A stretch of 64,000 nt of DNA, from positions 442 through 64,441 of the forward strand of contig CAMAXN010000004.1 in the NCBI GenBank assembly GCA_945862245.1, written 5' to 3'. Each line of letters starts with the position of its first letter. The first letter of the stretch is position 1. This stretch comes from Prosthecobacter debontii. GTDB lineage: Bacteria; Verrucomicrobiota; Verrucomicrobiia; Verrucomicrobiales; Akkermansiaceae. A program made the translations under genes and the position numbers. This document shows positions 1 through 64,000 of this stretch, piece by piece. The notes beneath the pieces were generated by a model, which had not been told where the DNA came from, did not search any database, and worked only from the letters and a program-made list of their open reading frames with translations.

Positions 1-917
1 GTGTGCTCCACCTGGATGCGCGGGTTCATCTCGATGAAGAACCAGTCGTTCTGATCCATGTCGTATAGGAACTCGACGGTGCCGGCGTTGTCGTAGCCGA
101 TGCCCGCCGCGAGTTTCACTGCCGCGTCGCAAAGCTCTTTCCGCACGACCGGATCGAGGTGCATCGCGGGCGCGACCTCGACGACTTTCTGGTAGCGGCG
201 CTGGACGGAGCAATCGCGCTCGTAGAGGTGGACGACGTTGCCGTGCTGGTCGCCGAGGATTTGCACCTCGATGTGCTTGGCACGCTTGATGTAGCGTTCG
301 AGGAAAACAGCCGGGTTGCCGAAGGCGTTTTCCGCCTCGGCGCGGGCTTCCGCAAGCAGGCCGGGGAGTTGGGAGGGTTTTTCCACCACGCGCATGCCGC
401 GCCCGCCGCCGCCGAAGGCCGCCTTGATGATGAGTGGGAAACCGATCTCGTGCGCAACGGTCAGCGCCACGTCGGGATCGGTGATCGGTTCCTCAGTGCC
501 GGGCAGGGTGGGAACATTGAATTTATGAGCAAGCGCGCGGGCAGCGGTTTTGTCGCCCATGTTTTCCAGAAGCTCCGGCGATGGGCCGATGAAAATGATG
601 CCCTCACGCGCGCAGGCACGGGCGAATGCGGGGTTTTCCGAGAGGAAACCATAGCCGGGATGGATCATCGTCACGCTCTTGGACTTCGCGAGTTTCACGA
701 TGCCCTCGTAATCGAGATACGCGCCGACTGGGCCTTTCGTTGAATCGAGCTGGTAGGCTTCGTCGGCCTTGAAGCGGTGGATGGAAAAGCGGTCTTCCTC
801 CGCGAAGATGGAAACGGTGCGGAGGCCGAGCTCGGTGGCGGCGCGGAAAATGCGAATTGCGATTTCACCACGGTTTGCGGCCATGATTTTTCCGGGTTGT
901 GCTGGATTTATCGGCAT
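1..917 (-). CDS. pyc: Pyruvate carboxylase, N-terminal biotin-carboxylase/ATP-grasp part (5' portion only; gene continues past the window start)
   Basis: Own translation of the minus strand; it is absent from the ORF track because it is truncated. Reads MPINPAQPGKIMAANRGEIAIRIFRAATELGL..HRFKADEAYQL..GFPLIIKAAFGGGGRGMRVV..FIEMNPRIQVEHT. An alternative ATG lies at 884. The RIQVEHT and KADEAYQL motifs fit pyruvate-carboxylase-type biotin carboxylases better than AccC. Confidence 0.7.
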   Translation of the reverse strand, partial: MPINPAQPGKIMAANRGEIAIRIFRAATELGLRTVSIFAEEDRFSIHRFKADEAYQLDSTKGPVGAYLDYEGIVKLAKSKSVTMIHPGYGFLSENPAFARACAREGIIFIGPSPELLENMGDKTAARALAHKFNVPTLPGTEEPITDPDVALTVAHEIGFPLIIKAAFGGGGRGMRVVEKPSQLPGLLAEARAEAENAFGNPAVFLERYIKRAKHIEVQILGDQHGNVVHLYERDCSVQRRYQKVVEVAPAMHLDPVVRKELCDAAVKLAAGIGYDNAGTVEFLYDMDQNDWFFIEMNPRIQVEH

Positions 918-1131
918 GGGTTCAGGTGAGTTTTTTATCGTGCGGGCGGACATGCACAAGGACGAATCAGGTGCTGGGATACCCGAAAAAAGAAATTCAG
1001 CCCTAGTTGGAAGAGACTAATGCAGATAAGGATGATTTTCAGGGTTTTATCGATTGCTGTCATTGGTTGTGTTTGATTTGACGCGCCGCGCCAGCTCGGC
1101 TTAGTTAGCGCCCCGCCACTGGCGGAAATCC

Positions 1132-2298
1132 ATGGATTACTCATCGAAAATCGCGAAGCACGTAGCATCAATCCCAAGATCGGGTATTCGTGATTTCTTC
1201 GATCTTGTGATTGGCCGCGACGATGTGATCTCGCTCGGTGTCGGCGAGCCGGATTTTGTAACGCCATGGCACATACGCGAGGCGGCGATCTACTCGCTGG
1301 AAAAAGGCCAGACGACCTACACCGCCAACCTCGGCCTGCTGAGCCTGAGGAAATCGATTTCCAAATACGTCAGCGGATTCTTCGAGGTGGATTACGATCC
1401 TGCGAAGGAAATCCTCGTGACTGTCGGCGTTTCCGAGGCGATCGACATCGCCCTGCGCGCCCTGTTGAACCCCGGCGACGAGGTAATTTACCACGAGCCG
1501 TGCTATGTTTCCTACTCGCCGAGCATTGTGATGGCGCATGGCGTGGCGGTAGGAGTTGAGACCACGAAGGCCGATGGCTTTTCCCTGAAACCCGAAGCGC
1601 TAGAAAAGGCAATCACTCCGAAAAGCAGGGTGCTGATGCTGAATTTCCCCACAAACCCAACCGGAGCCGTAGCCTCGTATGAGGATCTGGAGGGGATTGC
1701 GAAACTCGCGGTGAAACACGATCTGATCGTGCTGGCCGACGAGATCTATTGCGAACTGCGCTACGATGGCATCAAGCACGTGACCATCGCCTCGCTGCCG
1801 GGGATGAAGGAGCGCACGGTCCTGATGCACGGTTTCTCTAAAGCTTTCGCGATGACAGGATTCCGCCTCGGATACGCCTGTGCTCCTCAGCCAATCATCG
1901 AGGCGATGATGAAGATCCACCAATATTCCATGCTCTGCGCGCCGATCATGAGCCAGAACGCCGCAATCGAAGCTCTGGAAAACGGCGCTCCACAGGTGGT
2001 TATGATGCGCGACGAATACCATCAACGCCGCGATTTTCTGGTGAAACGCCTCAACGCGATGGGGCTCGATTGCCACACTCCTGGCGGTGCGTTTTACGTC
2101 TTCCCCGACATCCGGGAAACCGGGCTTTCCTCCAAGGATTTCGCGATGCGCCTGCTGGAGCAGGAAAGTGTCGCCGCTGTGCCGGGCGGTGCCTTCGGGC
2201 CCAGCGGGGAGGGCTTCCTGCGTTGCTGCTACGCAACCGGCATGGAGGATCTCAGGACGGCGATGGATCGTATGGAGCGCTTCGTTTCGAAACTCTAA
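1132..2298 (+). CDS. Class I/II PLP-dependent aminotransferase (aspartate/aromatic aminotransferase-like)
   Basis: 388 aa. Has the SKAFAMTGFRLGY lysine motif, NFPTNPTG, and an N-terminal IPRSGIRDFFDL. Confidence 0.85.
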   Translation: MDYSSKIAKHVASIPRSGIRDFFDLVIGRDDVISLGVGEPDFVTPWHIREAAIYSLEKGQTTYTANLGLLSLRKSISKYVSGFFEVDYDPAKEILVTVGVSEAIDIALRALLNPGDEVIYHEPCYVSYSPSIVMAHGVAVGVETTKADGFSLKPEALEKAITPKSRVLMLNFPTNPTGAVASYEDLEGIAKLAVKHDLIVLADEIYCELRYDGIKHVTIASLPGMKERTVLMHGFSKAFAMTGFRLGYACAPQPIIEAMMKIHQYSMLCAPIMSQNAAIEALENGAPQVVMMRDEYHQRRDFLVKRLNAMGLDCHTPGGAFYVFPDIRETGLSSKDFAMRLLEQESVAAVPGGAFGPSGEGFLRCCYATGMEDLRTAMDRMERFVSKL

Positions 2299-2325
2299 GT
2301 TTTAAACCTTAAACTTCAAGGAAGA
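2299..2325 (+). repeat. Copy 1 of the dispersed AT-rich junction motif
   Basis: GTTTTAAACCTTAAACTTCAAGGAAGA, between the aminotransferase stop and the CPBP start. Confidence 0.65.
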
Positions 2326-2331
2326 GGGAAA

Positions 2332-3093
2332 ATGGGAGCGGATGTGAATAACCCGGATAGGCTCACCAAGGCGCATCTCGTGCCCTTCGCGGTGTTTATG
2401 GTTTTCCTGATCCTGCTCCAGCTTTGTGATAGCCTATTCGGCTGGCATCATCCGTCTGCCCCTTGGTGGAAAAGGGATGTTTCGCATTTAATATATCCGA
2501 TTCAAACGATTGCTTGTATCGGATGCTTTGCTTATTTTTGGAGCAGTTACCGCTTCGAATGGAGTTTAAAATGGAGCTTGGTGGCGGTAGTTTTCGGGGT
2601 GGTGGGGATTTGTTTCTGGTTACTGCCGACGACTCTTTACGATGCTTGGAAGCTTACCGGAGAGACGGAGGGTTGGATGAGATGGCTGGGGATTGCGAAG
2701 CGCGACGAGGGTTTTGATCCGGGTATTTTCGAAAATCCGGCGGCCTACTGGGCGACTCTGATGATGCGATTCATCCGGGCGGTGGTGGTGGTTGCGCTGG
2801 TGGAGGAAATTTTCTGGCGAGGTTTCGTGATGCGCCTTTGCATGGATCGGGAGGGCGATTACTGGAAACAGCCCTTCGGCCGGGCGCATTGGAAGAGTTT
2901 CCTGATCGTGACTGGCCTGTTCATGTCCGCACACGCTCCAATCGACTGGGCGGGAGCTTTTGTTTACGGATCGCTGACCTACATTCTCTGCGTGTGGAGC
3001 AAAAATCTCGGCGCCTGCGTGGTGATGCACGCGGTGGCGAATCTACTAATGGGAATCTACGCGATGGCCTATGGAAAATACGGTCTGTGGTAG
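2332..3093 (+). CDS. CPBP-family intramembrane glutamic endopeptidase (CAAX-protease-like)
   Basis: 253 aa and polytopic. Has the EEIFWRGF motif and a second HAVANLL motif. Confidence 0.8.
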   Translation: MGADVNNPDRLTKAHLVPFAVFMVFLILLQLCDSLFGWHHPSAPWWKRDVSHLIYPIQTIACIGCFAYFWSSYRFEWSLKWSLVAVVFGVVGICFWLLPTTLYDAWKLTGETEGWMRWLGIAKRDEGFDPGIFENPAAYWATLMMRFIRAVVVVALVEEIFWRGFVMRLCMDREGDYWKQPFGRAHWKSFLIVTGLFMSAHAPIDWAGAFVYGSLTYILCVWSKNLGACVVMHAVANLLMGIYAMAYGKYGLW

Positions 3094-3118
3094 GGTCGTT
3101 TTGGCAAAATAGCCCTAC
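3090..3118. terminator. Candidate bidirectional hairpin that embeds both convergent stop codons
   Basis: Sequence is GTAGGG-tcg-TTTT-ggc-AAAA-tag-CCCTAC. The TAG of the CPBP gene (3091-3093) and the CTA (= TAG on the minus strand, 3115-3117) both sit in the outer stem. There is no long U-tract. Confidence 0.35.
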
Positions 3119-4254
3119 CATTTCGTGTGCCACTCGCGATAAACCTTTGGGGAAATCTCCGAGGGCTTGATCTCGGAGCGACCGCCCCAGAAGACGTTGG
3201 TGTAGGAGAGGGGGATGCCGACGGATTCCAGATGCTTGTCGATAGCAGCCTTGTGGGCGAGGACGCGGTCTTTTTCGGTGCCGTGGACGACGCCCATGAT
3301 GTTCACATTGCCGAACTGCGGGCCGCCTTCGCGCCAGTAGCAGTGGGTCATGCAGAAATGACGGCCAACTTCGCCCCCGGCTTCAATTTCACGGCCTTTG
3401 GGGATTGCCCAATGAAAAAGACCGTTGAAACGGGTGACGCGCTCGCCAGTTTCTGCCGAGGGCTTCACGTGCTCTAGGAAAGTGGAGAAACGGCCGATGA
3501 CTTTTTTCTCGTTGAGCGCTTCGGCGACCTCGCAAAAGCGGTCGAGTGATACGCCCGCTTGGGCGGCACGTTTTTCCCACGGGTTTTCGTTGATTTCATC
3601 GAGCGTGAGTTCCTCTTTCAGGATGAGAAGGATGTCCCATTCCTCTTCGCTGAGATCGGCTGGAACGGTGGTCATCATCACGGCGGGTTCTTCGGATTTC
3701 TCACCGGGTTCCATGGTTTTGCGGCGCACGTGGCCTACGCCGAGGGCGAAGACTCCATTGGCGGGCATGAGCAGGTATTCGGTTGCTCCGGTGAGCGCCA
3801 AAAGCTTAGTGGCGTGGAAATCCAGCGACTCGCCGACAGGGACTTTCAGGGTTGTCCAGAGCCGGTAACCGGAGCCGGACACTTCGGTATCGGTCGAGCG
3901 GATGACGACGTGGCCGGAAAACGGATCTTCCTTGGCCATGAACTCGAAGGCGTCGTTGAGTTTCTCCTCTGGCACCTTCCATGCGACCAGCGCTCCGTGG
4001 GCGAGTTTCGTGGCAAGCATCGTCTGGCGCACGCGGCGGATGATGCCTGCTTCTTGCATCGCGCGGATGCGCTCAAGCACGGTATCGAGAGGGACCCCGG
4101 ATTTCTCGGCGATGACCTGGAACGGATGGCGTTGGAAGCCGGATACAAGATCTTCGGAAACGGCGAGGATCTGCGAGTTGACGGGATCGGAGATGGAGGT
4201 GGGGATGGATGAGGTCATTGGGGTGATGCTAAGTGGGTAAAGTAGAACGTCCAA
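3115..4254 (-). CDS. Fused AsnC/Lrp-type double-module protein resembling siroheme decarboxylase (AhbA/AhbB, NirDL-like)
   Basis: 379 aa. Two HTH-like segments (IAEKSGVPLDTVLERIRAMQEAGIIRR; ...FCEVAEALNEKKVIGRF), each followed by a ligand-domain motif like the Ahb/Nir proteins (GHVVIRST..YRLWTTL; MTHCYWRE..NVNIMGVVHG). Confidence 0.5.
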   Translation of the reverse strand: MDVLLYPLSITPMTSSIPTSISDPVNSQILAVSEDLVSGFQRHPFQVIAEKSGVPLDTVLERIRAMQEAGIIRRVRQTMLATKLAHGALVAWKVPEEKLNDAFEFMAKEDPFSGHVVIRSTDTEVSGSGYRLWTTLKVPVGESLDFHATKLLALTGATEYLLMPANGVFALGVGHVRRKTMEPGEKSEEPAVMMTTVPADLSEEEWDILLILKEELTLDEINENPWEKRAAQAGVSLDRFCEVAEALNEKKVIGRFSTFLEHVKPSAETGERVTRFNGLFHWAIPKGREIEAGGEVGRHFCMTHCYWREGGPQFGNVNIMGVVHGTEKDRVLAHKAAIDKHLESVGIPLSYTNVFWGGRSEIKPSEISPKVYREWHTKW

Positions 4255-4313
4255 GCAGGATTGATTCTTGCGGAGAAAAGGGGAGGAAGTGAGAAGTGCC
4301 GAGTGAGAAGTGA

Positions 4314-5645
4314 TCAGTGATCAGTGGAAGAGTTTTGGGGCAGGAGGGTTTCGAGATACTCCAGCGCCTCCTCGCGGGTGATGAGGCGGTTTTCGAGTTG
4401 TTCGGTTTGGATTTCCTCGAGGATTTCTTTGAAGCGGGGGCCGGGTTTGAGGCCGCGGGCGATGAGGTCTTTGCCGGTGACGAGCGGCGGCGGGATGAGG
4501 GGTTCGCTGGCGAATTCCTCGGTCTTCGCGTGGAGGAAATCGTAGTTGTCGGTGAAACCGTTCGAGGAGGCACAATCGACGCGGTGGAGTTCCATTTCCT
4601 GCGTGAAGGTCGGCTCCGACATGAAACGCTTGAGTTTCGCTTTCCGCATCTGCTGGACGTTCATGAACTGCATGTGGCGTGAAACCATCTGCGCAGCGTC
4701 CCTGATGATGGCGTTCGGGTAGCGGAGGCGGGTGAGGATTTCCGTGGCCATTTCCGCACCGAGGGCGTCGTGGCCGTTGAAGCGGATTCGCCCGTCGGGG
4801 TCGATGGTGCGGGTGGGGGGCTTGGCGATATCGTGGAGGAGGGTGGCGAGGCAGAGTTCGAGCGGCGCGTCGGGCGCGAGCATTTCAAGCATGATGCGGG
4901 TGTGGATATAGACGTCGCCCTCGGGATGCCACTCGGGCGGTTGGTCGCAGCCGATCAGGGGCAAGACTTCGGGGAGGAAATGGGCGATGAGTCCGGAATC
5001 GACCAGTAGCTCAAGTCCGCGGCGGCGGTTCGGTGAGGATATGATTTTCGAAAACTCGTCGCGAATCCGCTCAGGAGAAATTTTTTCCAGTAGGTGGGCG
5101 TTTTCCTGAATGGCGGAGAATGTTTCTGGCTCGATAGGAAGGCCAAGGGTCGTCGAGAAACGGATCGCGCGAAGCAGGCGAAGTGCGTCTTCTTGAAAAC
5201 GGTGTGAAGGTGTGCCGATTGCACGGATGATCTTTGCCGCAAGATCGCGGACACCGCCGACGTGGTCGATAATCTTGCCGGATTCCGGGTCTTCGAAAAG
5301 TCCATTGATCGTGAAATCGCGGCGGTGAGCATCTTCCTCCGGAGTGGAGAAAGTGACGGTGTCTGGCCTGCGCCTATCGCCGTAGGAACCGTCGGTGCGG
5401 AACGTTGCGATCTCGATGTAATGGCCTCGGTATTTCGCGATGACCACCCCGAAATGAGCTCCTACCTCGTTGGCTCCGGGAAAAAGCGCGATGACTGCGG
5501 AAGGCGGCGCGGAGGTGGCGATATCGTAATCCTTTGGTTCAAGCCCGAGGAGTTTGTCGCGCACGCAACCTCCCGCAAAGTAGGCCGTGTGGCCTGCTTT
5601 TTTAAGCTTGAGCGCGAGGCTCGTTGCGGATGCGCGGGTAGTCAT
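4314..5645 (-). CDS. cca: CCA-adding tRNA nucleotidyltransferase (PolyA-pol head domain plus HD domain)
   Basis: 443 aa. Motifs GGCVRDKLLG..DYDIAT, RRDFTINGL, and HD motif LLHDIAKP. Confidence 0.85.
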   Translation of the reverse strand: MTTRASATSLALKLKKAGHTAYFAGGCVRDKLLGLEPKDYDIATSAPPSAVIALFPGANEVGAHFGVVIAKYRGHYIEIATFRTDGSYGDRRRPDTVTFSTPEEDAHRRDFTINGLFEDPESGKIIDHVGGVRDLAAKIIRAIGTPSHRFQEDALRLLRAIRFSTTLGLPIEPETFSAIQENAHLLEKISPERIRDEFSKIISSPNRRRGLELLVDSGLIAHFLPEVLPLIGCDQPPEWHPEGDVYIHTRIMLEMLAPDAPLELCLATLLHDIAKPPTRTIDPDGRIRFNGHDALGAEMATEILTRLRYPNAIIRDAAQMVSRHMQFMNVQQMRKAKLKRFMSEPTFTQEMELHRVDCASSNGFTDNYDFLHAKTEEFASEPLIPPPLVTGKDLIARGLKPGPRFKEILEEIQTEQLENRLITREEALEYLETLLPQNSSTDH

Positions 5646-5706
5646 ATTCCGCGCGGAGAGTCATGGGGCGCAGCGGCCTTGTCAAAAGGCAAACCGCGTC
5701 GGCTTC

Positions 5707-6159
5707 TCACCCCTTGTCCTTGCTGTCGTCGATCTTGGCTAGGACTTCGACTTTCACAGGAATGACTCCATATTGCACAAAGCCGAGTTTCTCGGCGGTG
5801 CCTATTGTCACATCGATCACCCGTCCCTTGGTGAAAGGTCCACGGTCATTAATGGTGACGATTTCGGATTTCTTGTTTGCGAGGTTGGTCACGCGAACCT
5901 TGGTGCCCATGGGTAGGGTCTTGTGGGCGGCGGTGGGGGCGTTGTTAGAAAGGCGCTGGCCGCTGGCGGTTCTGGTGCCGGAGTTCGACTTGACGGAATA
6001 CCAGGAAGCCTTGCCCTGCTGGGTGGTTTTGACTTTGTAACCGGCCTTGCGCAGCTCGCAAAGAGCGACTGAGTCGTGTTCGCTGGCGCAGCTGGGGATG
6101 AGGGTGAGAGCCGCCAAGGCTAGGATCGTGAGCTTCAGGTTCCGTATCATTTTTTTCAT
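5707..6159 (-). CDS. rlpA: RlpA-family septal ring lytic transglycosylase lipoprotein (DPBB domain)
   Basis: ASWYS..GTRTASGQRL..AAHKTLPMGTKVRVTNL..VTINDRGPF, with lipobox LIPSC. I prefer the ATG at 6159 (MKKMIRNL) over the TTG at 6186 used by the ORF track. Confidence 0.85.
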   Translation of the reverse strand: MKKMIRNLKLTILALAALTLIPSCASEHDSVALCELRKAGYKVKTTQQGKASWYSVKSNSGTRTASGQRLSNNAPTAAHKTLPMGTKVRVTNLANKKSEIVTINDRGPFTKGRVIDVTIGTAEKLGFVQYGVIPVKVEVLAKIDDSKDKG

Positions 6160-6365
6160 ACGTTGGGATTTTTCCGTTGGGGGCAACGGGGGTAAATTGA
6201 TGTTAAGAGGCTGGCAAGGGAAAAATTAAATCAAAATATCAATCAGAATTTCAGATGATTTCCTGGTGATTTTATCTCTTGGAAATAGCATCAAATCTGG
6301 AGCTTTCTGAGGTATTTTGAAGGCATAATTTTCATGATATTTTTTTGTTTGGTCTGCTGCATTTT

Positions 6366-7319
6366 TCAGACTGTATGAATTGGTTTGCCTGCCAGAAATG
6401 CGGCGATATTTTCGGCGGTAATGGCCATCAGGCGCTGGCGGGCCTCGCTGGCAGCCCAAGCGATGTGTGGGGTAAGCGTTAGGTTTTTGGCGGTCAGGAG
6501 GGGGTTTGTTGACACGATGGGTTCTGCGGAAACCACATCACAGGCGGCACCGGCGATGCGGTCGGTGTTGAGGGCGTCGGTGAGGGCTTGCTCGTCGATC
6601 AGCGAGCCGCGGGCGGTGTTCACGAGAAAGGCGGAGGGCTTCATTTTCGCAAGCGAGGCAGCGGAGATTAGGCCTTGGTTTTCCGGGGTAAGCGGGCAGT
6701 GGAGGGAAACGAAATCGGAGGTTTCCAAAATCTCATCGATGGTCGCCCAGCGAAAAGGGAAGGCAGTCTCGGCGGAGCGGGAGCGCGATTGTGCAAGGAT
6801 GTTCATTTTGAAGGCGGCGGCGAGTTCACCGACACGCTGCCCGATGCGTCCAAAGCCGATGATACCCATAGTTTTCCCGGCGAGTTCCCGAAAATGTGGG
6901 TTCTGCCAGAAGCAGAAATTTTTGGATTTCTCCCATGCTCCGGAGATTGCGAGCTGACTGTGGAGGGCGGGGCGCTTTGCGAAATCGAGGATCAATGCGA
7001 AGACAAATTCTGCGACGGCGTCAGTGCTATAAACTGGGACGTTGGACACGGGGATGCCACGTGCGGTACAAGCGGCGACGTCGATCATGTTGTAGCCGGT
7101 GGCGAGGACTGATACGAATTTCAGCTTAGGAAGTTGCGCTAGAGTTTCCGCGTTGAGCGGCACCTTGTTGGTGAGGATAATGTCGGCGTCTTTGGCGCGT
7201 GCAATGATCTGGTCATTGGGAGTTCTTTCATAGACCGTGAACTCGCCGAGGGCTTCGATGGAAGTCCATGGATTGTCGCCGGGATTGAGTGTTTGGCCGT
7301 CGAGGACAGTGATTTTCAT
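6366..7319 (-). CDS. D-isomer-specific 2-hydroxyacid dehydrogenase (glycerate dehydrogenase/hydroxypyruvate reductase-like)
   Basis: 317 aa. NAD fold GIIGFGRIGQRVG, plus NTARG and TPHIAWAS. Confidence 0.85.
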   Translation of the reverse strand: MKITVLDGQTLNPGDNPWTSIEALGEFTVYERTPNDQIIARAKDADIILTNKVPLNAETLAQLPKLKFVSVLATGYNMIDVAACTARGIPVSNVPVYSTDAVAEFVFALILDFAKRPALHSQLAISGAWEKSKNFCFWQNPHFRELAGKTMGIIGFGRIGQRVGELAAAFKMNILAQSRSRSAETAFPFRWATIDEILETSDFVSLHCPLTPENQGLISAASLAKMKPSAFLVNTARGSLIDEQALTDALNTDRIAGAACDVVSAEPIVSTNPLLTAKNLTLTPHIAWAASEARQRLMAITAENIAAFLAGKPIHTV

Positions 7320-7352
7320 GTTGAAATCTTTGGTTTGCCGGCATGCGGGTGA

Positions 7353-8069
7353 CTAATGAGGGTATTGGAAGCGGATCGCGGAGAGGCAGAACATGGTGGC
7401 GGTTTCCACACGGAGCACCAGTTCGCCTAGGGTGACGGGCACGAAGCCGGCGGCGATTGCGGCTGCGGTTTCCTCTGCTGAAAAATCTCCCTCGGGGCCG
7501 ACCGCGATGGTGATATTTTTCAAATCGGGGCGGGATTGGAGTGTTGTCCGAAAATTCTGCGGGTTACCGGCTAGCGAAGCAATGATTTCTAGGTCGGTGG
7601 GCAGGCGGCTTGAGAGCCATTCTTTGAAGGGCAGCGGGTCTTCGACGATGGGGATATTGAACTGGCCGCACTGCTTGCAGCTCTCGAGCGCGGTGCGGCG
7701 CCATTTCTCCGATTTGTCCTCGCCGGGGATTACAATGGTGTGGCGCGTAATGAGTGGCTGGATGTGGGAGACACCGAGTTCAACCGCCTTCTGCACGATC
7801 CAATCCATGTTTTTCCCCTTAGGGATTGCCTGTGCGAGTGTGATGTAAGGTAGTATGGTGTGGTTGCACTCAGCGAGTTCTAGCCTCAGGTCGACACGTT
7901 GCTTGGAAACGGCAAGCACGCGGGCTTCGGCGTGATTTCCATGTCCATCGAAAACGGTTACCGTTGCCCCAGATTTGATGCGGAGCACTTGGGAAAGGTG
8001 CTTCGCCTCATCGCCTTCGAGTGAAGGATACTCAGTCCAAGCAGAGGGAGGGAGGAAAAAGCGTGGCAC
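7353..8069 (-). CDS. rsmE: 16S rRNA (uracil1498-N3)-methyltransferase
   Basis: 238 aa. MPRFFLPP..HLSQVLRIKSG..AVGPEGDFSAEE. GTG start. Confidence 0.85.
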   Translation of the reverse strand: MPRFFLPPSAWTEYPSLEGDEAKHLSQVLRIKSGATVTVFDGHGNHAEARVLAVSKQRVDLRLELAECNHTILPYITLAQAIPKGKNMDWIVQKAVELGVSHIQPLITRHTIVIPGEDKSEKWRRTALESCKQCGQFNIPIVEDPLPFKEWLSSRLPTDLEIIASLAGNPQNFRTTLQSRPDLKNITIAVGPEGDFSAEETAAAIAAGFVPVTLGELVLRVETATMFCLSAIRFQYPH

Positions 8070-8077
8070 GCCAGAAA

Positions 8078-8110
8078 CTTTAAATTTTAAACTTTAAACC
8101 TCAAGGAAGA
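8078..8110 (+). repeat. Copy 2 of the dispersed AT-rich junction motif
   Basis: CTTTAAATTTTAAACTTTAAACCTCAAGGAAGA, between trpG and rsmE. Confidence 0.65.
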
Positions 8111-8132
8111 TGAGTGGATGCAGACAGCAGGG

Positions 8133-8696
8133 TTAGAGGCTGAGGAAATTCTCCAGCATCTGCTTACCGTGTTCCGTGAGGATGGATTCCGGGTGGAACT
8201 GCACTCCGTGGACAGGATGTTCTTTGTGGCGAAGACCCATGATTTCGCCTTCCTCAGTCCAGGCGGTGATCTCCAAGCAATTGGGCAGGGTATCACGTTT
8301 CACGATGAGCGAGTGGTAGCGGGTGGCCTCGAAAGGACTCGGCAGTCCTTTGAACACGCTCGAGCCGTTGTGGTGAATGGGTGAGGTCTTACCGTGCATG
8401 AGGCGGTCCGCGCGAACGACATCGCCACCATAGACTTGGCCGATAGATTGATGGCCGAGGCAGACACCGAGTATGGGCGTGGTGGGGCCAAGTTCGCGGA
8501 TCAATCCCATTGAGATTCCGGCTTCATTTGGGGTGCAGGGGCCGGGGGAGATGCAAATTCTTTCTGGTGCTAGGGCTTTCACCTCATTGATGCTGAGTGC
8601 GTCGTTACGAAAGATTTTCATCTCTGCCCCTAACTCGCCGAAATACTGGACAAGGTTGTAAGTAAACGAGTCGTAGTTATCAATGATCAGGAGCAT
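8133..8696 (-). CDS. trpG: Anthranilate/aminodeoxychorismate synthase component II (glutamine amidotransferase)
   Basis: [15 protein letters not shown], catalytic [16 protein letters not shown]. The ATG at 8696 is preferred over the TTG at 8705. Confidence 0.85.
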
Positions 8697-8704
8697 AAAA
8701 TTCA

Positions 8705-8732
8705 AATCTCAATTTTCAAACTTCAAGGAAGA
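8705..8732 (+). repeat. Copy 3 of the dispersed AT-rich junction motif
   Basis: AATCTCAATTTTCAAACTTCAAGGAAGA, between trpE and trpG. Confidence 0.6.
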
Positions 8733-8747
8733 TCGGCGCTATGTAGA

Positions 8748-10247
8748 TCACACCCTAATTGTCTTTGCGAGGGCGATAGCGCGGAGGAGGGCTTTGGATT
8801 TGCTAACGGTCTCGTTGTATTCGTAGGTGGGGTCGGAGTCGGCAACAACGCCAGCACCGGCTTGGACGTAAGCTTTGCCGTCTTTCAGCAAACAAGTGCG
8901 GAGAGTGATGCAGGAGTCATGGGAGCCATCGAACCCAAAATATCCGACGGCACCTGCGTAGGCGCAGCGCTTATGCTTTTCAAGTGAATTTATGATCTGC
9001 ATGGCTCGGATTTTCGGCGCTCCTGAGACGGTGCCGGCGGGGAAAGTGGCGCGTAGGACATCATAGGCGGAGTGCGCGGGATCGAGTTCGCCGGAGACGT
9101 TAGAGACGATGTGCATTACGTGAGAGTAGCGCTCGATGATCATGAAATCATCGACCGATACCTTGCCGTGTTTTGCGATTCGGCCAACGTCGTTGCGGGC
9201 GAGGTCGACAAGCATGAGGTGCTCGGCGCGTTCTTTGGGATCGGACAAAAGCTCGGCGGCGAGGGCGTCGTCCTCTGCTACAGTTTCACCCCTCCAGCGG
9301 GTGCCTGCGATGGGGCGTATGTCGATGCGCCCAGCAATGGAGCGAACATGTACTTCCGGGGAGGAGCCAACGAGCGCAAAATCTACCATTTCAAGGATGA
9401 ACATGTAGGGGGAGGGATTCACATGGCGCAGGGCGCGGTATAGATCGACAGGGGATTGATCGAAGTCCGCCGAGAAACGCTGGCTGGGTACGAATTGAAA
9501 AATGTCGCCGGCCTTGATGAACTCCTTGCCTTCACGAACCATATTTTCGTATTCGGCTTGCGTTGTATTTGATTCGGCGGACTCTTCTATGATTTCTGCA
9601 AGTCCGTTGAGTGCCGGGATGTGGAGCGGGCGGTTGAGAATTTCGATCATCGAAGCGATGCGCCCCTGTGCGGCGGTGTAGGCTTCCACGGGGTCGGTGT
9701 GCTCATCGATAAATGCGTTCGCGATGACTTGTAGGCGGCGCAGTCGGTGGTCGAAGACGAGCACTGTATCGGCAAGCATGAAAAGTGCATCTGGGATGCC
9801 GAGCGGATCTTCTGGAGGGGAGCCTAGTGTTGGTTCAAACTGGCGGACGGCGTCGTAGGATAGATAGCCGACCATGCCACCGGAGAAAGGCGGTAGGGCG
9901 GGATTCGGGACGGGTACGAAGGCGGCCATTTCGCGTTCCAGCGTGGCGAGGCAGTCATCGTCTGCAGTCAGAGTGCGCGTTTTGTTGCCATCTGTGATAG
10001 TGATCTCTTTTCCACGTGCGGTGAAGATACGTTTCGGACCGGAGCCGAGGATAGACCAGCGTCCGCCTTTGTCTGTGGCTTCCGCGGATTCGAGAAGGAA
10101 GGAATGCTTCGTGTCGCGAATCTTTAGGTAAGCCGAGAGCGGAGTTTCGAAGTCCGAAGCTAGCTGGGTGAACACGGGGATCACGTTTCCGTGCGTTGCG
10201 GCTTCTTTAAACGCCTCCAGTGAAGGCTCTACAGGGATGGGAGTCAC
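8748..10247 (-). CDS. trpE: Anthranilate synthase component I
   Basis: 499 aa. FLLESAE, FPAGTVSGAPKIRAMQII, GAGVVADSDP. GTG start. It sits directly upstream of trpG. Confidence 0.9.
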   Translation of the reverse strand: MTPIPVEPSLEAFKEAATHGNVIPVFTQLASDFETPLSAYLKIRDTKHSFLLESAEATDKGGRWSILGSGPKRIFTARGKEITITDGNKTRTLTADDDCLATLEREMAAFVPVPNPALPPFSGGMVGYLSYDAVRQFEPTLGSPPEDPLGIPDALFMLADTVLVFDHRLRRLQVIANAFIDEHTDPVEAYTAAQGRIASMIEILNRPLHIPALNGLAEIIEESAESNTTQAEYENMVREGKEFIKAGDIFQFVPSQRFSADFDQSPVDLYRALRHVNPSPYMFILEMVDFALVGSSPEVHVRSIAGRIDIRPIAGTRWRGETVAEDDALAAELLSDPKERAEHLMLVDLARNDVGRIAKHGKVSVDDFMIIERYSHVMHIVSNVSGELDPAHSAYDVLRATFPAGTVSGAPKIRAMQIINSLEKHKRCAYAGAVGYFGFDGSHDSCITLRTCLLKDGKAYVQAGAGVVADSDPTYEYNETVSKSKALLRAIALAKTIRV

Positions 10248-10271
10248 GGGCGGTAGGATGGGGGCAAACCT

Positions 10272-10301
10272 GAAATTTTAAACTTTAAACTTCAAGGAAG
10301 A
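10272..10301 (+). repeat. Copy 4 of the dispersed AT-rich junction motif
   Basis: GAAATTTTAAACTTTAAACTTCAAGGAAGA, between DUF58 and trpE. Confidence 0.65.
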
Positions 10302-10329
10302 TGAAACCGGTCGGCAAGCGCCCGGCGGC

Positions 10330-11157
10330 TCACTTCGTGGATTCCAGTGCCTTAACTGGCAGGGCGTGCTGATAGAGGGCGGCGATGAGTTCGGTGGAAC
10401 AGGGTATGCGAGCTAAGGGTGCTTGGTGGCGGATCGCGGCATCTTTCCAGAGGTTAAAATGGGCGACGTAGGCCTCGCGGTAGCGGCGGAGGGTGGCAGG
10501 TTCGATACGGTGGGGGTGGAGGCTATTCAACTCGGCGTCGATGAAGTCGTAGTTTCCTGCCCATTCAGGATTCGACTCGGCGTTGTTGAAGTGAGCGAAT
10601 AGGATAGGCGTGCCCTGCTTCTGACCGAGGGCGCGAAGGATGGGGTTGGGATCGGCGGAAAAAAGTAGGTCGGAGAGTAGCACGCGGAGGGCGTGGGAGC
10701 GCAGTGGAATGCGTTGTATTTCCGGCGGTAAGGAAGGATTCGCGGGAGCGAGTGCAGCGACATCCGTGAGCCAGCGTTTTGTCTTGAGTGTGAGTGGATC
10801 GATGGCGAGATATTTATCGCCGGAAATCGCATAGATGCGGACGGAGGCTCCGGCGGCAAGTGAGGAGTTTGTTAGGAAATCCAGTAATTCCTCCGTCCTG
10901 CTTGCTTTTTCTAGGGAGAAAAACATAGAGGACGAGGCGTCGAGGATGAGATCAACAACAGGACGGATCTCCTCTCGAAAGAGCTTCATGGAATACTGCC
11001 CAGTGCGGGCGTAGGCTTGCCAGTTGATATGGCGCGGATCGTCCCCCGGCGAGTAAGCTCGGTGATCCTGGAAGTCCATAGATGCCCCAGTGCCGGAGCC
11101 CGTGAATTCACCGGCGGCACCGCGCCAGGCACGGGAACGGAAAGGGAGCCTTAACAT
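10330..11157 (-). CDS. DUF58 domain protein (MoxR-system-associated family). No MoxR or VWA partner is present in the window.
   Basis: 275 aa. Has the hallmark FQDHRAYSPGDDPRHINW. Confidence 0.75.
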   Translation of the reverse strand: MLRLPFRSRAWRGAAGEFTGSGTGASMDFQDHRAYSPGDDPRHINWQAYARTGQYSMKLFREEIRPVVDLILDASSSMFFSLEKASRTEELLDFLTNSSLAAGASVRIYAISGDKYLAIDPLTLKTKRWLTDVAALAPANPSLPPEIQRIPLRSHALRVLLSDLLFSADPNPILRALGQKQGTPILFAHFNNAESNPEWAGNYDFIDAELNSLHPHRIEPATLRRYREAYVAHFNLWKDAAIRHQAPLARIPCSTELIAALYQHALPVKALESTK

Positions 11158-11166
11158 TCAAACTCT

Positions 11167-11188
11167 AAAATTTTAAATTTTAAAAAGT
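11167..11188 (+). repeat. Degenerate copy 5 of the junction motif
   Basis: AAAATTTTAAATTTTAAAAAGT, between the M16 peptidase and DUF58. It lacks the CAAGGAAGA end. Confidence 0.4.
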
Positions 11189-14140
11189 TCACTTCTCCTT
11201 TGGAAGTATGGAGATTTTGTGAAGATTTTTTGAAGTGTAATATTTTTTTGCGAGGGCGTTGATTTCCTTGAGGGTGATGGAGCGATAGTCTTTATCGCGG
11301 GAGCGGGCGAGTTCGAGTTTTTCGGGGTCCGCCTGCGATTGGGAGAGCACGGTGGTGAGCCAGTAGGAATTATCGCGGAGGGTTTTCTCGAGGTCGGTGA
11401 GGGTGGGGGCGAGGGCGCGGTCGAGTTCTTGCTGCGTGGCGCCCTTTTCGGACAGATCGGTGGCGATCTTTTCCATGGTGGTGAGCAGGAGAGGTATGTC
11501 GTCGGGCTTGCCGATGGACTGACCGATTAGATAACCGACGCTTTCTAGGGCATCCGAACCACCCACGCCGGCATTAGGCGAGTAGGACGCACCAAGTTTC
11601 TCGCGGATCTCCTCGCGAAGGCGGTCGCCGTAGATATCGGAAAGGATGTTCAGGCGCCGCACCTCGAGAATATTGTCGCGCATACCGTCGGTTTTCCAGA
11701 TCGCGGTCGCTGCGGCCTGCGGTATCTTCGATTCGTAGGAGAAGGTTTTTTCGATGGGAGGTTTCGGAAAAGAAATCTTGCGGGAAAGTTTTGCATTCGC
11801 TGCAGGCGCAGCATCGCGTTTTGCGAGGGTTCCGAAGGTGGCGAGCAGGTCTTTCAGTAAGGTCTCCCGATCGAAGTCGCCGACGATGGTGAGTTCCAGG
11901 TAACTATTTTCCAGCTCCGGCTCGAGCCATTCCTTCACCTGGTCGATAGTGTAGTTTGAGATCTGCACCTGGGTAGGGACGGAGTAGCGGAAATCGCCGC
12001 CATGGAGCCACGAGTTCATTTCCATCATCGGGCCGCTAGTTGTGTGCTTTAGGGTTTGGAAGAGCATGGGAATTTCTTTCTGAAACTGCCATAGAGCATC
12101 GGGGCGATAGCCGGGATCGGTGAGTAAGGCGATCATGACCTGGAGTTGTAGAAGCTGATCTTTCGGAGTGGTTGATCCGGAGAGGCTGAGCACATCTTCG
12201 CCGATGGATAGTTCTGCCGAGACGTTGCGGCCTGCAAGGATTTCCGCGAGTTCATCGTTCGAGTGCTTGCCGAGCCCGCCGCCTTGGAATATCGCGCTGG
12301 CGAACTTATCGAGCATCGGCGTGCCTTTCGGTTGCGAGAGTTGGCCGACTCCGATGCGCGCATAGGTGCGGATGAGGTTTTTCTCGAAATCAGTTTTTTT
12401 GAGATTGATGCGGACGTTGTTGGCAAGCTTGATCTGGGTAATATTGAAATCCTTTTTTTCCACTATTGAGGCCACGGTCCCTGGTTTCCCCAAATCGGTG
12501 TAGCCGAAGGGAATGAGCGTGCGCGCGGCGGGAGGTTCTACAACGGTTTTAGCAGATTTTTCGTAGATCTCGGCAAGTGTTTCCTCAGCGCCTTCCGGCG
12601 CTTCCTTTGTTGAAAGCACGAGATGGTAGCCAGGAGTTTCCCAGAATTTTACAAAGTCTGCGAGAACGTCTTCAACTGAGATGCTATTGAGAATTTCCTC
12701 GGCGAGTTCGAGATCCCCCTCGGGGGTGGAATATACCGAGCCATCGTTGACCGAACTAGCGATGGCGGTGGCCAGGGATTCGGACTTGCGGCTGTCCTTG
12801 CGTTTCACTGCCTCGCGGTAGGCGTTGAGAAGGTTCGCTTTCGCTTCGGAAAGCTCGGCCTCGGTGAAGCCGTGCTCCTTGGCGCGGCGCAGTTCGTTTT
12901 CGAGGATGGGCACTACTTCCTGCCAGCGGTCATCGGCAGCTGTTAGGGAAACGGAACCCATCTCCAGCCTGTTAAAAAGCGCAAATTTGGAGGCGGAACC
13001 GGCACTTACTGGGGAGTTTTCCTGTTTCGTGATTCGCTCGAAACGGCGGTCCATGATCGCGTGGGCGATCTCCACGGGAAACCTTGCTGCTCTCGTTTCC
13101 TTTGTGTCCGGTTTCTTTTCAAAGGGGCGAACCAGATTCAAGGAAACATCCGTTGAAGCCAGTTCGGGATCGCTGAAAATGTGCGGCTTCAAGCCCTCTT
13201 GGATAGCGAGTTCGCCCATGTTGGGTTCGTTGCCTGGATTCTCAGGGTTCTCGAAGGTGCCGAAGATTTCTTTAATCGTCAGCTCAAGTTCTGCTGGGTC
13301 GATATTACCAACGGCCACGAAGGTCATGCGGTCGGGCGTGTAGTATTTCTGATAGAAATCCAAGAAACGCTCGCGAGGAGCGTTCTTTATCACCTCTTCT
13401 ATGCCGATGGGGAAACGCTCGCCGATCAGGGAGCCAGGTAGTAGGGACTGAAACTGTTTCTGCATCATCCGATATTCCACCGAGTCGCGTGATGCCTTCT
13501 CAGCAAGGATCACGCCACGCTCCGCATCGATCTCTTCTGCGCTGAGAAGAGCCCCGTCAGCGAAGTCGCGCATGACACTGAAGGTGAGTTTCATGGTGTC
13601 CGGCTTGAGGTCGGGCAGGTCGAGCATGTAAACTGTCTCGTCGAACGAAGTGTAGGCATTCACATGAGCGCCGAAAGCGATACCGCGCGTCTGCATCTCG
13701 CGAATCAATGCGTTTGCATCCTTATGGCTCTTTGTGCCGTTGAAAACCATGTGTTCGAGAAAGTGAGCGAGACCGCGTTGGTCGTTATCCTCCATCAGAG
13801 ATCCCGCCGCGACGTGCAGGCGCAGAGAGAGGCGGTTTGGTGGTTCGCTATTTGGCATGATCATGTAGCGCATGCCGTTTTCTAGGGTTCCGAAAAGCGC
13901 AGTGGGATCCACAGGGATGTCGGATTTCTCATGTGGCCATGTGCGCTCATTGGACTGCGAATCTGCAGGATTAGCCGTGGTGGTATTCGAAACTTCTGCT
14001 GTAGCTGGAACCTGCGTTTGAGTCTCTTTAGAATTGCTTACCAACGACTTCGCGGCTGTCTTCTTATCGCCACGCAGGGTTAGAAAAAGGGCGGTGGCCG
14101 CTAGGATGAGAGTAAGTAGCAGAGGGCTTAGATTGCGCAT
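11189..14140 (-). CDS. Secreted tandem M16-family (insulinase/pitrilysin-like) zinc peptidase
   Basis: 983 aa. Signal peptide, inverted zinc motif HFLEHMVFNGT, and two M16 halves. Confidence 0.85.
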   Translation of the reverse strand: MRNLSPLLLTLILAATALFLTLRGDKKTAAKSLVSNSKETQTQVPATAEVSNTTTANPADSQSNERTWPHEKSDIPVDPTALFGTLENGMRYMIMPNSEPPNRLSLRLHVAAGSLMEDNDQRGLAHFLEHMVFNGTKSHKDANALIREMQTRGIAFGAHVNAYTSFDETVYMLDLPDLKPDTMKLTFSVMRDFADGALLSAEEIDAERGVILAEKASRDSVEYRMMQKQFQSLLPGSLIGERFPIGIEEVIKNAPRERFLDFYQKYYTPDRMTFVAVGNIDPAELELTIKEIFGTFENPENPGNEPNMGELAIQEGLKPHIFSDPELASTDVSLNLVRPFEKKPDTKETRAARFPVEIAHAIMDRRFERITKQENSPVSAGSASKFALFNRLEMGSVSLTAADDRWQEVVPILENELRRAKEHGFTEAELSEAKANLLNAYREAVKRKDSRKSESLATAIASSVNDGSVYSTPEGDLELAEEILNSISVEDVLADFVKFWETPGYHLVLSTKEAPEGAEETLAEIYEKSAKTVVEPPAARTLIPFGYTDLGKPGTVASIVEKKDFNITQIKLANNVRINLKKTDFEKNLIRTYARIGVGQLSQPKGTPMLDKFASAIFQGGGLGKHSNDELAEILAGRNVSAELSIGEDVLSLSGSTTPKDQLLQLQVMIALLTDPGYRPDALWQFQKEIPMLFQTLKHTTSGPMMEMNSWLHGGDFRYSVPTQVQISNYTIDQVKEWLEPELENSYLELTIVGDFDRETLLKDLLATFGTLAKRDAAPAANAKLSRKISFPKPPIEKTFSYESKIPQAAATAIWKTDGMRDNILEVRRLNILSDIYGDRLREEIREKLGASYSPNAGVGGSDALESVGYLIGQSIGKPDDIPLLLTTMEKIATDLSEKGATQQELDRALAPTLTDLEKTLRDNSYWLTTVLSQSQADPEKLELARSRDKDYRSITLKEINALAKKYYTSKNLHKISILPKEK

Positions 14141-14198
14141 GTGTGAGAATTACGATGTATAGGGAGAATGCACAAGCATAGGGTGGAGAGTATCGCTG

Positions 14199-14630
14199 TT
14201 GCAAAGTACGGTCGAGCAGGTAGAAAGGCTTATGATTCTGGATGTATCCACGCCCGCACTGCTATTTCCTGCCATCAGTCTGCTGTTTCTTTCCTACACG
14301 AATCGCTTTCTGCATCTTTCGGCGCTGATTCGCAAACTTCACGGGGATTGGATGGAACGTGGCGATTGCATCGCGCGGCAGCAGATCGAGAACCTGAGCA
14401 AGCGTCTCGTCCTGATCCGTTTCATGCAGCTTTTGGGAGCGATGAGCCTGCTTGCTTGTGTTGCTTCCATGGTGAGCGTGATGGGAGCCGCCCAGTGGTT
14501 GGCTGTGCCTGCATTTTGGGTGGCTTTGCTTTTCATGGGGTGTTCGCTCGCCAGTCTAGTTTTGGAAGTTTGGATTTCCGGAGGAGCGCTTCGCATCCTG
14601 CTCTCTGCTATGAAAGAGAAGAAATCTTGA
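14199..14630 (+). CDS. DUF2721-like small membrane protein
   Basis: 143 aa with 3-4 hydrophobic helices (LLFPAISLLFLSYTNRF..). Preferred over the overlapping 14168..14638 frame, which is Arg/Cys-rich. Confidence 0.55.
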   Translation: MQSTVEQVERLMILDVSTPALLFPAISLLFLSYTNRFLHLSALIRKLHGDWMERGDCIARQQIENLSKRLVLIRFMQLLGAMSLLACVASMVSVMGAAQWLAVPAFWVALLFMGCSLASLVLEVWISGGALRILLSAMKEKKS

Positions 14631-14682
14631 GCGTGTAAATTTCCGTATTGCCCGGATGAGGGTATGCCCTGAGCATCCATGC

Positions 14683-15303
14683 ATGTCGAAATATGCGGGA
14701 GAAGAGGTATTGGTTGTGAAGCGCGCCTTGTTGGAAAAGTACGGAATCTTCGAGGGCCTTCGCACTGACGGAGTAGACGATTTAGTGGCGGCAGTGCTCG
14801 ATGAAAAGACTCATTTTTTCTTGGATCGGGCGGCGGCGGAGGAGGATCCTAGCCATAAGCAGATCATCCCTTATTGCATTTTTAAATACGCAGAACGCAT
14901 CCTCTACTACACTCGCGGCAAGTCGGGCGGCGAAGACAGGCTCCATGCTAAAATCTCCGTCGGCGTTGGCGGCCACGTCAATCCCGTGGACATGGGCGAA
15001 GGACGCAAAGGCGCGTCTGCCTACTACGCAGCAGTCCAGCGCGAGATTGAGGAGGAACTGGACATCGCCTGCGATTACACGATGCGGATTGTCGGACTAC
15101 TTAACGACAACTCTAACCCGGTTGGTCAAGTGCATCTTGGGGTTGTGCACCTTGTGGAGTTGGACAGCGACGAAGTAAGCTCCCGTGAGGACGCGTTAAG
15201 CGATCTTTCATGGGCGAGCGTTTCCGAGCTGAACGGCGGGCTTTTCGAAAGACTGGAGACCTGGAGCGCTCATTGTGCGAAGTGGTTGGCAGCGGGAATT
15301 TAG
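14683..15303 (+). CDS. NUDIX-fold hydrolase-like protein
   Basis: Nudix-box-like GVGGHV..x..QREIEEELD. The start could instead be 14656. Confidence 0.6.
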   Translation: MSKYAGEEVLVVKRALLEKYGIFEGLRTDGVDDLVAAVLDEKTHFFLDRAAAEEDPSHKQIIPYCIFKYAERILYYTRGKSGGEDRLHAKISVGVGGHVNPVDMGEGRKGASAYYAAVQREIEEELDIACDYTMRIVGLLNDNSNPVGQVHLGVVHLVELDSDEVSSREDALSDLSWASVSELNGGLFERLETWSAHCAKWLAAGI

Positions 15304-15355
15304 TGAAGTCGGATTTCGGCATTTACCTGAACCTTAGGATGTTGATTATCTGTGA

Positions 15356-16753
15356 ATGAGTAAATTCTCTGCCTTTGAAGTTAAGATGCGTGCGGCCGGT
15401 ATGGGCGATGCGCCCGTTGCGGTTTTCAGAAGAAACTATGACGCTTTGCTGCGAAATGAGACTGGGCTAATTCCTGAGGAAAGCATTGTCCCTGCCGTTG
15501 GTTTGCCGAAGGCGGAGGATTTTGCCGAGGGCGATGCAGCGGATTTTTTGCATCAAACCGTGATTATAAAACTCAACGGCGGTCTCGGAACGGGTATGGG
15601 CTTGCTTGGGCCGAAGAGTTTGCTGCCAGTCCGCGAGGGGGTGAATTTCCTCGATCTCATGGTACAGCAGATCCTTTCGCTACGTGAGCAAAGCGGCACC
15701 AAGGTGCGCCTTCTACTGATGAACAGTTTTAATACCAGTGAAGATACGCTAGCGCATCTCCAGCGCTACGAGGCGGAGGGCTTCGCCGACGCGGGCGAGG
15801 TCGAAATGATGCAGAACATGGTACCGAAAATCGATGCTCAAACGCTCAGACCCATAGAATGGCCAGCCGATCCCGAGCAGGAGTGGTGTCCACCGGGTCA
15901 CGGTGACCTTTACCCGGCACTGGTCGGAAGTGGTTGGCTCGATCGCTTGCTTGGCGAAGGAGTTAAATATGCCTTCGTTTCCAACTCGGATAACCTAGGT
16001 GCGGTACTCGATCCGGCGTTGCTGGCGTTTTTCGCAGAGTCCGCTGCTCCGTTCATGATGGAGGTCACGCGGCGCACGGCGGCTGATAAAAAGGGCGGCC
16101 ATCTTGCGAAACGTAAGAGCGATGGACGTCTGATCTTACGCGAGGTCGCACAGTGTCCTGATGGCGATCTCGATAAATTTCAAGATATCGAAAAGCACCA
16201 ATATTTTAATACCAACAACTTATGGTTGAACCTTGAGAAACTGAAGGCTCAGCTCACCGAGGAATTCGGTGCGCTGCCGCTACCGATGATCAAGAACAGC
16301 AAAACCATCGATCCTCGCGATGTGAAATCGCCCGCCGTTTTCCAATTGGAGATCGCAATGGGTTCCGCTATTGAGTGCTTTGAAGGTGCGCTCGCCGTGG
16401 AGGTTCCGCGCAGCCGTTTTGCGCCGGTGAAAACTACTGCCGATCTTGTCGCGCTGCGCTCCGATGCCTATGAGATATTAAAGAATGGTCAGGTTCGCCT
16501 TCGCGAGGAACGCAAGGGTGTACCACCAGATATAACGCTTTCCGGGGAATACAAGCTCGTCGATTCGCTCGATGCGCTGGGTGTGGCATCATTAATTAAT
16601 TGTCGCTCGTTGAAAGTCATCGGGCTAGTTTCTTTTTCGGAGGATGTTGTTATTGAGGGTGATGTTGTTTTCGAGAATAATGAGGAAGGTGACCGAAAGC
16701 TGCCTACATGTAAGATTATCCCGGCTGGCATTTACACTAACAGAAACTTTTGA
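15356..16753 (+). CDS. UDPGP-family (eukaryotic-type) UTP--glucose-1-phosphate uridylyltransferase
   Basis: 465 aa. KLNGGLGTGMGL, LMNSFNT, PPGHGD and SNSDNLGA motifs typical of the UGP/UAP family rather than GalU. Confidence 0.8.
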   Translation: MSKFSAFEVKMRAAGMGDAPVAVFRRNYDALLRNETGLIPEESIVPAVGLPKAEDFAEGDAADFLHQTVIIKLNGGLGTGMGLLGPKSLLPVREGVNFLDLMVQQILSLREQSGTKVRLLLMNSFNTSEDTLAHLQRYEAEGFADAGEVEMMQNMVPKIDAQTLRPIEWPADPEQEWCPPGHGDLYPALVGSGWLDRLLGEGVKYAFVSNSDNLGAVLDPALLAFFAESAAPFMMEVTRRTAADKKGGHLAKRKSDGRLILREVAQCPDGDLDKFQDIEKHQYFNTNNLWLNLEKLKAQLTEEFGALPLPMIKNSKTIDPRDVKSPAVFQLEIAMGSAIECFEGALAVEVPRSRFAPVKTTADLVALRSDAYEILKNGQVRLREERKGVPPDITLSGEYKLVDSLDALGVASLINCRSLKVIGLVSFSEDVVIEGDVVFENNEEGDRKLPTCKIIPAGIYTNRNF

Positions 16754-16756
16754 ATT

Positions 16757-18109
16757 ATGTGGAAAGGAAGATTTTCTCAGGACAACACGTCACTCGTCGA
16801 ACAATTTGGCGAATCGATCTCATACGATTGGCGTTTGTTTCCGCACGATATAGCGGGATCCGTAGCTCATGCCCGCGCGCTGCTCAATTCTGGGATACTG
16901 AACGAAGAGGAGTTTTCCTCTATCGAAAAGGGACTGCGGGATATCAAAGCCGAGATCAAGGAAGGGAAATTCGTGTTCAAGACCTCGCTGGAGGATATCC
17001 ACATGAACATCGAGGCGGAGCTGACTAAGCGCATCGGTGCGGCGGGTGGCAAACTACACACCGCGCGCTCGCGTAACGACCAAGTGGCAACCGATACACG
17101 CCTTTACTGCCGCACACAAATTGATGAAATTTCTGCAGCGATTCACAGTCTGCAGAAAACGCTAGTCGCAAAAGCGGAGCAATACGCTGTCTCGGTGATG
17201 CCCGGCTACACCCACCTTCAGCGGGGGCAACCAGTCACGATCGGTCATCATCTACTTGCTTATGTTGAAATGCTCCAGCGCGATAAGGGTCGGCTTAATG
17301 ATTGCCGTCGTCGTCTGAATGTTTCCCCTCTCGGCTCCGGTGCGCTCGCCGGTTCTACAATTAACCTCGATCGCGAGGCCATTGCGATTGAGCTAGGTTT
17401 TGACAGTGTCACTCGCAACTCAATGGACGCGATTGCCGACCGCGACTACATCGCAGAGTTACTTTTTAATATCTCGATGTGTGGCGTTCACCTATCCCGC
17501 CTAAGTGAAGACTTGATCCTCTGGTGCTCTAGCGAATTCGGTTTCGTTGTGCTTTCCGATGCGCACACCACCGGCTCCTCACTAATGCCGCAGAAAAAAA
17601 ATCCCGATGTCTGCGAACTCACACGTGGGAAAACCGGAAGGCTCGTTGGTAACCTCATGAACCTTCTGGTAGCGATGAAAGGATTGCCACTCACATACAA
17701 TAGAGACCTTCAAGAGGACAAGCCACCGCTGTTTGATTCCATAGACACAATCCTGATGGTGCTCGCCGTGAACACCGAGATGATCGCCGCGATGGAAATG
17801 CGCGAAGACCGCTGCCTCGCCGCTGCCTCCGATCCGATGCTGCTCGCGACCGACCTTGCCGATGCGTTGGTGAAAAGCGGCGTGCCTTTTCGCAGAGCCC
17901 ACGAGATAGTTGGGAAAGCCGTCGCCGAATCGGTGAAGTCCGGAGTGCCTCTCAACGCGCTTGATCTTACGGTCATCGATCCTGCTTACACGGACTGCAT
18001 GAAATCAGTTTTCTCGCTGGAAACAGCCCTTGCAGCGCGCACAAACCCCGGCGCGCCTTCCGCGGTGAACGTCATACGCGAAATCGAAAGGTGGCGGACG
18101 AGCCTTTGA
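16757..18109 (+). CDS. argH: Argininosuccinate lyase
   Basis: 450 aa. MWKGRF..; signature GSSLMPQKKNPD. Confidence 0.92.
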   Translation: MWKGRFSQDNTSLVEQFGESISYDWRLFPHDIAGSVAHARALLNSGILNEEEFSSIEKGLRDIKAEIKEGKFVFKTSLEDIHMNIEAELTKRIGAAGGKLHTARSRNDQVATDTRLYCRTQIDEISAAIHSLQKTLVAKAEQYAVSVMPGYTHLQRGQPVTIGHHLLAYVEMLQRDKGRLNDCRRRLNVSPLGSGALAGSTINLDREAIAIELGFDSVTRNSMDAIADRDYIAELLFNISMCGVHLSRLSEDLILWCSSEFGFVVLSDAHTTGSSLMPQKKNPDVCELTRGKTGRLVGNLMNLLVAMKGLPLTYNRDLQEDKPPLFDSIDTILMVLAVNTEMIAAMEMREDRCLAAASDPMLLATDLADALVKSGVPFRRAHEIVGKAVAESVKSGVPLNALDLTVIDPAYTDCMKSVFSLETALAARTNPGAPSAVNVIREIERWRTSL

Positions 18110-18161
18110 GAATTATGGACTGATGTGCAGTGGCGAATTATAACCACTCTTATAAACACAA

Positions 18162-20858
18162 TCAGCAGGTTCTAGCGAAGGCTTCCACGAGCGGGGAGTT
18201 CTGGGCGAGAAGGGCGAAGTTGTCGTATTTTACTTTATCGGCGGGTGGCCAGAAGGCGCGTTCTGATAGGCTGGTGGTGATCCAGTCCAAGCAGGCCTTG
18301 GCAGATTCCAGGTCGGTTTCGGAGAACCCGACCCAGGCGTTTAGCTTCACATCGTCGCGGGTTTTTCCGAGGTGGATGTAGGCGGGAACGGGCGTTTCCT
18401 CGGTGCGAAGGCTGCGGGCGAGGGCATAGAGAGGAAGCTGGAGGTTATCCCAAAAATGAGAGGTGGTTTTACCTTTGGCATCGGTGCAATGTTGAAACAT
18501 TGGCCCGCAATCGGGAAAATGCGTTGGAACTTTGGTCTTGGCGACGATTTTACGGCGGTGCGAGGCCTCGACGCTATCCGCCTTACCGGTCTTGTAGTCG
18601 ATCACGCGTAGCTGCCCGGTGTCGCGGTGGCGGTCGATGCGGTCGATCTTGCCGACGATGTCGAACGCGCCGGAACGGATGGTGAACTTGCTCTCGATCT
18701 CGATGATCTCCCAGCCCTCCGCCGCGGACTCCGCCTGTACGGCGGCAAACCATTCGAGCCGCTGGCGGATGGCGTGGATCTGGATGCGGATCGCCAGTGG
18801 AGGGTTTTTCCCGAATTCCCGGAGTATCACCTCATCGAGTGTGGCGGAAAGTGATGTCGCGATTTTTTCGGGGTGGGTCAGGTGGTTTTTCTCGGGATCA
18901 CTGCCCCATGTCTCGACGACGAGGTGGGTGATGGATCCGAAATCCCGGGCGTTCATTTCCCGGCGATCCGGCTCCGGCACGCTCATGCCGACGAGGTGCT
19001 TGAGGTAGAAGCGGAAGGGGCAGGCGAGGAAATCGCGCAGGGCTGTGACCCTGATGCGCTCCGGCAGTTCGACGGCGGGCGTCTGCCATTTCCAATCGCG
19101 CGTCCAGATGAGATCCGCTTCGGGTGGATCGATCTCGCGGAAGAGGTTCTCGACGGTGGTGACGAGGTTTTCGCGCGGCACGCGGAGCAAAAGGCGGGAG
19201 GGGAGGAGGGTTTCGCCGCCCGGGCCGTTCTTTCCGCAGATCAGGTGGGCGGAGCCGGCTTCGCGTCGCATCATGAGCATAGCGTGGAGGAGGTAGGCGT
19301 CGCGGGCGTGGCGGTCGGTCTCGGCGGTGAGCTTGAGGGCGCGGCGGATGCTATCCGAAAGCCATGTATCTTTATGGGGCTGGGAAGGGACAAATGTGTC
19401 ATTCATACCGCAGATAACCAGGTGGGCACCGGGCTCGAACAGCAGCTCCAGCCAGCCTTGGACATCGATCACGCGCTCGGCGGACGGCTCGGCGGTGGGT
19501 GCAGGGAGCCACGAGAGCAGGGTCTGGAGCCAGAAGCCGTGGCTGCGGTTGGTCTGCGGGAAAAGCGGCGCGGCCTCAGTGAGGAAATCGGCGATGCGGG
19601 CGGCGAGCGGGCTTTCCGATTTCGGGTCGAGCACGTGGAGGTGGGAGGTGATCGCTTCGGGGAAATTTTCCGAGAGAAAGGAACGCCGCAGGCCGAGCAG
19701 GGCGGCGATGGAGGCGCGTAGGGCGGGGTCGGCGAGTTCGAGCATCGCTTCCGGGTCGATGGCGGCGTGGTTGTTGCGTAGCTTGTTGAGGGCGGCGAGT
19801 TTCTGGGCGCGGTTTCCGGAAATGAGGTGGGCGGAATCGGGCAGGGAGAGCAGGGCCGCGAGTTGGCGGGAGGTGGGCTTTGCGAGCCAATCCTTCCATG
19901 CTGTGAGCCAGCGGACGAGGGACGGCATCGGCTGCTTGGCGGCGGGATGAAAGGCGGGCCAGCCGTTTTCCGAAAACGCGCGGGCGACCACGGCTCCGCT
20001 GCGCTCGTCCGGGCAGCCGAGCGCTATCTCTGTGGAGGGTGAGCCGGTTGCCGAGACGGCGGCGAGCGCAAGGGCGGCCTGCCCTGCCGGATCAGCGGCG
20101 ATATCGACGACGGTGTGCGGCGGCAGTTCGCGTGTTGCCCACGTTTCCAGCGGCAGACCGAGCGGCGAGAAAAGCTCCGCCTCCGATTCCGGTGCGGCGA
20201 TGTATAAAATCACTTTTCCTCCGTACGCCATGAGCGCCTCCTCTAGGCACTTCGGCATCTCAGTGATGCCTGCGAGAATGATGTTACGAAATCCCGCGGG
20301 TAGTGCGAAGCGCTCCCGCAGCGCGGTGGTGCGGGACGCGTAGCCCCATGCGGAAAGCTGCCGTTCGGCCAGCGTTTCCAGCCGTGCTAGGTCCTCCCAT
20401 CGCTTCGCCTCGGGTGTGGAGGCAAGGAACTTTGAAGCGGAAAAAAGGTTGTGATTGTGCTCCTGCAAGGTTGCGCGCAGGGCCGTGATTTCCGCCGCCA
20501 GCGACACCGCCCAATCGGGATTATCGTCGCCGCTGTTGGGAGGCACGGGAAAAAGGTCCGCGTATGTATTCCAACCCCCGTCAGGGATCGAGGCCAGAGC
20601 TTCCATCCACGCGATTTTCTCGATCCATGGTGGTGCGACGGATGTGTCTTCGATGTGCAGGAGCGCGCCCGGCGTAGTGAAAGTAGGCGCGAGTATGGCC
20701 ATTGCATCCGCAGCAAGGTGCTCACGCAAAATGCGCCCGCTCTGCGCAGTTGGGACGATGACAAGCGATTCCGCTAAGCACGCGCGGTCAATCAGTAATT
20801 GTCTGACCAAGAGAGGCAGCAACGGCGCGTCGTATCCGAGGAATATCCTTTCGGGCAT
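18162..20858 (-). CDS. AddB-like PD-(D/E)XK nuclease family protein (alpha-type AddB with no Walker A)
   Basis: 898 aa. Nuclease motif GKIDRIDRH..LRVIDYKTGK, an upstream CPFRFYLKHL, and C-terminal Cys residues. No UvrD/AddA gene is adjacent. Confidence 0.7.
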   Translation of the reverse strand: MPERIFLGYDAPLLPLLVRQLLIDRACLAESLVIVPTAQSGRILREHLAADAMAILAPTFTTPGALLHIEDTSVAPPWIEKIAWMEALASIPDGGWNTYADLFPVPPNSGDDNPDWAVSLAAEITALRATLQEHNHNLFSASKFLASTPEAKRWEDLARLETLAERQLSAWGYASRTTALRERFALPAGFRNIILAGITEMPKCLEEALMAYGGKVILYIAAPESEAELFSPLGLPLETWATRELPPHTVVDIAADPAGQAALALAAVSATGSPSTEIALGCPDERSGAVVARAFSENGWPAFHPAAKQPMPSLVRWLTAWKDWLAKPTSRQLAALLSLPDSAHLISGNRAQKLAALNKLRNNHAAIDPEAMLELADPALRASIAALLGLRRSFLSENFPEAITSHLHVLDPKSESPLAARIADFLTEAAPLFPQTNRSHGFWLQTLLSWLPAPTAEPSAERVIDVQGWLELLFEPGAHLVICGMNDTFVPSQPHKDTWLSDSIRRALKLTAETDRHARDAYLLHAMLMMRREAGSAHLICGKNGPGGETLLPSRLLLRVPRENLVTTVENLFREIDPPEADLIWTRDWKWQTPAVELPERIRVTALRDFLACPFRFYLKHLVGMSVPEPDRREMNARDFGSITHLVVETWGSDPEKNHLTHPEKIATSLSATLDEVILREFGKNPPLAIRIQIHAIRQRLEWFAAVQAESAAEGWEIIEIESKFTIRSGAFDIVGKIDRIDRHRDTGQLRVIDYKTGKADSVEASHRRKIVAKTKVPTHFPDCGPMFQHCTDAKGKTTSHFWDNLQLPLYALARSLRTEETPVPAYIHLGKTRDDVKLNAWVGFSETDLESAKACLDWITTSLSERAFWPPADKVKYDNFALLAQNSPLVEAFARTC

Positions 20859-21164
20859 AATGTGAGTATAGATATGTGATCTGCAGCGGACACGAATATA
20901 GAAAAATTCTTATGAGCGATCATTCATAACACAAGAATCTACGCTGCGCGGAATGTGTAAAGAAGAGTAAGTTGTTTTAAGTTTAGGAATAGTCACAGGC
21001 TTTCGCCACAAAGGACCTTCCTACACCAAGGCCACGAACAGTCGGACTGGGAATTGAATATACCGCCACGATCCCAACTTACTCGAGAATAAAAGCACCG
21101 AAGATAGCGCTTGATGGGGGGGATGTGGCGGGATTGGATAAAAAGATATTCCTGAATCCCCCCT

Positions 21165-22154
21165 ATGAGCCTCCGCAAGCAGTTGAATGATGTTTTACCC
21201 GGTCTGTTACCGAATAATCCTGCGGATGCCATCAAGGGCACGGAGCTGATCCGTTTGGCGCGTCGCAACCTGACAGGGATCTATTCGGATGCATCGCTGA
21301 GGTATCATTTCTCAATCATGTCCTGCGACCCCACTTCGGTGATTGCCAAGGTCGAGAAAGGCCAGGGCTATTACCGCCGCAGCGAGCCGCTGCCCGCCCT
21401 TTCGGGTGCACAGGAGCTTTTGGCATGGACGCAAGGAAGGCTGGAGGATTTGAACGGCAACGAAACAACTATGGACAACGCGATGCTGCGTATCCGTAAA
21501 TTCCGTGCGGTAGTCACCCGCTACTACGAGATCAACGGCCGTTTTCCTTTTGCCTTCCGCGACCCTTTCGCAGTATCCTCGCCTCTGGTTAACCTCTGGA
21601 AATATCCCGATCTGGTTCTGGTGGATTGGGAAACTGGCGGCGCGCCAGATGAGGAGATGTCGCTGGATGAATCGATGCTAGCCCTTAAGCAAAGGCTCGG
21701 TATTGCGCCATTCCGTCTGCACTCAGCGCGGCTGCGACTCCTGCCTTCTCTCACGACATATCGCGAGGATTTTTTCCAAACCCTTTCTGTCTCGATGTGG
21801 GCGCAGGGTGGCGAGTTGATCTACGCCGGACCGATCGAGGATGAGGCCTTAGCGGATGGCTTGCGGAAACTTAGCACGGCCTATGGGGTAGGAGTGATTT
21901 CGTTTGGACTCACCGCTGAAGTGCTTGATGAATTGCCTCGTCCGGCCCAGATCCTCAACGCGCATCCGAAGGAGACGGAAGCGATCATGTCGAAGCTCGA
22001 TATCCTCCGCATAGCGCCGGTGCAATCCCGTCCGCATCTCGATTGGACAGCTCTCGGATCGATGCGCACGGAATACGAAGAGGCGGATAAGTTGATGCGC
22101 TGGCTGACTAATTGTATCGATGCCCGTAGGGCGGAACCGTTCAAGGACGAGTGA
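21165..22154 (+). CDS. Hypothetical protein. N-terminus resembles a winged-helix (Mrr_N/HARE-HTH-like) module.
   Basis: 329-aa ORF with coding-like composition. N-terminus GTELIRLA..LRYHFSIMS..VIAKVEKGQGYYRR. The rest could not be assigned. Confidence 0.55.
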   Translation: MSLRKQLNDVLPGLLPNNPADAIKGTELIRLARRNLTGIYSDASLRYHFSIMSCDPTSVIAKVEKGQGYYRRSEPLPALSGAQELLAWTQGRLEDLNGNETTMDNAMLRIRKFRAVVTRYYEINGRFPFAFRDPFAVSSPLVNLWKYPDLVLVDWETGGAPDEEMSLDESMLALKQRLGIAPFRLHSARLRLLPSLTTYREDFFQTLSVSMWAQGGELIYAGPIEDEALADGLRKLSTAYGVGVISFGLTAEVLDELPRPAQILNAHPKETEAIMSKLDILRIAPVQSRPHLDWTALGSMRTEYEEADKLMRWLTNCIDARRAEPFKDE

Positions 22155-22361
22155 GAATTTCTCCTCAGACAAATAGGATCAGAGGGTGCGAATTGTCGTT
22201 TGCCGCTGGAGGCTAACTTTTTTGGAGATCATAGTGATGTAGGCGGCATGTAAAAGGCTTTGTAAATTCGTCTCTAATAGCGAGAAAATTGCTGGAGTTG
22301 TCGCGTATCTGCGTTATCTATTCTCAACGTACTTATTGGCATTGAGATACCAAGCTAATCT

Positions 22362-24998
22362 ATGTCTAGAAAAACATCCGCCCGTAGTAACGCGATTCCA
22401 GATAGCCTGCGCAAGCAGCTTGAAGATTTTCGTGTTCAACTCTGGCGGCGTAAGATGACGGAAGCTGCGGCAGCTGGGGTTATTGGCCTACTGGTGTCAT
22501 TCCTTCTGATCTACGGTCTCGACCGTGTGTGGCAAACGCCCGGCTGGGCGCGGTTACTCATCCTGCTCGGTGGCGTTTCGCTGTTCGGCGGCTTCGCCCC
22601 TTACTGGCTACACCGCTGGGTCTGGGGTCACCGCCGCGAGGAGCAAATCGCAAGGCTCATTGCGAAGCGCTACCCTGGGCTTGGTGACAGGTTGCTCGGC
22701 GTGATCGAACTGCAAGGCCAGCAAGAGGCGGGCGATTCGCTTTCGCCGAGGCTACGCGCTGCAGCGATGGAGGTGGTCGCTGCGGAGGCCGGGAAACGCA
22801 AGCTCGACGACGCGTTGCCCGTTCCTAAGCATCGCAAATGGGCGCTAGCCGCTTTAGTACTGTTGGTAGTGGCGTCGTGTGCTTTTATAACGACCCCCAA
22901 GGCCGGACTTAACGCGCTAGAGCGCTGGCTGAATCCGTTTTCCGATGTTCAAAGATACACATTTACCCAGCTTGAAAAACCGCAACAATATCTCGCCGTA
23001 GCCTACGGTGAAGCATTTGATATCATTTTAAAACTGGCAAAAAACTCAGAGCGGAGACCGTCCAATGCGCTTGGCCAATACGGTCTTCAACCGGTCATTA
23101 GCGCGAAGCTTGAGGGCGACCTCTACAAGTTCCGCTTCCCAGGCCAACAGGAAAAGGGTTCTGTTGTTTTCCGGATCGGCGATCTGCGGCACTCGTTGAT
23201 TGTGGAGCCGTTGCAGCGCCCCGGTGTGATGAGCACAAGAGCTTTCGTGACATACCCTAACTACATGAGCCTGCCAGATCGGACGGTGGAACTCAGCACG
23301 GGTGAATTAAGCCTCGTTGAGGGCAGCGGGCTTCTTTTTGAAATGGATATGAGTCGTGAGGTGTGCTCAGGCAGCTACGGACCAAGCAAGGCTTCCGGTC
23401 AAGCCACGGAGCTGCCCTTAGCCGATTTAGAACCATTCGAGGGTGTGCTGGAAATTTCTGGGCAGATGGTCAAAACGGCTGAAATTGCTGTTGGTAGAGT
23501 TCCCTTCGAGCTACCTTTTTCGTGGGTTGATGAGTTCGGTCTCACCGGCGGATTAGACTTTCGGCTGCGCGTTGATGCGGTGAAGGATGCCCCGCCCGTG
23601 GCCTACACCCAAGGCGTGGAAAGGCAGCAAGCGATATTGCCTGAAGAGGCCATCGATTTCGAAATTCTTGGAGAGGATGATTTTGGTCTCAAAGAGGTAG
23701 GCATCGAGTGGGTTAGCATCGTGTCTGCGCCAAGTGAGATACCCGAAGTCAAAGGCGAGCTAATACTTGCAAAAGGTGCGCCCGAGGAGCGCCGTATCAT
23801 CAAACCTGTGGTGTTTTCTCCGGCTGCGTTCGGAATCAAACCTCAGAGATTGGAGCTTCGGGCATTTTCTGAGGACCTCTATCCCGGACGTGGCCGCGTT
23901 TATTCCGAATCGATCCTGCTTTCCGTCCTGACTCGCGAAGAGCACCAGCAGTTGCTGAAATCGCAATTCGATCGTGCGATCAGCGAACTGGAAGATGCTG
24001 TCCGCAATGAAATAAATAATCTCGATGAGAACCAACGCCTCCAGAAGCTCAGCGCGGAGGAGATGAAGGAGGAGGAAAACCGCAGGCGCCTAGACACCCA
24101 GGAGCAGGAGGAAGGCGAGGCCGCCCAGCGGATGGAGGAGATCAATGAGAAAATGGAGGACGTGGTGAAAGGCGCAACACGCAACGGCGAGATCGACAAA
24201 GAGACGATGAAGAAAATGGCAGAAGCGCTGAAGTCGATTCAGGAACTAGCCGACAAGGATGTGCCGGAAGTCCACGAGCAATTGCAGGAGGCACAGGAGC
24301 AATCGAATACCGACGAGAAAACCGAAGAGAATATCAAGGAGGCTGTCGAGAAGCAGAAGGCAGTCGTCGAGAAAATGAAGGAAGCTGTGGAGCAGGCCAA
24401 CGATGCGAACAAGCGTTTCGAAGCCAGCACGTTCGTTAGTCGTCTGAAAAAAGCCGCTGCCGAACAGAACGGAATCGCCGGGAATTTGATCGAAAGCTTG
24501 ACTAAGAAACTGGCAGGCTTGCGCACCGAAGAGCTTGATCCAAGTGACCAGATAAAATTATCCGATACTATCAGTGTGCAGATAGTTACGGCGGATGATG
24601 TACGATGGATTCAGGAAGATCTCGGGCACTATCATGCCCGCACCGGAGACGCAGCGTTCAAGGCGATTATGGAGCAGATGCGGGAAGCGAAAATCGATGC
24701 TGGACTGGAAGGTGTAAGGGCTAAACTCGATTTGCATCATTCATTTGAGGCCACTGAAGATGCTAAGAAATGGGCGGTAAAACTTAAGGAATGGGCGACT
24801 ATTCTTGGCGGAGAATTGGATGAAGCAAGCGGAGGTGGCGGCGGAGAAGGCGGCGGCGGCAGCCCAGAGGACGAGGATTTCGAATTTATGCTGCGGGTAA
24901 TGAAAATGATCCAGCAGCAGCAGGATCTCCGTGCCCGAACACGCGTACTGGAACAACTCAAACGGGATTCCAAAAACACTAAACCAACGAACAAATGA
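22362..24998 (+). CDS. Membrane-anchored protein with a long acidic coiled-coil (DUF4175-like from memory)
   Basis: 878 aa. TM helices near residues 35-55, 62-82 and 160-180. Contains IAKRYPGLGDRLLGVIEL, DAPPVAY..EILGEDDFGLKEVGIEW, about 250 aa of E/K-rich heptad-like sequence, and a G5EG4 tract. Confidence 0.7.
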   Translation: MSRKTSARSNAIPDSLRKQLEDFRVQLWRRKMTEAAAAGVIGLLVSFLLIYGLDRVWQTPGWARLLILLGGVSLFGGFAPYWLHRWVWGHRREEQIARLIAKRYPGLGDRLLGVIELQGQQEAGDSLSPRLRAAAMEVVAAEAGKRKLDDALPVPKHRKWALAALVLLVVASCAFITTPKAGLNALERWLNPFSDVQRYTFTQLEKPQQYLAVAYGEAFDIILKLAKNSERRPSNALGQYGLQPVISAKLEGDLYKFRFPGQQEKGSVVFRIGDLRHSLIVEPLQRPGVMSTRAFVTYPNYMSLPDRTVELSTGELSLVEGSGLLFEMDMSREVCSGSYGPSKASGQATELPLADLEPFEGVLEISGQMVKTAEIAVGRVPFELPFSWVDEFGLTGGLDFRLRVDAVKDAPPVAYTQGVERQQAILPEEAIDFEILGEDDFGLKEVGIEWVSIVSAPSEIPEVKGELILAKGAPEERRIIKPVVFSPAAFGIKPQRLELRAFSEDLYPGRGRVYSESILLSVLTREEHQQLLKSQFDRAISELEDAVRNEINNLDENQRLQKLSAEEMKEEENRRRLDTQEQEEGEAAQRMEEINEKMEDVVKGATRNGEIDKETMKKMAEALKSIQELADKDVPEVHEQLQEAQEQSNTDEKTEENIKEAVEKQKAVVEKMKEAVEQANDANKRFEASTFVSRLKKAAAEQNGIAGNLIESLTKKLAGLRTEELDPSDQIKLSDTISVQIVTADDVRWIQEDLGHYHARTGDAAFKAIMEQMREAKIDAGLEGVRAKLDLHHSFEATEDAKKWAVKLKEWATILGGELDEASGGGGGEGGGGSPEDEDFEFMLRVMKMIQQQQDLRARTRVLEQLKRDSKNTKPTNK

Positions 24999-25636
24999 AA
25001 GCGACCATATACGCTTCACTTTTTCTAATCACCTTCTTACTGCCTTTGTTTTCGGAAGAGGAGCTTAAGGATGCAGCCAAGATGTTGGAGCGCCATGCTG
25101 AAGGTTCCGAGCTACTTGCGGGCGAACAGGATGAGCTCTCCGCCGATGTACAACAGCTTGTGATCGAGCAAACGGTACAACAGGTGATCGACCTACTGAC
25201 TGAAGTAGAGGGGATTATGGACGAGACGACGGATTATCTGGCCGAGACGGAAACCGGAGGCACGACCATCGCAGCACAAACGGAAATCATCGAGAAGATC
25301 TACGAGGCAGCGAAAGAGAAACAAAAGAAGGGCCAAGGCGAAAAATATGAATCTGGCAGTGCGATGTTGGATATGATGGAGCGGATGATGGGTAAGAAGG
25401 AAGGAGAGGGCAAAGGAAAGGGTAAAGGTGAGGGTGAGGGTCAAGGTGATCAGGGTGGAAACGGTCAAACCGGCGACTCTGATTCTGCCAACGAAGTAGA
25501 CGGTGGCAATGTAAGTGGAAAAAATGAGGAGCGAACCGTACCCAAGGCGGCCGGAAATGCCGGCAAGACCCTACCAAGCGAGTTCCAGCAAGTCCTCGAC
25601 GCCTATAACCGAGGACTGGAGGGAAAATCCGAATAG
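24995..25636 (+). CDS. Secreted acidic protein with a G/E/K low-complexity tract
   Basis: 213 aa. Signal peptide MKATIYASLFLITFLLPLFS, then GEGKGKGKGEGEGQGDQGGNGQ. ATGA overlap with the upstream gene. Confidence 0.65.
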   Translation: MKATIYASLFLITFLLPLFSEEELKDAAKMLERHAEGSELLAGEQDELSADVQQLVIEQTVQQVIDLLTEVEGIMDETTDYLAETETGGTTIAAQTEIIEKIYEAAKEKQKKGQGEKYESGSAMLDMMERMMGKKEGEGKGKGKGEGEGQGDQGGNGQTGDSDSANEVDGGNVSGKNEERTVPKAAGNAGKTLPSEFQQVLDAYNRGLEGKSE

Positions 25637-25637
25637 A

Positions 25638-26624
25638 ATGAGAAGGATCGTCTTCATTTTCTTTTGTGCAGCTTCACTTTCCGCTTCACACGGTCAGGGC
25701 TTGCCCAGCCGAGGCGATGACCGAGTTCCAGCGCAGGTCGATCTGATCTATGAGCGCGGCCTGCATTACCTTGCTGAGAAGCAGAACTCGGATGGCTACT
25801 GGGAGGATGGTTTGGGCAGCGAGCCGGGTGTGGTCGGTCTGTGCATCGCTGCATTCCTTGCCCATGGCGAAGATCCGAATAACGGGCCTTACGCGAAAGT
25901 AATACGCAAGGGGATCGACTACATCATTTCAAAACAAAGCACGGTGAACGGTTATATCGGTTCGAGCATGTATAACCATGCCTTCGCCACCAAAGCCCTA
26001 GCGGAAGCCTATGGGGTCATAGAGCACCCGAAGGTGGAGCAAGCTCTGGAGCAGGCGGTGGAACTGATCTTGAGTTCACAAAAGCGGAATCGCTACGGCG
26101 CGTGGCGTTACACTCCGGATAGCCGTGATGCGGACACCACTGTCACCGGTTGCCAGGTGGTAAGTCTTTTCGCCGCACGCAATGCAGGCATGCCGGTGCC
26201 GGACGAAGCGATCAAGAAAGCCCTCGCCTACCTCGCGAGTTGCCGCGGCAGCGAAGGCTCTTACGGCTACACCTCCACAGCGGGAGGTAAGCCTACACTG
26301 ACCGCAATTGGTTCACTTTGTCTTTCATTGGCAAAGGAAAAAGAATCTAAGGGCTATGCCGCGAGCCTCGCCTATCTCAAAAAGAATATGGATTACCGCG
26401 ACAGATATTATCCCTACTACTACGAATACTACATGTCTCAAGCGCTGTTCCATGCCGATACCGAAACATGGGAGGAATGGAACAGCCGCAATATACGTTA
26501 CCTCGCCACGATCCAGTCTCCAGACGGATATTTTCCCGGAAACCAAGGGCAGGCTTTTAGCACAGCGGGGGCGCTTTTGTCGCTCGCCCTGAACTACCGA
26601 TATCTGCCAATCTACGAGAAATGA
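25638..26624 (+). CDS. Secreted prenyltransferase/squalene-oxidase-repeat (alpha/alpha-toroid) protein
   Basis: Starts MRRIVFIFFCAASLSAS (signal peptide). QW-like repeats SDGYWEDG, YGAWRYT, EGSYGYT, PDGYFPG. The track start at 25515 would overlap the previous gene. Confidence 0.7.
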   Translation: MRRIVFIFFCAASLSASHGQGLPSRGDDRVPAQVDLIYERGLHYLAEKQNSDGYWEDGLGSEPGVVGLCIAAFLAHGEDPNNGPYAKVIRKGIDYIISKQSTVNGYIGSSMYNHAFATKALAEAYGVIEHPKVEQALEQAVELILSSQKRNRYGAWRYTPDSRDADTTVTGCQVVSLFAARNAGMPVPDEAIKKALAYLASCRGSEGSYGYTSTAGGKPTLTAIGSLCLSLAKEKESKGYAASLAYLKKNMDYRDRYYPYYYEYYMSQALFHADTETWEEWNSRNIRYLATIQSPDGYFPGNQGQAFSTAGALLSLALNYRYLPIYEK

Positions 26625-28120
26625 GAAATATCACTCTCACCTTCTTCCTTGCGAGTACACCGCTTCTCCACGGTGAGGAATTGCGCCAGGACCTGCTTAG
26701 CTTCACCAACGGCGACCAACTTCACGGCAAGCTTTCTGGAATCGCCGCCGGGCCATCGATCCAATGGAAGCGGCACGATGTGGGCGAAGATGTAACATTC
26801 AAGTCCTCCGAGTTGCGGCGCATCGTCCTGCGCGGTGGAAGGCCCGTCAAATCAACGCAGAGCTATTCACATATCGGAACTTCCAACGGTGACCGTATCC
26901 CTGGAATCGTCTTGGAAATGGATGAAAAGCGGCTTTTGATCGATACTAAGTTCGGAGGGATGATCAATATTCCCCGTGATCAGGTTGGATTGATTGCGCC
27001 GAACCCGCTTGGTGGTAAAATGCTTTACTATGGACCGTATGATCCGGAGGAGTGGCTGTTGTTTAACGACAAACATCCCGAAGGCATCTCCGCCCTAAAA
27101 GGAGATAAAAAATCCAAGATGCTTCTCTGGAAACACTCGGGAAGTGCTTGGTATTGGCAGAACAAGAAAATAGGCACTGCGCTGGCGAAAAAAGCGGGTA
27201 TGCCAGATCGTGCGATACTGCGCTTCGACATCGCATGGAAAAGCAGGCTTGCATGTGCGATCGCTTTTCACGCCAACTTTAAGCAAGCCCAGCCATTGAA
27301 GGTTAATGAGGATGCAGATGAGCAACATAAAAATTTGGTGGGTGGGGTGATCAATTCTCTGTCCGTGCCATCTATCTTCGGAGAGTGCTACGTGCTCCAG
27401 CTTTATTCTAACTACGTAATGTTGCTCCGGAGCTCCTTTGATGAGGAAGGAAGGCCCAAACTGGATCGATTGCAGACGCCAAACAGCTCCTTACAGCTTG
27501 GTGATACTGGCAATGCCACATTTGAGATCCGCTGCAACCGCCCGTCTGGAGAAATCTCGCTTTTTATCAACGATGAGTTCGTCGTACAGTGGAGCGAGGT
27601 GGGTATTGGCTTGGATGGAGCCGAGGGCTATGCTGGAAAAGGCGACGGCTTCGGCTTCCTCGTGCAGGCCGAAGATTCCCCCGTTCGCATTTCAGAGATG
27701 GTCATTGCAAATTGGAACGGCATGCCGGATGCCGCTCGCAGCCTGCAGGTAGATGACGCTGACGTCGTTCTGCTCATTAACGGAACTGACCGCTTCTCTG
27801 GAAATGTCATTGGCCTCAATCAAGGTAAACTCAAATTGGAGGGACGATATGGTGATTTCGAATTTCCTATAGAAGAAATCGCGGAAGTGCGATTTGCGAA
27901 ATCCCGAATCGCCGAGGCTCCGAACGCCCCCTTGGATGCCATCAAGACGCGTCTCCATCCATTGGGGAGAATAACTGGTCGTCCGATATCAGGGGATGCG
28001 GGAATCTTGCGTATGATGAGCGTGGCAGCAGGTGAAATCGATATCAACTTAGATTACGCGGTCATGCTGGAGTTCCGCGAATCCGAGAGCTTCATGGATG
28101 ATTGGGATGAGGAATTTTAA
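26621..28120 (+). CDS. Secreted paralogue 1: two NGD-repeats, a LamG/DUF1080-like core, then two more repeats
   Basis: 499 aa with a signal peptide. Repeats LSFTNGDQLHGKLSGI and IGTSNGDRIPGIVLEM; core ..ILRFDIAWKS..GEISLFINDEFVVQW..VRISEMVIANWNG; C-terminal LLINGTDRFSGNVIGL. Confidence 0.7.
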   Translation: MRNITLTFFLASTPLLHGEELRQDLLSFTNGDQLHGKLSGIAAGPSIQWKRHDVGEDVTFKSSELRRIVLRGGRPVKSTQSYSHIGTSNGDRIPGIVLEMDEKRLLIDTKFGGMINIPRDQVGLIAPNPLGGKMLYYGPYDPEEWLLFNDKHPEGISALKGDKKSKMLLWKHSGSAWYWQNKKIGTALAKKAGMPDRAILRFDIAWKSRLACAIAFHANFKQAQPLKVNEDADEQHKNLVGGVINSLSVPSIFGECYVLQLYSNYVMLLRSSFDEEGRPKLDRLQTPNSSLQLGDTGNATFEIRCNRPSGEISLFINDEFVVQWSEVGIGLDGAEGYAGKGDGFGFLVQAEDSPVRISEMVIANWNGMPDAARSLQVDDADVVLLINGTDRFSGNVIGLNQGKLKLEGRYGDFEFPIEEIAEVRFAKSRIAEAPNAPLDAIKTRLHPLGRITGRPISGDAGILRMMSVAAGEIDINLDYAVMLEFRESESFMDDWDEEF

Positions 28121-29456
28121 TTTCCAACGCCTTTCGGCACTGATCCTCGGTATGACGGCTTGCTCCGCCATAGCTGCCGATGTTTTGCTAAAAGGCGATG
28201 CAAAGCTTTCCGGCGACATTCTGGGTATTGCCGATGACGGTACGATCACACTTCAAACACCCATTTCGGAAAAAGCACTCATACTTAGTGCCGATCAGGT
28301 GGAGAAGGTTTTATTCGGTAATGCGGGTAAGGATATTGAATTGCCAATGCAAAGAATTGAACTTTCAAATGGCGACATCCTACCGGTGAAGGTCACATCC
28401 ATGGAAGGAGACATTTTTAATGTGGAGTCCCCAATTCTCGGACCACTGGCTATCCCACGTGATAAGATCACCACACTGCAGTTGGGAATCGTTCCGAAAA
28501 AAGTCATCTATGCTAATCCAAAGGGGATCGATGACTGGTCTCAGAACGATCCTGTTCTGCAGGCTTGGTCTTATAGTGATGGTCGTTTTCTTGCAAGAGG
28601 GCCGGGGGTGCTGACACGAGACATGAAACTTACGGAAAAATTTATCCTGAAGTTTACATTCGGCTGGCAAAGCCAGCCCAATTTCCAGTTTAGCTTCGCC
28701 CATGCACCATGGTCAGGTGATACGGGACAGGACAGGTACCTCGCCGAGTTCAACGGTTTTGGATTTACTGTTTTCCGAGAAAATATGAATGGTATTCGTA
28801 GCCCTTTCATCCAGTTGGCACATAGCCCGGAGCATATCGCAAAGCGGCAGATCGATGTGGAAATCCGTGTTGATCGCACCAGAGGTTTGCTTGAAATCCG
28901 CATTGATGGCATACTCAAAGGGCGCTTTTCGGACACACATGAGCCCATACCGGCTGGAACCTGTGTTTCGCTTACTAGTATCTCAAATAAGACTAAGGAC
29001 AGTGGGCAATATCTTCGTGATTTCACGATTCTAGATTGGGATGACCGCGGTGACAGGCACCGGAGCGAGGAGAGGGGCGACGGCAAAGCTGATTCGTTGA
29101 TCGGGCGCTACGGAGAGAGGTTCGGTGGTAAATTGGAAAGCGTCCGTGCCGATGGTGTATCAACGGTATATGTTTTCAAAAGCGATTTCCAGAAAGAGCC
29201 GCTGAAACTTCCTGAAGAGGAGGTTTCCACCTTGTTCTTTGGCGGGCAGGACAAACCTTCCAAATCGTCATCCACAAGTGGACTAATCCTTGGGTTGCGC
29301 GGGCAGGGTTTCATGCGGGTTGTCTCGTGTGTGATGGATGCGGATTCGGTTATAGTCGATCACATCTTGCTAGGTTCCTTGAAGTTCAGTCGCGATGGTA
29401 TATCATCTTTGAAACAGATATATGTGCCGAAGTTAAAGCCTCAAACTAAACGATGA
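28098..29456 (+). CDS. Secreted paralogue 2 (same architecture)
   Basis: 452 aa. Signal peptide LSALILGMTACSAIA. IELSNGDILPVKVTSMEG; core FILKFTFGWQS..GLLEIRIDGILKGRF..LRDFTILDWDD. The start may be 28107. Confidence 0.7.
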   Translation: MIGMRNFNFQRLSALILGMTACSAIAADVLLKGDAKLSGDILGIADDGTITLQTPISEKALILSADQVEKVLFGNAGKDIELPMQRIELSNGDILPVKVTSMEGDIFNVESPILGPLAIPRDKITTLQLGIVPKKVIYANPKGIDDWSQNDPVLQAWSYSDGRFLARGPGVLTRDMKLTEKFILKFTFGWQSQPNFQFSFAHAPWSGDTGQDRYLAEFNGFGFTVFRENMNGIRSPFIQLAHSPEHIAKRQIDVEIRVDRTRGLLEIRIDGILKGRFSDTHEPIPAGTCVSLTSISNKTKDSGQYLRDFTILDWDDRGDRHRSEERGDGKADSLIGRYGERFGGKLESVRADGVSTVYVFKSDFQKEPLKLPEEEVSTLFFGGQDKPSKSSSTSGLILGLRGQGFMRVVSCVMDADSVIVDHILLGSLKFSRDGISSLKQIYVPKLKPQTKR

Positions 29457-30835
29457 AACATGCCATTATACATCTTTTAATGACGATTAGCTGTTTTGCC
29501 CAGCAGGATCTATCTGTCTTGCGATTTTCCAACGGTGACCAACTGACTGGCGATCTAATGGCTTTAACTGGAAAAAAGATTTCTTGGAAATCTCTATTAC
29601 TCAAGGAGCCTGCCGAGTTCAATCTTAAATACTTGATGGATCTGGAATTTCCTGTCGGTGCACCTCCCGCAGACCTACCAGTGGCCGCGCATGAGGCCAT
29701 GATTGGGATGACAAATGGCGATACGTTACGGGGACAACTCGCGGGCATAACGGAGTCAGAAATCCGGCTGGCGACTTGGTATGCAAACGAACTGGTGCTG
29801 AAGCGAGTGAACGTGAAATCAGCTAAGATTTCCAACATCGCTGATATCTATTATCGTGGTCCAAACAGTATAGAGGAATGGGCACATAGCGACGGTGCGG
29901 ACGCCTGGAGTTTTCGTGGAGGCGCCCTCCACTCCAAGTCTCCCGGTGGTATCGCTCGTGAGATCAATTTACCTGATCAATGCGTTATTTCTTTTGAGGC
30001 AGCATGGCGCGGTGCATTCAGCCCCAAGATTATTTTCTATTCCAAGAACATCTCCTCGCCTTCCCAGCCAGATTCCGGTTTTGAGATGAGTTTTCAAGGC
30101 AACTCGGTTCATGTTAAAAAAACTGGTGCCAATAATAATTGGATAGGGTATTCCTCTAACGCTGGAGTACTCAGAGAAAAGGAAAAAGCGCGCATCGAAA
30201 TCAAGGTCAGCTTGGCTAGCGGTAAAATCGCGCTATTTGTGAATGATCAGTTCATTGACGTATGGCAAGCTGACGCGGTGGATCGAGATACCATCGGCAA
30301 AGGCTTTCACATCGTATCCAAGGATAGTTTGCCTCTGCGTATTTCAGATATTGAGGTTTCGGGCTGGGATGGCTACCTTGAGAACGTCCCCAACCCCAGG
30401 GCGCAATTCCAGGGCGCGTTCGACGGTGGTTTTAATCTAGATGGCCCTGCCTTCAGTGAGGAGACCATACCCGAGGGACGTATGCAGCTCCGCAATGGAG
30501 ATACGATCGAGGGCGAGGTGATCAGCATTAAAGGTGAGGAAATCACACTCAAGACCCCATTTGCCGAAGTGAAATTTCCAGTCGGGCGGCTGAAAAATCT
30601 CTCCTTGTCCAAAGATTCAATGGAGGAGGCAAAGCTCGAGAACGGCGATGTACGCGCTACCCTAGCGGACGGGTCGTGTCTGGTCTTCCGCCTCGACGCG
30701 GTAGAAAAAGACGCCATCATCGGCTACAGCCAGAACTTCGGCACCGCAAGGTTTAGCATGAACGCGTTCAAGCGTATCGAATTCAATCTCTATCCGAGAT
30801 ATGGCGAAGCCATCAGGCCCATTGTAGAATGGTAG
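29453..30835 (+). CDS. Secreted paralogue 3 (same architecture)
   Basis: 460 aa. LRFSNGDQLTGDLMAL, IGMTNGDTLRGQLAGI; core CVISFEAAWRG..GKIALFVNDQFIDVW..LRISDIEVSGWDG; LRNGDTIEGEVISIKG. Confidence 0.7.
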   Translation: MKHAIIHLLMTISCFAQQDLSVLRFSNGDQLTGDLMALTGKKISWKSLLLKEPAEFNLKYLMDLEFPVGAPPADLPVAAHEAMIGMTNGDTLRGQLAGITESEIRLATWYANELVLKRVNVKSAKISNIADIYYRGPNSIEEWAHSDGADAWSFRGGALHSKSPGGIAREINLPDQCVISFEAAWRGAFSPKIIFYSKNISSPSQPDSGFEMSFQGNSVHVKKTGANNNWIGYSSNAGVLREKEKARIEIKVSLASGKIALFVNDQFIDVWQADAVDRDTIGKGFHIVSKDSLPLRISDIEVSGWDGYLENVPNPRAQFQGAFDGGFNLDGPAFSEETIPEGRMQLRNGDTIEGEVISIKGEEITLKTPFAEVKFPVGRLKNLSLSKDSMEEAKLENGDVRATLADGSCLVFRLDAVEKDAIIGYSQNFGTARFSMNAFKRIEFNLYPRYGEAIRPIVEW

Positions 30836-30888
30836 CTGTATCTGCGTAGCAGGCTGCTCGCTCCCTCTGTCTCTGAGCGAATCGACTC

Positions 30889-31989
30889 TCAGAAATTAAG
30901 CTTCAAAAGATCCTTAGGCAGAAAGACACCATTCTTGCGTATAAGTTTATCGTCGAATCGTATCTCACCACCTCCATAGTCCTTGCGCTGTATGCTAACC
31001 ATGTCCCAGTGCACCTGCGAGCGGTTGCCGTTGTCAGCGATCTCGTAGGCCTGTCCTGGCGTAAAATGAAAAGAACCCGCGATCTTTTCGTCGAATAGGA
31101 TGTCGCGCATCGGCTGGCGGATATGCGGGTGGAATCCCAGCGCGAACTCGCCGATATAGCGAGCGCCCACATCGGAATCAAGGATGCGGTTGATCTCCTT
31201 GGTCTTCGAGCCGGCCTCTGCCTTGGTGATTTTACCCTCTTTGAACTCCAGCCGTATCGCGTCGAATGCAATGCCTTGGTAGATCGTCGGTGCGTTGTAG
31301 GTGATGACGCCATTGACCGAATCCTTGACGGGGGAGGTGAAGACCTCACCGTCGGGGATGTTATAGTTACCGCCGGAGGCGACGGCAGGGATGTCCTTAA
31401 TAGAGAATCTGAGATCAGTACCAGGCCCGGCAATGTGCACTTGGTCGGTCTTATTCATCAGTTTTACCAGTGCGTTCATGGCGGGGGTTAGTGCCTTGTA
31501 GTCGAGAAGGCAGACCTTAAAAAAGAAGTCCTCGAAAGCCTCAGTGCTCATGTTCGCTTGCTGCGCCATAGCGGGCGTAGGCCAACGCAGAACACACCAT
31601 TTGGTTTTTTTCACCCGGTGATCCATTACACCCCGCATTTTTCTCGCGGCGAGTTGCATGGAGCTAGCCGAGACATCGGAGGTTTCGGAAATGTTGTGGC
31701 TACCACGCACCGCGATGTAGGCATCCATATCTTTTATCTCTGTTAATAAATGCTTAGCAATAATCTGGTATTGCTGGTCTTCTGCTCCGTTGAGCATTTC
31801 ACGGGTGATGCCTGCTTGATGGATGCGGATGAAGGGAAGGGCTTTCCGTTTCCTGACCTCGCGGATCAGCGCGATGCCGATGGAGTCGGGTACGTCGTAT
31901 AGGTCGATCAAGATTTTTTCGCCTCTTTTCAGGGACGTGGAGTATCCCACCAATTGGCTGGCGAGGGCGTCAATTCGCGGGTCGTACAT
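30889..31989 (-). CDS. M29-family (AmpS/PepS-like) aminopeptidase
   Basis: 366 aa. N-terminus [29 protein letters not shown]. The overall pattern is recalled from thermophilic metalloaminopeptidases. Confidence 0.65.
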
Positions 31990-32085
31990 GGGCAGATAGT
32001 TAAAGGGAATTCAACGATGTGAAACAGAAAATACCGGAAAAATATAATTATCTATAGGATGTGACAACGTATCCATTTAGCGCAA

Positions 32086-33474
32086 TTAAGAGTAGGAGGA
32101 TTCCACTCGCTCTGCGACATCGCGGTAGCCGTAATCGACCTCATAGATTTTTTTGAACGAATCCAACGCGGCAACCTTATCTCCCATGTCATGGTGTATG
32201 AGTCCTTTTTCATAAAGGACTTCCTTTTTGGTGCCATCCATTACGCTGAGATCGTCAAGCGCGTCACTAAGTTGCTTGATGGCGAGGTCGAACATGTTTT
32301 TTGCCCTGAAAGTCCTACCAAGAAGGAGTAATACCTTAGTGCGGATGTGCGGGCTGCGTGTTGCCTGTTGGAGGTGCGGAATGGCTGCGGTGTGTTCGCC
32401 GCTGCGATATAAGGCATAGCCGAGCTCAAAGCGGAGCTGGGGGTCAGTTGGGTTCTGGTTAACGCGAGCTTGGGACTCAGCGACCTGTTCTTGAAGACGT
32501 AGGGATCGACTATTTGAGAGTTCTGCCGCTAATGCTTCATCGTCGGGATTAGCTGCAACGGCGGCTTCGAGTTCCTTAAGTTCGCTCTCTAGGGCGCGGT
32601 CGCGCATCTGTGCAGATTTCGTCGCAAGGGCGATATCGCCGTTGCTTAGTGAGTGAGCCCAGTTGAAGAAAATATGCGCGTTCGACCAGTCCTCAAGTTG
32701 CTCATAAATCGCTGCGAGTTCCTTAACGGTGGCGATGTTATTTTGATCGGCATTATATTTCACGATCACGTTGTCGCGCCTTGACTCAAGCTGCTCACGA
32801 GTGAGACCTGAACGGGAATCCTTCTCAAGCTCCTCGCTTGCCGAGGCGTCACGCATTAGGTCGCGCATACTTGTATTCTCGTCCCAACGCGATTTTTTCA
32901 TCGATGCTCGCGCCGAGGTGTCCTTGGCTCCCTTGATTGCTGCGGAATCGTTGGGCACCTGCTTAATAATATCGTTGTAAACTTCGGTCGCCAAGGAGGG
33001 GTTTTCACGTGAAATGTAGAATTCGGCGAGCTTGTGGAGCAGTTTGACGTTCTCTGGCTTGTGCTTGCGGATAGTTTCCAACGCAAAGGCAGCTGTTTCG
33101 TAAAGCTCCATCCTGAGGGCTGTGTCGAATAAGAGTTCGTTGGCGCCATCGCTCACAGGGTCCTTTTCAAGTTCTTTTTCGATTAAAGGAAGGGTACCTG
33201 CGGGATCTTTCTTCGCTTGCCCTGCTAGCTTCATGCCTCCCATGGTGTTGCCAGACATATTGAAAATGCTCTTTTTTTTGTCGGCTTTCGAATGGATTTT
33301 TATCTCGCACTGGCGCAGAATATTTCGACCTTCAAGGAAAGCTGGTTCATCTTTAAGGACTGCCTGAAGAAGACTTATTGCGTATTCTAAATTGCCCATC
33401 TTAATAGCGCTGAGGGCTTTAAGCCATAACTGCTTGAGTGCGGGTGCGATTTCGGATTCTGTGATTTCTGCCAT
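32086..33474 (-). CDS. Tetratricopeptide-repeat protein (cytoplasmic)
   Basis: 462 aa. Repeated A/Y/L-patterned 34-aa helical pairs (e.g. LGYALYRSGEHTAAIPHLQQA). Confidence 0.7.
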   Translation of the reverse strand: MAEITESEIAPALKQLWLKALSAIKMGNLEYAISLLQAVLKDEPAFLEGRNILRQCEIKIHSKADKKKSIFNMSGNTMGGMKLAGQAKKDPAGTLPLIEKELEKDPVSDGANELLFDTALRMELYETAAFALETIRKHKPENVKLLHKLAEFYISRENPSLATEVYNDIIKQVPNDSAAIKGAKDTSARASMKKSRWDENTSMRDLMRDASASEELEKDSRSGLTREQLESRRDNVIVKYNADQNNIATVKELAAIYEQLEDWSNAHIFFNWAHSLSNGDIALATKSAQMRDRALESELKELEAAVAANPDDEALAAELSNSRSLRLQEQVAESQARVNQNPTDPQLRFELGYALYRSGEHTAAIPHLQQATRSPHIRTKVLLLLGRTFRAKNMFDLAIKQLSDALDDLSVMDGTKKEVLYEKGLIHHDMGDKVAALDSFKKIYEVDYGYRDVAERVESSYS

Positions 33475-33757
33475 GGTGGATTGATTTTTTAAAATATACC
33501 GCGTTTGGATACGATACAGGGATAAAGTGGTTATTGAAGCTTAGCTTGGCAAGCTCTGCCTTTATTCTAAAAACATGATTCACATAAAACTTGCCATCTT
33601 GTCAATTCAGGATAGTTAACGCCCTGTTTGCCGCTTTCGTGCGGGCTAGCGTCTCTTTTTCCGGTCTTCCTTCGATGAGGGATTGCAAGAGGTTAACTCC
33701 AAAAAATCATCGACAACCCCTTACCGATTCTCGGCGGTGTGGTTAATTTAAAAAGAT

Positions 33758-35053
33758 ATGATCTCTACATTTGAAGTGATGGCTCTAGCCGCACCCCTGA
33801 AACAGGTTCTAAACGAGTTAGAATACACCACCCCCTCGCCTGTCCAAGCACAGGCCATTCCGTTCCTTCTAGAAGGACGCGATCTTTTGGGATGTGCGCA
33901 GACTGGCACAGGGAAAACAGCAAGCTTTGCGCTGCCGATTCTTAACTCTATCCACAATAATCCGCGTGCTCTGCATCCGAAGCGATGCCGTTGCTTAGTG
34001 CTTGCACCGACTCGTGAACTTGCGATTCAAGTAGGAAAAAGCTTTTCCACCTACGGGCAAAAAATTCGTTTTCGCCAGACGCTAATCTACGGAGGTGTCG
34101 GTCAGACCCCACAGGTTTCAGCGATGCGGCCTGGAGTTGATGTCCTTGTAGCGACTCCGGGACGGTTGCTGGATTTAATCGAGCAAAGGCACGTCGATCT
34201 CACTGCGGTCGAGTTTTTAGTCCTTGATGAAGTCGATCGCATGCTTGACATGGGTTTTTTGCGAGATGTGAAACGTATTCTAGCGATACTCCCGCAGAAT
34301 AAGCAGTCTCTATTTTTTTCCGCCACACTGGCTCCGAATATTGTGGAGCTAGCAAAAACGTTTCTGCGCGATCCAGCTCGCGTTTCCATCACTCCGGAAG
34401 TGACGACCGCTGAGCGCATCGAGCAGAGGCTTTGCTTCGTGGATCGCGGCAACAAGATGTATCTTTTGGAACAGTTACTCGACGAACAGGCGAAAGCCGA
34501 GACCTCAAAACTTACCATCGTTTTCAACCGCACAAAACATGGTGCAAACAAGATCGCCAAGGCTCTTACTGCCGCTGGCTACGAATCGGAAGCGATCCAC
34601 GGCAACAAGTCACAGGCGCAGCGCGAGAAGGCTCTTGCCAGGTTCAAACAGGGACTTGTACCAGTTCTCGTCGCCACCGATGTGGCGGCGCGTGGCGTCG
34701 ACGTTAAGGATGTGGGATTGGTAGTAAACTATGATCTTCCAAATGAGCCAGAAGCCTATGTCCACCGTATCGGCCGCACCGGCCGCGCAGGTGCCAATGG
34801 TATGGCCGTATCCTTCTGTGCAGAGGACGAGATCGATTTCCTACGCGATATCGAGAAAACGATCAAGAACGTGATTCCACGTTTAAGTGACCACCCATGG
34901 CATAGCGAATCCCTCAAACAGAAGTACATTAGCGGATACAAGCCCCCCGCAGTGAAACAAGGCGGCAGGAGTGTCCAAAAGGGTGGCAGGGGGAACCGCC
35001 GCGGGGGTGGTTTTAGCAATGGTAATGGCAGTAGCCGGGCGCATTCCGCTTGA
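33758..35053 (+). CDS. DEAD-box ATP-dependent RNA helicase (RhlE-like) with a basic G/R tail
   Basis: 431 aa. Q-motif TPSPVQ, AQTGTGKT, VLDEVDRMLDMGF (DEVD in place of DEAD), SAT, HRIGRTGRAG, C-terminal GGRGNRRGGG. Confidence 0.85.
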   Translation: MISTFEVMALAAPLKQVLNELEYTTPSPVQAQAIPFLLEGRDLLGCAQTGTGKTASFALPILNSIHNNPRALHPKRCRCLVLAPTRELAIQVGKSFSTYGQKIRFRQTLIYGGVGQTPQVSAMRPGVDVLVATPGRLLDLIEQRHVDLTAVEFLVLDEVDRMLDMGFLRDVKRILAILPQNKQSLFFSATLAPNIVELAKTFLRDPARVSITPEVTTAERIEQRLCFVDRGNKMYLLEQLLDEQAKAETSKLTIVFNRTKHGANKIAKALTAAGYESEAIHGNKSQAQREKALARFKQGLVPVLVATDVAARGVDVKDVGLVVNYDLPNEPEAYVHRIGRTGRAGANGMAVSFCAEDEIDFLRDIEKTIKNVIPRLSDHPWHSESLKQKYISGYKPPAVKQGGRSVQKGGRGNRRGGGFSNGNGSSRAHSA

Positions 35054-35295
35054 TGCGCCGATCCAGTGGTCAGAAACTAGCAGATGTGGATGCCGTCCAA
35101 ATTGCGGGAATTGAGTGGACGCCTAGTTTCATATCGCCGGTATCGTTCTAGCTCATTCCGCTTATTATGAAAAGATGGATAATGCGTATCGCATGAAATT
35201 ATGCTCATGTTTTAACGTGTAAAAGGCCGTCCCCGAAAAGCGATGCTGCAGTGCTTGAGAGAAAGTGGCGGTGTGTGAATTTCACTGTAAGGCAA

Positions 35296-36843
35296 TCAAT
35301 CTTCTTTTAGGAAATCCAAGAGGTGAGTTGCGAACTTTTTCGAGAAGCCTCGGATCAGAGCTATCTCCTCTGGCTCCGTTTTCCGCAGTCGTTCGATAGA
35401 TCCAAAGGTTTTTAGTAGCATAGCTTTTTTGCTTGGCGACATGCCGGGACAATCATCAAGGGCGCTTTCCTTCATCCGACGGCGGTAGAGCAATTCGTTG
35501 TAGCCGTTGGCGAAGCGGTGCGCTTCATCGCGGATGCGCTGGAGGAGCTTGAGCGCGCCGCAGTCGTGTGGGATGAGCAGGGGGGTGGACTCGCCTGGGA
35601 AAAATATTTCTTCCCGCTGTTTCGCGAGGCCGATCAGCGGGAGATCCTGCAAGCCGAGTTTACGGAGTTCCTTGAATGCGCTGGAAAGCTGGCCTTTACC
35701 GCCATCTACGATCACGAGATCCGGAATGATAATCTTTGCCTTGCCCGCTTTTGCCAGTCGCCGTTGCGCCTCAATCAGCGACTCCTGCGAGTGTTCCAAT
35801 TCCTCGCACATATTATCCTTAAGAATTCGGGAGTAGCGGCGGTATACGACCTCAGCCATCGATGCAAAATCGTCCTGTCCCTCGACCGTGCGGATGCGGT
35901 ATTTACGGTAGTTACTGTTATCGGGTATGCCGTCTGTGAAGCGCACCATCGAGGCGACGATGTGGTTCGAGGATACATTAGAGATATCGAAACATTCCAT
36001 CACGCGCGGCGGGCCCTCTAGGCCCAAGGCTACACCGAGATCCGCGAGATCTTCGGTAGGCTTAACCGTGGTTGGCACACCGCGACCGCGGGAAAACTGG
36101 CGGGTAGGGGAGAGTGTTTTGCGAAGATTCTCCAATACATCGCGTAGGATCGCAGCATTCTCAAAATTAAGCGCCTCCGCGTGCTCCTGCATTTCTTCTT
36201 CCAGTTCCTCAAAGATCGCTTTCTTGCCTTTTCCTTCCAAGATCACACAAGCCTCCTCCACTCTCGCGAGATAGTCTTTGTGGGAAACACGTCCGATGCA
36301 TGGCGCGGAGCAGTTGCGGATGATGTCGGCGTTGCAGTGGCGGTAATCGGCTTCGCCGGGGTTGGCCGGCCGGCAGACACGGAGACCTAGGCGGCGGTTT
36401 AGCCAGTCCAGCGTGTCGCGTAACGCGGAGGAGTGAGGAAATGGCCCAAAGTATCGCGCGCCGTCCTCCTTTTTCGTCCGCACCGCCCCAAACCTCGGAA
36501 ATGAATCGGCCATACGGACGCGGACATGTAGAAAGCGCTTATCGTCTCGAAACGCCACGTTGTAGCGTGGGCGGTAGTTTTTGATCAGTTTACCCTCAAG
36601 TAGCAGGGATTCTTGCTCATTGCGCACCTCATGGATCTCGAAATCATGAATCGAATCCATAAGTGCGCGGTTTTTCAGGTTCGCCCTAGTTTTCCGCGAG
36701 GGTGTGAAATAGGAGGACAGCCGCCGCTTAAGATCCAGCGCCTTGCCCACGTAAATGACAGATCCGAGGCGGTCTTTCATCAGATACACGCCGGGCTTGT
36801 GGGGCACGTCGCGGAGCTTGGTCTTGAGTTCTTGGGAAACCAT
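35296..36843 (-). CDS. uvrC: Excinuclease ABC subunit C
   Basis: GIY-YIG GVYLMKDRLGSVIYVGKALDLKRRLSSYF, a UVR domain, the endonuclease domain ECFDISN, and a C-terminal HhH. The start is set at ATG 36843, because the track start at 37065 overlaps the divergent gene at 36947. Confidence 0.85.
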   Translation of the reverse strand: MVSQELKTKLRDVPHKPGVYLMKDRLGSVIYVGKALDLKRRLSSYFTPSRKTRANLKNRALMDSIHDFEIHEVRNEQESLLLEGKLIKNYRPRYNVAFRDDKRFLHVRVRMADSFPRFGAVRTKKEDGARYFGPFPHSSALRDTLDWLNRRLGLRVCRPANPGEADYRHCNADIIRNCSAPCIGRVSHKDYLARVEEACVILEGKGKKAIFEELEEEMQEHAEALNFENAAILRDVLENLRKTLSPTRQFSRGRGVPTTVKPTEDLADLGVALGLEGPPRVMECFDISNVSSNHIVASMVRFTDGIPDNSNYRKYRIRTVEGQDDFASMAEVVYRRYSRILKDNMCEELEHSQESLIEAQRRLAKAGKAKIIIPDLVIVDGGKGQLSSAFKELRKLGLQDLPLIGLAKQREEIFFPGESTPLLIPHDCGALKLLQRIRDEAHRFANGYNELLYRRRMKESALDDCPGMSPSKKAMLLKTFGSIERLRKTEPEEIALIRGFSKKFATHLLDFLKED

Positions 36844-36946
36844 TATTGATGAGGCAAGGAAATCCTGCCTAAGCTGACGCGGATTAGAAAGGTTGCAATA
36901 GTCCGGTATTTGTAATAATTCACCGCCTCTGTATTGAAATCGCGTC

Positions 36947-37591
36947 ATGTCCTTGAAGAGAACTGCATTCCTAACCCTCGGGCTCGCGTTGGCATTCCTA
37001 GCTAGTTGCGCGAACGTCAGGCCTCCTGAGCCAGAGTTCTCGAAGACAGATCCGAAATATATCAACCCGTACGAACCCGGTAGCTACGACCATTTCAAGG
37101 CAGAAAAAAACTATCCTAAGACATACAATGTCTGGAGAAACATCCAGTTACTTCCGGAGACGGATTCATCAAACTCATGGGTCAAGATCGACCTCAAGCA
37201 GCAGCGTGGTATGTTAATGAATGGTGAGGAGGTGGTCATGGACTACCCGATTTGCTCTGGCACGAAAAGTCGCCCAACGCCTACGGGCGATTACAAGGTG
37301 CTCGAGAAAATCGTAGATAAGAGTTCCAATATGTATGGAAAAATCTATGATGCCGAGGGTGTTTTGATCAACGGCGACGCAGATTTCAATAAGGATCCCA
37401 TCCCAGACGGTGGCAGTTTCGTCGGTGCCCCTATGCGCTACTGGATGCGTATCACTTGGAATGGAGTCGGGCACCACATCGGTCCGGTGCTCCGCTATCC
37501 CGCCTCACATGCTTGTATACGCGGTCCGAGCGGCATCATGCCTACCGTTTATTCGAAGATGGATCTCGGCTCACGTATACTAGTTGAATGA
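36947..37591 (+). CDS. L,D-transpeptidase (YkuD-domain) lipoprotein
   Basis: 214 aa. Lipobox LAFLASC. Catalytic HHIG..PASHACIRG. Confidence 0.8.
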   Translation: MSLKRTAFLTLGLALAFLASCANVRPPEPEFSKTDPKYINPYEPGSYDHFKAEKNYPKTYNVWRNIQLLPETDSSNSWVKIDLKQQRGMLMNGEEVVMDYPICSGTKSRPTPTGDYKVLEKIVDKSSNMYGKIYDAEGVLINGDADFNKDPIPDGGSFVGAPMRYWMRITWNGVGHHIGPVLRYPASHACIRGPSGIMPTVYSKMDLGSRILVE

Positions 37592-37660
37592 GGCTGTGTT
37601 TACCTATTAACTCGGATCTATCAACTCTGGCGGATTTTTGAAATTTGGATAAGATCAGGA

Positions 37661-38086
37661 TTATTCCTCCATGAACTGGTCGTGGCCTTGTTTTTTGATA
37701 TCGCGCATAGCCTTAATGATATCTGCGACCTTCGTCATGTCGTTGCTAAGGAATGCGAGTTCCATATTGGCGAGGGTGGTGATCAGGGTGCCCATCATCT
37801 TGCGGTATTCTGCAGAGGCCTTCGCTTTCTCTGGTCCGTCAGCCATCGCTTTCACCATTTCTGGCAGTTCGACGATTGCTTTGACTATCGCGTCCTGCGC
37901 CGTCCGAGCTAACTCCGCGCCTTTTGTCGGATCGGTCTCACGGCGCATTGCCTTGTAAGCGTCGTTCATCTCGTCCATCTGCTTGGCGAGTGGGGTATCA
38001 TCGGCCATCGAGGGTTGGACGAATATCATGGTAACGGTGAGTCCGCAGAGGATTTGGAATAATTTCATTGTCACATTATTACTCAT
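37661..38086 (-). CDS. Secreted four-helix-bundle protein resembling cytochrome b562
   Basis: Signal peptide MKLFQILCGLTVTMIFVQPSMA. An N-terminal Met (LAKQMDEMNDAYK) and a C-terminal His (KKQGHDQF) sit at positions analogous to the b562 heme ligands. The start is 38086 or 38068. Confidence 0.45.
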   Translation of the reverse strand: MSNNVTMKLFQILCGLTVTMIFVQPSMADDTPLAKQMDEMNDAYKAMRRETDPTKGAELARTAQDAIVKAIVELPEMVKAMADGPEKAKASAEYRKMMGTLITTLANMELAFLSNDMTKVADIIKAMRDIKKQGHDQFMEE

Positions 38087-38307
38087 GGATCGTAGCAGTT
38101 TTTTCAAGGAAATATTACGAATCGTTGAATGCGGAAAAGAACCTAGAGACAGGGCACGTCCGGTAAGATATTCGCCCTGTAGATTACTAGGTAAAAAATC
38201 ACTTTCGATGTGATCGTCATTCATTTTAACAGTAAAATTTTATCTGATAGTTTCATTTTTTGGGATTCTTTTACTGTGCATAGGTTTAATCAAATGGTCG
38301 TATTAAT

Positions 38308-39498
38308 TTATGATTGCAGATCAATTGTTGGCGAAGGTAGGAGACGTGGACTAGGCGCAGTGTGAGGCAGGTGGATGAAAATATTGGTGCCTTGTTCGGG
38401 ATGGGATTGGATTTCGATTTCGCCACCGTGCTCGCGGATGATGCGGCGGACGATAAGCAGGCCTAGGCCAGTACCGGCGGATTTCGTTGTGCGGTAGGGT
38501 TCGAATAGGCTTCCCATCTGTTCCGGTGGGATGCCTGTGCCGTTGTCGGAAATCGAGATTAGGAACTCCGTGGCGGTGGATCGAGTGAGGATGCCGATGT
38601 GGCCGCCATCGCCCGGGATGGCCTGGTAGGCATTGCGCAGCAGGTTATAGAAAACCTGCTGGAACTGGTCTGGATCGACCCGCGCCGGAAGCATATTTTC
38701 GGAAAGACCGAGATCCACGGTGATGCCGCGCGAGTCGATCTCCGGCTCCAGCAGTTCGAGCGTCTGTTGTAGGATCGCGTTTAGATCCTGAGGCTCTCGG
38801 CGTGGAGTGGTGGGGCGTACGGCGTGGAGAAACTGCTTAAGTATGGTGTCTAGGCGCTGGATTTCCTGACGAGCGGTACCAAGGTGCTCGTTGAGTCCTT
38901 TCCGCTCGCGGGCAGGGAGCTTACGGATTTTCCGCTCAAGAAGCTGGAGGTGGATATCGAGTGAGTTGAGAGGATTGCCGATCTCATGAGCTACTCCAGC
39001 GGCCAGCAGAGTGAGGGCATTGAGGCGCTCTGACTCCAAGGTCTCCTGGGTCTCCGCGTGGCTCGTGGTATTGTCGCGGATTAGCATGACATGACCCAGC
39101 GGTAGCTCGTGGTTTTTGGGATCGTCGATTGGTGAAAGGTAAAAATTGAGTAGGCGATGCTCCGGGTAGAATACCTCGATGTCGCGGGAGAATGTCTGAC
39201 TAGATAAATTAAGTGATAGAGTCTCCAGTCCGCGAATTTTTGAGGATATTTTCACGCCTAGCGAATCCGCTGGTTCCAAGCCGAAGAACTGGCAGGCTGC
39301 CCGGTTCAGAAACATGATTTTTCCGTCTGGATCGAGGATGATAAGCCCCTCCTGCAATGCCTCGAACACATTCTCCAAAAAACCTTTCTCCTGAATCAGC
39401 CGTGTGACAATTTGCTGTATCTCGCCAGGCTCAACGCGGTCGAGGCGCGCTACAAGTTTTTCTAGGAAACCAGATTTCACGGACATAAGAATGGGCAA
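38308..39498 (-). CDS. Soluble PAS-domain sensor histidine kinase (NtrB/AtoS-like)
   Basis: 396 aa. H-box AHEIGNPLNSL, N-box LLRNAYQA, G-boxes DNGTGI and GTGLGL. No TM segment and no adjacent response regulator. Confidence 0.85.
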   Translation of the reverse strand: MPILMSVKSGFLEKLVARLDRVEPGEIQQIVTRLIQEKGFLENVFEALQEGLIILDPDGKIMFLNRAACQFFGLEPADSLGVKISSKIRGLETLSLNLSSQTFSRDIEVFYPEHRLLNFYLSPIDDPKNHELPLGHVMLIRDNTTSHAETQETLESERLNALTLLAAGVAHEIGNPLNSLDIHLQLLERKIRKLPARERKGLNEHLGTARQEIQRLDTILKQFLHAVRPTTPRREPQDLNAILQQTLELLEPEIDSRGITVDLGLSENMLPARVDPDQFQQVFYNLLRNAYQAIPGDGGHIGILTRSTATEFLISISDNGTGIPPEQMGSLFEPYRTTKSAGTGLGLLIVRRIIREHGGEIEIQSHPEQGTNIFIHLPHTAPSPRLLPSPTIDLQS

Positions 39499-39571
39499 CT
39501 CTGAGGGGAAATCCAGTCCCTATTGCTCGATAGTGGCTTGCTGTTTGGCAAAGTATGGCAAATATTGTGTA

Positions 39572-39955
39572 ATGAGATACTTGCTCCTCTCCGTCGCCGT
39601 TATGATTACCATTGTTTCGTCTTCATCTGCCGTTGAATCAGAAATTGTTCCTGTCAGCATTGATCAAGCGGAAAAGGCCTTTGCTGATGGAGCACAGCTC
39701 CTAGATGTTCGCACTAAGGAGGAATGGGACGAGGGACATCTCAAGGGGGCGACGCTAGTAACCGTCACTCAAGAGGGATTCCTAAAAAACGCTAAGGCGA
39801 AGCTAGATCCGAAAAAACCTGTTGTCGTTTATTGCCGGAGCGGTCGAAGGAGCGCCATGGCGACGGAACAACTTAGGACCGCCGGGTTCACCGTGCTCGA
39901 CCTCAATGGAGGGATCATCGCTTGGCAGGCGGCAGGCAAGCCAGTCGTGAAATAA
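39572..39955 (+). CDS. Secreted single-domain rhodanese-like sulfurtransferase
   Basis: Signal peptide MRYLLLSVAVMITIVSSSSA. Active-site loop VVYCRSGRRS. The track start at 39404 overlaps the kinase gene. Confidence 0.8.
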   Translation: MRYLLLSVAVMITIVSSSSAVESEIVPVSIDQAEKAFADGAQLLDVRTKEEWDEGHLKGATLVTVTQEGFLKNAKAKLDPKKPVVVYCRSGRRSAMATEQLRTAGFTVLDLNGGIIAWQAAGKPVVK

Positions 39956-40006
39956 GGCGAGTATTTGCTGCGTGACGAGCAGGATTCGCCAAGTTATTCC
40001 TTCCGC

Positions 40007-40969
40007 ATGGGGTTTCCGAAAACACCGCTGATTATAGGGCAGGGTCTCGCTGGGACATGCCTTGGGTGGGAATTTGTCAGGCGCGGTATTGCTTTCCACA
40101 TTACGGATAGCGGTGAGGGGGGGAGCACCCGGGTAGCGGCGGGGTTGATCAATCCGATCACAGGTAAAAACTTTGAGCCAAGCTGGCGTATTGCAGAATT
40201 TTATCCGAAAGCGATTGGGTTCTACCGCTGGCTGGAGGCGGAGTTAAGCGAGAAGATCTGGCATCCACTTCCCATACTGCGCTTGGCATCCTCCGAAAAA
40301 GAATGGTCAAAAATTTCCGCAAAGCTCGATCTGCCTGAGGTGAGTCAATGGCTGGGGGCTGGTAGTGAAATTACAAATGGATTTCTCTGTGGGGTGGAAT
40401 TACTTGGTGGCGGTTGGCTGGATACGCGAAAATTCCTCGAATTCTCCGCTGCCCGTTTCCACGATCTGGGATTGTGGGCGGACAGTGGAAATACCCGCAT
40501 CCGTTGCGAGGGGGCTGCTGGCCTAATTGCCGGCGGCATGGGCGAGCACCGCTGCGCGAAAGGGGAGATCCTAACTGTTCGCGCCGATTGGAAAGAGTCG
40601 CATATTCGCATCGGTTTTGGCGGTTGGCTTATCCCGATCGGCGGCGGCTGTTTCCGGATCGGTTCCACCTATGATTGGAATCGCCTCGACGAAACGCCGA
40701 CCTCGGTCGGATTAGAACGAATCACAGCTATCGCGACAAGCCTAGGGGGAGGAGATTTCGAAGTGATCGCCCACATTGCAGGAATACGGCCTATTATCCG
40801 TCGTAGTAAGCCTCTGGTCGGGATAGACGGATCGGGGGATTGGGTTTTTAACGGTCTCGGTTCGAAAGGCACGCTTTATGCCCCGGGAATCGCTGAGATG
40901 CTTGCGGACTGGATACTTGACGGCACGTGTCCCTCCCCGGAGTTTGTGTTCCCTAGCCCTTTTTCCTAA
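40007..40969 (+). CDS. FAD-dependent oxidoreductase (DAO family, short form)
   Basis: Dinucleotide fold IIGQGLAGTCLG, plus AAGLINPITG. The start could be 39965. Confidence 0.7.
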   Translation: MGFPKTPLIIGQGLAGTCLGWEFVRRGIAFHITDSGEGGSTRVAAGLINPITGKNFEPSWRIAEFYPKAIGFYRWLEAELSEKIWHPLPILRLASSEKEWSKISAKLDLPEVSQWLGAGSEITNGFLCGVELLGGGWLDTRKFLEFSAARFHDLGLWADSGNTRIRCEGAAGLIAGGMGEHRCAKGEILTVRADWKESHIRIGFGGWLIPIGGGCFRIGSTYDWNRLDETPTSVGLERITAIATSLGGGDFEVIAHIAGIRPIIRRSKPLVGIDGSGDWVFNGLGSKGTLYAPGIAEMLADWILDGTCPSPEFVFPSPFS

Positions 40970-40972
40970 AAT

Positions 40973-41533
40973 ATGTTCCCTCCCCATCCTACGGAATTAC
41001 TGCACGTTCTACTCGAAAGTGAGATCGTAACTGGCGATTTCGCGATCGACGCGACAGCAGGCAACGGGCATGACACCGTTTTTTTGGCTAGGGCTGTCGG
41101 AGCCACTGGTCGGGTAGTGGCCATCGATATTCAGCAGCAAGCACTCGCCTCGACGGCAGTTCGCCTCGAAAGCGAAGGCCTACGTGAGAGGGTGATGCTC
41201 CACTGCGGATGCCATTCAGATCTTGCGGAGATAGCAGGTTCGGATAGGCCTCGTGCCATTGTCTTTAATCTCGGCTATCTGCCGGGCGGTGACCACGACC
41301 TCATCACCCAAACGGAAAATACACTCAAGGCGCTGTCCGCCGCCTCCGATATACTGATGCCGAGAGGTGTACTTGCGGTGGTTTGTTACCCCGGTCACAT
41401 TGGTGGCGATGAGGAAGCGGCAGCGGTAGAGGTTTTCATCACATCCCTCAAGGCGCAGCGCACCGCGCGATATAGTATGATTTTGAGGGATAAAACCACG
41501 CCCTTCCTACTGCTTTCGAAAAAATCGGGTTGA
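40973..41533 (+). CDS. Class I SAM-dependent methyltransferase of the YtqB/MnmM-like (putative rRNA methylase) family
   Basis: 186 aa. SAM motif AIDATAGNGHDTVFLA, plus NLGYLPGGDH. Confidence 0.6.
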   Translation: MFPPHPTELLHVLLESEIVTGDFAIDATAGNGHDTVFLARAVGATGRVVAIDIQQQALASTAVRLESEGLRERVMLHCGCHSDLAEIAGSDRPRAIVFNLGYLPGGDHDLITQTENTLKALSAASDILMPRGVLAVVCYPGHIGGDEEAAAVEVFITSLKAQRTARYSMILRDKTTPFLLLSKKSG

Positions 41534-41601
41534 AGTTTGGAGTGATCTTCAAACTTGCCGATGCGCCAATATCCCTCTAATTACTCATTAGCACTAAGTA
41601 T

Positions 41602-42372
41602 ATGAAACAATTTTTAATCCCCTGCCTACTTCTTCTCAGCCCGCTTCACGCTCAAGAAAAGATAGCTGCGACTGATGAAGATAATTCCCCGGGCCAATCA
41701 GACTTGCAGACCAACCAGAAGGATTTCCCGAATCTCTCGGAGGAAGACCGGACAAAATTTACCGAACATTTAAGCGAAGCTAGCCGACTGTTCCAACAGA
41801 AGCGCATCTTTGAATGCCTAGATGAAATCAGCGATGCGGAAGCGATTTTCTCGCAGAGCGCTGAACTCCTTAATCTAAGAGGTTCGTGCTACGTGGAAAT
41901 GCGCGCTTTTGACAAGGCGATGGTTGCACTTAGCGAGGCACTGAAGATTAGTCCAAATAACGACAGTATCCAATTCAATATTGGGGAAGTATATTTTGTG
42001 ACTAAGGAGTGGCAGAAGGCACACGATATCTTCAAAGAGATTCTTCCCAAGATTCCCACAAACAATATCTCTCTGTCGCGCTTCGTTGAGTTTAAAATCT
42101 TTCTCTGCAAGTTGAAACTCAACCAAAATGATGAGATCACCATTCTCGCCCAGAAATATGACTTTCTAGACGATTCTCCTTATCATTACTTCGCGCAGGC
42201 CACGCTGGCTTATGAGAAAAAAAATATTGTAGAAGCCGAGGAGTGGTTGGGTCGCGCCAGCCGCATTTTTCAAGACCCCAGAATCATAGCACCTTGGCGA
42301 GACACCTTTGTAGAATTTGGATACATCGATGGCTTTTACGGCGGAGAGGAAGCGGCTACCACAAAAAATTAG
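41602..42372 (+). CDS. Secreted TPR-repeat protein
   Basis: 256 aa. Signal peptide, TPR-like repeats (LNLRGSCYVEMRAFDKAMVALSEALKISPNN), and an A/T-rich gene. Confidence 0.65.
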   Translation: MKQFLIPCLLLLSPLHAQEKIAATDEDNSPGQSDLQTNQKDFPNLSEEDRTKFTEHLSEASRLFQQKRIFECLDEISDAEAIFSQSAELLNLRGSCYVEMRAFDKAMVALSEALKISPNNDSIQFNIGEVYFVTKEWQKAHDIFKEILPKIPTNNISLSRFVEFKIFLCKLKLNQNDEITILAQKYDFLDDSPYHYFAQATLAYEKKNIVEAEEWLGRASRIFQDPRIIAPWRDTFVEFGYIDGFYGGEEAATTKN

Positions 42373-43397
42373 ATGTTAAGTTCCGCGACCATTGCGTGAA
42401 AAGCTGCGGAAACCTTGTTTTGCGCTGGGGATAGGAGCGCAACGGGTCTCCCTTCATCGCCGCACCTTCCGGTCGGAAGGTCAATGGGGATCTGTGCGAG
42501 CAGAGGAACATTCATACCCTCTGCCTCTCGAACGCCTCCGCCTTCGCCGAAGATGTGGTATTTCTTACCGTCATCACCTTCAAACCAAGCCATGTTCTCG
42601 ATTAGGCCTAGGATAGGAACATTCACTTTGGCAAACATCGCTACAGCCTTGCGGGCATCGATCAACGCCACTTCCTGTGGAGTGGTCACGATCACCGCAC
42701 CATCCACCGCAACGGTCTGCACGATAGTGAGTTGGATATCACCGGTGCCGGGAGGTAGATCCAGCACTAGCACGTCGAGTTCGCCCCACGCGACCTGACG
42801 GAGGAATTGCTGCGTATAGCGTGTCGCCATTGGACCGCGCACGATTACAGGGGACTTATCCTCTAGCAGAAAACCCATGGACATCAGTTTCAGTCCGTGA
42901 GCCTCGATGGGGATGATCTCGTCATGTTCGTTCGCGTTTGGACGCTCGTTCGTGCCGAACATCTGTGCTACGGATGGCCCGTAGAGATCACAATCGCATA
43001 GCCCCACCTTTAAACCACTTACCGCGAGTGCGACGGCGAGGTTCGCCGCGACCGTAGATTTTCCAACCCCGCCTTTTCCCGACGCCACGGCGATGATGCG
43101 TTTCACACCGGGGATGGAGCTTTTCCCGATTGCTCCACCTGCCGCCTCTGGGGCGTCCTTGACCTCGATATCGACCTTCACATGGTCAATCCCCTCAATC
43201 CTTTCCAATATACCATGAACATTCTTAAAAATTGTTTGTGGTATTTGCGCGTCCTTAGTCGCCACCTCAATACGCACAGTCACATCTCCGCTTGTAACTT
43301 CCACTGTCTTCACTAAGCCGAAGGATACGATATCCCGGGAAAATCCCGGGTACTTCACTTGCTTTAGTAACTCCCTGATTTCGTCTGCATTTATCAT
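42369..43397 (-). CDS. apbC: Mrp/NBP35 (ApbC) family Fe-S cluster carrier ATPase
   Basis: N-terminal DUF59-like domain, deviant Walker A ASGKGGVGKST, and CDCDLYGPS. Start ATG at 43397 (MINADEIRELL). Confidence 0.85.
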   Translation of the reverse strand: MINADEIRELLKQVKYPGFSRDIVSFGLVKTVEVTSGDVTVRIEVATKDAQIPQTIFKNVHGILERIEGIDHVKVDIEVKDAPEAAGGAIGKSSIPGVKRIIAVASGKGGVGKSTVAANLAVALAVSGLKVGLCDCDLYGPSVAQMFGTNERPNANEHDEIIPIEAHGLKLMSMGFLLEDKSPVIVRGPMATRYTQQFLRQVAWGELDVLVLDLPPGTGDIQLTIVQTVAVDGAVIVTTPQEVALIDARKAVAMFAKVNVPILGLIENMAWFEGDDGKKYHIFGEGGGVREAEGMNVPLLAQIPIDLPTGRCGDEGRPVALLSPAQNKVSAAFHAMVAELNI

Positions 43398-43491
43398 GTC
43401 GGCGTCACTCTCCTTGTTTTCAATCCCTGCGCAACCCAATACCTGCAATACACGGTAGACATTTTGCCGACATCACCCAAGCCTATCAGCC

Positions 43492-44451
43492 TTGTCAGCG
43501 CCCTCGCCTATCATAATTATCCTTGCCGTGATGCCGGTCTATTTGCTGATGGCTGGAGGTGCCTTGCTTAGGAAAGCTAATATACTCAAGCGCGAGCATG
43601 ACATCGGCGTGATGCAGATGATTTTCTCGGTGATGTTACCCTGCTACATCCTAGATCGTACATTGGGCGCGGAGGTATTGCATGATATCCGCACTGTGGT
43701 CACGGGAGCGGGTTTGGGCTTTTTTATTATTATCGTAGGTATCGCCCTCGGTTATCTTGCTGGGAAACTCATCGGTCTCGAACGTGGCCAAGGCAGGCGC
43801 ACTTTCGCAGTCGCATCGGGTTGCCAGAATTTTGGATTCACCGCCGTGCCTGTTGTGGAAATCCTTTGGGGTGGCTCTGCCGTCGCGCTACTATTTGTCC
43901 ATAATCTTGGAGTTGAGGTCGCAATGTGGTCTGTCGGTGTGATGCTTGTTTCTGGTAGTAATGGTATCCCTTGGAGGTGCCTCATCAATGGCCCCATTAT
44001 CGCCGTTGCTATCAGCCTTGCTCTCGTTTCTTTGCAAATAGATGACCAGATGACAGGCTCTGTCCGCGATTCAATTTCGATGATCGGAATTGGCGCGTTT
44101 CCCCTTGCGATTATGATGACCGGCGCGATGATAATGGATCTCGCAGTAGCGGAAAAGCCGTCTTTGAAGATCGTTGTTGCCTCTTGTGTTGTGCGCCTTG
44201 CTTTGGCTCCTGCGTTAATTATCCTTAGCGCTAGGTTCATTCCCATGGCATTAGAGTTGAAGCAAATTCTTGTTGTGCAGGCGGCTATGCCCGCCGCTCT
44301 AGGACCCATCCTCCTCGCACGCATGTATCAAGGACGCCCCGCCGTCGCGGTGCAGGTGGTCGTTGCCACGACAGTCGTCTCGATTTTCACCCTACCCTAC
44401 ATCATCACCTATGGCATCCGCTACCTAGAGTTGACGCCGCTTTCCCCGTGA
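43492..44451 (+). CDS. AEC (auxin efflux carrier) family transporter
   Basis: 319 aa and about 10 TM. TTG start, with a possible downstream ATG (MPVYLLMAGG). Confidence 0.7.
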   Translation: MSAPSPIIIILAVMPVYLLMAGGALLRKANILKREHDIGVMQMIFSVMLPCYILDRTLGAEVLHDIRTVVTGAGLGFFIIIVGIALGYLAGKLIGLERGQGRRTFAVASGCQNFGFTAVPVVEILWGGSAVALLFVHNLGVEVAMWSVGVMLVSGSNGIPWRCLINGPIIAVAISLALVSLQIDDQMTGSVRDSISMIGIGAFPLAIMMTGAMIMDLAVAEKPSLKIVVASCVVRLALAPALIILSARFIPMALELKQILVVQAAMPAALGPILLARMYQGRPAVAVQVVVATTVVSIFTLPYIITYGIRYLELTPLSP

Positions 44452-44452
44452 C

Positions 44453-47188
44453 ATGTCCGAGTCCGTGTCCATCAAACCCTTTTCTCTCCAACTTGCTGTT
44501 GAGGAACAACTCTCGCCCGACGAGCGAGTTACTCTATGTATTGGTTTTATCAAAACTGAGCAGGAAAGTATCCGCATCCGTCATGACAATGGCGCGGGCG
44601 GCATCGAGATATGCCAAGCCCGATCCCAAATGATCGATACCCTGATCTCTACCATTCTCCTGGCCACCATGAAGTCGCAGGGTCTGGCGGCATCGCCTAT
44701 CGCCCTTGTCGCCGTCGGTGGGTACGGGCGCAGAACACTCAACCCGGGCTCCGACATTGATATCCTTTTTCTCCTCCCGCGCACCTCGTCCAAGCTCCCA
44801 AAAAATATCCAGGAACTTGTTCAGAGTATACTCTATCCCTTGTGGGATATGGGTTTTAAGGTCGGCCACTCTTGCCGCTCTATCGCTGAGTGCATCCAGG
44901 AAGCACGCTCTGATCCACAGAATCTGACCGCATTGCTGGACAGTCGATTACTCGCTGGGAACGATGGATTATTTGAGGATCTACTCGCTGCTTTCGAAAA
45001 AAACTGCGTCGTGAAAGGCCAAGACGCATTCTTCGAGATGCGCCGCAAGGATCTCCGCTCCCGACACCAAAAAAGCTCTTACACCGTTTTCCTCCAGGAA
45101 CCGAACGTGAAAGAATCCTGCGGTGGGCTACGTGATTACCAGAACATGCTTTGGGTCGCTCGTGTCAAAGCTGGCGCTAGAGATCTACGGAAACTCGTCG
45201 ATGACCGCCTTATCACCGCCAGCACTCTGCGTGAAATCGAGGAGGCGCACGATTTCCTTATGCGCGTCCGCAACGAGCAGCATTACCAAACCGGCAAGGC
45301 TACTGACATCCTAACCCTTCAACTCCAAGGCGTTATCGCCACTGCTTTCGGCTACCCGCAGCGCAGCATCCTGCGCCGTACCGAGGCCTTCATGCGGGAT
45401 TACTACACTCATACCCGCCACATCTATCGCCACGCCACCTCTTTGATGGAACACTTCCAGATCCAGAAGGAGGCCGACGCCGAGACAGGCTTTCGCTCTT
45501 TCCTCACCTTCCGGAAAAAAAAGCGTGAGGAATTCGACGGCTTCATCGCCCGCGATGGAAGGATCTACCCCGATAATAACGATATCTTCAGGGAAGACAT
45601 CCACCGGCTCATGCGCCTCTTCCAGCACTGCCAGGTGCGTAATCTCCGGCTCTCCCCGCCGATGCGCCGCCTCATCGCCAGCCATTGGGAGGACATCGAT
45701 CGCACTTTTCGCTACCACAAAGCGAATCGTGAGACTTTCCAAGCCATTCTCGAGCGTAAGGGTGAGGTTGCCGATACCCTGCGCCAAATGCACCGTATTG
45801 GCTTTCTCGGTCGATATCTACCGGAATTCGGTGCGCTCGATTGTCTCGTCCAGCATGAGTTCTTTCATCGTTATACCGCCGACGAGCATACCCTGCGTTG
45901 CATCGATGAACTCGATAAGCTTGTTGGTGACACCAACCCGAAGCTGGAAATCTTCCGTCGCCTATTCCACGAGATTGTCGATCCCTACGCCCTCTACATC
46001 GCCCTCATCCTGCATGATACCGGGCGCTCGGAAAACATCCGCGAGCACATCGACGGCTCCGCAATGCTCGCCATCAAGCTCTGCTCCCGCCTCCAAATCA
46101 CCGGCCAACGCCGCGCCAGAATCATGTTCCTCGTAGACAACCACCTCATGTTCTGGCGCACCGCCACCACGCGGAATCTGGAGGATCCTGAGGTTATCGC
46201 CGAGTTTGCTGTGATCATGAAGACCCCCGAAAACCTCGACGCTCTTCTGCTTTTCACCTACTGCGATACCAACGGTACCGCCCCCGACGCATGGAACGGC
46301 TGGAAGGAATCCCTCATGCTCCATCTCCACACAGCTACCCGCCGCTTTCTCGCGGAGGGCAGGGAAGGTTTCACACGTAAGCTCGATGACGATCGCCTCG
46401 CGCTCCGCGCAGAGGTAATCTCCCTCATGCCTGAGGATTTCTGCGTGGAGATCCGGCATCATTTCGACCGTACGCCCGCGCCCGCCTTCGCCTACCGCGA
46501 GGCGGCATTCATTGCCGCTCAGGTCAAGGCTGTGCGAAGATTCAGCGAAGAGGAAAACAGCGGTAACTCGAACGCCTTCTCGGTGCGCTGGCTCGATCAT
46601 CCGGACAAAGGCTACTCGGAGCTGATCCTTGCCACCCGCGACAGGCCGCTGCATCTTGAAAAGCTCTGCTGTGCGCTCGCCTCTGAGCAGATCAACATCC
46701 TGTCCGCCGATCTCTTCACCCGCACCGACGGCATCGTGCTGAACATCTTCCGTGTCTGCACCACGAACTTCGAGCCCGTCACCAGCGACTCCACTCGCAA
46801 GCGTTTTCTCGCCACTTTCACCACCATCCTTAATGCAGGCCAGTACGATTCAGAAACCTATCTGAGACGAAAAGTGAACTTTCTGAAGCCTCGCACCGAA
46901 ACCGGACTCTCCGTCCCTGTACGGGCCCAGGTTTCCAACGATCTCCATCCCATCTGCACCACCGTCGAGATTCAGGCTCTGGATCGCATCGGCCTGCTTC
47001 ACGACCTTTTCCACACGGTTAATGAAGCCGGGCTAGACACCACGCATGCCCGCATTTGCACTGAGAAAGGCGTCGCCATGGATACCCTTTACATCACCAT
47101 ACCAGGCGGCGGCAAAGTCACAGGCGAAGCGCAACTCCTTGCGCTTGAGAAAAAATTTAACAGCCTCGTTGCTCGCGCAGAGGCGTGA
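44453..47188 (+). CDS. glnD: [Protein-PII] uridylyltransferase/uridylyl-removing enzyme
   Basis: 911 aa. NTase GGYGRRTLNPGSDIDILFL, HD domain LILHDTGRS, and two C-terminal ACT-like domains. Confidence 0.88.
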   Translation: MSESVSIKPFSLQLAVEEQLSPDERVTLCIGFIKTEQESIRIRHDNGAGGIEICQARSQMIDTLISTILLATMKSQGLAASPIALVAVGGYGRRTLNPGSDIDILFLLPRTSSKLPKNIQELVQSILYPLWDMGFKVGHSCRSIAECIQEARSDPQNLTALLDSRLLAGNDGLFEDLLAAFEKNCVVKGQDAFFEMRRKDLRSRHQKSSYTVFLQEPNVKESCGGLRDYQNMLWVARVKAGARDLRKLVDDRLITASTLREIEEAHDFLMRVRNEQHYQTGKATDILTLQLQGVIATAFGYPQRSILRRTEAFMRDYYTHTRHIYRHATSLMEHFQIQKEADAETGFRSFLTFRKKKREEFDGFIARDGRIYPDNNDIFREDIHRLMRLFQHCQVRNLRLSPPMRRLIASHWEDIDRTFRYHKANRETFQAILERKGEVADTLRQMHRIGFLGRYLPEFGALDCLVQHEFFHRYTADEHTLRCIDELDKLVGDTNPKLEIFRRLFHEIVDPYALYIALILHDTGRSENIREHIDGSAMLAIKLCSRLQITGQRRARIMFLVDNHLMFWRTATTRNLEDPEVIAEFAVIMKTPENLDALLLFTYCDTNGTAPDAWNGWKESLMLHLHTATRRFLAEGREGFTRKLDDDRLALRAEVISLMPEDFCVEIRHHFDRTPAPAFAYREAAFIAAQVKAVRRFSEEENSGNSNAFSVRWLDHPDKGYSELILATRDRPLHLEKLCCALASEQINILSADLFTRTDGIVLNIFRVCTTNFEPVTSDSTRKRFLATFTTILNAGQYDSETYLRRKVNFLKPRTETGLSVPVRAQVSNDLHPICTTVEIQALDRIGLLHDLFHTVNEAGLDTTHARICTEKGVAMDTLYITIPGGGKVTGEAQLLALEKKFNSLVARAEA

Positions 47189-47374
47189 TCCCTTAGCCTA
47201 TCTCCTCCAGGACCGCACGTATGGATTCATACGGCATCTCGTTCAAGTTTGATAGCTGTGGATATTGTACAGTGTGCTTTTATTTGGATATATCTCAGTC
47301 AATGATGGGCTTTAGAAAAAGAAGGTCGTTGACGGTGTATTTTTTTGCGCGGACCGAGCATCGCAGCAGGATTA

Positions 47375-48838
47375 CTAGGCAAGCGCTTCGGCAAACGCGG
47401 CGACAATCTTTTCCGGGGACTCTAAGCCCACAGAAATACGCAGCAAGTTCGCAGGGACGCCGCAGTTTTCTGTCCATTCCAGCTCTTGGTAATGAGCAAG
47501 AAGCGTATAGGGGGAGACCAGTGTGAAAGGCGTTCCGAAGGAAGGACCTTTGGAAAGTTTCAGCGCATCATAGACCTTTGGAGCTTTCTTCGGGTTCGCG
47601 AGAACTATGGAAAGAAGACCGCCGTAGCCTCCCTTTTTCCGCATGATCTGGGTGTAGTTTTCCGTCTGGGTGAGGGAGGGATGCCAGACGCTGGCGATGG
47701 CGGGGTGGGCTTTCAGGAAAGCGACGAGGGCGAGGGCGTTCGCGTTCACAATGGAGTTGAATTGTGCGTATCCCTTCATATTGGAAAGAAGTATCTCAGC
47801 ATCAGCAATGTACAGTGGAGCACACTCGGCAGAATCTTCAGCAAGCGGGCCTAGAAACTCGGATGCGAGTGGTGAATCGGCTCGCACTGTGGCAGCTCCG
47901 GCCATCACATCGCCCGCGCCGGATACCCATTTCGTAAGGGAAGAGGTGAGGACATCACAATGCGGCAGGACATCTACATTGAGCGGTCCAACGGCCGAAT
48001 CATCTAGGATCAGAGGGGTGTGAGAGCTGCGGCATACTTCGGCAAGGCGCGGGATATCGACAGTACGTAGCAGAGGATTGGATGGAACTTCCGTGAAAAC
48101 ACCCGCGAACTCACCTGTGCGAATGCGTCGCAGAGCTTCATCGAAGGATTCGCCTGAGGCCTCGTTTAGATATACAGCCCCGTTACCGAAGCGTTCTTGG
48201 ATTTTTAAGGTATCTACGTAGGGGAACTCAATCTGTAGGGTTTTTTTGCCCTCGCGGAGACCAGGAAGTGCGCGCAGGACGGACAGGGCAGCCGAGATAC
48301 CGCTGGCAAAAATGAAGATGTTCTCTGCAGCACCGGTATTGAGTTGTGCTAAGGCCCGGGCGACGAGATGAGACTTAGATCCCTCACGCAGAGTGCCATC
48401 GAGGTAATCCTGAGCTTGTCGAGAGGACACTCCTTCACCAGAAAAACGCCAATAGAGGTTGGCGAGCGACCTCGCTTTCTCAGGAAAAATGAGAGAGTGG
48501 AATCCGTGGTAAGAGGTGCTGCGGACGGCTGTTTCCGCCTGCCTTTCAAGCCAGCGGTGAGCTCGCTGCACCGAGAGCCGCGTGGGTAGCACAAGGACAT
48601 CCTCCGTATCGGAAGCCAGTTCCTTGCGCGCGTTCTCAAAGAGACGTTCGACAGTGGGGTGCTTGTAAAAACGGGGGTATCCGGTCCGCAGGCGGCGGAT
48701 GACTTTTTCGCGACCTTCTTCATAGCCAATCACCGAATCCCAGGTAGGGAGACAGACGGAGCAGGCATGGTTGGTATCTGGCAGAGGAACGCCGAGATCC
48801 TCCTCCAGCCAGGCAGGGTTTGCTAGGAGATCACGCAC
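47375..48838 (-). CDS. Cys/Met-metabolism PLP-dependent enzyme (cystathionine gamma-synthase-like) with an extra N-terminal region of roughly 150 aa
   Basis: 487 aa. PLP lysine SSLTKWVSG. N-terminus HACSVCLPTWDSVIGYEEG..GYPRF. Confidence 0.7.
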   Translation of the reverse strand: MRDLLANPAWLEEDLGVPLPDTNHACSVCLPTWDSVIGYEEGREKVIRRLRTGYPRFYKHPTVERLFENARKELASDTEDVLVLPTRLSVQRAHRWLERQAETAVRSTSYHGFHSLIFPEKARSLANLYWRFSGEGVSSRQAQDYLDGTLREGSKSHLVARALAQLNTGAAENIFIFASGISAALSVLRALPGLREGKKTLQIEFPYVDTLKIQERFGNGAVYLNEASGESFDEALRRIRTGEFAGVFTEVPSNPLLRTVDIPRLAEVCRSSHTPLILDDSAVGPLNVDVLPHCDVLTSSLTKWVSGAGDVMAGAATVRADSPLASEFLGPLAEDSAECAPLYIADAEILLSNMKGYAQFNSIVNANALALVAFLKAHPAIASVWHPSLTQTENYTQIMRKKGGYGGLLSIVLANPKKAPKVYDALKLSKGPSFGTPFTLVSPYTLLAHYQELEWTENCGVPANLLRISVGLESPEKIVAAFAEALA

Positions 48839-49009
48839 AAGCGCTAGATGGCCTGCGACGAGGCTTTGGGCAAGAATGATTTAACATCGATTTCACCCAT
48901 ACTGATATCTGTTTCTAAAAAAGTGGTACGTGGTTAATGCCGGGATTGTCCTTGTCACGAGGTTTACGCTGGTGAGAATCTACATCCTGCTCGGCGCGGG
49001 AGAGTAAGT

Positions 49010-50008
49010 ATGTGCGGAAACGAGAATCATAAATTGGCGGAACTTTTTGCCGAATTCAGCGATGTGGTGGCGGGACACTCGAGCTTTGTAATCATGAGCC
49101 ATATCCGGCCTGACGGGGATGCAATCGGTTCGCAGGTGGCACTGGGCTTCGCGCTCATGGCATTGGGAAAAACAGTGTATATGGTCAATCAGGACCGTTT
49201 ACCGGAGAGTATGACTTTCATGACAGGTTCAGAAAAAGTCATGACCCCGCCCGCCGAGCCTCTGGATATAGAAGTAGCCATCGCGCTGGACACCGCGACA
49301 AAGCAGCGGCTTGGCGAGAGTGCCCTGCTAGCCGCGAGTAAGGCGAAGTTCTGGGTGAACATCGACCACCACATTTCTAATCCGGCTTACGGTGATCTGA
49401 ATATCATTGACGTTGCCAGTCCCGCCACGGGCCAGATTGTTTACCAACTGATACGCTTTCTGGACATGCCTTTTCCTGCGGAGACACGGGATGCGATCTA
49501 CGTCGCAGTTTCCACCGACACCGGATCTTTCCAATACGGTTCGACGACAGCCGCGACTTATGAACTCGGTGCGGATCTGATCCGCCGTGGCCTCGATGTC
49601 GGAAAAATCAATGCGGATATCTATAATAACCATCCGTTCCGCCGAGTGGAGTTGATACGCGAGTTGCTCAACACTCTGGAGCTTTCCACCGATGGAAAGC
49701 TAGCAAACTGGCAGTTGCACAATGCCGTGCGGCTCAAGCTCGATCTCCAACCAGATGACAGCGAGGGATTGATCGACATGATCCGTGCCGTGAAGGGTGT
49801 AAAAGTCGCGGTGTTTTTTGAGGAACTAGAGGTTGGTGAGATACGTGTTTCCATGCGATCAAAAGACATCAGCGTTAATGTTTGCGACGTAGCGCTGAAG
49901 TTCGGCGGCGGCGGGCACGCGCTTGCGGCGGGCATCCGGATGTCAGGTCCGCTGGAAGATGCGAAAGCGAAGGTGCTGGCTGCACTAAGCGAGGCAATCA
50001 ATAATTGA
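49010..50008 (+). CDS. nrnA: DHH/DHHA1 bifunctional oligoribonuclease/pAp phosphatase
   Basis: 332 aa. HIRPDGDAIGS, IDHHISN, GGGGHALAAG. Confidence 0.85.
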   Translation: MCGNENHKLAELFAEFSDVVAGHSSFVIMSHIRPDGDAIGSQVALGFALMALGKTVYMVNQDRLPESMTFMTGSEKVMTPPAEPLDIEVAIALDTATKQRLGESALLAASKAKFWVNIDHHISNPAYGDLNIIDVASPATGQIVYQLIRFLDMPFPAETRDAIYVAVSTDTGSFQYGSTTAATYELGADLIRRGLDVGKINADIYNNHPFRRVELIRELLNTLELSTDGKLANWQLHNAVRLKLDLQPDDSEGLIDMIRAVKGVKVAVFFEELEVGEIRVSMRSKDISVNVCDVALKFGGGGHALAAGIRMSGPLEDAKAKVLAALSEAINN

Positions 50009-50021
50009 TTTTAATAACTAG

Positions 50022-50756
50022 ATGAGAGACAAACCACAGGAATATACAGGTCCAAGCGGAGTGCTACTCGTAGACAAAGCACCAGATATGACTTCCCACG
50101 ATGTGGTGGCAATCGGTAGGCGGGCGCTCAATACCAAAAAAATCGGACATTGCGGAACGCTCGATCCGATGGCCACAGGTTTGTTAATGCTCGTAGTCGG
50201 CCGCGCGACAAAGATCCAGGATCTGCTGATGAGCGAGGACAAGGTTTATGAAGGCACTCTGACGCTCGGCACCCGCACTAGCACCCAGGACAGGGAAGGG
50301 GAGGTGGTTGAGACGCGTGATGTCGGTAGTTACTCCGAAGCTGAGATCAAGTCAGCGTTCGAGAGCTTCAATGGGGAATTTGAACAACTCCCGCCGATGG
50401 TTTCCGCAATCAAGATGGATGGAGTGCCGCTCTACAAGCTCGCACGCAAAGGGCAGGAGGTAGAGCGCAAGCTTCGCCCGGTTCGCGTAACGGGTTACGA
50501 GATTACACGGGTCGCGCTACCGGAAATTGATTTCCGCGTGGAATGTTCGAAAGGCTTCTACGTTCGCACATACGCGAACGACATTGGCGAGAAGCTTGGT
50601 TGCGGTGCACATCTGAGCGCATTAAGGCGAACAAACTCAGGAAAATTCAATCTCGACCGCTCGGTGACCGTGGCGCAGCTCAAAGAGGTAAATCCTGAAA
50701 TACTAATGAAAGCGCTAATTTCACTGGCAGAAATTTCCTTAATGCGCGGGGCCTGA
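50022..50756 (+). CDS. truB: tRNA pseudouridine(55) synthase
   Basis: 244 aa. GHCGTLDPMATGLL. Confidence 0.9.
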   Translation: MRDKPQEYTGPSGVLLVDKAPDMTSHDVVAIGRRALNTKKIGHCGTLDPMATGLLMLVVGRATKIQDLLMSEDKVYEGTLTLGTRTSTQDREGEVVETRDVGSYSEAEIKSAFESFNGEFEQLPPMVSAIKMDGVPLYKLARKGQEVERKLRPVRVTGYEITRVALPEIDFRVECSKGFYVRTYANDIGEKLGCGAHLSALRRTNSGKFNLDRSVTVAQLKEVNPEILMKALISLAEISLMRGA

Positions 50757-50762
50757 ATTCCT

Positions 50763-51689
50763 ATGCTGATTAGGATCGACAGGTTGGAGCAATTGGCAGC
50801 AGTGGATGAGCCGCTGCACCTTGCACTCGGCGTTTTCGATGGGGTTCATATGGGTCACCAGGCAGTGATCAAGCGTGCGGTGGACGCCGCAGCAGGAGAC
50901 GGTGGAAAATCCTTTGTTATCACCTTTTCCCCGCATCCTATCCGAGTCATCGCGCCCGAGAAAGCGCCCACCGCGCTGCTTGCCACGCTGGATGAAAAAG
51001 TGGTTGTGATAAAGGAACTCGGCGTGGACGGCTTGCTTGTAATCCATTTCGACATGGTATTCGCGAGTATAGCGGCGGAGGAATTTGTCAGGAAACTTTG
51101 CGCCGGTAACGTAAGAACGATTGCGGTAGGTGTGGATTGGAGATTCGGTAGCAACCGTTCTGGTGATGTCCCGATGCTCCGCGCGATAGGTGATGAACTC
51201 GGCTTCCATTTGGAGGCCGTTTCGCCGGTGATGTGGGATGGAGAGAGAATCAGTAGCACCCGCATACGCCAAGCGATACGTGACGGTAACTTTACCGCAG
51301 CAGGAGAAATGCTCGGGCGGCCCTACGAACTACGCGGAATCGTGATCGAAGGCAGAAAGCTTGGTCGAGAGATCGGCTTTCCCACTGCAAACCTGCACGT
51401 TGGCGAGCGCCAGTTACCCTCCGACGGGGTATGGGCGGTGACGGTAGATGACACACTCAAAGGAGTTGCGAACCTCGGTATGCGACCAACCATCAATGGC
51501 TCGGAAAGACTTCTTGAGGTACACCTTTTCAATTTTTCTGGTGATCTTTATGGCAAGGAATTAAGAGTCCGCTTTGTCAAGTTTCTCCGTGCCGAGAAAA
51601 AGTTCGAATCGGTGGAGAAGCTAACGGAGCAGATTGCAGAGGATGCGGCGCAGGCACGGCGCTGGTTTGCTACTATAAGCTCTCCTTGA
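50763..51689 (+). CDS. ribF: Bifunctional riboflavin kinase/FMN adenylyltransferase
   Basis: 308 aa. GVFDGVHMGHQ, GFPTANL, and RFVKFLRAEKKF. Confidence 0.9.
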   Translation: MLIRIDRLEQLAAVDEPLHLALGVFDGVHMGHQAVIKRAVDAAAGDGGKSFVITFSPHPIRVIAPEKAPTALLATLDEKVVVIKELGVDGLLVIHFDMVFASIAAEEFVRKLCAGNVRTIAVGVDWRFGSNRSGDVPMLRAIGDELGFHLEAVSPVMWDGERISSTRIRQAIRDGNFTAAGEMLGRPYELRGIVIEGRKLGREIGFPTANLHVGERQLPSDGVWAVTVDDTLKGVANLGMRPTINGSERLLEVHLFNFSGDLYGKELRVRFVKFLRAEKKFESVEKLTEQIAEDAAQARRWFATISSP

Positions 51690-51787
51690 TCTCCATAAAG
51701 GAATCTGATCGTGATGTCACGATTGGCTGCTTACACAAGCCAACCATGCAAAAAGCCAGCCAGAGGAGCGGCTTTCCATAAAGCCTG

Positions 51788-54700
51788 TCAGAGGTTGTCA
51801 GCACTTTCGACTTTCTTAGGTGCGGCTTTTTTGGCGGGTTTTGCCGCAGCCTTGGCCTTCTCCTTTTCCTCGTCCATCTCATCGTCGTCGATGGTGTGGG
51901 TGAGGATGAATTGGAGATCGTCGATGCCGAGGTTGGAGGCAAAGCCCTCATCCCCAAGTACGTTGGTGACGAGCTGCGTCTTCTGATGTTGGAGGATACG
52001 GATTTTTTCCTCAACGGTGTCGCGCGTGAGAAGACGGTATGCGATGACTTTGTTCTTCTGGCCGATGCGGTGTGTCCGGTCGATGGCTTGGTTCTCCACG
52101 GCGGGGTTCCACCACGGATCGTAGAGGATGACGTAGGAGGCGGACGTCAGGTTGAGTCCCGCACCGCCGGCTTTCAGCGAGAGCATGAAGACGGAAGGTT
52201 CCTTGGTGGTCTGGAAACGCTCGATTTCACCTTTTCGGTCCTTTGTTTGTCCAGTGAGGTAATGGAAGGGGCGGGCATCGAGTTCGAGGCGCGCTTTTAT
52301 GAGGTCGAGCATCGAGACAAACTGGGAGAAGACTAGCACCTTATGGCCTTCCTCGTGGAGTTGATCGAGTAGGTAGAAAAGGGATTCCATTTTGGCGGAT
52401 TCCTCCTTGAGGTATTTAGGATCAATGAGCCCGGGATGGCAGCAGATCTGGCGGAGCCGCATGAGTCCCTGGAGGATGGCGAAGGAGTTTTTCTTCACCG
52501 CCTCATCGGAATCTAGGCCAAGCAGGGCTTTCTGTATGCGCTTGAGCTCGTTCTTGTAGAGTTCGACTTGGACGCCTTCCATCTTGGAATAGACCTCTTC
52601 CTCTGTCCTTGGCGGGAGATCCTGCGCGACCTGTAGTTTTGTCCGGCGGAGTAGGAAAGGACGCAGACGTGAAGCAAGACGCTGTTGGGAAAGAGGATCT
52701 TTACGTTTGTCGAAACGCTTTTTGAAGTAGGCACGGGAACCGAGTACGCCAGGCATGGCAAAGGCCATGAGAGACCACATATCGAGCAAGCGGTTTTCAA
52801 TGGGCGTACCAGTGAGGACGAGGCGGTTCTGGGAGTTGAGTTCACGGGCGCACTTTGCAGCCTTGGAGTCGGGGTTCTTGATCTGCTGTCCTTCGTCGAG
52901 AATGGTGGTGAGCCATTTGATTGCTGAGAGTTCCTCACCACAGACGCGGAGCTGTGCGTAGTTCAGAACCAGCATGTCAATGTTGTTCTGGATGTGATTC
53001 ACATTGATGTCGTCGCGGTTCTTGAGGATTTTGACGCGGAGCTGCGGGCAGAATTTCTCGGCCTCGGAATACCAGACATCGAGCACAGATTTCGGGCAGA
53101 CGATGAGTGCGGGCTTGTGCTGTGCCCCGGTGTCCTTGTGCTTTTGGAAAAGCCAGAGGAGGTAGGTGAGGGATTGGATAGTTTTTCCGAGACCCATGTC
53201 GTCGGCGAGAATACCACCGAAGCTATTTTCTGATAGATAGGCGAGGAAATGGAATCCGTCGATCTGGTAGGGGCGCAGCGTGGCGTCCAATCCGGCGGGG
53301 AGGTCGGGTGTTACTTCTAGCTTGATATCGTTGGCGCGGTTTTTGATGCGCTCCCATGCCTTGGGATCGAAGACCTCGGCGGCCTTGGGATCGGCGAGTT
53401 GGAGGGCGTGCATGCGGTGGGTCTCACCGGAAAGGTCGAAGGGATCCAGCCCGAGGCGAGTGACAGCTTCGCGCTGGTCAGCATTGAGTTTGATTTCTAG
53501 GCGCATCCAAGTGCCGTCGTCCATCCGGACATAACCTCCGCGTGCGGCGACAAGCTGGCGAATCTGCGCTTTGGAAAGGTTCGCGCCTTGGACGTCGATT
53601 ACGATGCGGAGATCAAACCAGTCGATGTCCTGGCCGACAACTTCAAATCGTATGGCTGCAGTAACAGGATCGTTGAGAATCGATTTCAGGCGAAGGTCGA
53701 TATCGAGCTCGATTTCCGGTGGCATAGCACGCACCCAATCTGCGAATTTTTCTGGGAACTGTTTGGTGATTCGTGATTTGAAGGAGACGAGTTTTTCATC
53801 ATACGCGAGGGTCATTTCATCGAGAATGGGTGTGATGAGATGAAGAGGCTCGCGGGCGAACCGAAGGAGTTGCCTGCCCTTGACTGCCTGCTGCTCGACA
53901 AGCTCCCAACCGTCCTTGGTGAGGCGCTCGGTGCGGCGGCCTTTCGTTTCGATTGCGGTTACATCCACGACGAGGTGCTCGGTCTCGGCGGCGGTAAGAC
54001 CGGCGATGAGTTTCATCTCCAGCTTCGGCTTCAGTTCAAGATCGGTAACGCGTTTGACAAGGGATTCCGGCAAGGAAGCTCCTATTTTGCGAAGGAATTC
54101 CACACCCTCTAGGGAGTCAATCACTTTTCTAGGAATTAGATAGCGAGGCATGACCTCGGTTTCCTCAAGCCAGCGCGGGGGACCAGGGAAAACCGTTTCG
54201 TCAGATTGATAGAACTCTTTGCGGCCGGGCAGGAGGCGGACGGAGTGGGAGACATTTTCTCCAGAGGCCGTGACGAGTTGGAGGGCGAAGGAGTTGGGAT
54301 CGAAGGGCTCATCCTCGCAGATCCAAGAGAGAGCTTCTTCGGAGACGCGGAAGGGTCTCTCGTCGAGGTTGACAAGGTAGCCAAAGAGAGCGGGTTGCTG
54401 GAACACGCGGTTCATGAATTGGCAGGATTCCTTCTGGTCGAAATCGAGGGTGGTATCGCCGTGCTTGCGGTAGAAAGCGAGATAATGCTCCCACAGTGTT
54501 TGTGATGAGGCATCCATTAGGAGTGCGCCTTCTTGATGGAGGGAAATGTATCGCTCGATATCAGATTTCTCTCGGAGTTGATTATATTGGGCCTCTGGAC
54601 GGCTCTCACGGACTTCCATACGCGCCTCGTTGATGGTGGCGACAAGGCGGAAGGCGACGGTCAGTGATGCATCCTGCGGAGGGCGCTCGTTGACTTGTTC

Positions 54701-55381
54701 GATGCGTTCATACCACGAAGCGATCTCGCGCTCCTGCTCCCACTCCGCCATTTTTTTCTGCACCGAGGCAAGGTCCGTGATGACGGACATAAACTCGGGA
54801 TATGGGAGTTTTCGTTTGTAGAAGGCGTAGGCGAGGAAGTTCCAGAACTCTAGGATATCGCTGGGAGGCACCGGCCACAGTTCGAGTGGTTCATAGGTAT
54901 TGATATCCCAGCGCGGGTTGATGCGAACCATATCATGGTCGTGGAGTTCGCCTTCAATCACGAAGCGGCGATAGCGCTTTTCGATTTTCGTGACGTATTC
55001 GGCCTCTTTGTCATCGAGTTCACGACCAAGCTTTTCCTCGATGATATCAAGAACAGGTGTGTCATCAAATTCATTAGGCGATTCCGGGAGATCTTCCCCG
55101 CGGTGCATTCGTTCCATCATCGTGGCAAATTGGCAAGCGCCAGATACGAGGTCGTCCTCGGCGGTGCAGGATCCGAACCAGCGGTTACCCTGAAGGCGCA
55201 GGGATGTGCGGTAAGTGCCTGACTCGTCCTCGACGCGACCTTGGATAAAAAGATGATTACCAAAAATCTGTGTTACGGCTCCGTCATTCTGAAGCATGGC
55301 ACCGCGTTTACGTGCTTCTTCCGGGAAGGAGTTCAAAAAATTCAGAGTAGCGCGATCAGGATTCATAAGATTAGCGGGCAA
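51788..55381 (-). CDS. SNF2-family helicase/translocase with an N-terminal extension of roughly 700 aa and a K/A-rich C-terminal tail
   Basis: 1197 aa. ILADDMGLGKTIQ, ILDEGQQIKN, DPWWNPAVENQAIDRTHRIGQ. Tail is EKEKAKAAAKPAKKAAPKK. Confidence 0.85.
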   Translation of the reverse strand: MPANLMNPDRATLNFLNSFPEEARKRGAMLQNDGAVTQIFGNHLFIQGRVEDESGTYRTSLRLQGNRWFGSCTAEDDLVSGACQFATMMERMHRGEDLPESPNEFDDTPVLDIIEEKLGRELDDKEAEYVTKIEKRYRRFVIEGELHDHDMVRINPRWDINTYEPLELWPVPPSDILEFWNFLAYAFYKRKLPYPEFMSVITDLASVQKKMAEWEQEREIASWYERIEQVNERPPQDASLTVAFRLVATINEARMEVRESRPEAQYNQLREKSDIERYISLHQEGALLMDASSQTLWEHYLAFYRKHGDTTLDFDQKESCQFMNRVFQQPALFGYLVNLDERPFRVSEEALSWICEDEPFDPNSFALQLVTASGENVSHSVRLLPGRKEFYQSDETVFPGPPRWLEETEVMPRYLIPRKVIDSLEGVEFLRKIGASLPESLVKRVTDLELKPKLEMKLIAGLTAAETEHLVVDVTAIETKGRRTERLTKDGWELVEQQAVKGRQLLRFAREPLHLITPILDEMTLAYDEKLVSFKSRITKQFPEKFADWVRAMPPEIELDIDLRLKSILNDPVTAAIRFEVVGQDIDWFDLRIVIDVQGANLSKAQIRQLVAARGGYVRMDDGTWMRLEIKLNADQREAVTRLGLDPFDLSGETHRMHALQLADPKAAEVFDPKAWERIKNRANDIKLEVTPDLPAGLDATLRPYQIDGFHFLAYLSENSFGGILADDMGLGKTIQSLTYLLWLFQKHKDTGAQHKPALIVCPKSVLDVWYSEAEKFCPQLRVKILKNRDDINVNHIQNNIDMLVLNYAQLRVCGEELSAIKWLTTILDEGQQIKNPDSKAAKCARELNSQNRLVLTGTPIENRLLDMWSLMAFAMPGVLGSRAYFKKRFDKRKDPLSQQRLASRLRPFLLRRTKLQVAQDLPPRTEEEVYSKMEGVQVELYKNELKRIQKALLGLDSDEAVKKNSFAILQGLMRLRQICCHPGLIDPKYLKEESAKMESLFYLLDQLHEEGHKVLVFSQFVSMLDLIKARLELDARPFHYLTGQTKDRKGEIERFQTTKEPSVFMLSLKAGGAGLNLTSASYVILYDPWWNPAVENQAIDRTHRIGQKNKVIAYRLLTRDTVEEKIRILQHQKTQLVTNVLGDEGFASNLGIDDLQFILTHTIDDDEMDEEKEKAKAAAKPAKKAAPKKVESADNL

Positions 55382-55559
55382 TAGTCATTTCAAATGCCGG
55401 AGTTGTGTTATATGATGGTTTATTGCAATCGTGCAATAGGAAGTTTCACTCGGGATGATGATCTATCTGATATTTTTTCATTCTTCACTTCCATCTAGGT
55501 CAATCTGAGTTCATCTGAATCCAGACAGGTTTTCCTGCATTAACCGTAAACACTAGACT

Positions 55560-56108
55560 ATGACTGACATCAAAATCACACTACATACCACCGCTGGCGA
55601 CATTGCCGCGACCTTCTATGCCTCCAAGGCGCCGATGACCTGCGCGAATTTCCTCAATCTCGCGAAGCGAGGCTACTACGATGGCATTGCGTTTCACCGC
55701 GTGATCGAGGGCTTCATGCTACAGGGCGGCGATCCCACCGAGTCTGGTCGTGGCGGCCCGGGCTATAAATTCGGAGATGAATTCCACTCGGATCTGCGTC
55801 ACCGTAGTCCTGGGGTCTTCTCCATGGCTAACGCTGGCCCGGGTACTAACGGTTCTCAGTTCTTTATCACCACTACCCCGACACCATTTCTCGACAACCG
55901 CCACTCGGTATTTGGACAAGTCACTGATGGACTAGATATTGTAGCTAAAATTACGGGAAAAAACAACACTGGGGAACGTGGCTGTAAATTTAACGGAGTC
56001 GGCGATAAAATCACCTCCATCACCATCCATGATGATACCGCAGATCTATTTGAATCTCAAAAGGACAATATCGAGCACTGGAACAGCATTCTCGATAAAG
56101 CTAAATGA
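55560..56108 (+). CDS. ppiB: Cyclophilin-type peptidyl-prolyl cis-trans isomerase
   Basis: 182 aa. [31 protein letters not shown]. Confidence 0.88.
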
Positions 56109-56207
56109 ATCATTCGTTCAAATCACTCTCACTCCAAAGTAAATCGTGAATGAGTCTCCTCCGCCTTCTTTCCTTGAGCTTTAGTTTTTTTTTATCAGAC
56201 TCTTGTT

Positions 56208-57185
56208 GTGCTGCTTGACGTCAAAAATCTTTCTACTCGATTCCATACCCGTAACGGTATCGTCCATGCGGTAGAGGATGTTTCTTTTTCTCTAGAGAAA
56301 GGGAGGACGCTCGGTATCGTTGGCGAATCGGGATCCGGGAAATCGGTGACTTGCTACTCGCTGCTCGGGCTGTTGCCCATGCCTCCTGGAAAAATTGAGA
56401 GCGGCACTGCAATGTTCAGCGGCATCGATCTCTTGAAAGTCAGTGAAAAGGAATTGCTGAAAATTCGCGGCAGGCGGATCTCTATGATTTTCCAAGATCC
56501 GATGACCTCGCTGAACCCGTTCATGCGCATCCGCGACCAGCTCACCGAGCCGCTGGAGCTGCATGAAAACCTGCGCGGAAAGGCGGCGCTCACCCGCGCC
56601 ATTGATGCGCTGGCGGAGGTCGGTATCCCTGATCCCGAAAAACGCATCAACTCCTATCCCCACGAGTTTTCCGGCGGCATGCGCCAGCGGGTGATGATCG
56701 CCATGGCACTGATCACCAAGCCCGAGCTCCTGATTTGCGACGAGCCGACCACTGCCCTCGACGTTACCGTCCAGAAGCAGGTGCTCGACCTAATCCGCGA
56801 CCGCCAGCGCGAATTAGGCACCGCTGTGATTTTCATTACACACGATCTCGCTGTGGTTTCAGAAATGTGCGACACAATTAACGTGATGTATGCTGGGCGC
56901 ATCGTAGAGAGCGCTGCCCGCGCCGATCTTTTCAGTAAGCCGCTTCATGCCTACACGCGTTCGCTCTTGAAATCGATCCCCGCCGCCCAGCCGAAAGGTC
57001 AACCGCTGATCAGCATCCCCGGACTCCCGCCTAATCTCGCGAACCCACCGAAAGGCTGTGCCTTCCAGCCTCGTAATTTGATTGGTGATGCGAAACTCTG
57101 CTACACAGAACATGCGCCGGAACTCGTCGAGATCAAGCCGGGGCATTACGCACAGAATTGTCCAGGCTGCCTAGCCAGTGCATGA
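56208..57185 (+). CDS. Oligopeptide/dipeptide-type ABC transporter ATP-binding protein (OppD/DppD-like). No permease gene is adjacent.
   Basis: 325 aa. GESGSGKS, FSGGMRQR, LLICDEPTTALD, and a C-terminal oligo_HPY-like Cys-containing tail. GTG start. Confidence 0.85.
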   Translation: MLLDVKNLSTRFHTRNGIVHAVEDVSFSLEKGRTLGIVGESGSGKSVTCYSLLGLLPMPPGKIESGTAMFSGIDLLKVSEKELLKIRGRRISMIFQDPMTSLNPFMRIRDQLTEPLELHENLRGKAALTRAIDALAEVGIPDPEKRINSYPHEFSGGMRQRVMIAMALITKPELLICDEPTTALDVTVQKQVLDLIRDRQRELGTAVIFITHDLAVVSEMCDTINVMYAGRIVESAARADLFSKPLHAYTRSLLKSIPAAQPKGQPLISIPGLPPNLANPPKGCAFQPRNLIGDAKLCYTEHAPELVEIKPGHYAQNCPGCLASA

Positions 57186-57232
57186 CAGAAATTTTCGATT
57201 GTGCTATCTGAATCAAGCGTAGAGATAGGGGT

Positions 57233-57916
57233 GTGACGAATTACATAATCATTTTTCTCAGCTTGACTGGCGGTTTTTTGCCTGCTGCCGAAAAAATTTC
57301 TCTTTTTAACGGCAAAGACCTCACCGGCTGGTATGCCGATATCCCCGCAGCCGATGACAAGGAAGAGAAGAACCCGAGTTTCATTGTCCGCGACGGAAAG
57401 CTGGTTTCGCTCGGCAGTCCGGGCGGTCACTTGATCACCGAAAAGGAATATTCGGACTACAAGCTCACGGTGGAATACCGTTTTGCGGCGCAGCCCGGCA
57501 ACTGCGGGGTTCTGATCCATGCTTCGAAGCCTCGTGCGCTTCAAGATATGTTTCCACAATCCATCGAGGTGCAAATGATGCACAACAGCGCCGGGGATTT
57601 CTGGTGTCTCCAAGAAAACATCGAGGTTCCAGATATGGAGAAACGTCGCCCACATAAGGAAGGCCAGAATTTCGGTGGGGGAGAGGAGGACGCGCGTCAT
57701 ATACTCAACCTCACGGATCACTCCGAGAAACCGGTCGGACAATGGAATGTGATGTCCATAGAGGTACGTGGAGGTGAAATTATTGTCCAAGTCAACGGCG
57801 ACCTAGTAAACCACGGCAAAAACGCCACCGCTACAAAAGGCAAGATCGCACTTCAGTCCGAGGGCTCGGAAGTTGAGTTCCGCAAGGTGGAGCTGACGCC
57901 GCTGGCGAAGGACTGA
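57233..57916 (+). CDS. DUF1080 (3-keto-disaccharide hydrolase fold) secreted protein
   Basis: 227 aa. LFNGKDLTGW, FIVRDGKLVS, YSDYKLTVEYRF, GKIALQSEGSEVEFRKVEL. Confidence 0.8.
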   Translation: MTNYIIIFLSLTGGFLPAAEKISLFNGKDLTGWYADIPAADDKEEKNPSFIVRDGKLVSLGSPGGHLITEKEYSDYKLTVEYRFAAQPGNCGVLIHASKPRALQDMFPQSIEVQMMHNSAGDFWCLQENIEVPDMEKRRPHKEGQNFGGGEEDARHILNLTDHSEKPVGQWNVMSIEVRGGEIIVQVNGDLVNHGKNATATKGKIALQSEGSEVEFRKVELTPLAKD

Positions 57917-57987
57917 ATTTCCCTGAAATTCGGAGTACCGAAATAATCTAAAGAAATACTGAACGTTCAGGACATCCTGATGCTCGG

Positions 57988-58947
57988 TTACGGCGCTTTG
58001 CTTTCCATCCAGCTCGCGGGAATGCCGTTTGCCGCGGCGAGTAGGGAACCTACCACGGCGCCCCTATGGCAGTTGTCGCCGCCGCACATAGCGTTGGCGA
58101 GAATGCCTGCTTCAAAGTTGTCGTGATATTTCCATGCGAGGTAGAGGGAGGCGGGCATGGACTCGGCGATGTAGCAGGCGGGACTGAAGCGCTGGCCGAT
58201 GACGTGAGTGTCCGCCTGTGCTGTCCAAGTGTCTGCCTTGTTACCCGAGAGCCAATCGCCTGCTTCTTGTCGGATGGCCTCATGAAGTGTGAGTCCCTCG
58301 CGGATGCGGAACAGCAAGCGGGCGAGGGTATCAGCGGCACGCAGCACATTCGCATGGGCGTGGGTGAGACCAACGTGTTCCTTCACGGTGGCACGGAGGG
58401 TCGGGAGATCTGCGTCTCGCATCACGAAGCAGAGCGCAGGCACCTGCGCGAGACCGCCAATGTGTTCGTCTTGGATCGAACATTTTCTCGGAGGATTGCC
58501 CATGGCGTAGCGGGTGAAGAATCCGCGATGATATTCCTCTAGGTAGGTGTCGCGGTGCTTGCCTGGGGTGAGCATGAAATCGATGTAATGCGCGAGCCAT
58601 TCATCGGGATCGTAGCCGCCGGATGTTTCGCAAAGCCGCACGAGTTCGGTGGCGAGTTTGAAATTGAGCGTGTTTTCCCCGGCTTTAAGAAACTGGTGGT
58701 AATGAATGCCGCGCTGCCCCCAGTAGGCGGCTTGGTCGTGGAGGATCTCGCCTTTTTCGTTGAGTGCGGTGTATTGAGAGCGCCAGAGGATCGAGCCAGT
58801 GTGCGGGTTCTTGGGAGCGAGATAGCCGTTGATCTCGCCGTATTCCGCGCGCAACGCCTCGCGGTCGTAATACCAGTGGACGGGCATGGCTACGGCATCC
58901 GCGGCGAGCGAGCCGAGGTAGGCGTTTTGGAAGATTTCGGGGTGCAT
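57988..58947 (-). CDS. ADP-ribosylglycohydrolase family protein
   Basis: Begins MHPEIFQNAYLGSLAADAVAMPVHWYY and ends ..CGGDNCHRGAVVGSLL... The upstream part of the 589-aa track ORF is an out-of-frame overlap with proA. Confidence 0.75.
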   Translation of the reverse strand: MHPEIFQNAYLGSLAADAVAMPVHWYYDREALRAEYGEINGYLAPKNPHTGSILWRSQYTALNEKGEILHDQAAYWGQRGIHYHQFLKAGENTLNFKLATELVRLCETSGGYDPDEWLAHYIDFMLTPGKHRDTYLEEYHRGFFTRYAMGNPPRKCSIQDEHIGGLAQVPALCFVMRDADLPTLRATVKEHVGLTHAHANVLRAADTLARLLFRIREGLTLHEAIRQEAGDWLSGNKADTWTAQADTHVIGQRFSPACYIAESMPASLYLAWKYHDNFEAGILANAMCGGDNCHRGAVVGSLLAAANGIPASWMESKAP

Positions 58948-58996
58948 GAGTCTGCGATGATAGAGCGGTATGCGTGAGACGCAAGTTGGGCGGGGC

Positions 58997-59088
58997 GTAG
59001 GCTTGAGCCTACTGTGGGTCATGGGCTTCAGCCCGTTCTTTCCACAAGCCGGGCTGAAGCCCGCTGCCCTTGGTAGGCTGAAGCCTAC
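58997..59088. repeat. Four nested palindromic units (GTAGGCTTGAGCCTAC / GGGCTTCAGCCCG / CGGGCTGAAGCCC / GTAGGCTGAAGCCTAC). REP-like element or compound terminator.
   Basis: The inner pair 59023-59035 and 59050-59062 is a perfect 13-bp inverted repeat. The outer pair 58997-59012 and 59073-59088 matches 15 of 16. The last unit overlaps the proA stop codon (59085-59087). Confidence 0.7.
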
Positions 59089-60353
59089 TCTCCAGCCTTC
59101 GTCTGTCCCGCGCCGCGCACCCGGTATTGGTAGCTGGTGAGTTCGCGGAGGCCCATGGGGCCGCGGGCGTGGAGCTTGTCGGTGGAGATGCCGATCTCGG
59201 CGCCGAAGCCGAACTCGCCACCGTCGGCGAAGCGGGTGGAGACATTGTGGAACACGCAGGCGGAATCCACGGCGCGGAGGAAATGTTCGGCCATGGCGTG
59301 ATCCGCTGTGACGATGCAATCGGTGTGGTGGGAGCCGTGGGTGTTGATGTGATCTACTGCTTCTGTAGTAGAACCGACGATCTTGATGGCGAGGATGAGG
59401 TCGAGGTATTCCGCACCCCAGTCCTCCTCGGTGGCGGGGATGGCGTCTGTTAGAATTGCCAACGTTTCGGCGCAGCCGCGCAGCTCGACGCCTTTCGCGC
59501 GGAGTGCGGTGGCGGCCATGGGGAGGAATGCTTCCGCTACGGAGCGGTGGACTAAGAGCGTTTCGAGGGCATTGCAGACGCCGGGTTTCTGGGTCTTGGA
59601 ATCGACGGCTAGTTTCACGGCCATTTCGAGGTCGGCTTTTTCGTGGACGTAGAGGTGGCAGATGCCGTCGTAGTGCTTGATGACGGGCATGCGGGCGAGG
59701 GAAACGACCGTCTCGATGAGGCCTTTTCCGCCGCGCGGGATAATTAGGTCGAGCCACTGATCCATTCGCGCCATGGCGGCAACACTGCTGCGGTCCGTGA
59801 AGGGGACGAGCTGTATCGAATGCTCGGGGAGGCCGGCTTTCGCGCCGCTTTCCTGGAGGGCGGTGGCGATGGCGAGGTTTGAGTGGATAGCCTCGCTGCC
59901 GCCTCGCAGGATTGTGGCGTTGCCAGTTTTGAAACAGAGCGCGGCGGCGTCGGCGGTGACGTTGGGGCGGCTCTCGAAAATGATGCCGATCGTGCCGATG
60001 GGGACGCGCACTTGCTCAATGCGAATGCCGCTGGGGCGGTGCCAATCATCGAGGATTTGGCCAACGGGATCGGGCAGGGTGGCTACGTGGTCGAGCGCGG
60101 CGGCGATGGCTTCGAGACGTGTTGCGTCGAGCCGGAGGCGGTCGAGCATCGCGGAGGAAAGGCCTTTTTCCTCAGCCGCGGAGATATCTCTGGCGTTGGC
60201 AGAAAGGATTTTCTCGGAGGCGTCGCAGAGACCCTGCGCCATCGCGAGGAGAATGGTGTTTTTCGTTTCTGACGAGAGCTGGGAAAGCTTGAGCGCGGCG
60301 GCGCGTGCCTGGCGGCCCATTGCGTGGATCTGTTCGGTGATGGGATCGCTCAT
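59085..60353 (-). CDS. proA: Glutamate-5-semialdehyde dehydrogenase
   Basis: 422 aa. ..NTHGSHHTD.., VSTRFADGGEFGFGAEIGIST. Confidence 0.9.
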   Translation of the reverse strand: MSDPITEQIHAMGRQARAAALKLSQLSSETKNTILLAMAQGLCDASEKILSANARDISAAEEKGLSSAMLDRLRLDATRLEAIAAALDHVATLPDPVGQILDDWHRPSGIRIEQVRVPIGTIGIIFESRPNVTADAAALCFKTGNATILRGGSEAIHSNLAIATALQESGAKAGLPEHSIQLVPFTDRSSVAAMARMDQWLDLIIPRGGKGLIETVVSLARMPVIKHYDGICHLYVHEKADLEMAVKLAVDSKTQKPGVCNALETLLVHRSVAEAFLPMAATALRAKGVELRGCAETLAILTDAIPATEEDWGAEYLDLILAIKIVGSTTEAVDHINTHGSHHTDCIVTADHAMAEHFLRAVDSACVFHNVSTRFADGGEFGFGAEIGISTDKLHARGPMGLRELTSYQYRVRGAGQTKAGE

Positions 60354-60406
60354 GGTGTGGTGTCATTAAAATTGTTTGTGTATAATGCAAGTAGGCACAA
60401 AATCAT

Positions 60407-60530
60407 GGGGAGCACACGCGCCCCCGCGTGTCGTTTCCGACGCCCTCGTAGGAAACCGCGTGGGACGGTTCGAACGGCCGGTCTTCGGCGAGGGCGCCAA
60501 AGACAACACGCGGTGGCGCGTGTGCTCCCC
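60407..60530. repeat. 124-bp GC-rich element bounded by perfect 16-bp inverted repeats (GGGGAGCACACGCGCC ... GGCGCGTGTGCTCCCC). MITE-like element or a long structured RNA hairpin.
   Basis: Arms at 60407-60422 and 60515-60530. Further internal complementarity (CCGCGTGT/ACACGCGG, CGCCCTCG/CGAGGGCG) and a central GTTCGAAC palindrome. Lies in the 207-bp proB-proA spacer. Confidence 0.7.
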
Positions 60531-60560
60531 GCGGATGCTTCGCCCATCCATCCGAATTCG

Positions 60561-61343
60561 CTATTCTGAAATATTGGATACACTGGCGGGGATGAATTTC
60601 GTGGAAATGCCTTTTCCGGCGACGATGTCCGCGAGGCGCTCGGGGTGGCGTCCGTTGGCGATGTGGGTTTCGATCCCGGCCTCGACCGCGAATTTCACGG
60701 CCTCCAGTTTCGAGTACATGCCGCCCATGGAAAATTTCCCTTTGTCCTCGCGGACGTGGCGGAAGACCGAATCGATCTCATCCACGGTGGGGATGAGTTC
60801 CTTCGTCTCGGGATCGAGCAGGCCATCGACGCTGGTGAGGAGGATCACGCGTTTTGCGCCGAGGAGTTTCGCGACGCGGACGGAGAGCATGTCGTTGTCG
60901 CCGAAGCTGAGCTCGCGGATCGCGACGGAGTCGTTCTCGTTAATGACGGGAAGGATGCGCGGTTCGACGAGGAGGCGACCGAAGGTGCTGAGGAGGTTCG
61001 CGGCGCGGTCTTCGTTTTGGATATCCTCGGCGGTTAGAAGGATTTGGGCGACGGTGATCTCGAAGTTGGAAAAAAGGGTGCTGTAGGTGCTCATCAGGCG
61101 TGCCTGGCCGACGGCGGCGCAGGCCTGGCGGGTCTCGATGTCCTTGGGATACTCGCTGAGACCGAGCGCGGAGACGCCTGATCCGACCGCTCCCGAGGAA
61201 ACAAAAAGGCAGCGATGGCCAGTATTGATAAGTCCGGAAATGGCGGCGACGAGATGAACGAGCGCCGCGCGGTCGATCGTGCCGTCGGAGGTTTTTGTGA
61301 GCACGCCAGTGCCGGCCTTGATGATGGTGAGGTCTGTGGACAT
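60561..61343 (-). CDS. proB: Glutamate 5-kinase (short form without a PUA domain)
   Basis: Starts MSTDLTIIKAGTGVLT. Contains FGDNDMLS. About 260 aa. The track start at 61451 adds a non-conserved extension. Confidence 0.85.
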   Translation of the reverse strand: MSTDLTIIKAGTGVLTKTSDGTIDRAALVHLVAAISGLINTGHRCLFVSSGAVGSGVSALGLSEYPKDIETRQACAAVGQARLMSTYSTLFSNFEITVAQILLTAEDIQNEDRAANLLSTFGRLLVEPRILPVINENDSVAIRELSFGDNDMLSVRVAKLLGAKRVILLTSVDGLLDPETKELIPTVDEIDSVFRHVREDKGKFSMGGMYSKLEAVKFAVEAGIETHIANGRHPERLADIVAGKGISTKFIPASVSNISE

Positions 61344-61467
61344 TCGGTGGGGCGGAGGAATAAACTGAATCGGCGGAATATGCCAATCCAAAGCTTCGAT
61401 GGAGAGGGGAACTTGCCCTTGCCCAAACTGGGGGAGATACCTAAAAGACACCTAACCAAGCCCAGTC

Positions 61468-63093
61468 ATGAAATCAAAAATCCTCCTACTTCTAGTATTT
61501 TTTGTGTTTTCAATCGCTCCGGCTTTCGCGTCCGGCGGAGGGACGGAACCCGCCTACACAAACCTCAAGGGCGGGGGGGCGCAATACTCCAAGTTTCCGA
61601 AGCCGCTTGAGTTGTATGGGGAGGAGGAAGGCAGCATGTTCGAGACAATCAAGGCGCGTGCCTCCGAGGATCCGTTCAACGTGGTGGCCTCTGTTATTTT
61701 CCTGCTCGCGATCTGCCACACATTTGTCGCGATACCGATCGGCAAGCTCGCCCACAAATGCGCACACGAACATGAGGAGCGGCTGAAACTTCGCGGGCCG
61801 AGGGACACGCAGCATCCGGACGGCGAGCCAGAAGTTTCCTTCAAGGCGACCATTCTCCACTTCCTTAGCGAGGTGGAGGCGGTTTTCGGGATCTGGGTGA
61901 TCGCGCTCGCGGCGGCGGCCACTTATTTCTACAGCTGGCATGATTTCGAGGTTTACGTCAGCAAGGACAAGGTCTTCACCGAGCCGCTTTTCGTAGTGGT
62001 CATCATGGCGATCTCCGCCAGCCGTCCGGTGCTGCGTTTCGCGGAAGCCCTGATGTCAAAGGCCGCCGCCCTCGGAAAAGGAACACCCGCCGCGTGGTGG
62101 CTGAGCGTGCTGATCATTGCTCCAATCCTCGGGTCGTTCATTACGGAGCCCGGCGCTATGACCATCGCAGCAATGCTGCTGGCGAAGAAATTTTACCGCT
62201 TCAACCCACCTCCGCTGCTCGCTTACGGGACGATCGGATTGCTTTTCGTGAACATCTCCGTCGGCGGTACGCTCACGCATTTTGCCGCGCCGCCGGTGCT
62301 GATGGTCGCAGGAAAATGGGGCTGGGACAGCCTATTTATGCTGGAGCATTTCGGTTGGAAAGCGGTCACGGGCGTTGTGATTTCGAGCCTGATTTATTTT
62401 ATGTTTTTCCGAAAAGCCCTATTCAGCATCGCCGACAAAGCGGACGGCTGCGAAGACGGCGAGCTGCACCCGGCATCATGGCAGGAGCGTGAAACATCGA
62501 TTCCCGCCTGGATCATCGGCATCCACTTGGCTTTCCTAGGATGGACGGTTTACACGGCGCACTATCCGGTGCTCTTTGTTGGCGGCTTCCTGTTCTTCCT
62601 CGCCTTCGGATTGGCTACTCAGCACCATCAGAACGCGGTTTCAATGAGAAGCCCGATGATGGTCGGCTTCTTTCTCGCGGGTCTGGTGATCCATGGCGGC
62701 GTCCAAGGCTGGTGGATCGCGCCGATCATCCAGAACCTCTCCGATCAGGCACTGATGCTTGGAGCGACGATTCTGACCGCATTCAACGACAACGCCGCGA
62801 TCACTTATCTCGCCTCGCAGGTGGATGGAATTTCGTTCACTGCGAAGCACGCCGTGGTGGCGGGAGCGGTCACGGGCGGGGGACTCACTGTCATCGCCAA
62901 CGCGCCAAACCCCGCGGGACAGAGTATTCTCTCGCGATTTTTCAAGGACGGGGTATCGCCGCTCTATCTTTTCCTAGCCGCGCTGGTGCCGACCATCGTT
63001 GTTTACCTCTGCTTTGTGTTCCTACCGAACGGGTCTGCAAATGAGAAGCTACCCGTGGTGCGCGCCATTCATCAGGAGGCGTTAATCAAGTGA
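61468..63093 (+). CDS. Polytopic membrane transporter, possibly of the putative Na+/H+ antiporter (Na_H_antiport_2-like) family
   Basis: 541 aa with at least 10 TM helices. GSFITEPGAMT and FNDNAAITYLAS motifs, recalled but not verified. Confidence 0.45.
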   Translation: MKSKILLLLVFFVFSIAPAFASGGGTEPAYTNLKGGGAQYSKFPKPLELYGEEEGSMFETIKARASEDPFNVVASVIFLLAICHTFVAIPIGKLAHKCAHEHEERLKLRGPRDTQHPDGEPEVSFKATILHFLSEVEAVFGIWVIALAAAATYFYSWHDFEVYVSKDKVFTEPLFVVVIMAISASRPVLRFAEALMSKAAALGKGTPAAWWLSVLIIAPILGSFITEPGAMTIAAMLLAKKFYRFNPPPLLAYGTIGLLFVNISVGGTLTHFAAPPVLMVAGKWGWDSLFMLEHFGWKAVTGVVISSLIYFMFFRKALFSIADKADGCEDGELHPASWQERETSIPAWIIGIHLAFLGWTVYTAHYPVLFVGGFLFFLAFGLATQHHQNAVSMRSPMMVGFFLAGLVIHGGVQGWWIAPIIQNLSDQALMLGATILTAFNDNAAITYLASQVDGISFTAKHAVVAGAVTGGGLTVIANAPNPAGQSILSRFFKDGVSPLYLFLAALVPTIVVYLCFVFLPNGSANEKLPVVRAIHQEALIK

Positions 63094-63282
63094 TCATAAG
63101 GGTTTCTCGTCGCTGTCTCGTTAGTCAGTATATCTGTGCAAAGGATCTTTTTTGGATGTTCTTTGGGCTTGCAAAGCTAGGTAAGCCCCATAGGTTTGCC
63201 CCTCAGTTTTTCTTTTGTCCTGCCTGCGATTGGAGCCTCGGTGCCTGCAGGACGCTTTTATTCCGGGGCAATTGTCGGAAGG

Positions 63283-63320
63283 AAAACGAACCAAACTAAC
63301 CAAACTACTAACCAAACCAT
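63283..63320 (+). promoter_or_regulatory. A/C-rich, nearly G-free leader with three AACCAAAC repeats abutting the rpsA ATG. No Shine-Dalgarno is evident.
   Basis: AACCAAAC at 63289-63296, 63298-63305 and 63310-63317. The only G in 63283-63320 is at 63288. Confidence 0.5.
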
Positions 63321-64000
63321 ATGATTACTGCCACCGCAGAACCAATTAACCAAGAACTGAGTGACCTCATCGATTCGAAATTCATGGAATTCCGTGAAGG
63401 ATCCATCGTGAAGGGCAAAGTCCTTGAAATTCGCCCACAAATCGTCCTCGTGGACATCGGCTACAAATCGGAGGGTGCCATCCCCTCCAACGAATTCGAG
63501 GATGATGAAATCGAGATCGGTGATGAGATTGAGGTCCTTCTTGAGCGTCTCGAGAACGATGAGGGAATGGTAATTCTTTCCAAAGAGAAAGCCGCCTACA
63601 AGCAGAACTGGGACAAGATCGTCAAAGTCTTTCACGATGGTGGACTCGTCCGTGGCAAGGTTAAAGCGGTCGTCAAAGGCGGACTCACCGTCAATGTTGG
63701 GGTCGAGGCTTTCCTCCCCGGCTCCCAAGTGGATATCATCCCACCCAAGGATCTTTCCGAATTCGTTGGAAACATCTACGAATTCAAGATCGTCAAGGTC
63801 AACGACGAGCGCAAAAACATCGTCCTTTCCCGCCGCGAAGTCATCGAAGCCGAGCGCTCCGAGCAACGCCAGGCGTTCCTTCAAACCGTCAAGATCGGCG
63901 ACAAGGTCGTCGGTGCGATCAAGAATCTCACCGATTTCGGTGCCTTCGTCGATCTCGCTGGTATGGACGGCTTGCTCCATATCACAGACATGTCGTGGGG
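63321..64000 (+). CDS. rpsA: 30S ribosomal protein S1 (5' part; continues beyond the window end)
   Basis: Own translation: MITATAEPINQELSDLIDSKFMEFREGSIVKGKVLEIRPQIVLVDIGYKSEGAIP..GGLTVNVGVEAFLPGSQVD..GAIKNLTDFGAFVDLAGMDGLLHITDMSW (S1 motifs). Confidence 0.9.
   Translation, partial: MITATAEPINQELSDLIDSKFMEFREGSIVKGKVLEIRPQIVLVDIGYKSEGAIPSNEFEDDEIEIGDEIEVLLERLENDEGMVILSKEKAAYKQNWDKIVKVFHDGGLVRGKVKAVVKGGLTVNVGVEAFLPGSQVDIIPPKDLSEFVGNIYEFKIVKVNDERKNIVLSRREVIEAERSEQRQAFLQTVKIGDKVVGAIKNLTDFGAFVDLAGMDGLLHITDMSW

Follow-up and report, generated by a model that had tools for sequence, protein, structure and literature searches.

The closest described relatives of this locus are operons built around a MoxR ATPase, a DUF58 protein and BatA. 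In Rhizobium leguminosarum, RL3499–RL3502 (cmdA–D) encode an AAA_3/bpMoxR ATPase (a MoxR of the MRP subfamily), a DUF58 protein, a BatA protein with the double-transmembrane (TM) TIGR02226 domain and a large membrane protein of GATase1-like type; according to the summary in PMC5700661, mutants in these genes have defects in envelope integrity and cell morphology. A MoxR/DUF58/BatA core is likewise found in the aerotolerance operon BatI (BatA–E) of Bacteroides fragilis and in spirochaete homologues (PMC5700661, PMC3557215). There, as in the PVC operons considered below, the core is followed by membrane or periplasmic proteins of obscure mechanism. The phenotypes of Bat/Cmd operons vary by organism and, according to PMC3557215, none was found in Leptospira for oxidative stress.

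The cluster studied here comprises six ORFs, P1–P6, all on the + strand at 22362–30835 of the window (the whole 64-kb stretch of DNA analysed) and with the ends originally predicted. Assignments of signal peptides and topology rest on visual inspection and hydropathy. The features are:

21165..22154, + strand: upstream cytoplasmic protein of 329 aa with no family match, loosely linked and not part of the core
22155..22361, + strand: intergenic region of 207 nt before P1, presumed promoter of the operon
22362..24998, + strand: P1, inner-membrane protein of 878 aa (ORF, hydropathy, AF2)
22614..22835, + strand: P1 loop between TM2 and TM3, RYPGLGDRLLGVIELQ...SPRLRAAAMEVVAAE, predicted cytoplasmic and highly conserved
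24995..25636, + strand: P2, predicted exported acidic helical protein of 213 aa (ORF, tblastn)
25638..26624, + strand: P3, predicted exported single-domain α/α-toroid of 328 aa (ORF, Pfam, PDB)
26621..28120, + strand: P4, predicted exported paralogue of P6, 499 aa (BLASTP)
28098..29456, + strand: P5, predicted exported and possibly lipid-anchored protein of 452 aa, the most divergent of the three paralogues (BLASTP)
29453..30835, + strand: P6, predicted exported all-β protein of 460 aa (AF2, Foldseek, hhalign)

Reading the sequence bore out all five predicted junctions: ATGA overlaps join P1 to P2 (24995–24998), P3 to P4 (26621–26624) and P5 to P6 (29453–29456), TAG-A-ATG at 25634–25640 leaves a 1-nt gap between P2 and P3, and P4 and P5 overlap by 23 nt (28098–28120). 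The P3 frame also reaches upstream to a GTG at 25515. A scan for σ70-type promoters returned no site in the 207 nt before P1, and the whole region contains fewer sites than shuffled sequences.

The order P1–P6 is the same in 51 of 57 species-level Akkermansiaceae loci with sufficient downstream DNA. Four of the six exceptions are low-coverage P2 matches over the low-complexity tract and two lack P4, a gene absent from three related loci in all (L026, L028 and L045; L028 was too short to enter the count). The geometry of the overlaps is preserved as well, with the −4 nt overlap kept at P1/P2 in 56/73 loci, at P3/P4 in 60/63 and at P5/P6 in 52/60, and the −23 nt overlap at P4/P5 in 48/60; the flanking housekeeping genes are not conserved. 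The arrangement is well beyond chance and, kept in more than 50 species, it upholds the original prediction of a tightly coupled operon of membrane and exported proteins. The more divergent contigs L085 and L086, presumably from other Verrucomicrobia, likewise carry the module split and detached, with two or three paralogues.

The P1–P6 proteins are uncharacterised, and in the Pfam search only P3 matched curated families, P1, P2 and P4–P6 matching none. P1 has hydrophobic segments at aa 32–57, 65–83 and 158–183, which we divide into a TM hairpin (aa 33–84), a loop (aa 85–158) and TM3 (aa 159–180). Beyond TM3, the AF2 model (pLDDT 88.5, pTM 0.66) has a β-rich middle of three Ig-like domains (~aa 205–522) and a helical C-terminal half (aa 525–872), and the Gly tract GGGGGEGGGG occupies aa 824–833. 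Hydropathy, model and sequence thus agree with the three TM helices, β-rich middle and Gly tract first noticed, and the model bears out a scaffold anchored by its TM helices and including a long helical part; the helical region itself is modelled as several helices, so that the coiled coil originally proposed is not demonstrably a single long one. By the positive-inside rule, the N-terminus would be cytoplasmic and the Ig-like domains periplasmic. In an alignment of 72 sequences (25–82% identity), the loop between TM2 and TM3 has three invariant columns (S128, L131 and A134) and six near-invariant ones (G108, D109, L112, G113, E116 and L117), and may be where P1 makes contact with the cytoplasmic MoxR/DUF58 or BatA partners. 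The P1 family is large (553 clusters at 50% identity, E≤1e-30), P1 itself had no sequence match in Pfam, NCBIfam or PDB, and Foldseek of the model retrieved generic tandem Ig/MG-domain proteins and nothing else.

DUF4175/TIGR02302 proteins are long alphaproteobacterial proteins that have two or three TM helices at the N-terminus and low-complexity stretches rich in Gly/Gln, and that in some cases are encoded as two ORFs. They resemble P1 in length, N-terminal TM layout, Gly tract and the occasional two-gene split, but this is a resemblance only: neither P1 (E≤0.1) nor 21 diverse members of its family (E≤1) matched PF13779 or TIGR02302, and membership is unsupported.

P2 has the hydrophobic N-terminus and G/K/E low-complexity linker originally described, followed by a conserved C-terminal motif, TLPSEFQQVLDAYNRGLE. 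By tblastn it maps within the 3'-terminal part of the long P1-like genes of L082 (E=1.7e-9), L088 (E=7.6e-11) and L083 (E=2.7e-4), and no hydrophobic segment was found in the C-terminal third of these fused proteins. Judged from these alignments, P2 is the counterpart of the C-terminal end of a single fused P1-like protein present elsewhere in PVC; since it aligns to the C-terminus of longer proteins that lack an extra TM segment there, P1 and P2 are the products of a gene fission.

The relationship to the operons described above emerges from distant P1 homologues (25–34% identity, E down to 1e-170), which form the fifth gene of MoxR(AAA_3)–DUF58–BatA–GATase1-like operons. At 29–34% identity, the P1 homologue lies immediately 3' of all four genes in L083 and L084 (Planctomycetota/other PVC), follows a partial DUF58 gene, BatA and the GATase1-like gene in L082, follows the latter two in L087 and lies 5.5 kb 3' of the GATase1-like gene in L088, while in L029, an Akkermansiaceae MAG, MoxR–DUF58–BatA(TIGR02226)–GATase1-like divergently abuts P1. 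These are the four genes of the Rhizobium set, and in L083 and L084 they precede homologues of P1+P2 and P3. In L083, L084 and L087, a gene whose product shares 42–43% identity with P3 (E 1e-74 to 1e-80) comes after the gene for the fused P1+P2 homologue, immediately so in L083 and separated by a single PDZ-protein gene in L084 and L087; in L088 the very next gene matches P3 at 49% identity. By hhalign and tblastn, the gene that follows the P3 homologue encodes at its N-terminus two P4/P6-like modules joined to a thioredoxin of TlpA/ResA type, and in L083 the P6 family profile aligns to residues 480–932 of this 1106-aa protein (hhalign: probability 98.2%, E=5.6e-14). Since counterparts of P1, P2, P3 and P4/P6 follow the MoxR–DUF58–BatA–GATase1-like genes in this way, the window cluster is probably the detached distal half of a MoxR operon, an extracytoplasmic distal module belonging to a MoxR/BatA envelope system that spans PVC.

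This relationship places P1–P6 in an operon type present across Planctomycetes and Verrucomicrobia, and the earlier view of a self-contained cluster unrelated to any known system is not supported, given the P1–P3 and P6 homologues that continue such operons. The accompanying observation that the cluster contains no ATPase holds for the cluster itself, and no MoxR, BatA or GATase1-like gene was found in the 64 kb of the window, but it does not hold for the homologous operons elsewhere in PVC, which begin with a MoxR ATPase. The products fall loosely within a described pathway, the Bat/Cmd-type MoxR operon being known genetically and not mechanistically. Compared with cmdA–D, the window cluster holds none of the four genes and P1–P6 are extra downstream components, for which no counterpart in the Rhizobium cmd system was described in the literature searched. 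The accessory proteins also differ from those of Bat operons, which are VWA (BatB), TPR (BatC), BatD and SH3/TPR (BatE) proteins rather than Ig-like/helical P1+P2, toroid P3 and ConA-like P4–P6; in the Pfam search P1–P6 matched no Bat family. By analogy, the planctomycete thioredoxin fusion may recall the redox idea attached to Bat.

The distal products have recognisable folds. P3 is the best-conserved product of the cluster (70–91% identity in Akkermansiaceae, 42–57% across phyla) and matches Pfam SQHop_cyclase_C above the gathering score (7.6e-9, 35.5 bits, cutoff 26.1), Prenyltrans (1.3e-5) and the PDB squalene-hopene cyclase 2sqc (2.3e-5), as anticipated from its QW-type repeats, which it has in common with the toroids of squalene-hopene cyclases and prenyltransferase β-subunits. 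P4–P6 are paralogues, as first proposed (BLASTP: P4 vs P6, E=2e-22 over 439 aa; P5 vs P6, E=3e-9; P4 vs P5, E=2e-6), and P4 found no family in profile searches. In the AF2 model of P6 (pLDDT 82.6, pTM 0.74), a ConA-like jelly-roll (aa 132–304) lies at the centre, preceded by two small β-domains of five strands each and followed by two further small β-domains. The central domain superposes on the ConA-like β-sandwiches of CBM66 (4b1m, TMt 0.68), YesU/DUF1961 (1oq1, 0.56), Emp46/47 (0.55) and BoNT HCN with TM-scores of 0.55–0.69, normalised to the target and indicating fold-level matches only (7–15% identity). This lectin-like core agrees with the carbohydrate-binding type of β-sandwich foreseen for these proteins, although the four small flanking domains have no counterpart in those proteins and no sequence family is matched.

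As modelled, the proteins are compatible with a periplasmic scaffold anchored in the membrane together with subunits for binding, and we propose the following scheme. The full operon would run from the MoxR AAA+ ATPase through DUF58, BatA (double-TM/VWA/PA14) and the GATase1-like/MG2 membrane protein to P1+P2, P3 and lectin-like β-sandwich proteins. On this reading, the P1–P6 module has been severed from the ATPase half in the Akkermansiaceae lineage of the window, the P1+P2 gene has been split, with P2 acquiring its own predicted export signal, and the β-sandwich modules are found as three separate paralogous genes, P4–P6. Three helices would hold P1 in the inner membrane with its conserved loop facing the cytoplasm, while the three Ig-like domains, together with a helical stalk that P2 completes, would project into the periplasm, where the stalk would arrange the exported toroid P3 and lectin-like P4–P6. 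These exported proteins may bind an envelope ligand, either a glycan or an isoprenoid lipid. Assembly or remodelling of the complex could fall to a MoxR–DUF58 pair encoded elsewhere, acting by way of BatA, the GATase1-like protein and the P1 loop, and the whole would serve envelope maintenance.

Alternatively, the detached complex could be an autonomous, ATPase-free envelope or periplasmic assembly, a structural scaffold displaying binding proteins. Over 50 species keep its own six-gene operon between unrelated flanking genes, and MoxR-operon genes lie within 10 kb of the cluster in just one of the 39 Akkermansiaceae loci with adequate upstream DNA. Moreover, in Luteolibacter luteus and Haloferula helveola another, divergent P1'/P3' pair occupies the slot after the GATase1-like gene and could serve MoxR, so P1–P6 could be a paralogous system gone independent. 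Against this, P1 resembles the P1 attached to MoxR in Planctomycetota (31% identity, E=5e-125) far more closely than it does the attached P1' of Luteolibacter/Haloferula (24–25%, E 1e-12 to 1e-14), and its best-conserved non-periplasmic part is the predicted cytoplasmic loop, which suggests a cytoplasmic partner. In addition, assembly GCA_014379305.1, with P1–P3 and the first half of P4 on a contig that stops within P4 (L005), retains on another contig (L091) a four-gene MoxR operon ending after the GATase1-like gene, exactly where P1 would come. We consider autonomy unlikely.

That P3 is a true enzyme is improbable. Its conservation and its score against SQHop_cyclase_C could suggest a terpenoid cyclase of class-II-like type, or a prenyl-transferring enzyme, exported to modify an envelope isoprenoid lipid such as a hopanoid, a polyprenol or a squalene-derived lipid, with P1/P2 as membrane scaffold and P4–P6 as accessories. 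P3 does have a conserved DADTT segment following a WRY motif, which we take to resemble the DxDDTA region of squalene-hopene cyclase, but DxDD is incomplete, and the correspondence is uncertain because the Pfam and PDB alignments place the same P3 segment on different parts of the cyclase. Unlike the two-domain enzyme of ~630 aa, P3 is a single 328-aa toroid with a predicted export signal, and it lies in an envelope operon rather than among isoprenoid genes, which were not found linked in any locus examined.

Very improbable is an α2-macroglobulin-like protease trap or quality-control device spread across genes, with MG/Ig domains in P1 and the GATase1-like/MG2 protein and P3 as a TED-like toroid. 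With the β-region of P1, Foldseek picks up complement C3/C4/C5, α2-macroglobulin, CD109 and TEP1 among others, P3 has a weak match to TED_complement (E=0.002), the GATase1-like homologues carry PF01835 MG2, and planctomycete operons also hold HtrA-like Trypsin_2/PDZ, PDZ and TlpA/ResA-like thioredoxin proteins. However, the Ig-like matches are generic (TM-scores no higher than 0.3), the TED_complement match is under threshold, the CxEQ thioester motif was found in neither P3 nor its 77 homologues, and neither a bait region nor an A2M receptor-binding domain was found.

The cluster had also been thought visibly richer in A/T than its flanks, yet its GC content (51.7% vs 54.2% for the window) is not significantly low, being equalled or undercut by 21% of equal-sized windows, and its 3' neighbours have 50–53%. 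A recent horizontal island or polysaccharide-utilisation accessory locus is scarcely credible, despite the slightly low GC of P5 and P6 (48–50%) and the lectin-like cores of P4–P6, given this normal composition, a vertical conservation graded by phylogeny across Akkermansiaceae and further, and no linked glycoside hydrolase, transporter, integrase or tRNA.

The 329-aa protein encoded upstream of P1 had no match in Pfam, NCBIfam or PDB, and its gene was not found beside the L085 and L086 clusters. It adjoins the cluster in 15 of 39 loci and lies within 10 kb in 25 of them, and its product shares 88% identity with the protein encoded ahead of the L001 cluster, whose flanks otherwise differ.

The cluster comprises six open reading frames on the + strand at 22362-30835, exactly as the original prediction had described them:

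Open reading frames of the cluster
22362-24998, + strand: P1, 878 aa, membrane scaffold
24995-25636, + strand: P2, 213 aa, exported acidic helical protein
25638-26624, + strand: P3, 328 aa, exported toroid
26621-28120, + strand: P4, 499 aa, exported β-sandwich paralogue
28098-29456, + strand: P5, 452 aa, exported β-sandwich paralogue
29453-30835, + strand: P6, 460 aa, exported β-sandwich paralogue

As read directly in the sequence, three of the junctions are ATGA overlaps, the stop codon of P2 and the ATG of P3 are separated by 1 nt, and P4 overlaps P5 by 23 nt. A locus scan with one genome per species returned 80 loci, all from Akkermansiaceae, and tblastn with the window proteins placed P1 to P6 in the same order in 51 of the 57 loci whose downstream sequence reaches far enough (four of the six exceptions are partial matches over the low-complexity part of P2, and two lack P4). 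Carriers of the cluster include two cultivated Luteolibacter, L. algae and strain AS25 (L012 and L014). The overlap geometry is also kept, with -4 nt at the P1/P2 (56/73), P3/P4 (60/63) and P5/P6 (52/60) junctions and -23 nt at P4/P5 (48/60). The genes that flank the cluster are housekeeping genes in the window, the next one downstream being a convergent M29 peptidase gene, and conservation of the flanks is absent among the related loci. At the amino-acid level, conservation follows the order P3 > P1 > P2 > P4 ≈ P6 > P5. P4 is missing in three Akkermansiaceae loci (L026, L045 and L028, the last too short to enter the 57-locus count), where P3 is followed directly by P5 and P6, so β-sandwich paralogues vary in number.

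When all six products were searched against Pfam and NCBIfam, P3 alone matched, which leaves P1, P2, P4, P5 and P6 outside every curated family searched. The Akkermansiaceae/Luteolibacter group of Verrucomicrobiota has plentiful P1 homologues, every one annotated as hypothetical and without a Pfam domain. An AlphaFold2 model of P1 built from a 72-sequence alignment (pLDDT 88.5) begins with a transmembrane hairpin, a helical cytoplasmic loop and a third transmembrane helix, and continues with three Ig-like β-domains (~aa 205-522), after which aa 525-872 are helical. By the positive-inside rule, the N-terminus and the loop at aa 85-158, in which several of the family's few invariant columns fall, would be cytoplasmic and the remainder periplasmic. 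Foldseek with this model returned solely generic tandem Ig/MG-domain proteins, the P1 profile found nothing significant among PDB sequences, and Pfam searches of eight and then 21 distant relatives gave nothing consistent. Membership in DUF4175/TIGR02302 is not supported: neither P1 (E<=0.1) nor the eight distant relatives (E<=0.01) nor 21 members of the family (E<=1) matched the profile. Several large protein families without a Pfam or NCBIfam model are defined here, of which the P1 family alone amounts to 553 clusters (50% identity) at E<=1e-30 in a profile search over 1.84 billion representatives; many of its members are 1000-1180 aa long, and those with names come from Planctomycetota (Pirellula, Pirellulaceae) and Verrucomicrobiota.

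In these distant relatives the P1-like gene belongs to a larger operon. Two contigs, L083 and L084, hold a full five-gene series that encodes a MoxR ATPase (AAA_3/bpMoxR), DUF58, BatA, a GATase1-like protein (GATl) and the P1-like protein; a P3-like gene follows, directly in L083 and after one PDZ-protein gene in L084, and the next gene in both encodes a thioredoxin/AhpC-TSA protein of 882-1106 aa. BatA and GATase1-like genes also lie upstream of the P1-like gene in L082 and L087. In L088 the GATase1-like gene is found 5.5 kb upstream, across an insertion; the block that separates it from the fused P1+P2 gene (247-5839, ~5.5 kb, with AAA_14/DUF4143, Nmad3, ERCC4, TPR and DUF433 genes) has the look of a mobile or defence element by which the operon was interrupted.

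The remaining products of the cluster have counterparts in the same series. P2 corresponds to the C-terminal end of the longer P1-like proteins (tblastn E=1.7e-9 and 7.6e-11), which have no hydrophobic segment at this end; P1 and P2 are therefore the products of a gene fission, after which P2 gained a predicted export signal. P3 shares 42-49% identity with the toroid whose gene lies downstream of the fused P1+P2 gene (E 1e-74 to 1e-97). In the 1106-aa thioredoxin protein, residues 480-932 align with the entire P6 family profile (hhalign 98.2%, E=5.6e-14); a further module precedes this segment, and the C-terminus is ResA/DsbE/TlpA-like. In some lineages the lectin-like β-sandwiches thus occur as thioredoxin fusions. 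Given these counterparts of P1+P2, P3 and P4-P6, the six window genes correspond to the distal part of the operon, and we consider it highly probable that the cluster is a detached distal module of the PVC MoxR–DUF58–BatA–GATase1-like operon. By comparison, the VWA, TPR, BatD and SH3 domains of the Bacteroides Bat accessory proteins (BatB-E) were not found in P1-P6 (Pfam, E<=0.1). In planctomycete-type operons, the P1-like gene is additionally surrounded by genes for an HtrA-like protease (Trypsin_2/PDZ) and for proteins with PDZ domains (L084 7434-10004 and 13534-14625; L087 13351-14490), and the last gene is that of the TlpA/ResA-like thioredoxin fusion; these PDZ, HtrA-like and thioredoxin components hint at functions in envelope maintenance, periplasmic quality control or redox chemistry.

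The 64-kb window contains no AAA_3, BatA or GATase1-like gene, on which ground a MoxR half at another place within it was rejected. Its sole DUF58 gene is an orphan (10330-11157, - strand, Pfam 1e-14) between M16 peptidase and anthranilate synthase genes, with no adjoining MoxR ATPase. Among 39 family loci, the MoxR half is linked to the cluster in one, L029, where genes for MoxR, DUF58, a BatA/TIGR02226 protein of 940 aa and a GATase1-like protein of 803 aa adjoin P1 divergently; one further context look-up (P0439), aimed at a second species with this divergent arrangement, returned nothing. The two halves occur together in assembly GCA_014379305.1: one contig (L091) carries the four-gene MoxR–DUF58–BatA–GATl operon followed by housekeeping genes, and on another (L005) lie P1-P3 and half of P4, the contig breaking off inside that gene. 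Two distant contigs, presumably from other Verrucomicrobia, likewise show the split and detached form, with two (L085) or three (L086) β-sandwich paralogues. In Luteolibacter luteus and Haloferula helveola, MoxR–DUF58–BatA–GATl is followed by a divergent P1-like and P3-like toroid pair (L089 12446-17052 and L090 12440-17661; 24-25% and 32% identity, the P1-like protein of L090 being 1386 aa long), so that two or more paralogous P1/P3 pairs exist in the family. The identity of P1 to the MoxR-attached planctomycete protein (31%, E=5e-125) is higher than the 24-25% of this second P1-like protein. A 1997-aa bacterial α2-macroglobulin is encoded nearby in L090, from 21600. The Luteolibacter GATl proteins (homologues of L029 2448-4859; P0436-P0553) have precomputed matches to PF01835 (macroglobulin MG2) and PF05762 (VWA_CoxE), and this fourth protein of the MoxR operon is named 'VWA domain-containing protein' in some sources.

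MoxR–DUF58–BatA operons are found in a great many bacteria, where they influence envelope integrity or stress tolerance; MoxR AAA+ ATPases and their VWA-type partners act as assembly or remodelling chaperones. To our knowledge, nobody knows the targets of these operons. A proposal related to such chaperones has been published (PMC3495828), and in Rhizobium the homologous operon of four genes has an effect on cell morphology and on the integrity of the envelope, as summarised in PMC5700661. This kind of system is already known, and what is new here is its extracytoplasmic extension: in Planctomycetota and Verrucomicrobiota the operon runs on into a conserved set composed of a membrane scaffold with Ig-like and helical parts, a cyclase-like toroid that is exported, and β-sandwiches of the lectin type, an extension of which we found no description in the literature searched.

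The original prediction had read the cluster as an envelope or periplasmic assembly with no ATPase and had related it to no characterised system. The first part stands insofar as no MoxR gene is present in 64 kb; the second is not supported, given the counterparts in the MoxR operon. An autonomous scaffold, for which the rarity of linkage to the MoxR half speaks, is possible but less probable. The extracytoplasmic proteins are the most plausible candidates for clients or effectors of the MoxR ATPase. The value of the cluster lies chiefly in the way that it opens to the clients of MRP-type MoxR ATPases, which have long been looked for, and the separation of the two halves in Akkermansiaceae offers a natural genetic experiment on whether they still depend on each other. 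As a tentative mechanism, proposed with low confidence in its specifics, P1+P2 would form an inner-membrane-anchored periplasmic stalk that organises P3 and P4-P6 as binders of envelope lipid or glycan. MoxR, DUF58, BatA and GATl, encoded apart from the cluster, would assemble or regulate this complex from the cytoplasmic side by way of the P1 loop. More doubtful still is a PVC-specific, periplasm-spanning machine of P1+P2, P3 and P4-P6, assembled or powered from the cytoplasm by MoxR–DUF58–BatA, whose exported toroid might bind or modify an isoprenoid envelope lipid; if true, it would for the first time give the widespread MRP-type MoxR/Bat operons a concrete client and output.

P3 could also be a genuine isoprenoid enzyme. 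It matches SQHop_cyclase_C (7.6e-9, 35.5 bits against a cutoff of 26.1), Prenyltrans (1.3e-5) and, in the PDB, squalene-hopene cyclase (2.3e-5), and Q-x3-G-x-W repeats recur and are conserved in an alignment of 78 sequences, which bears out the predicted α/α toroid with QW repeats that P3 has in common with class II terpenoid cyclases. However, the catalytic DxDD general-acid motif was not found in this alignment (the segment reads DADTT), P3 scores 29-38 bits against the class II cyclase models TIGR01507 and TIGR01787 (cutoffs 323-431), and its 328 aa compare with ~630 aa for the two-domain squalene-hopene cyclase. The MG/TED-like folds would suit a trap of the α2-macroglobulin kind, but TED_complement scores 17.7 bits on P3 against a cutoff of 22, the CxEQ thioester was not found in P3 or 77 homologues, and the MG-like matches of P1 are generic.

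The proposed paralogy of P4-P6 was borne out by pairwise comparison (P4/P6 E=2e-22, P5/P6 E=3e-9, P4/P5 E=2e-6). P6 has no Pfam, NCBIfam or PDB sequence match, and its profile found nothing significant in the PDB. Its AlphaFold2 model (pLDDT 82.6) has a central β-sandwich (aa 132-304), preceded by two small five-stranded β-domains and followed by two small β-domains. Foldseek identified the sandwich as a ConA-like lectin fold, a β-jelly-roll shared with CBM66 modules (TMt 0.66-0.69), with further matches to Emp46/47 and YesU (TMt 0.52-0.56) and to BoNT HCN.

The A/T-richness ascribed to the cluster proved marginal (51.7% GC against 54.2% for the window, with 21% of equal-sized windows as low or lower), and on this composition a recent horizontal island was rejected. 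A σ70 promoter and terminator scan of the region was uninformative, promoter-like sites being fewer than in shuffled sequences. Upstream of P1, at 21165-22154 (+ strand), lies the gene of a cytoplasmic protein of 329 aa that matches nothing in Pfam or NCBIfam and nothing significantly among PDB sequences, and whose 78-92% aa identity exceeds that of every cluster product; its linkage is loose (directly upstream of P1 in 15 of 39 loci, within 10 kb in 25), and it is not found beside the clusters of more distant relatives. Further upstream, a PD-(D/E)XK nuclease-family gene (18162-20858, - strand) has 62.5% GC against 54% for the window and is the source of many spurious antisense open reading frames.
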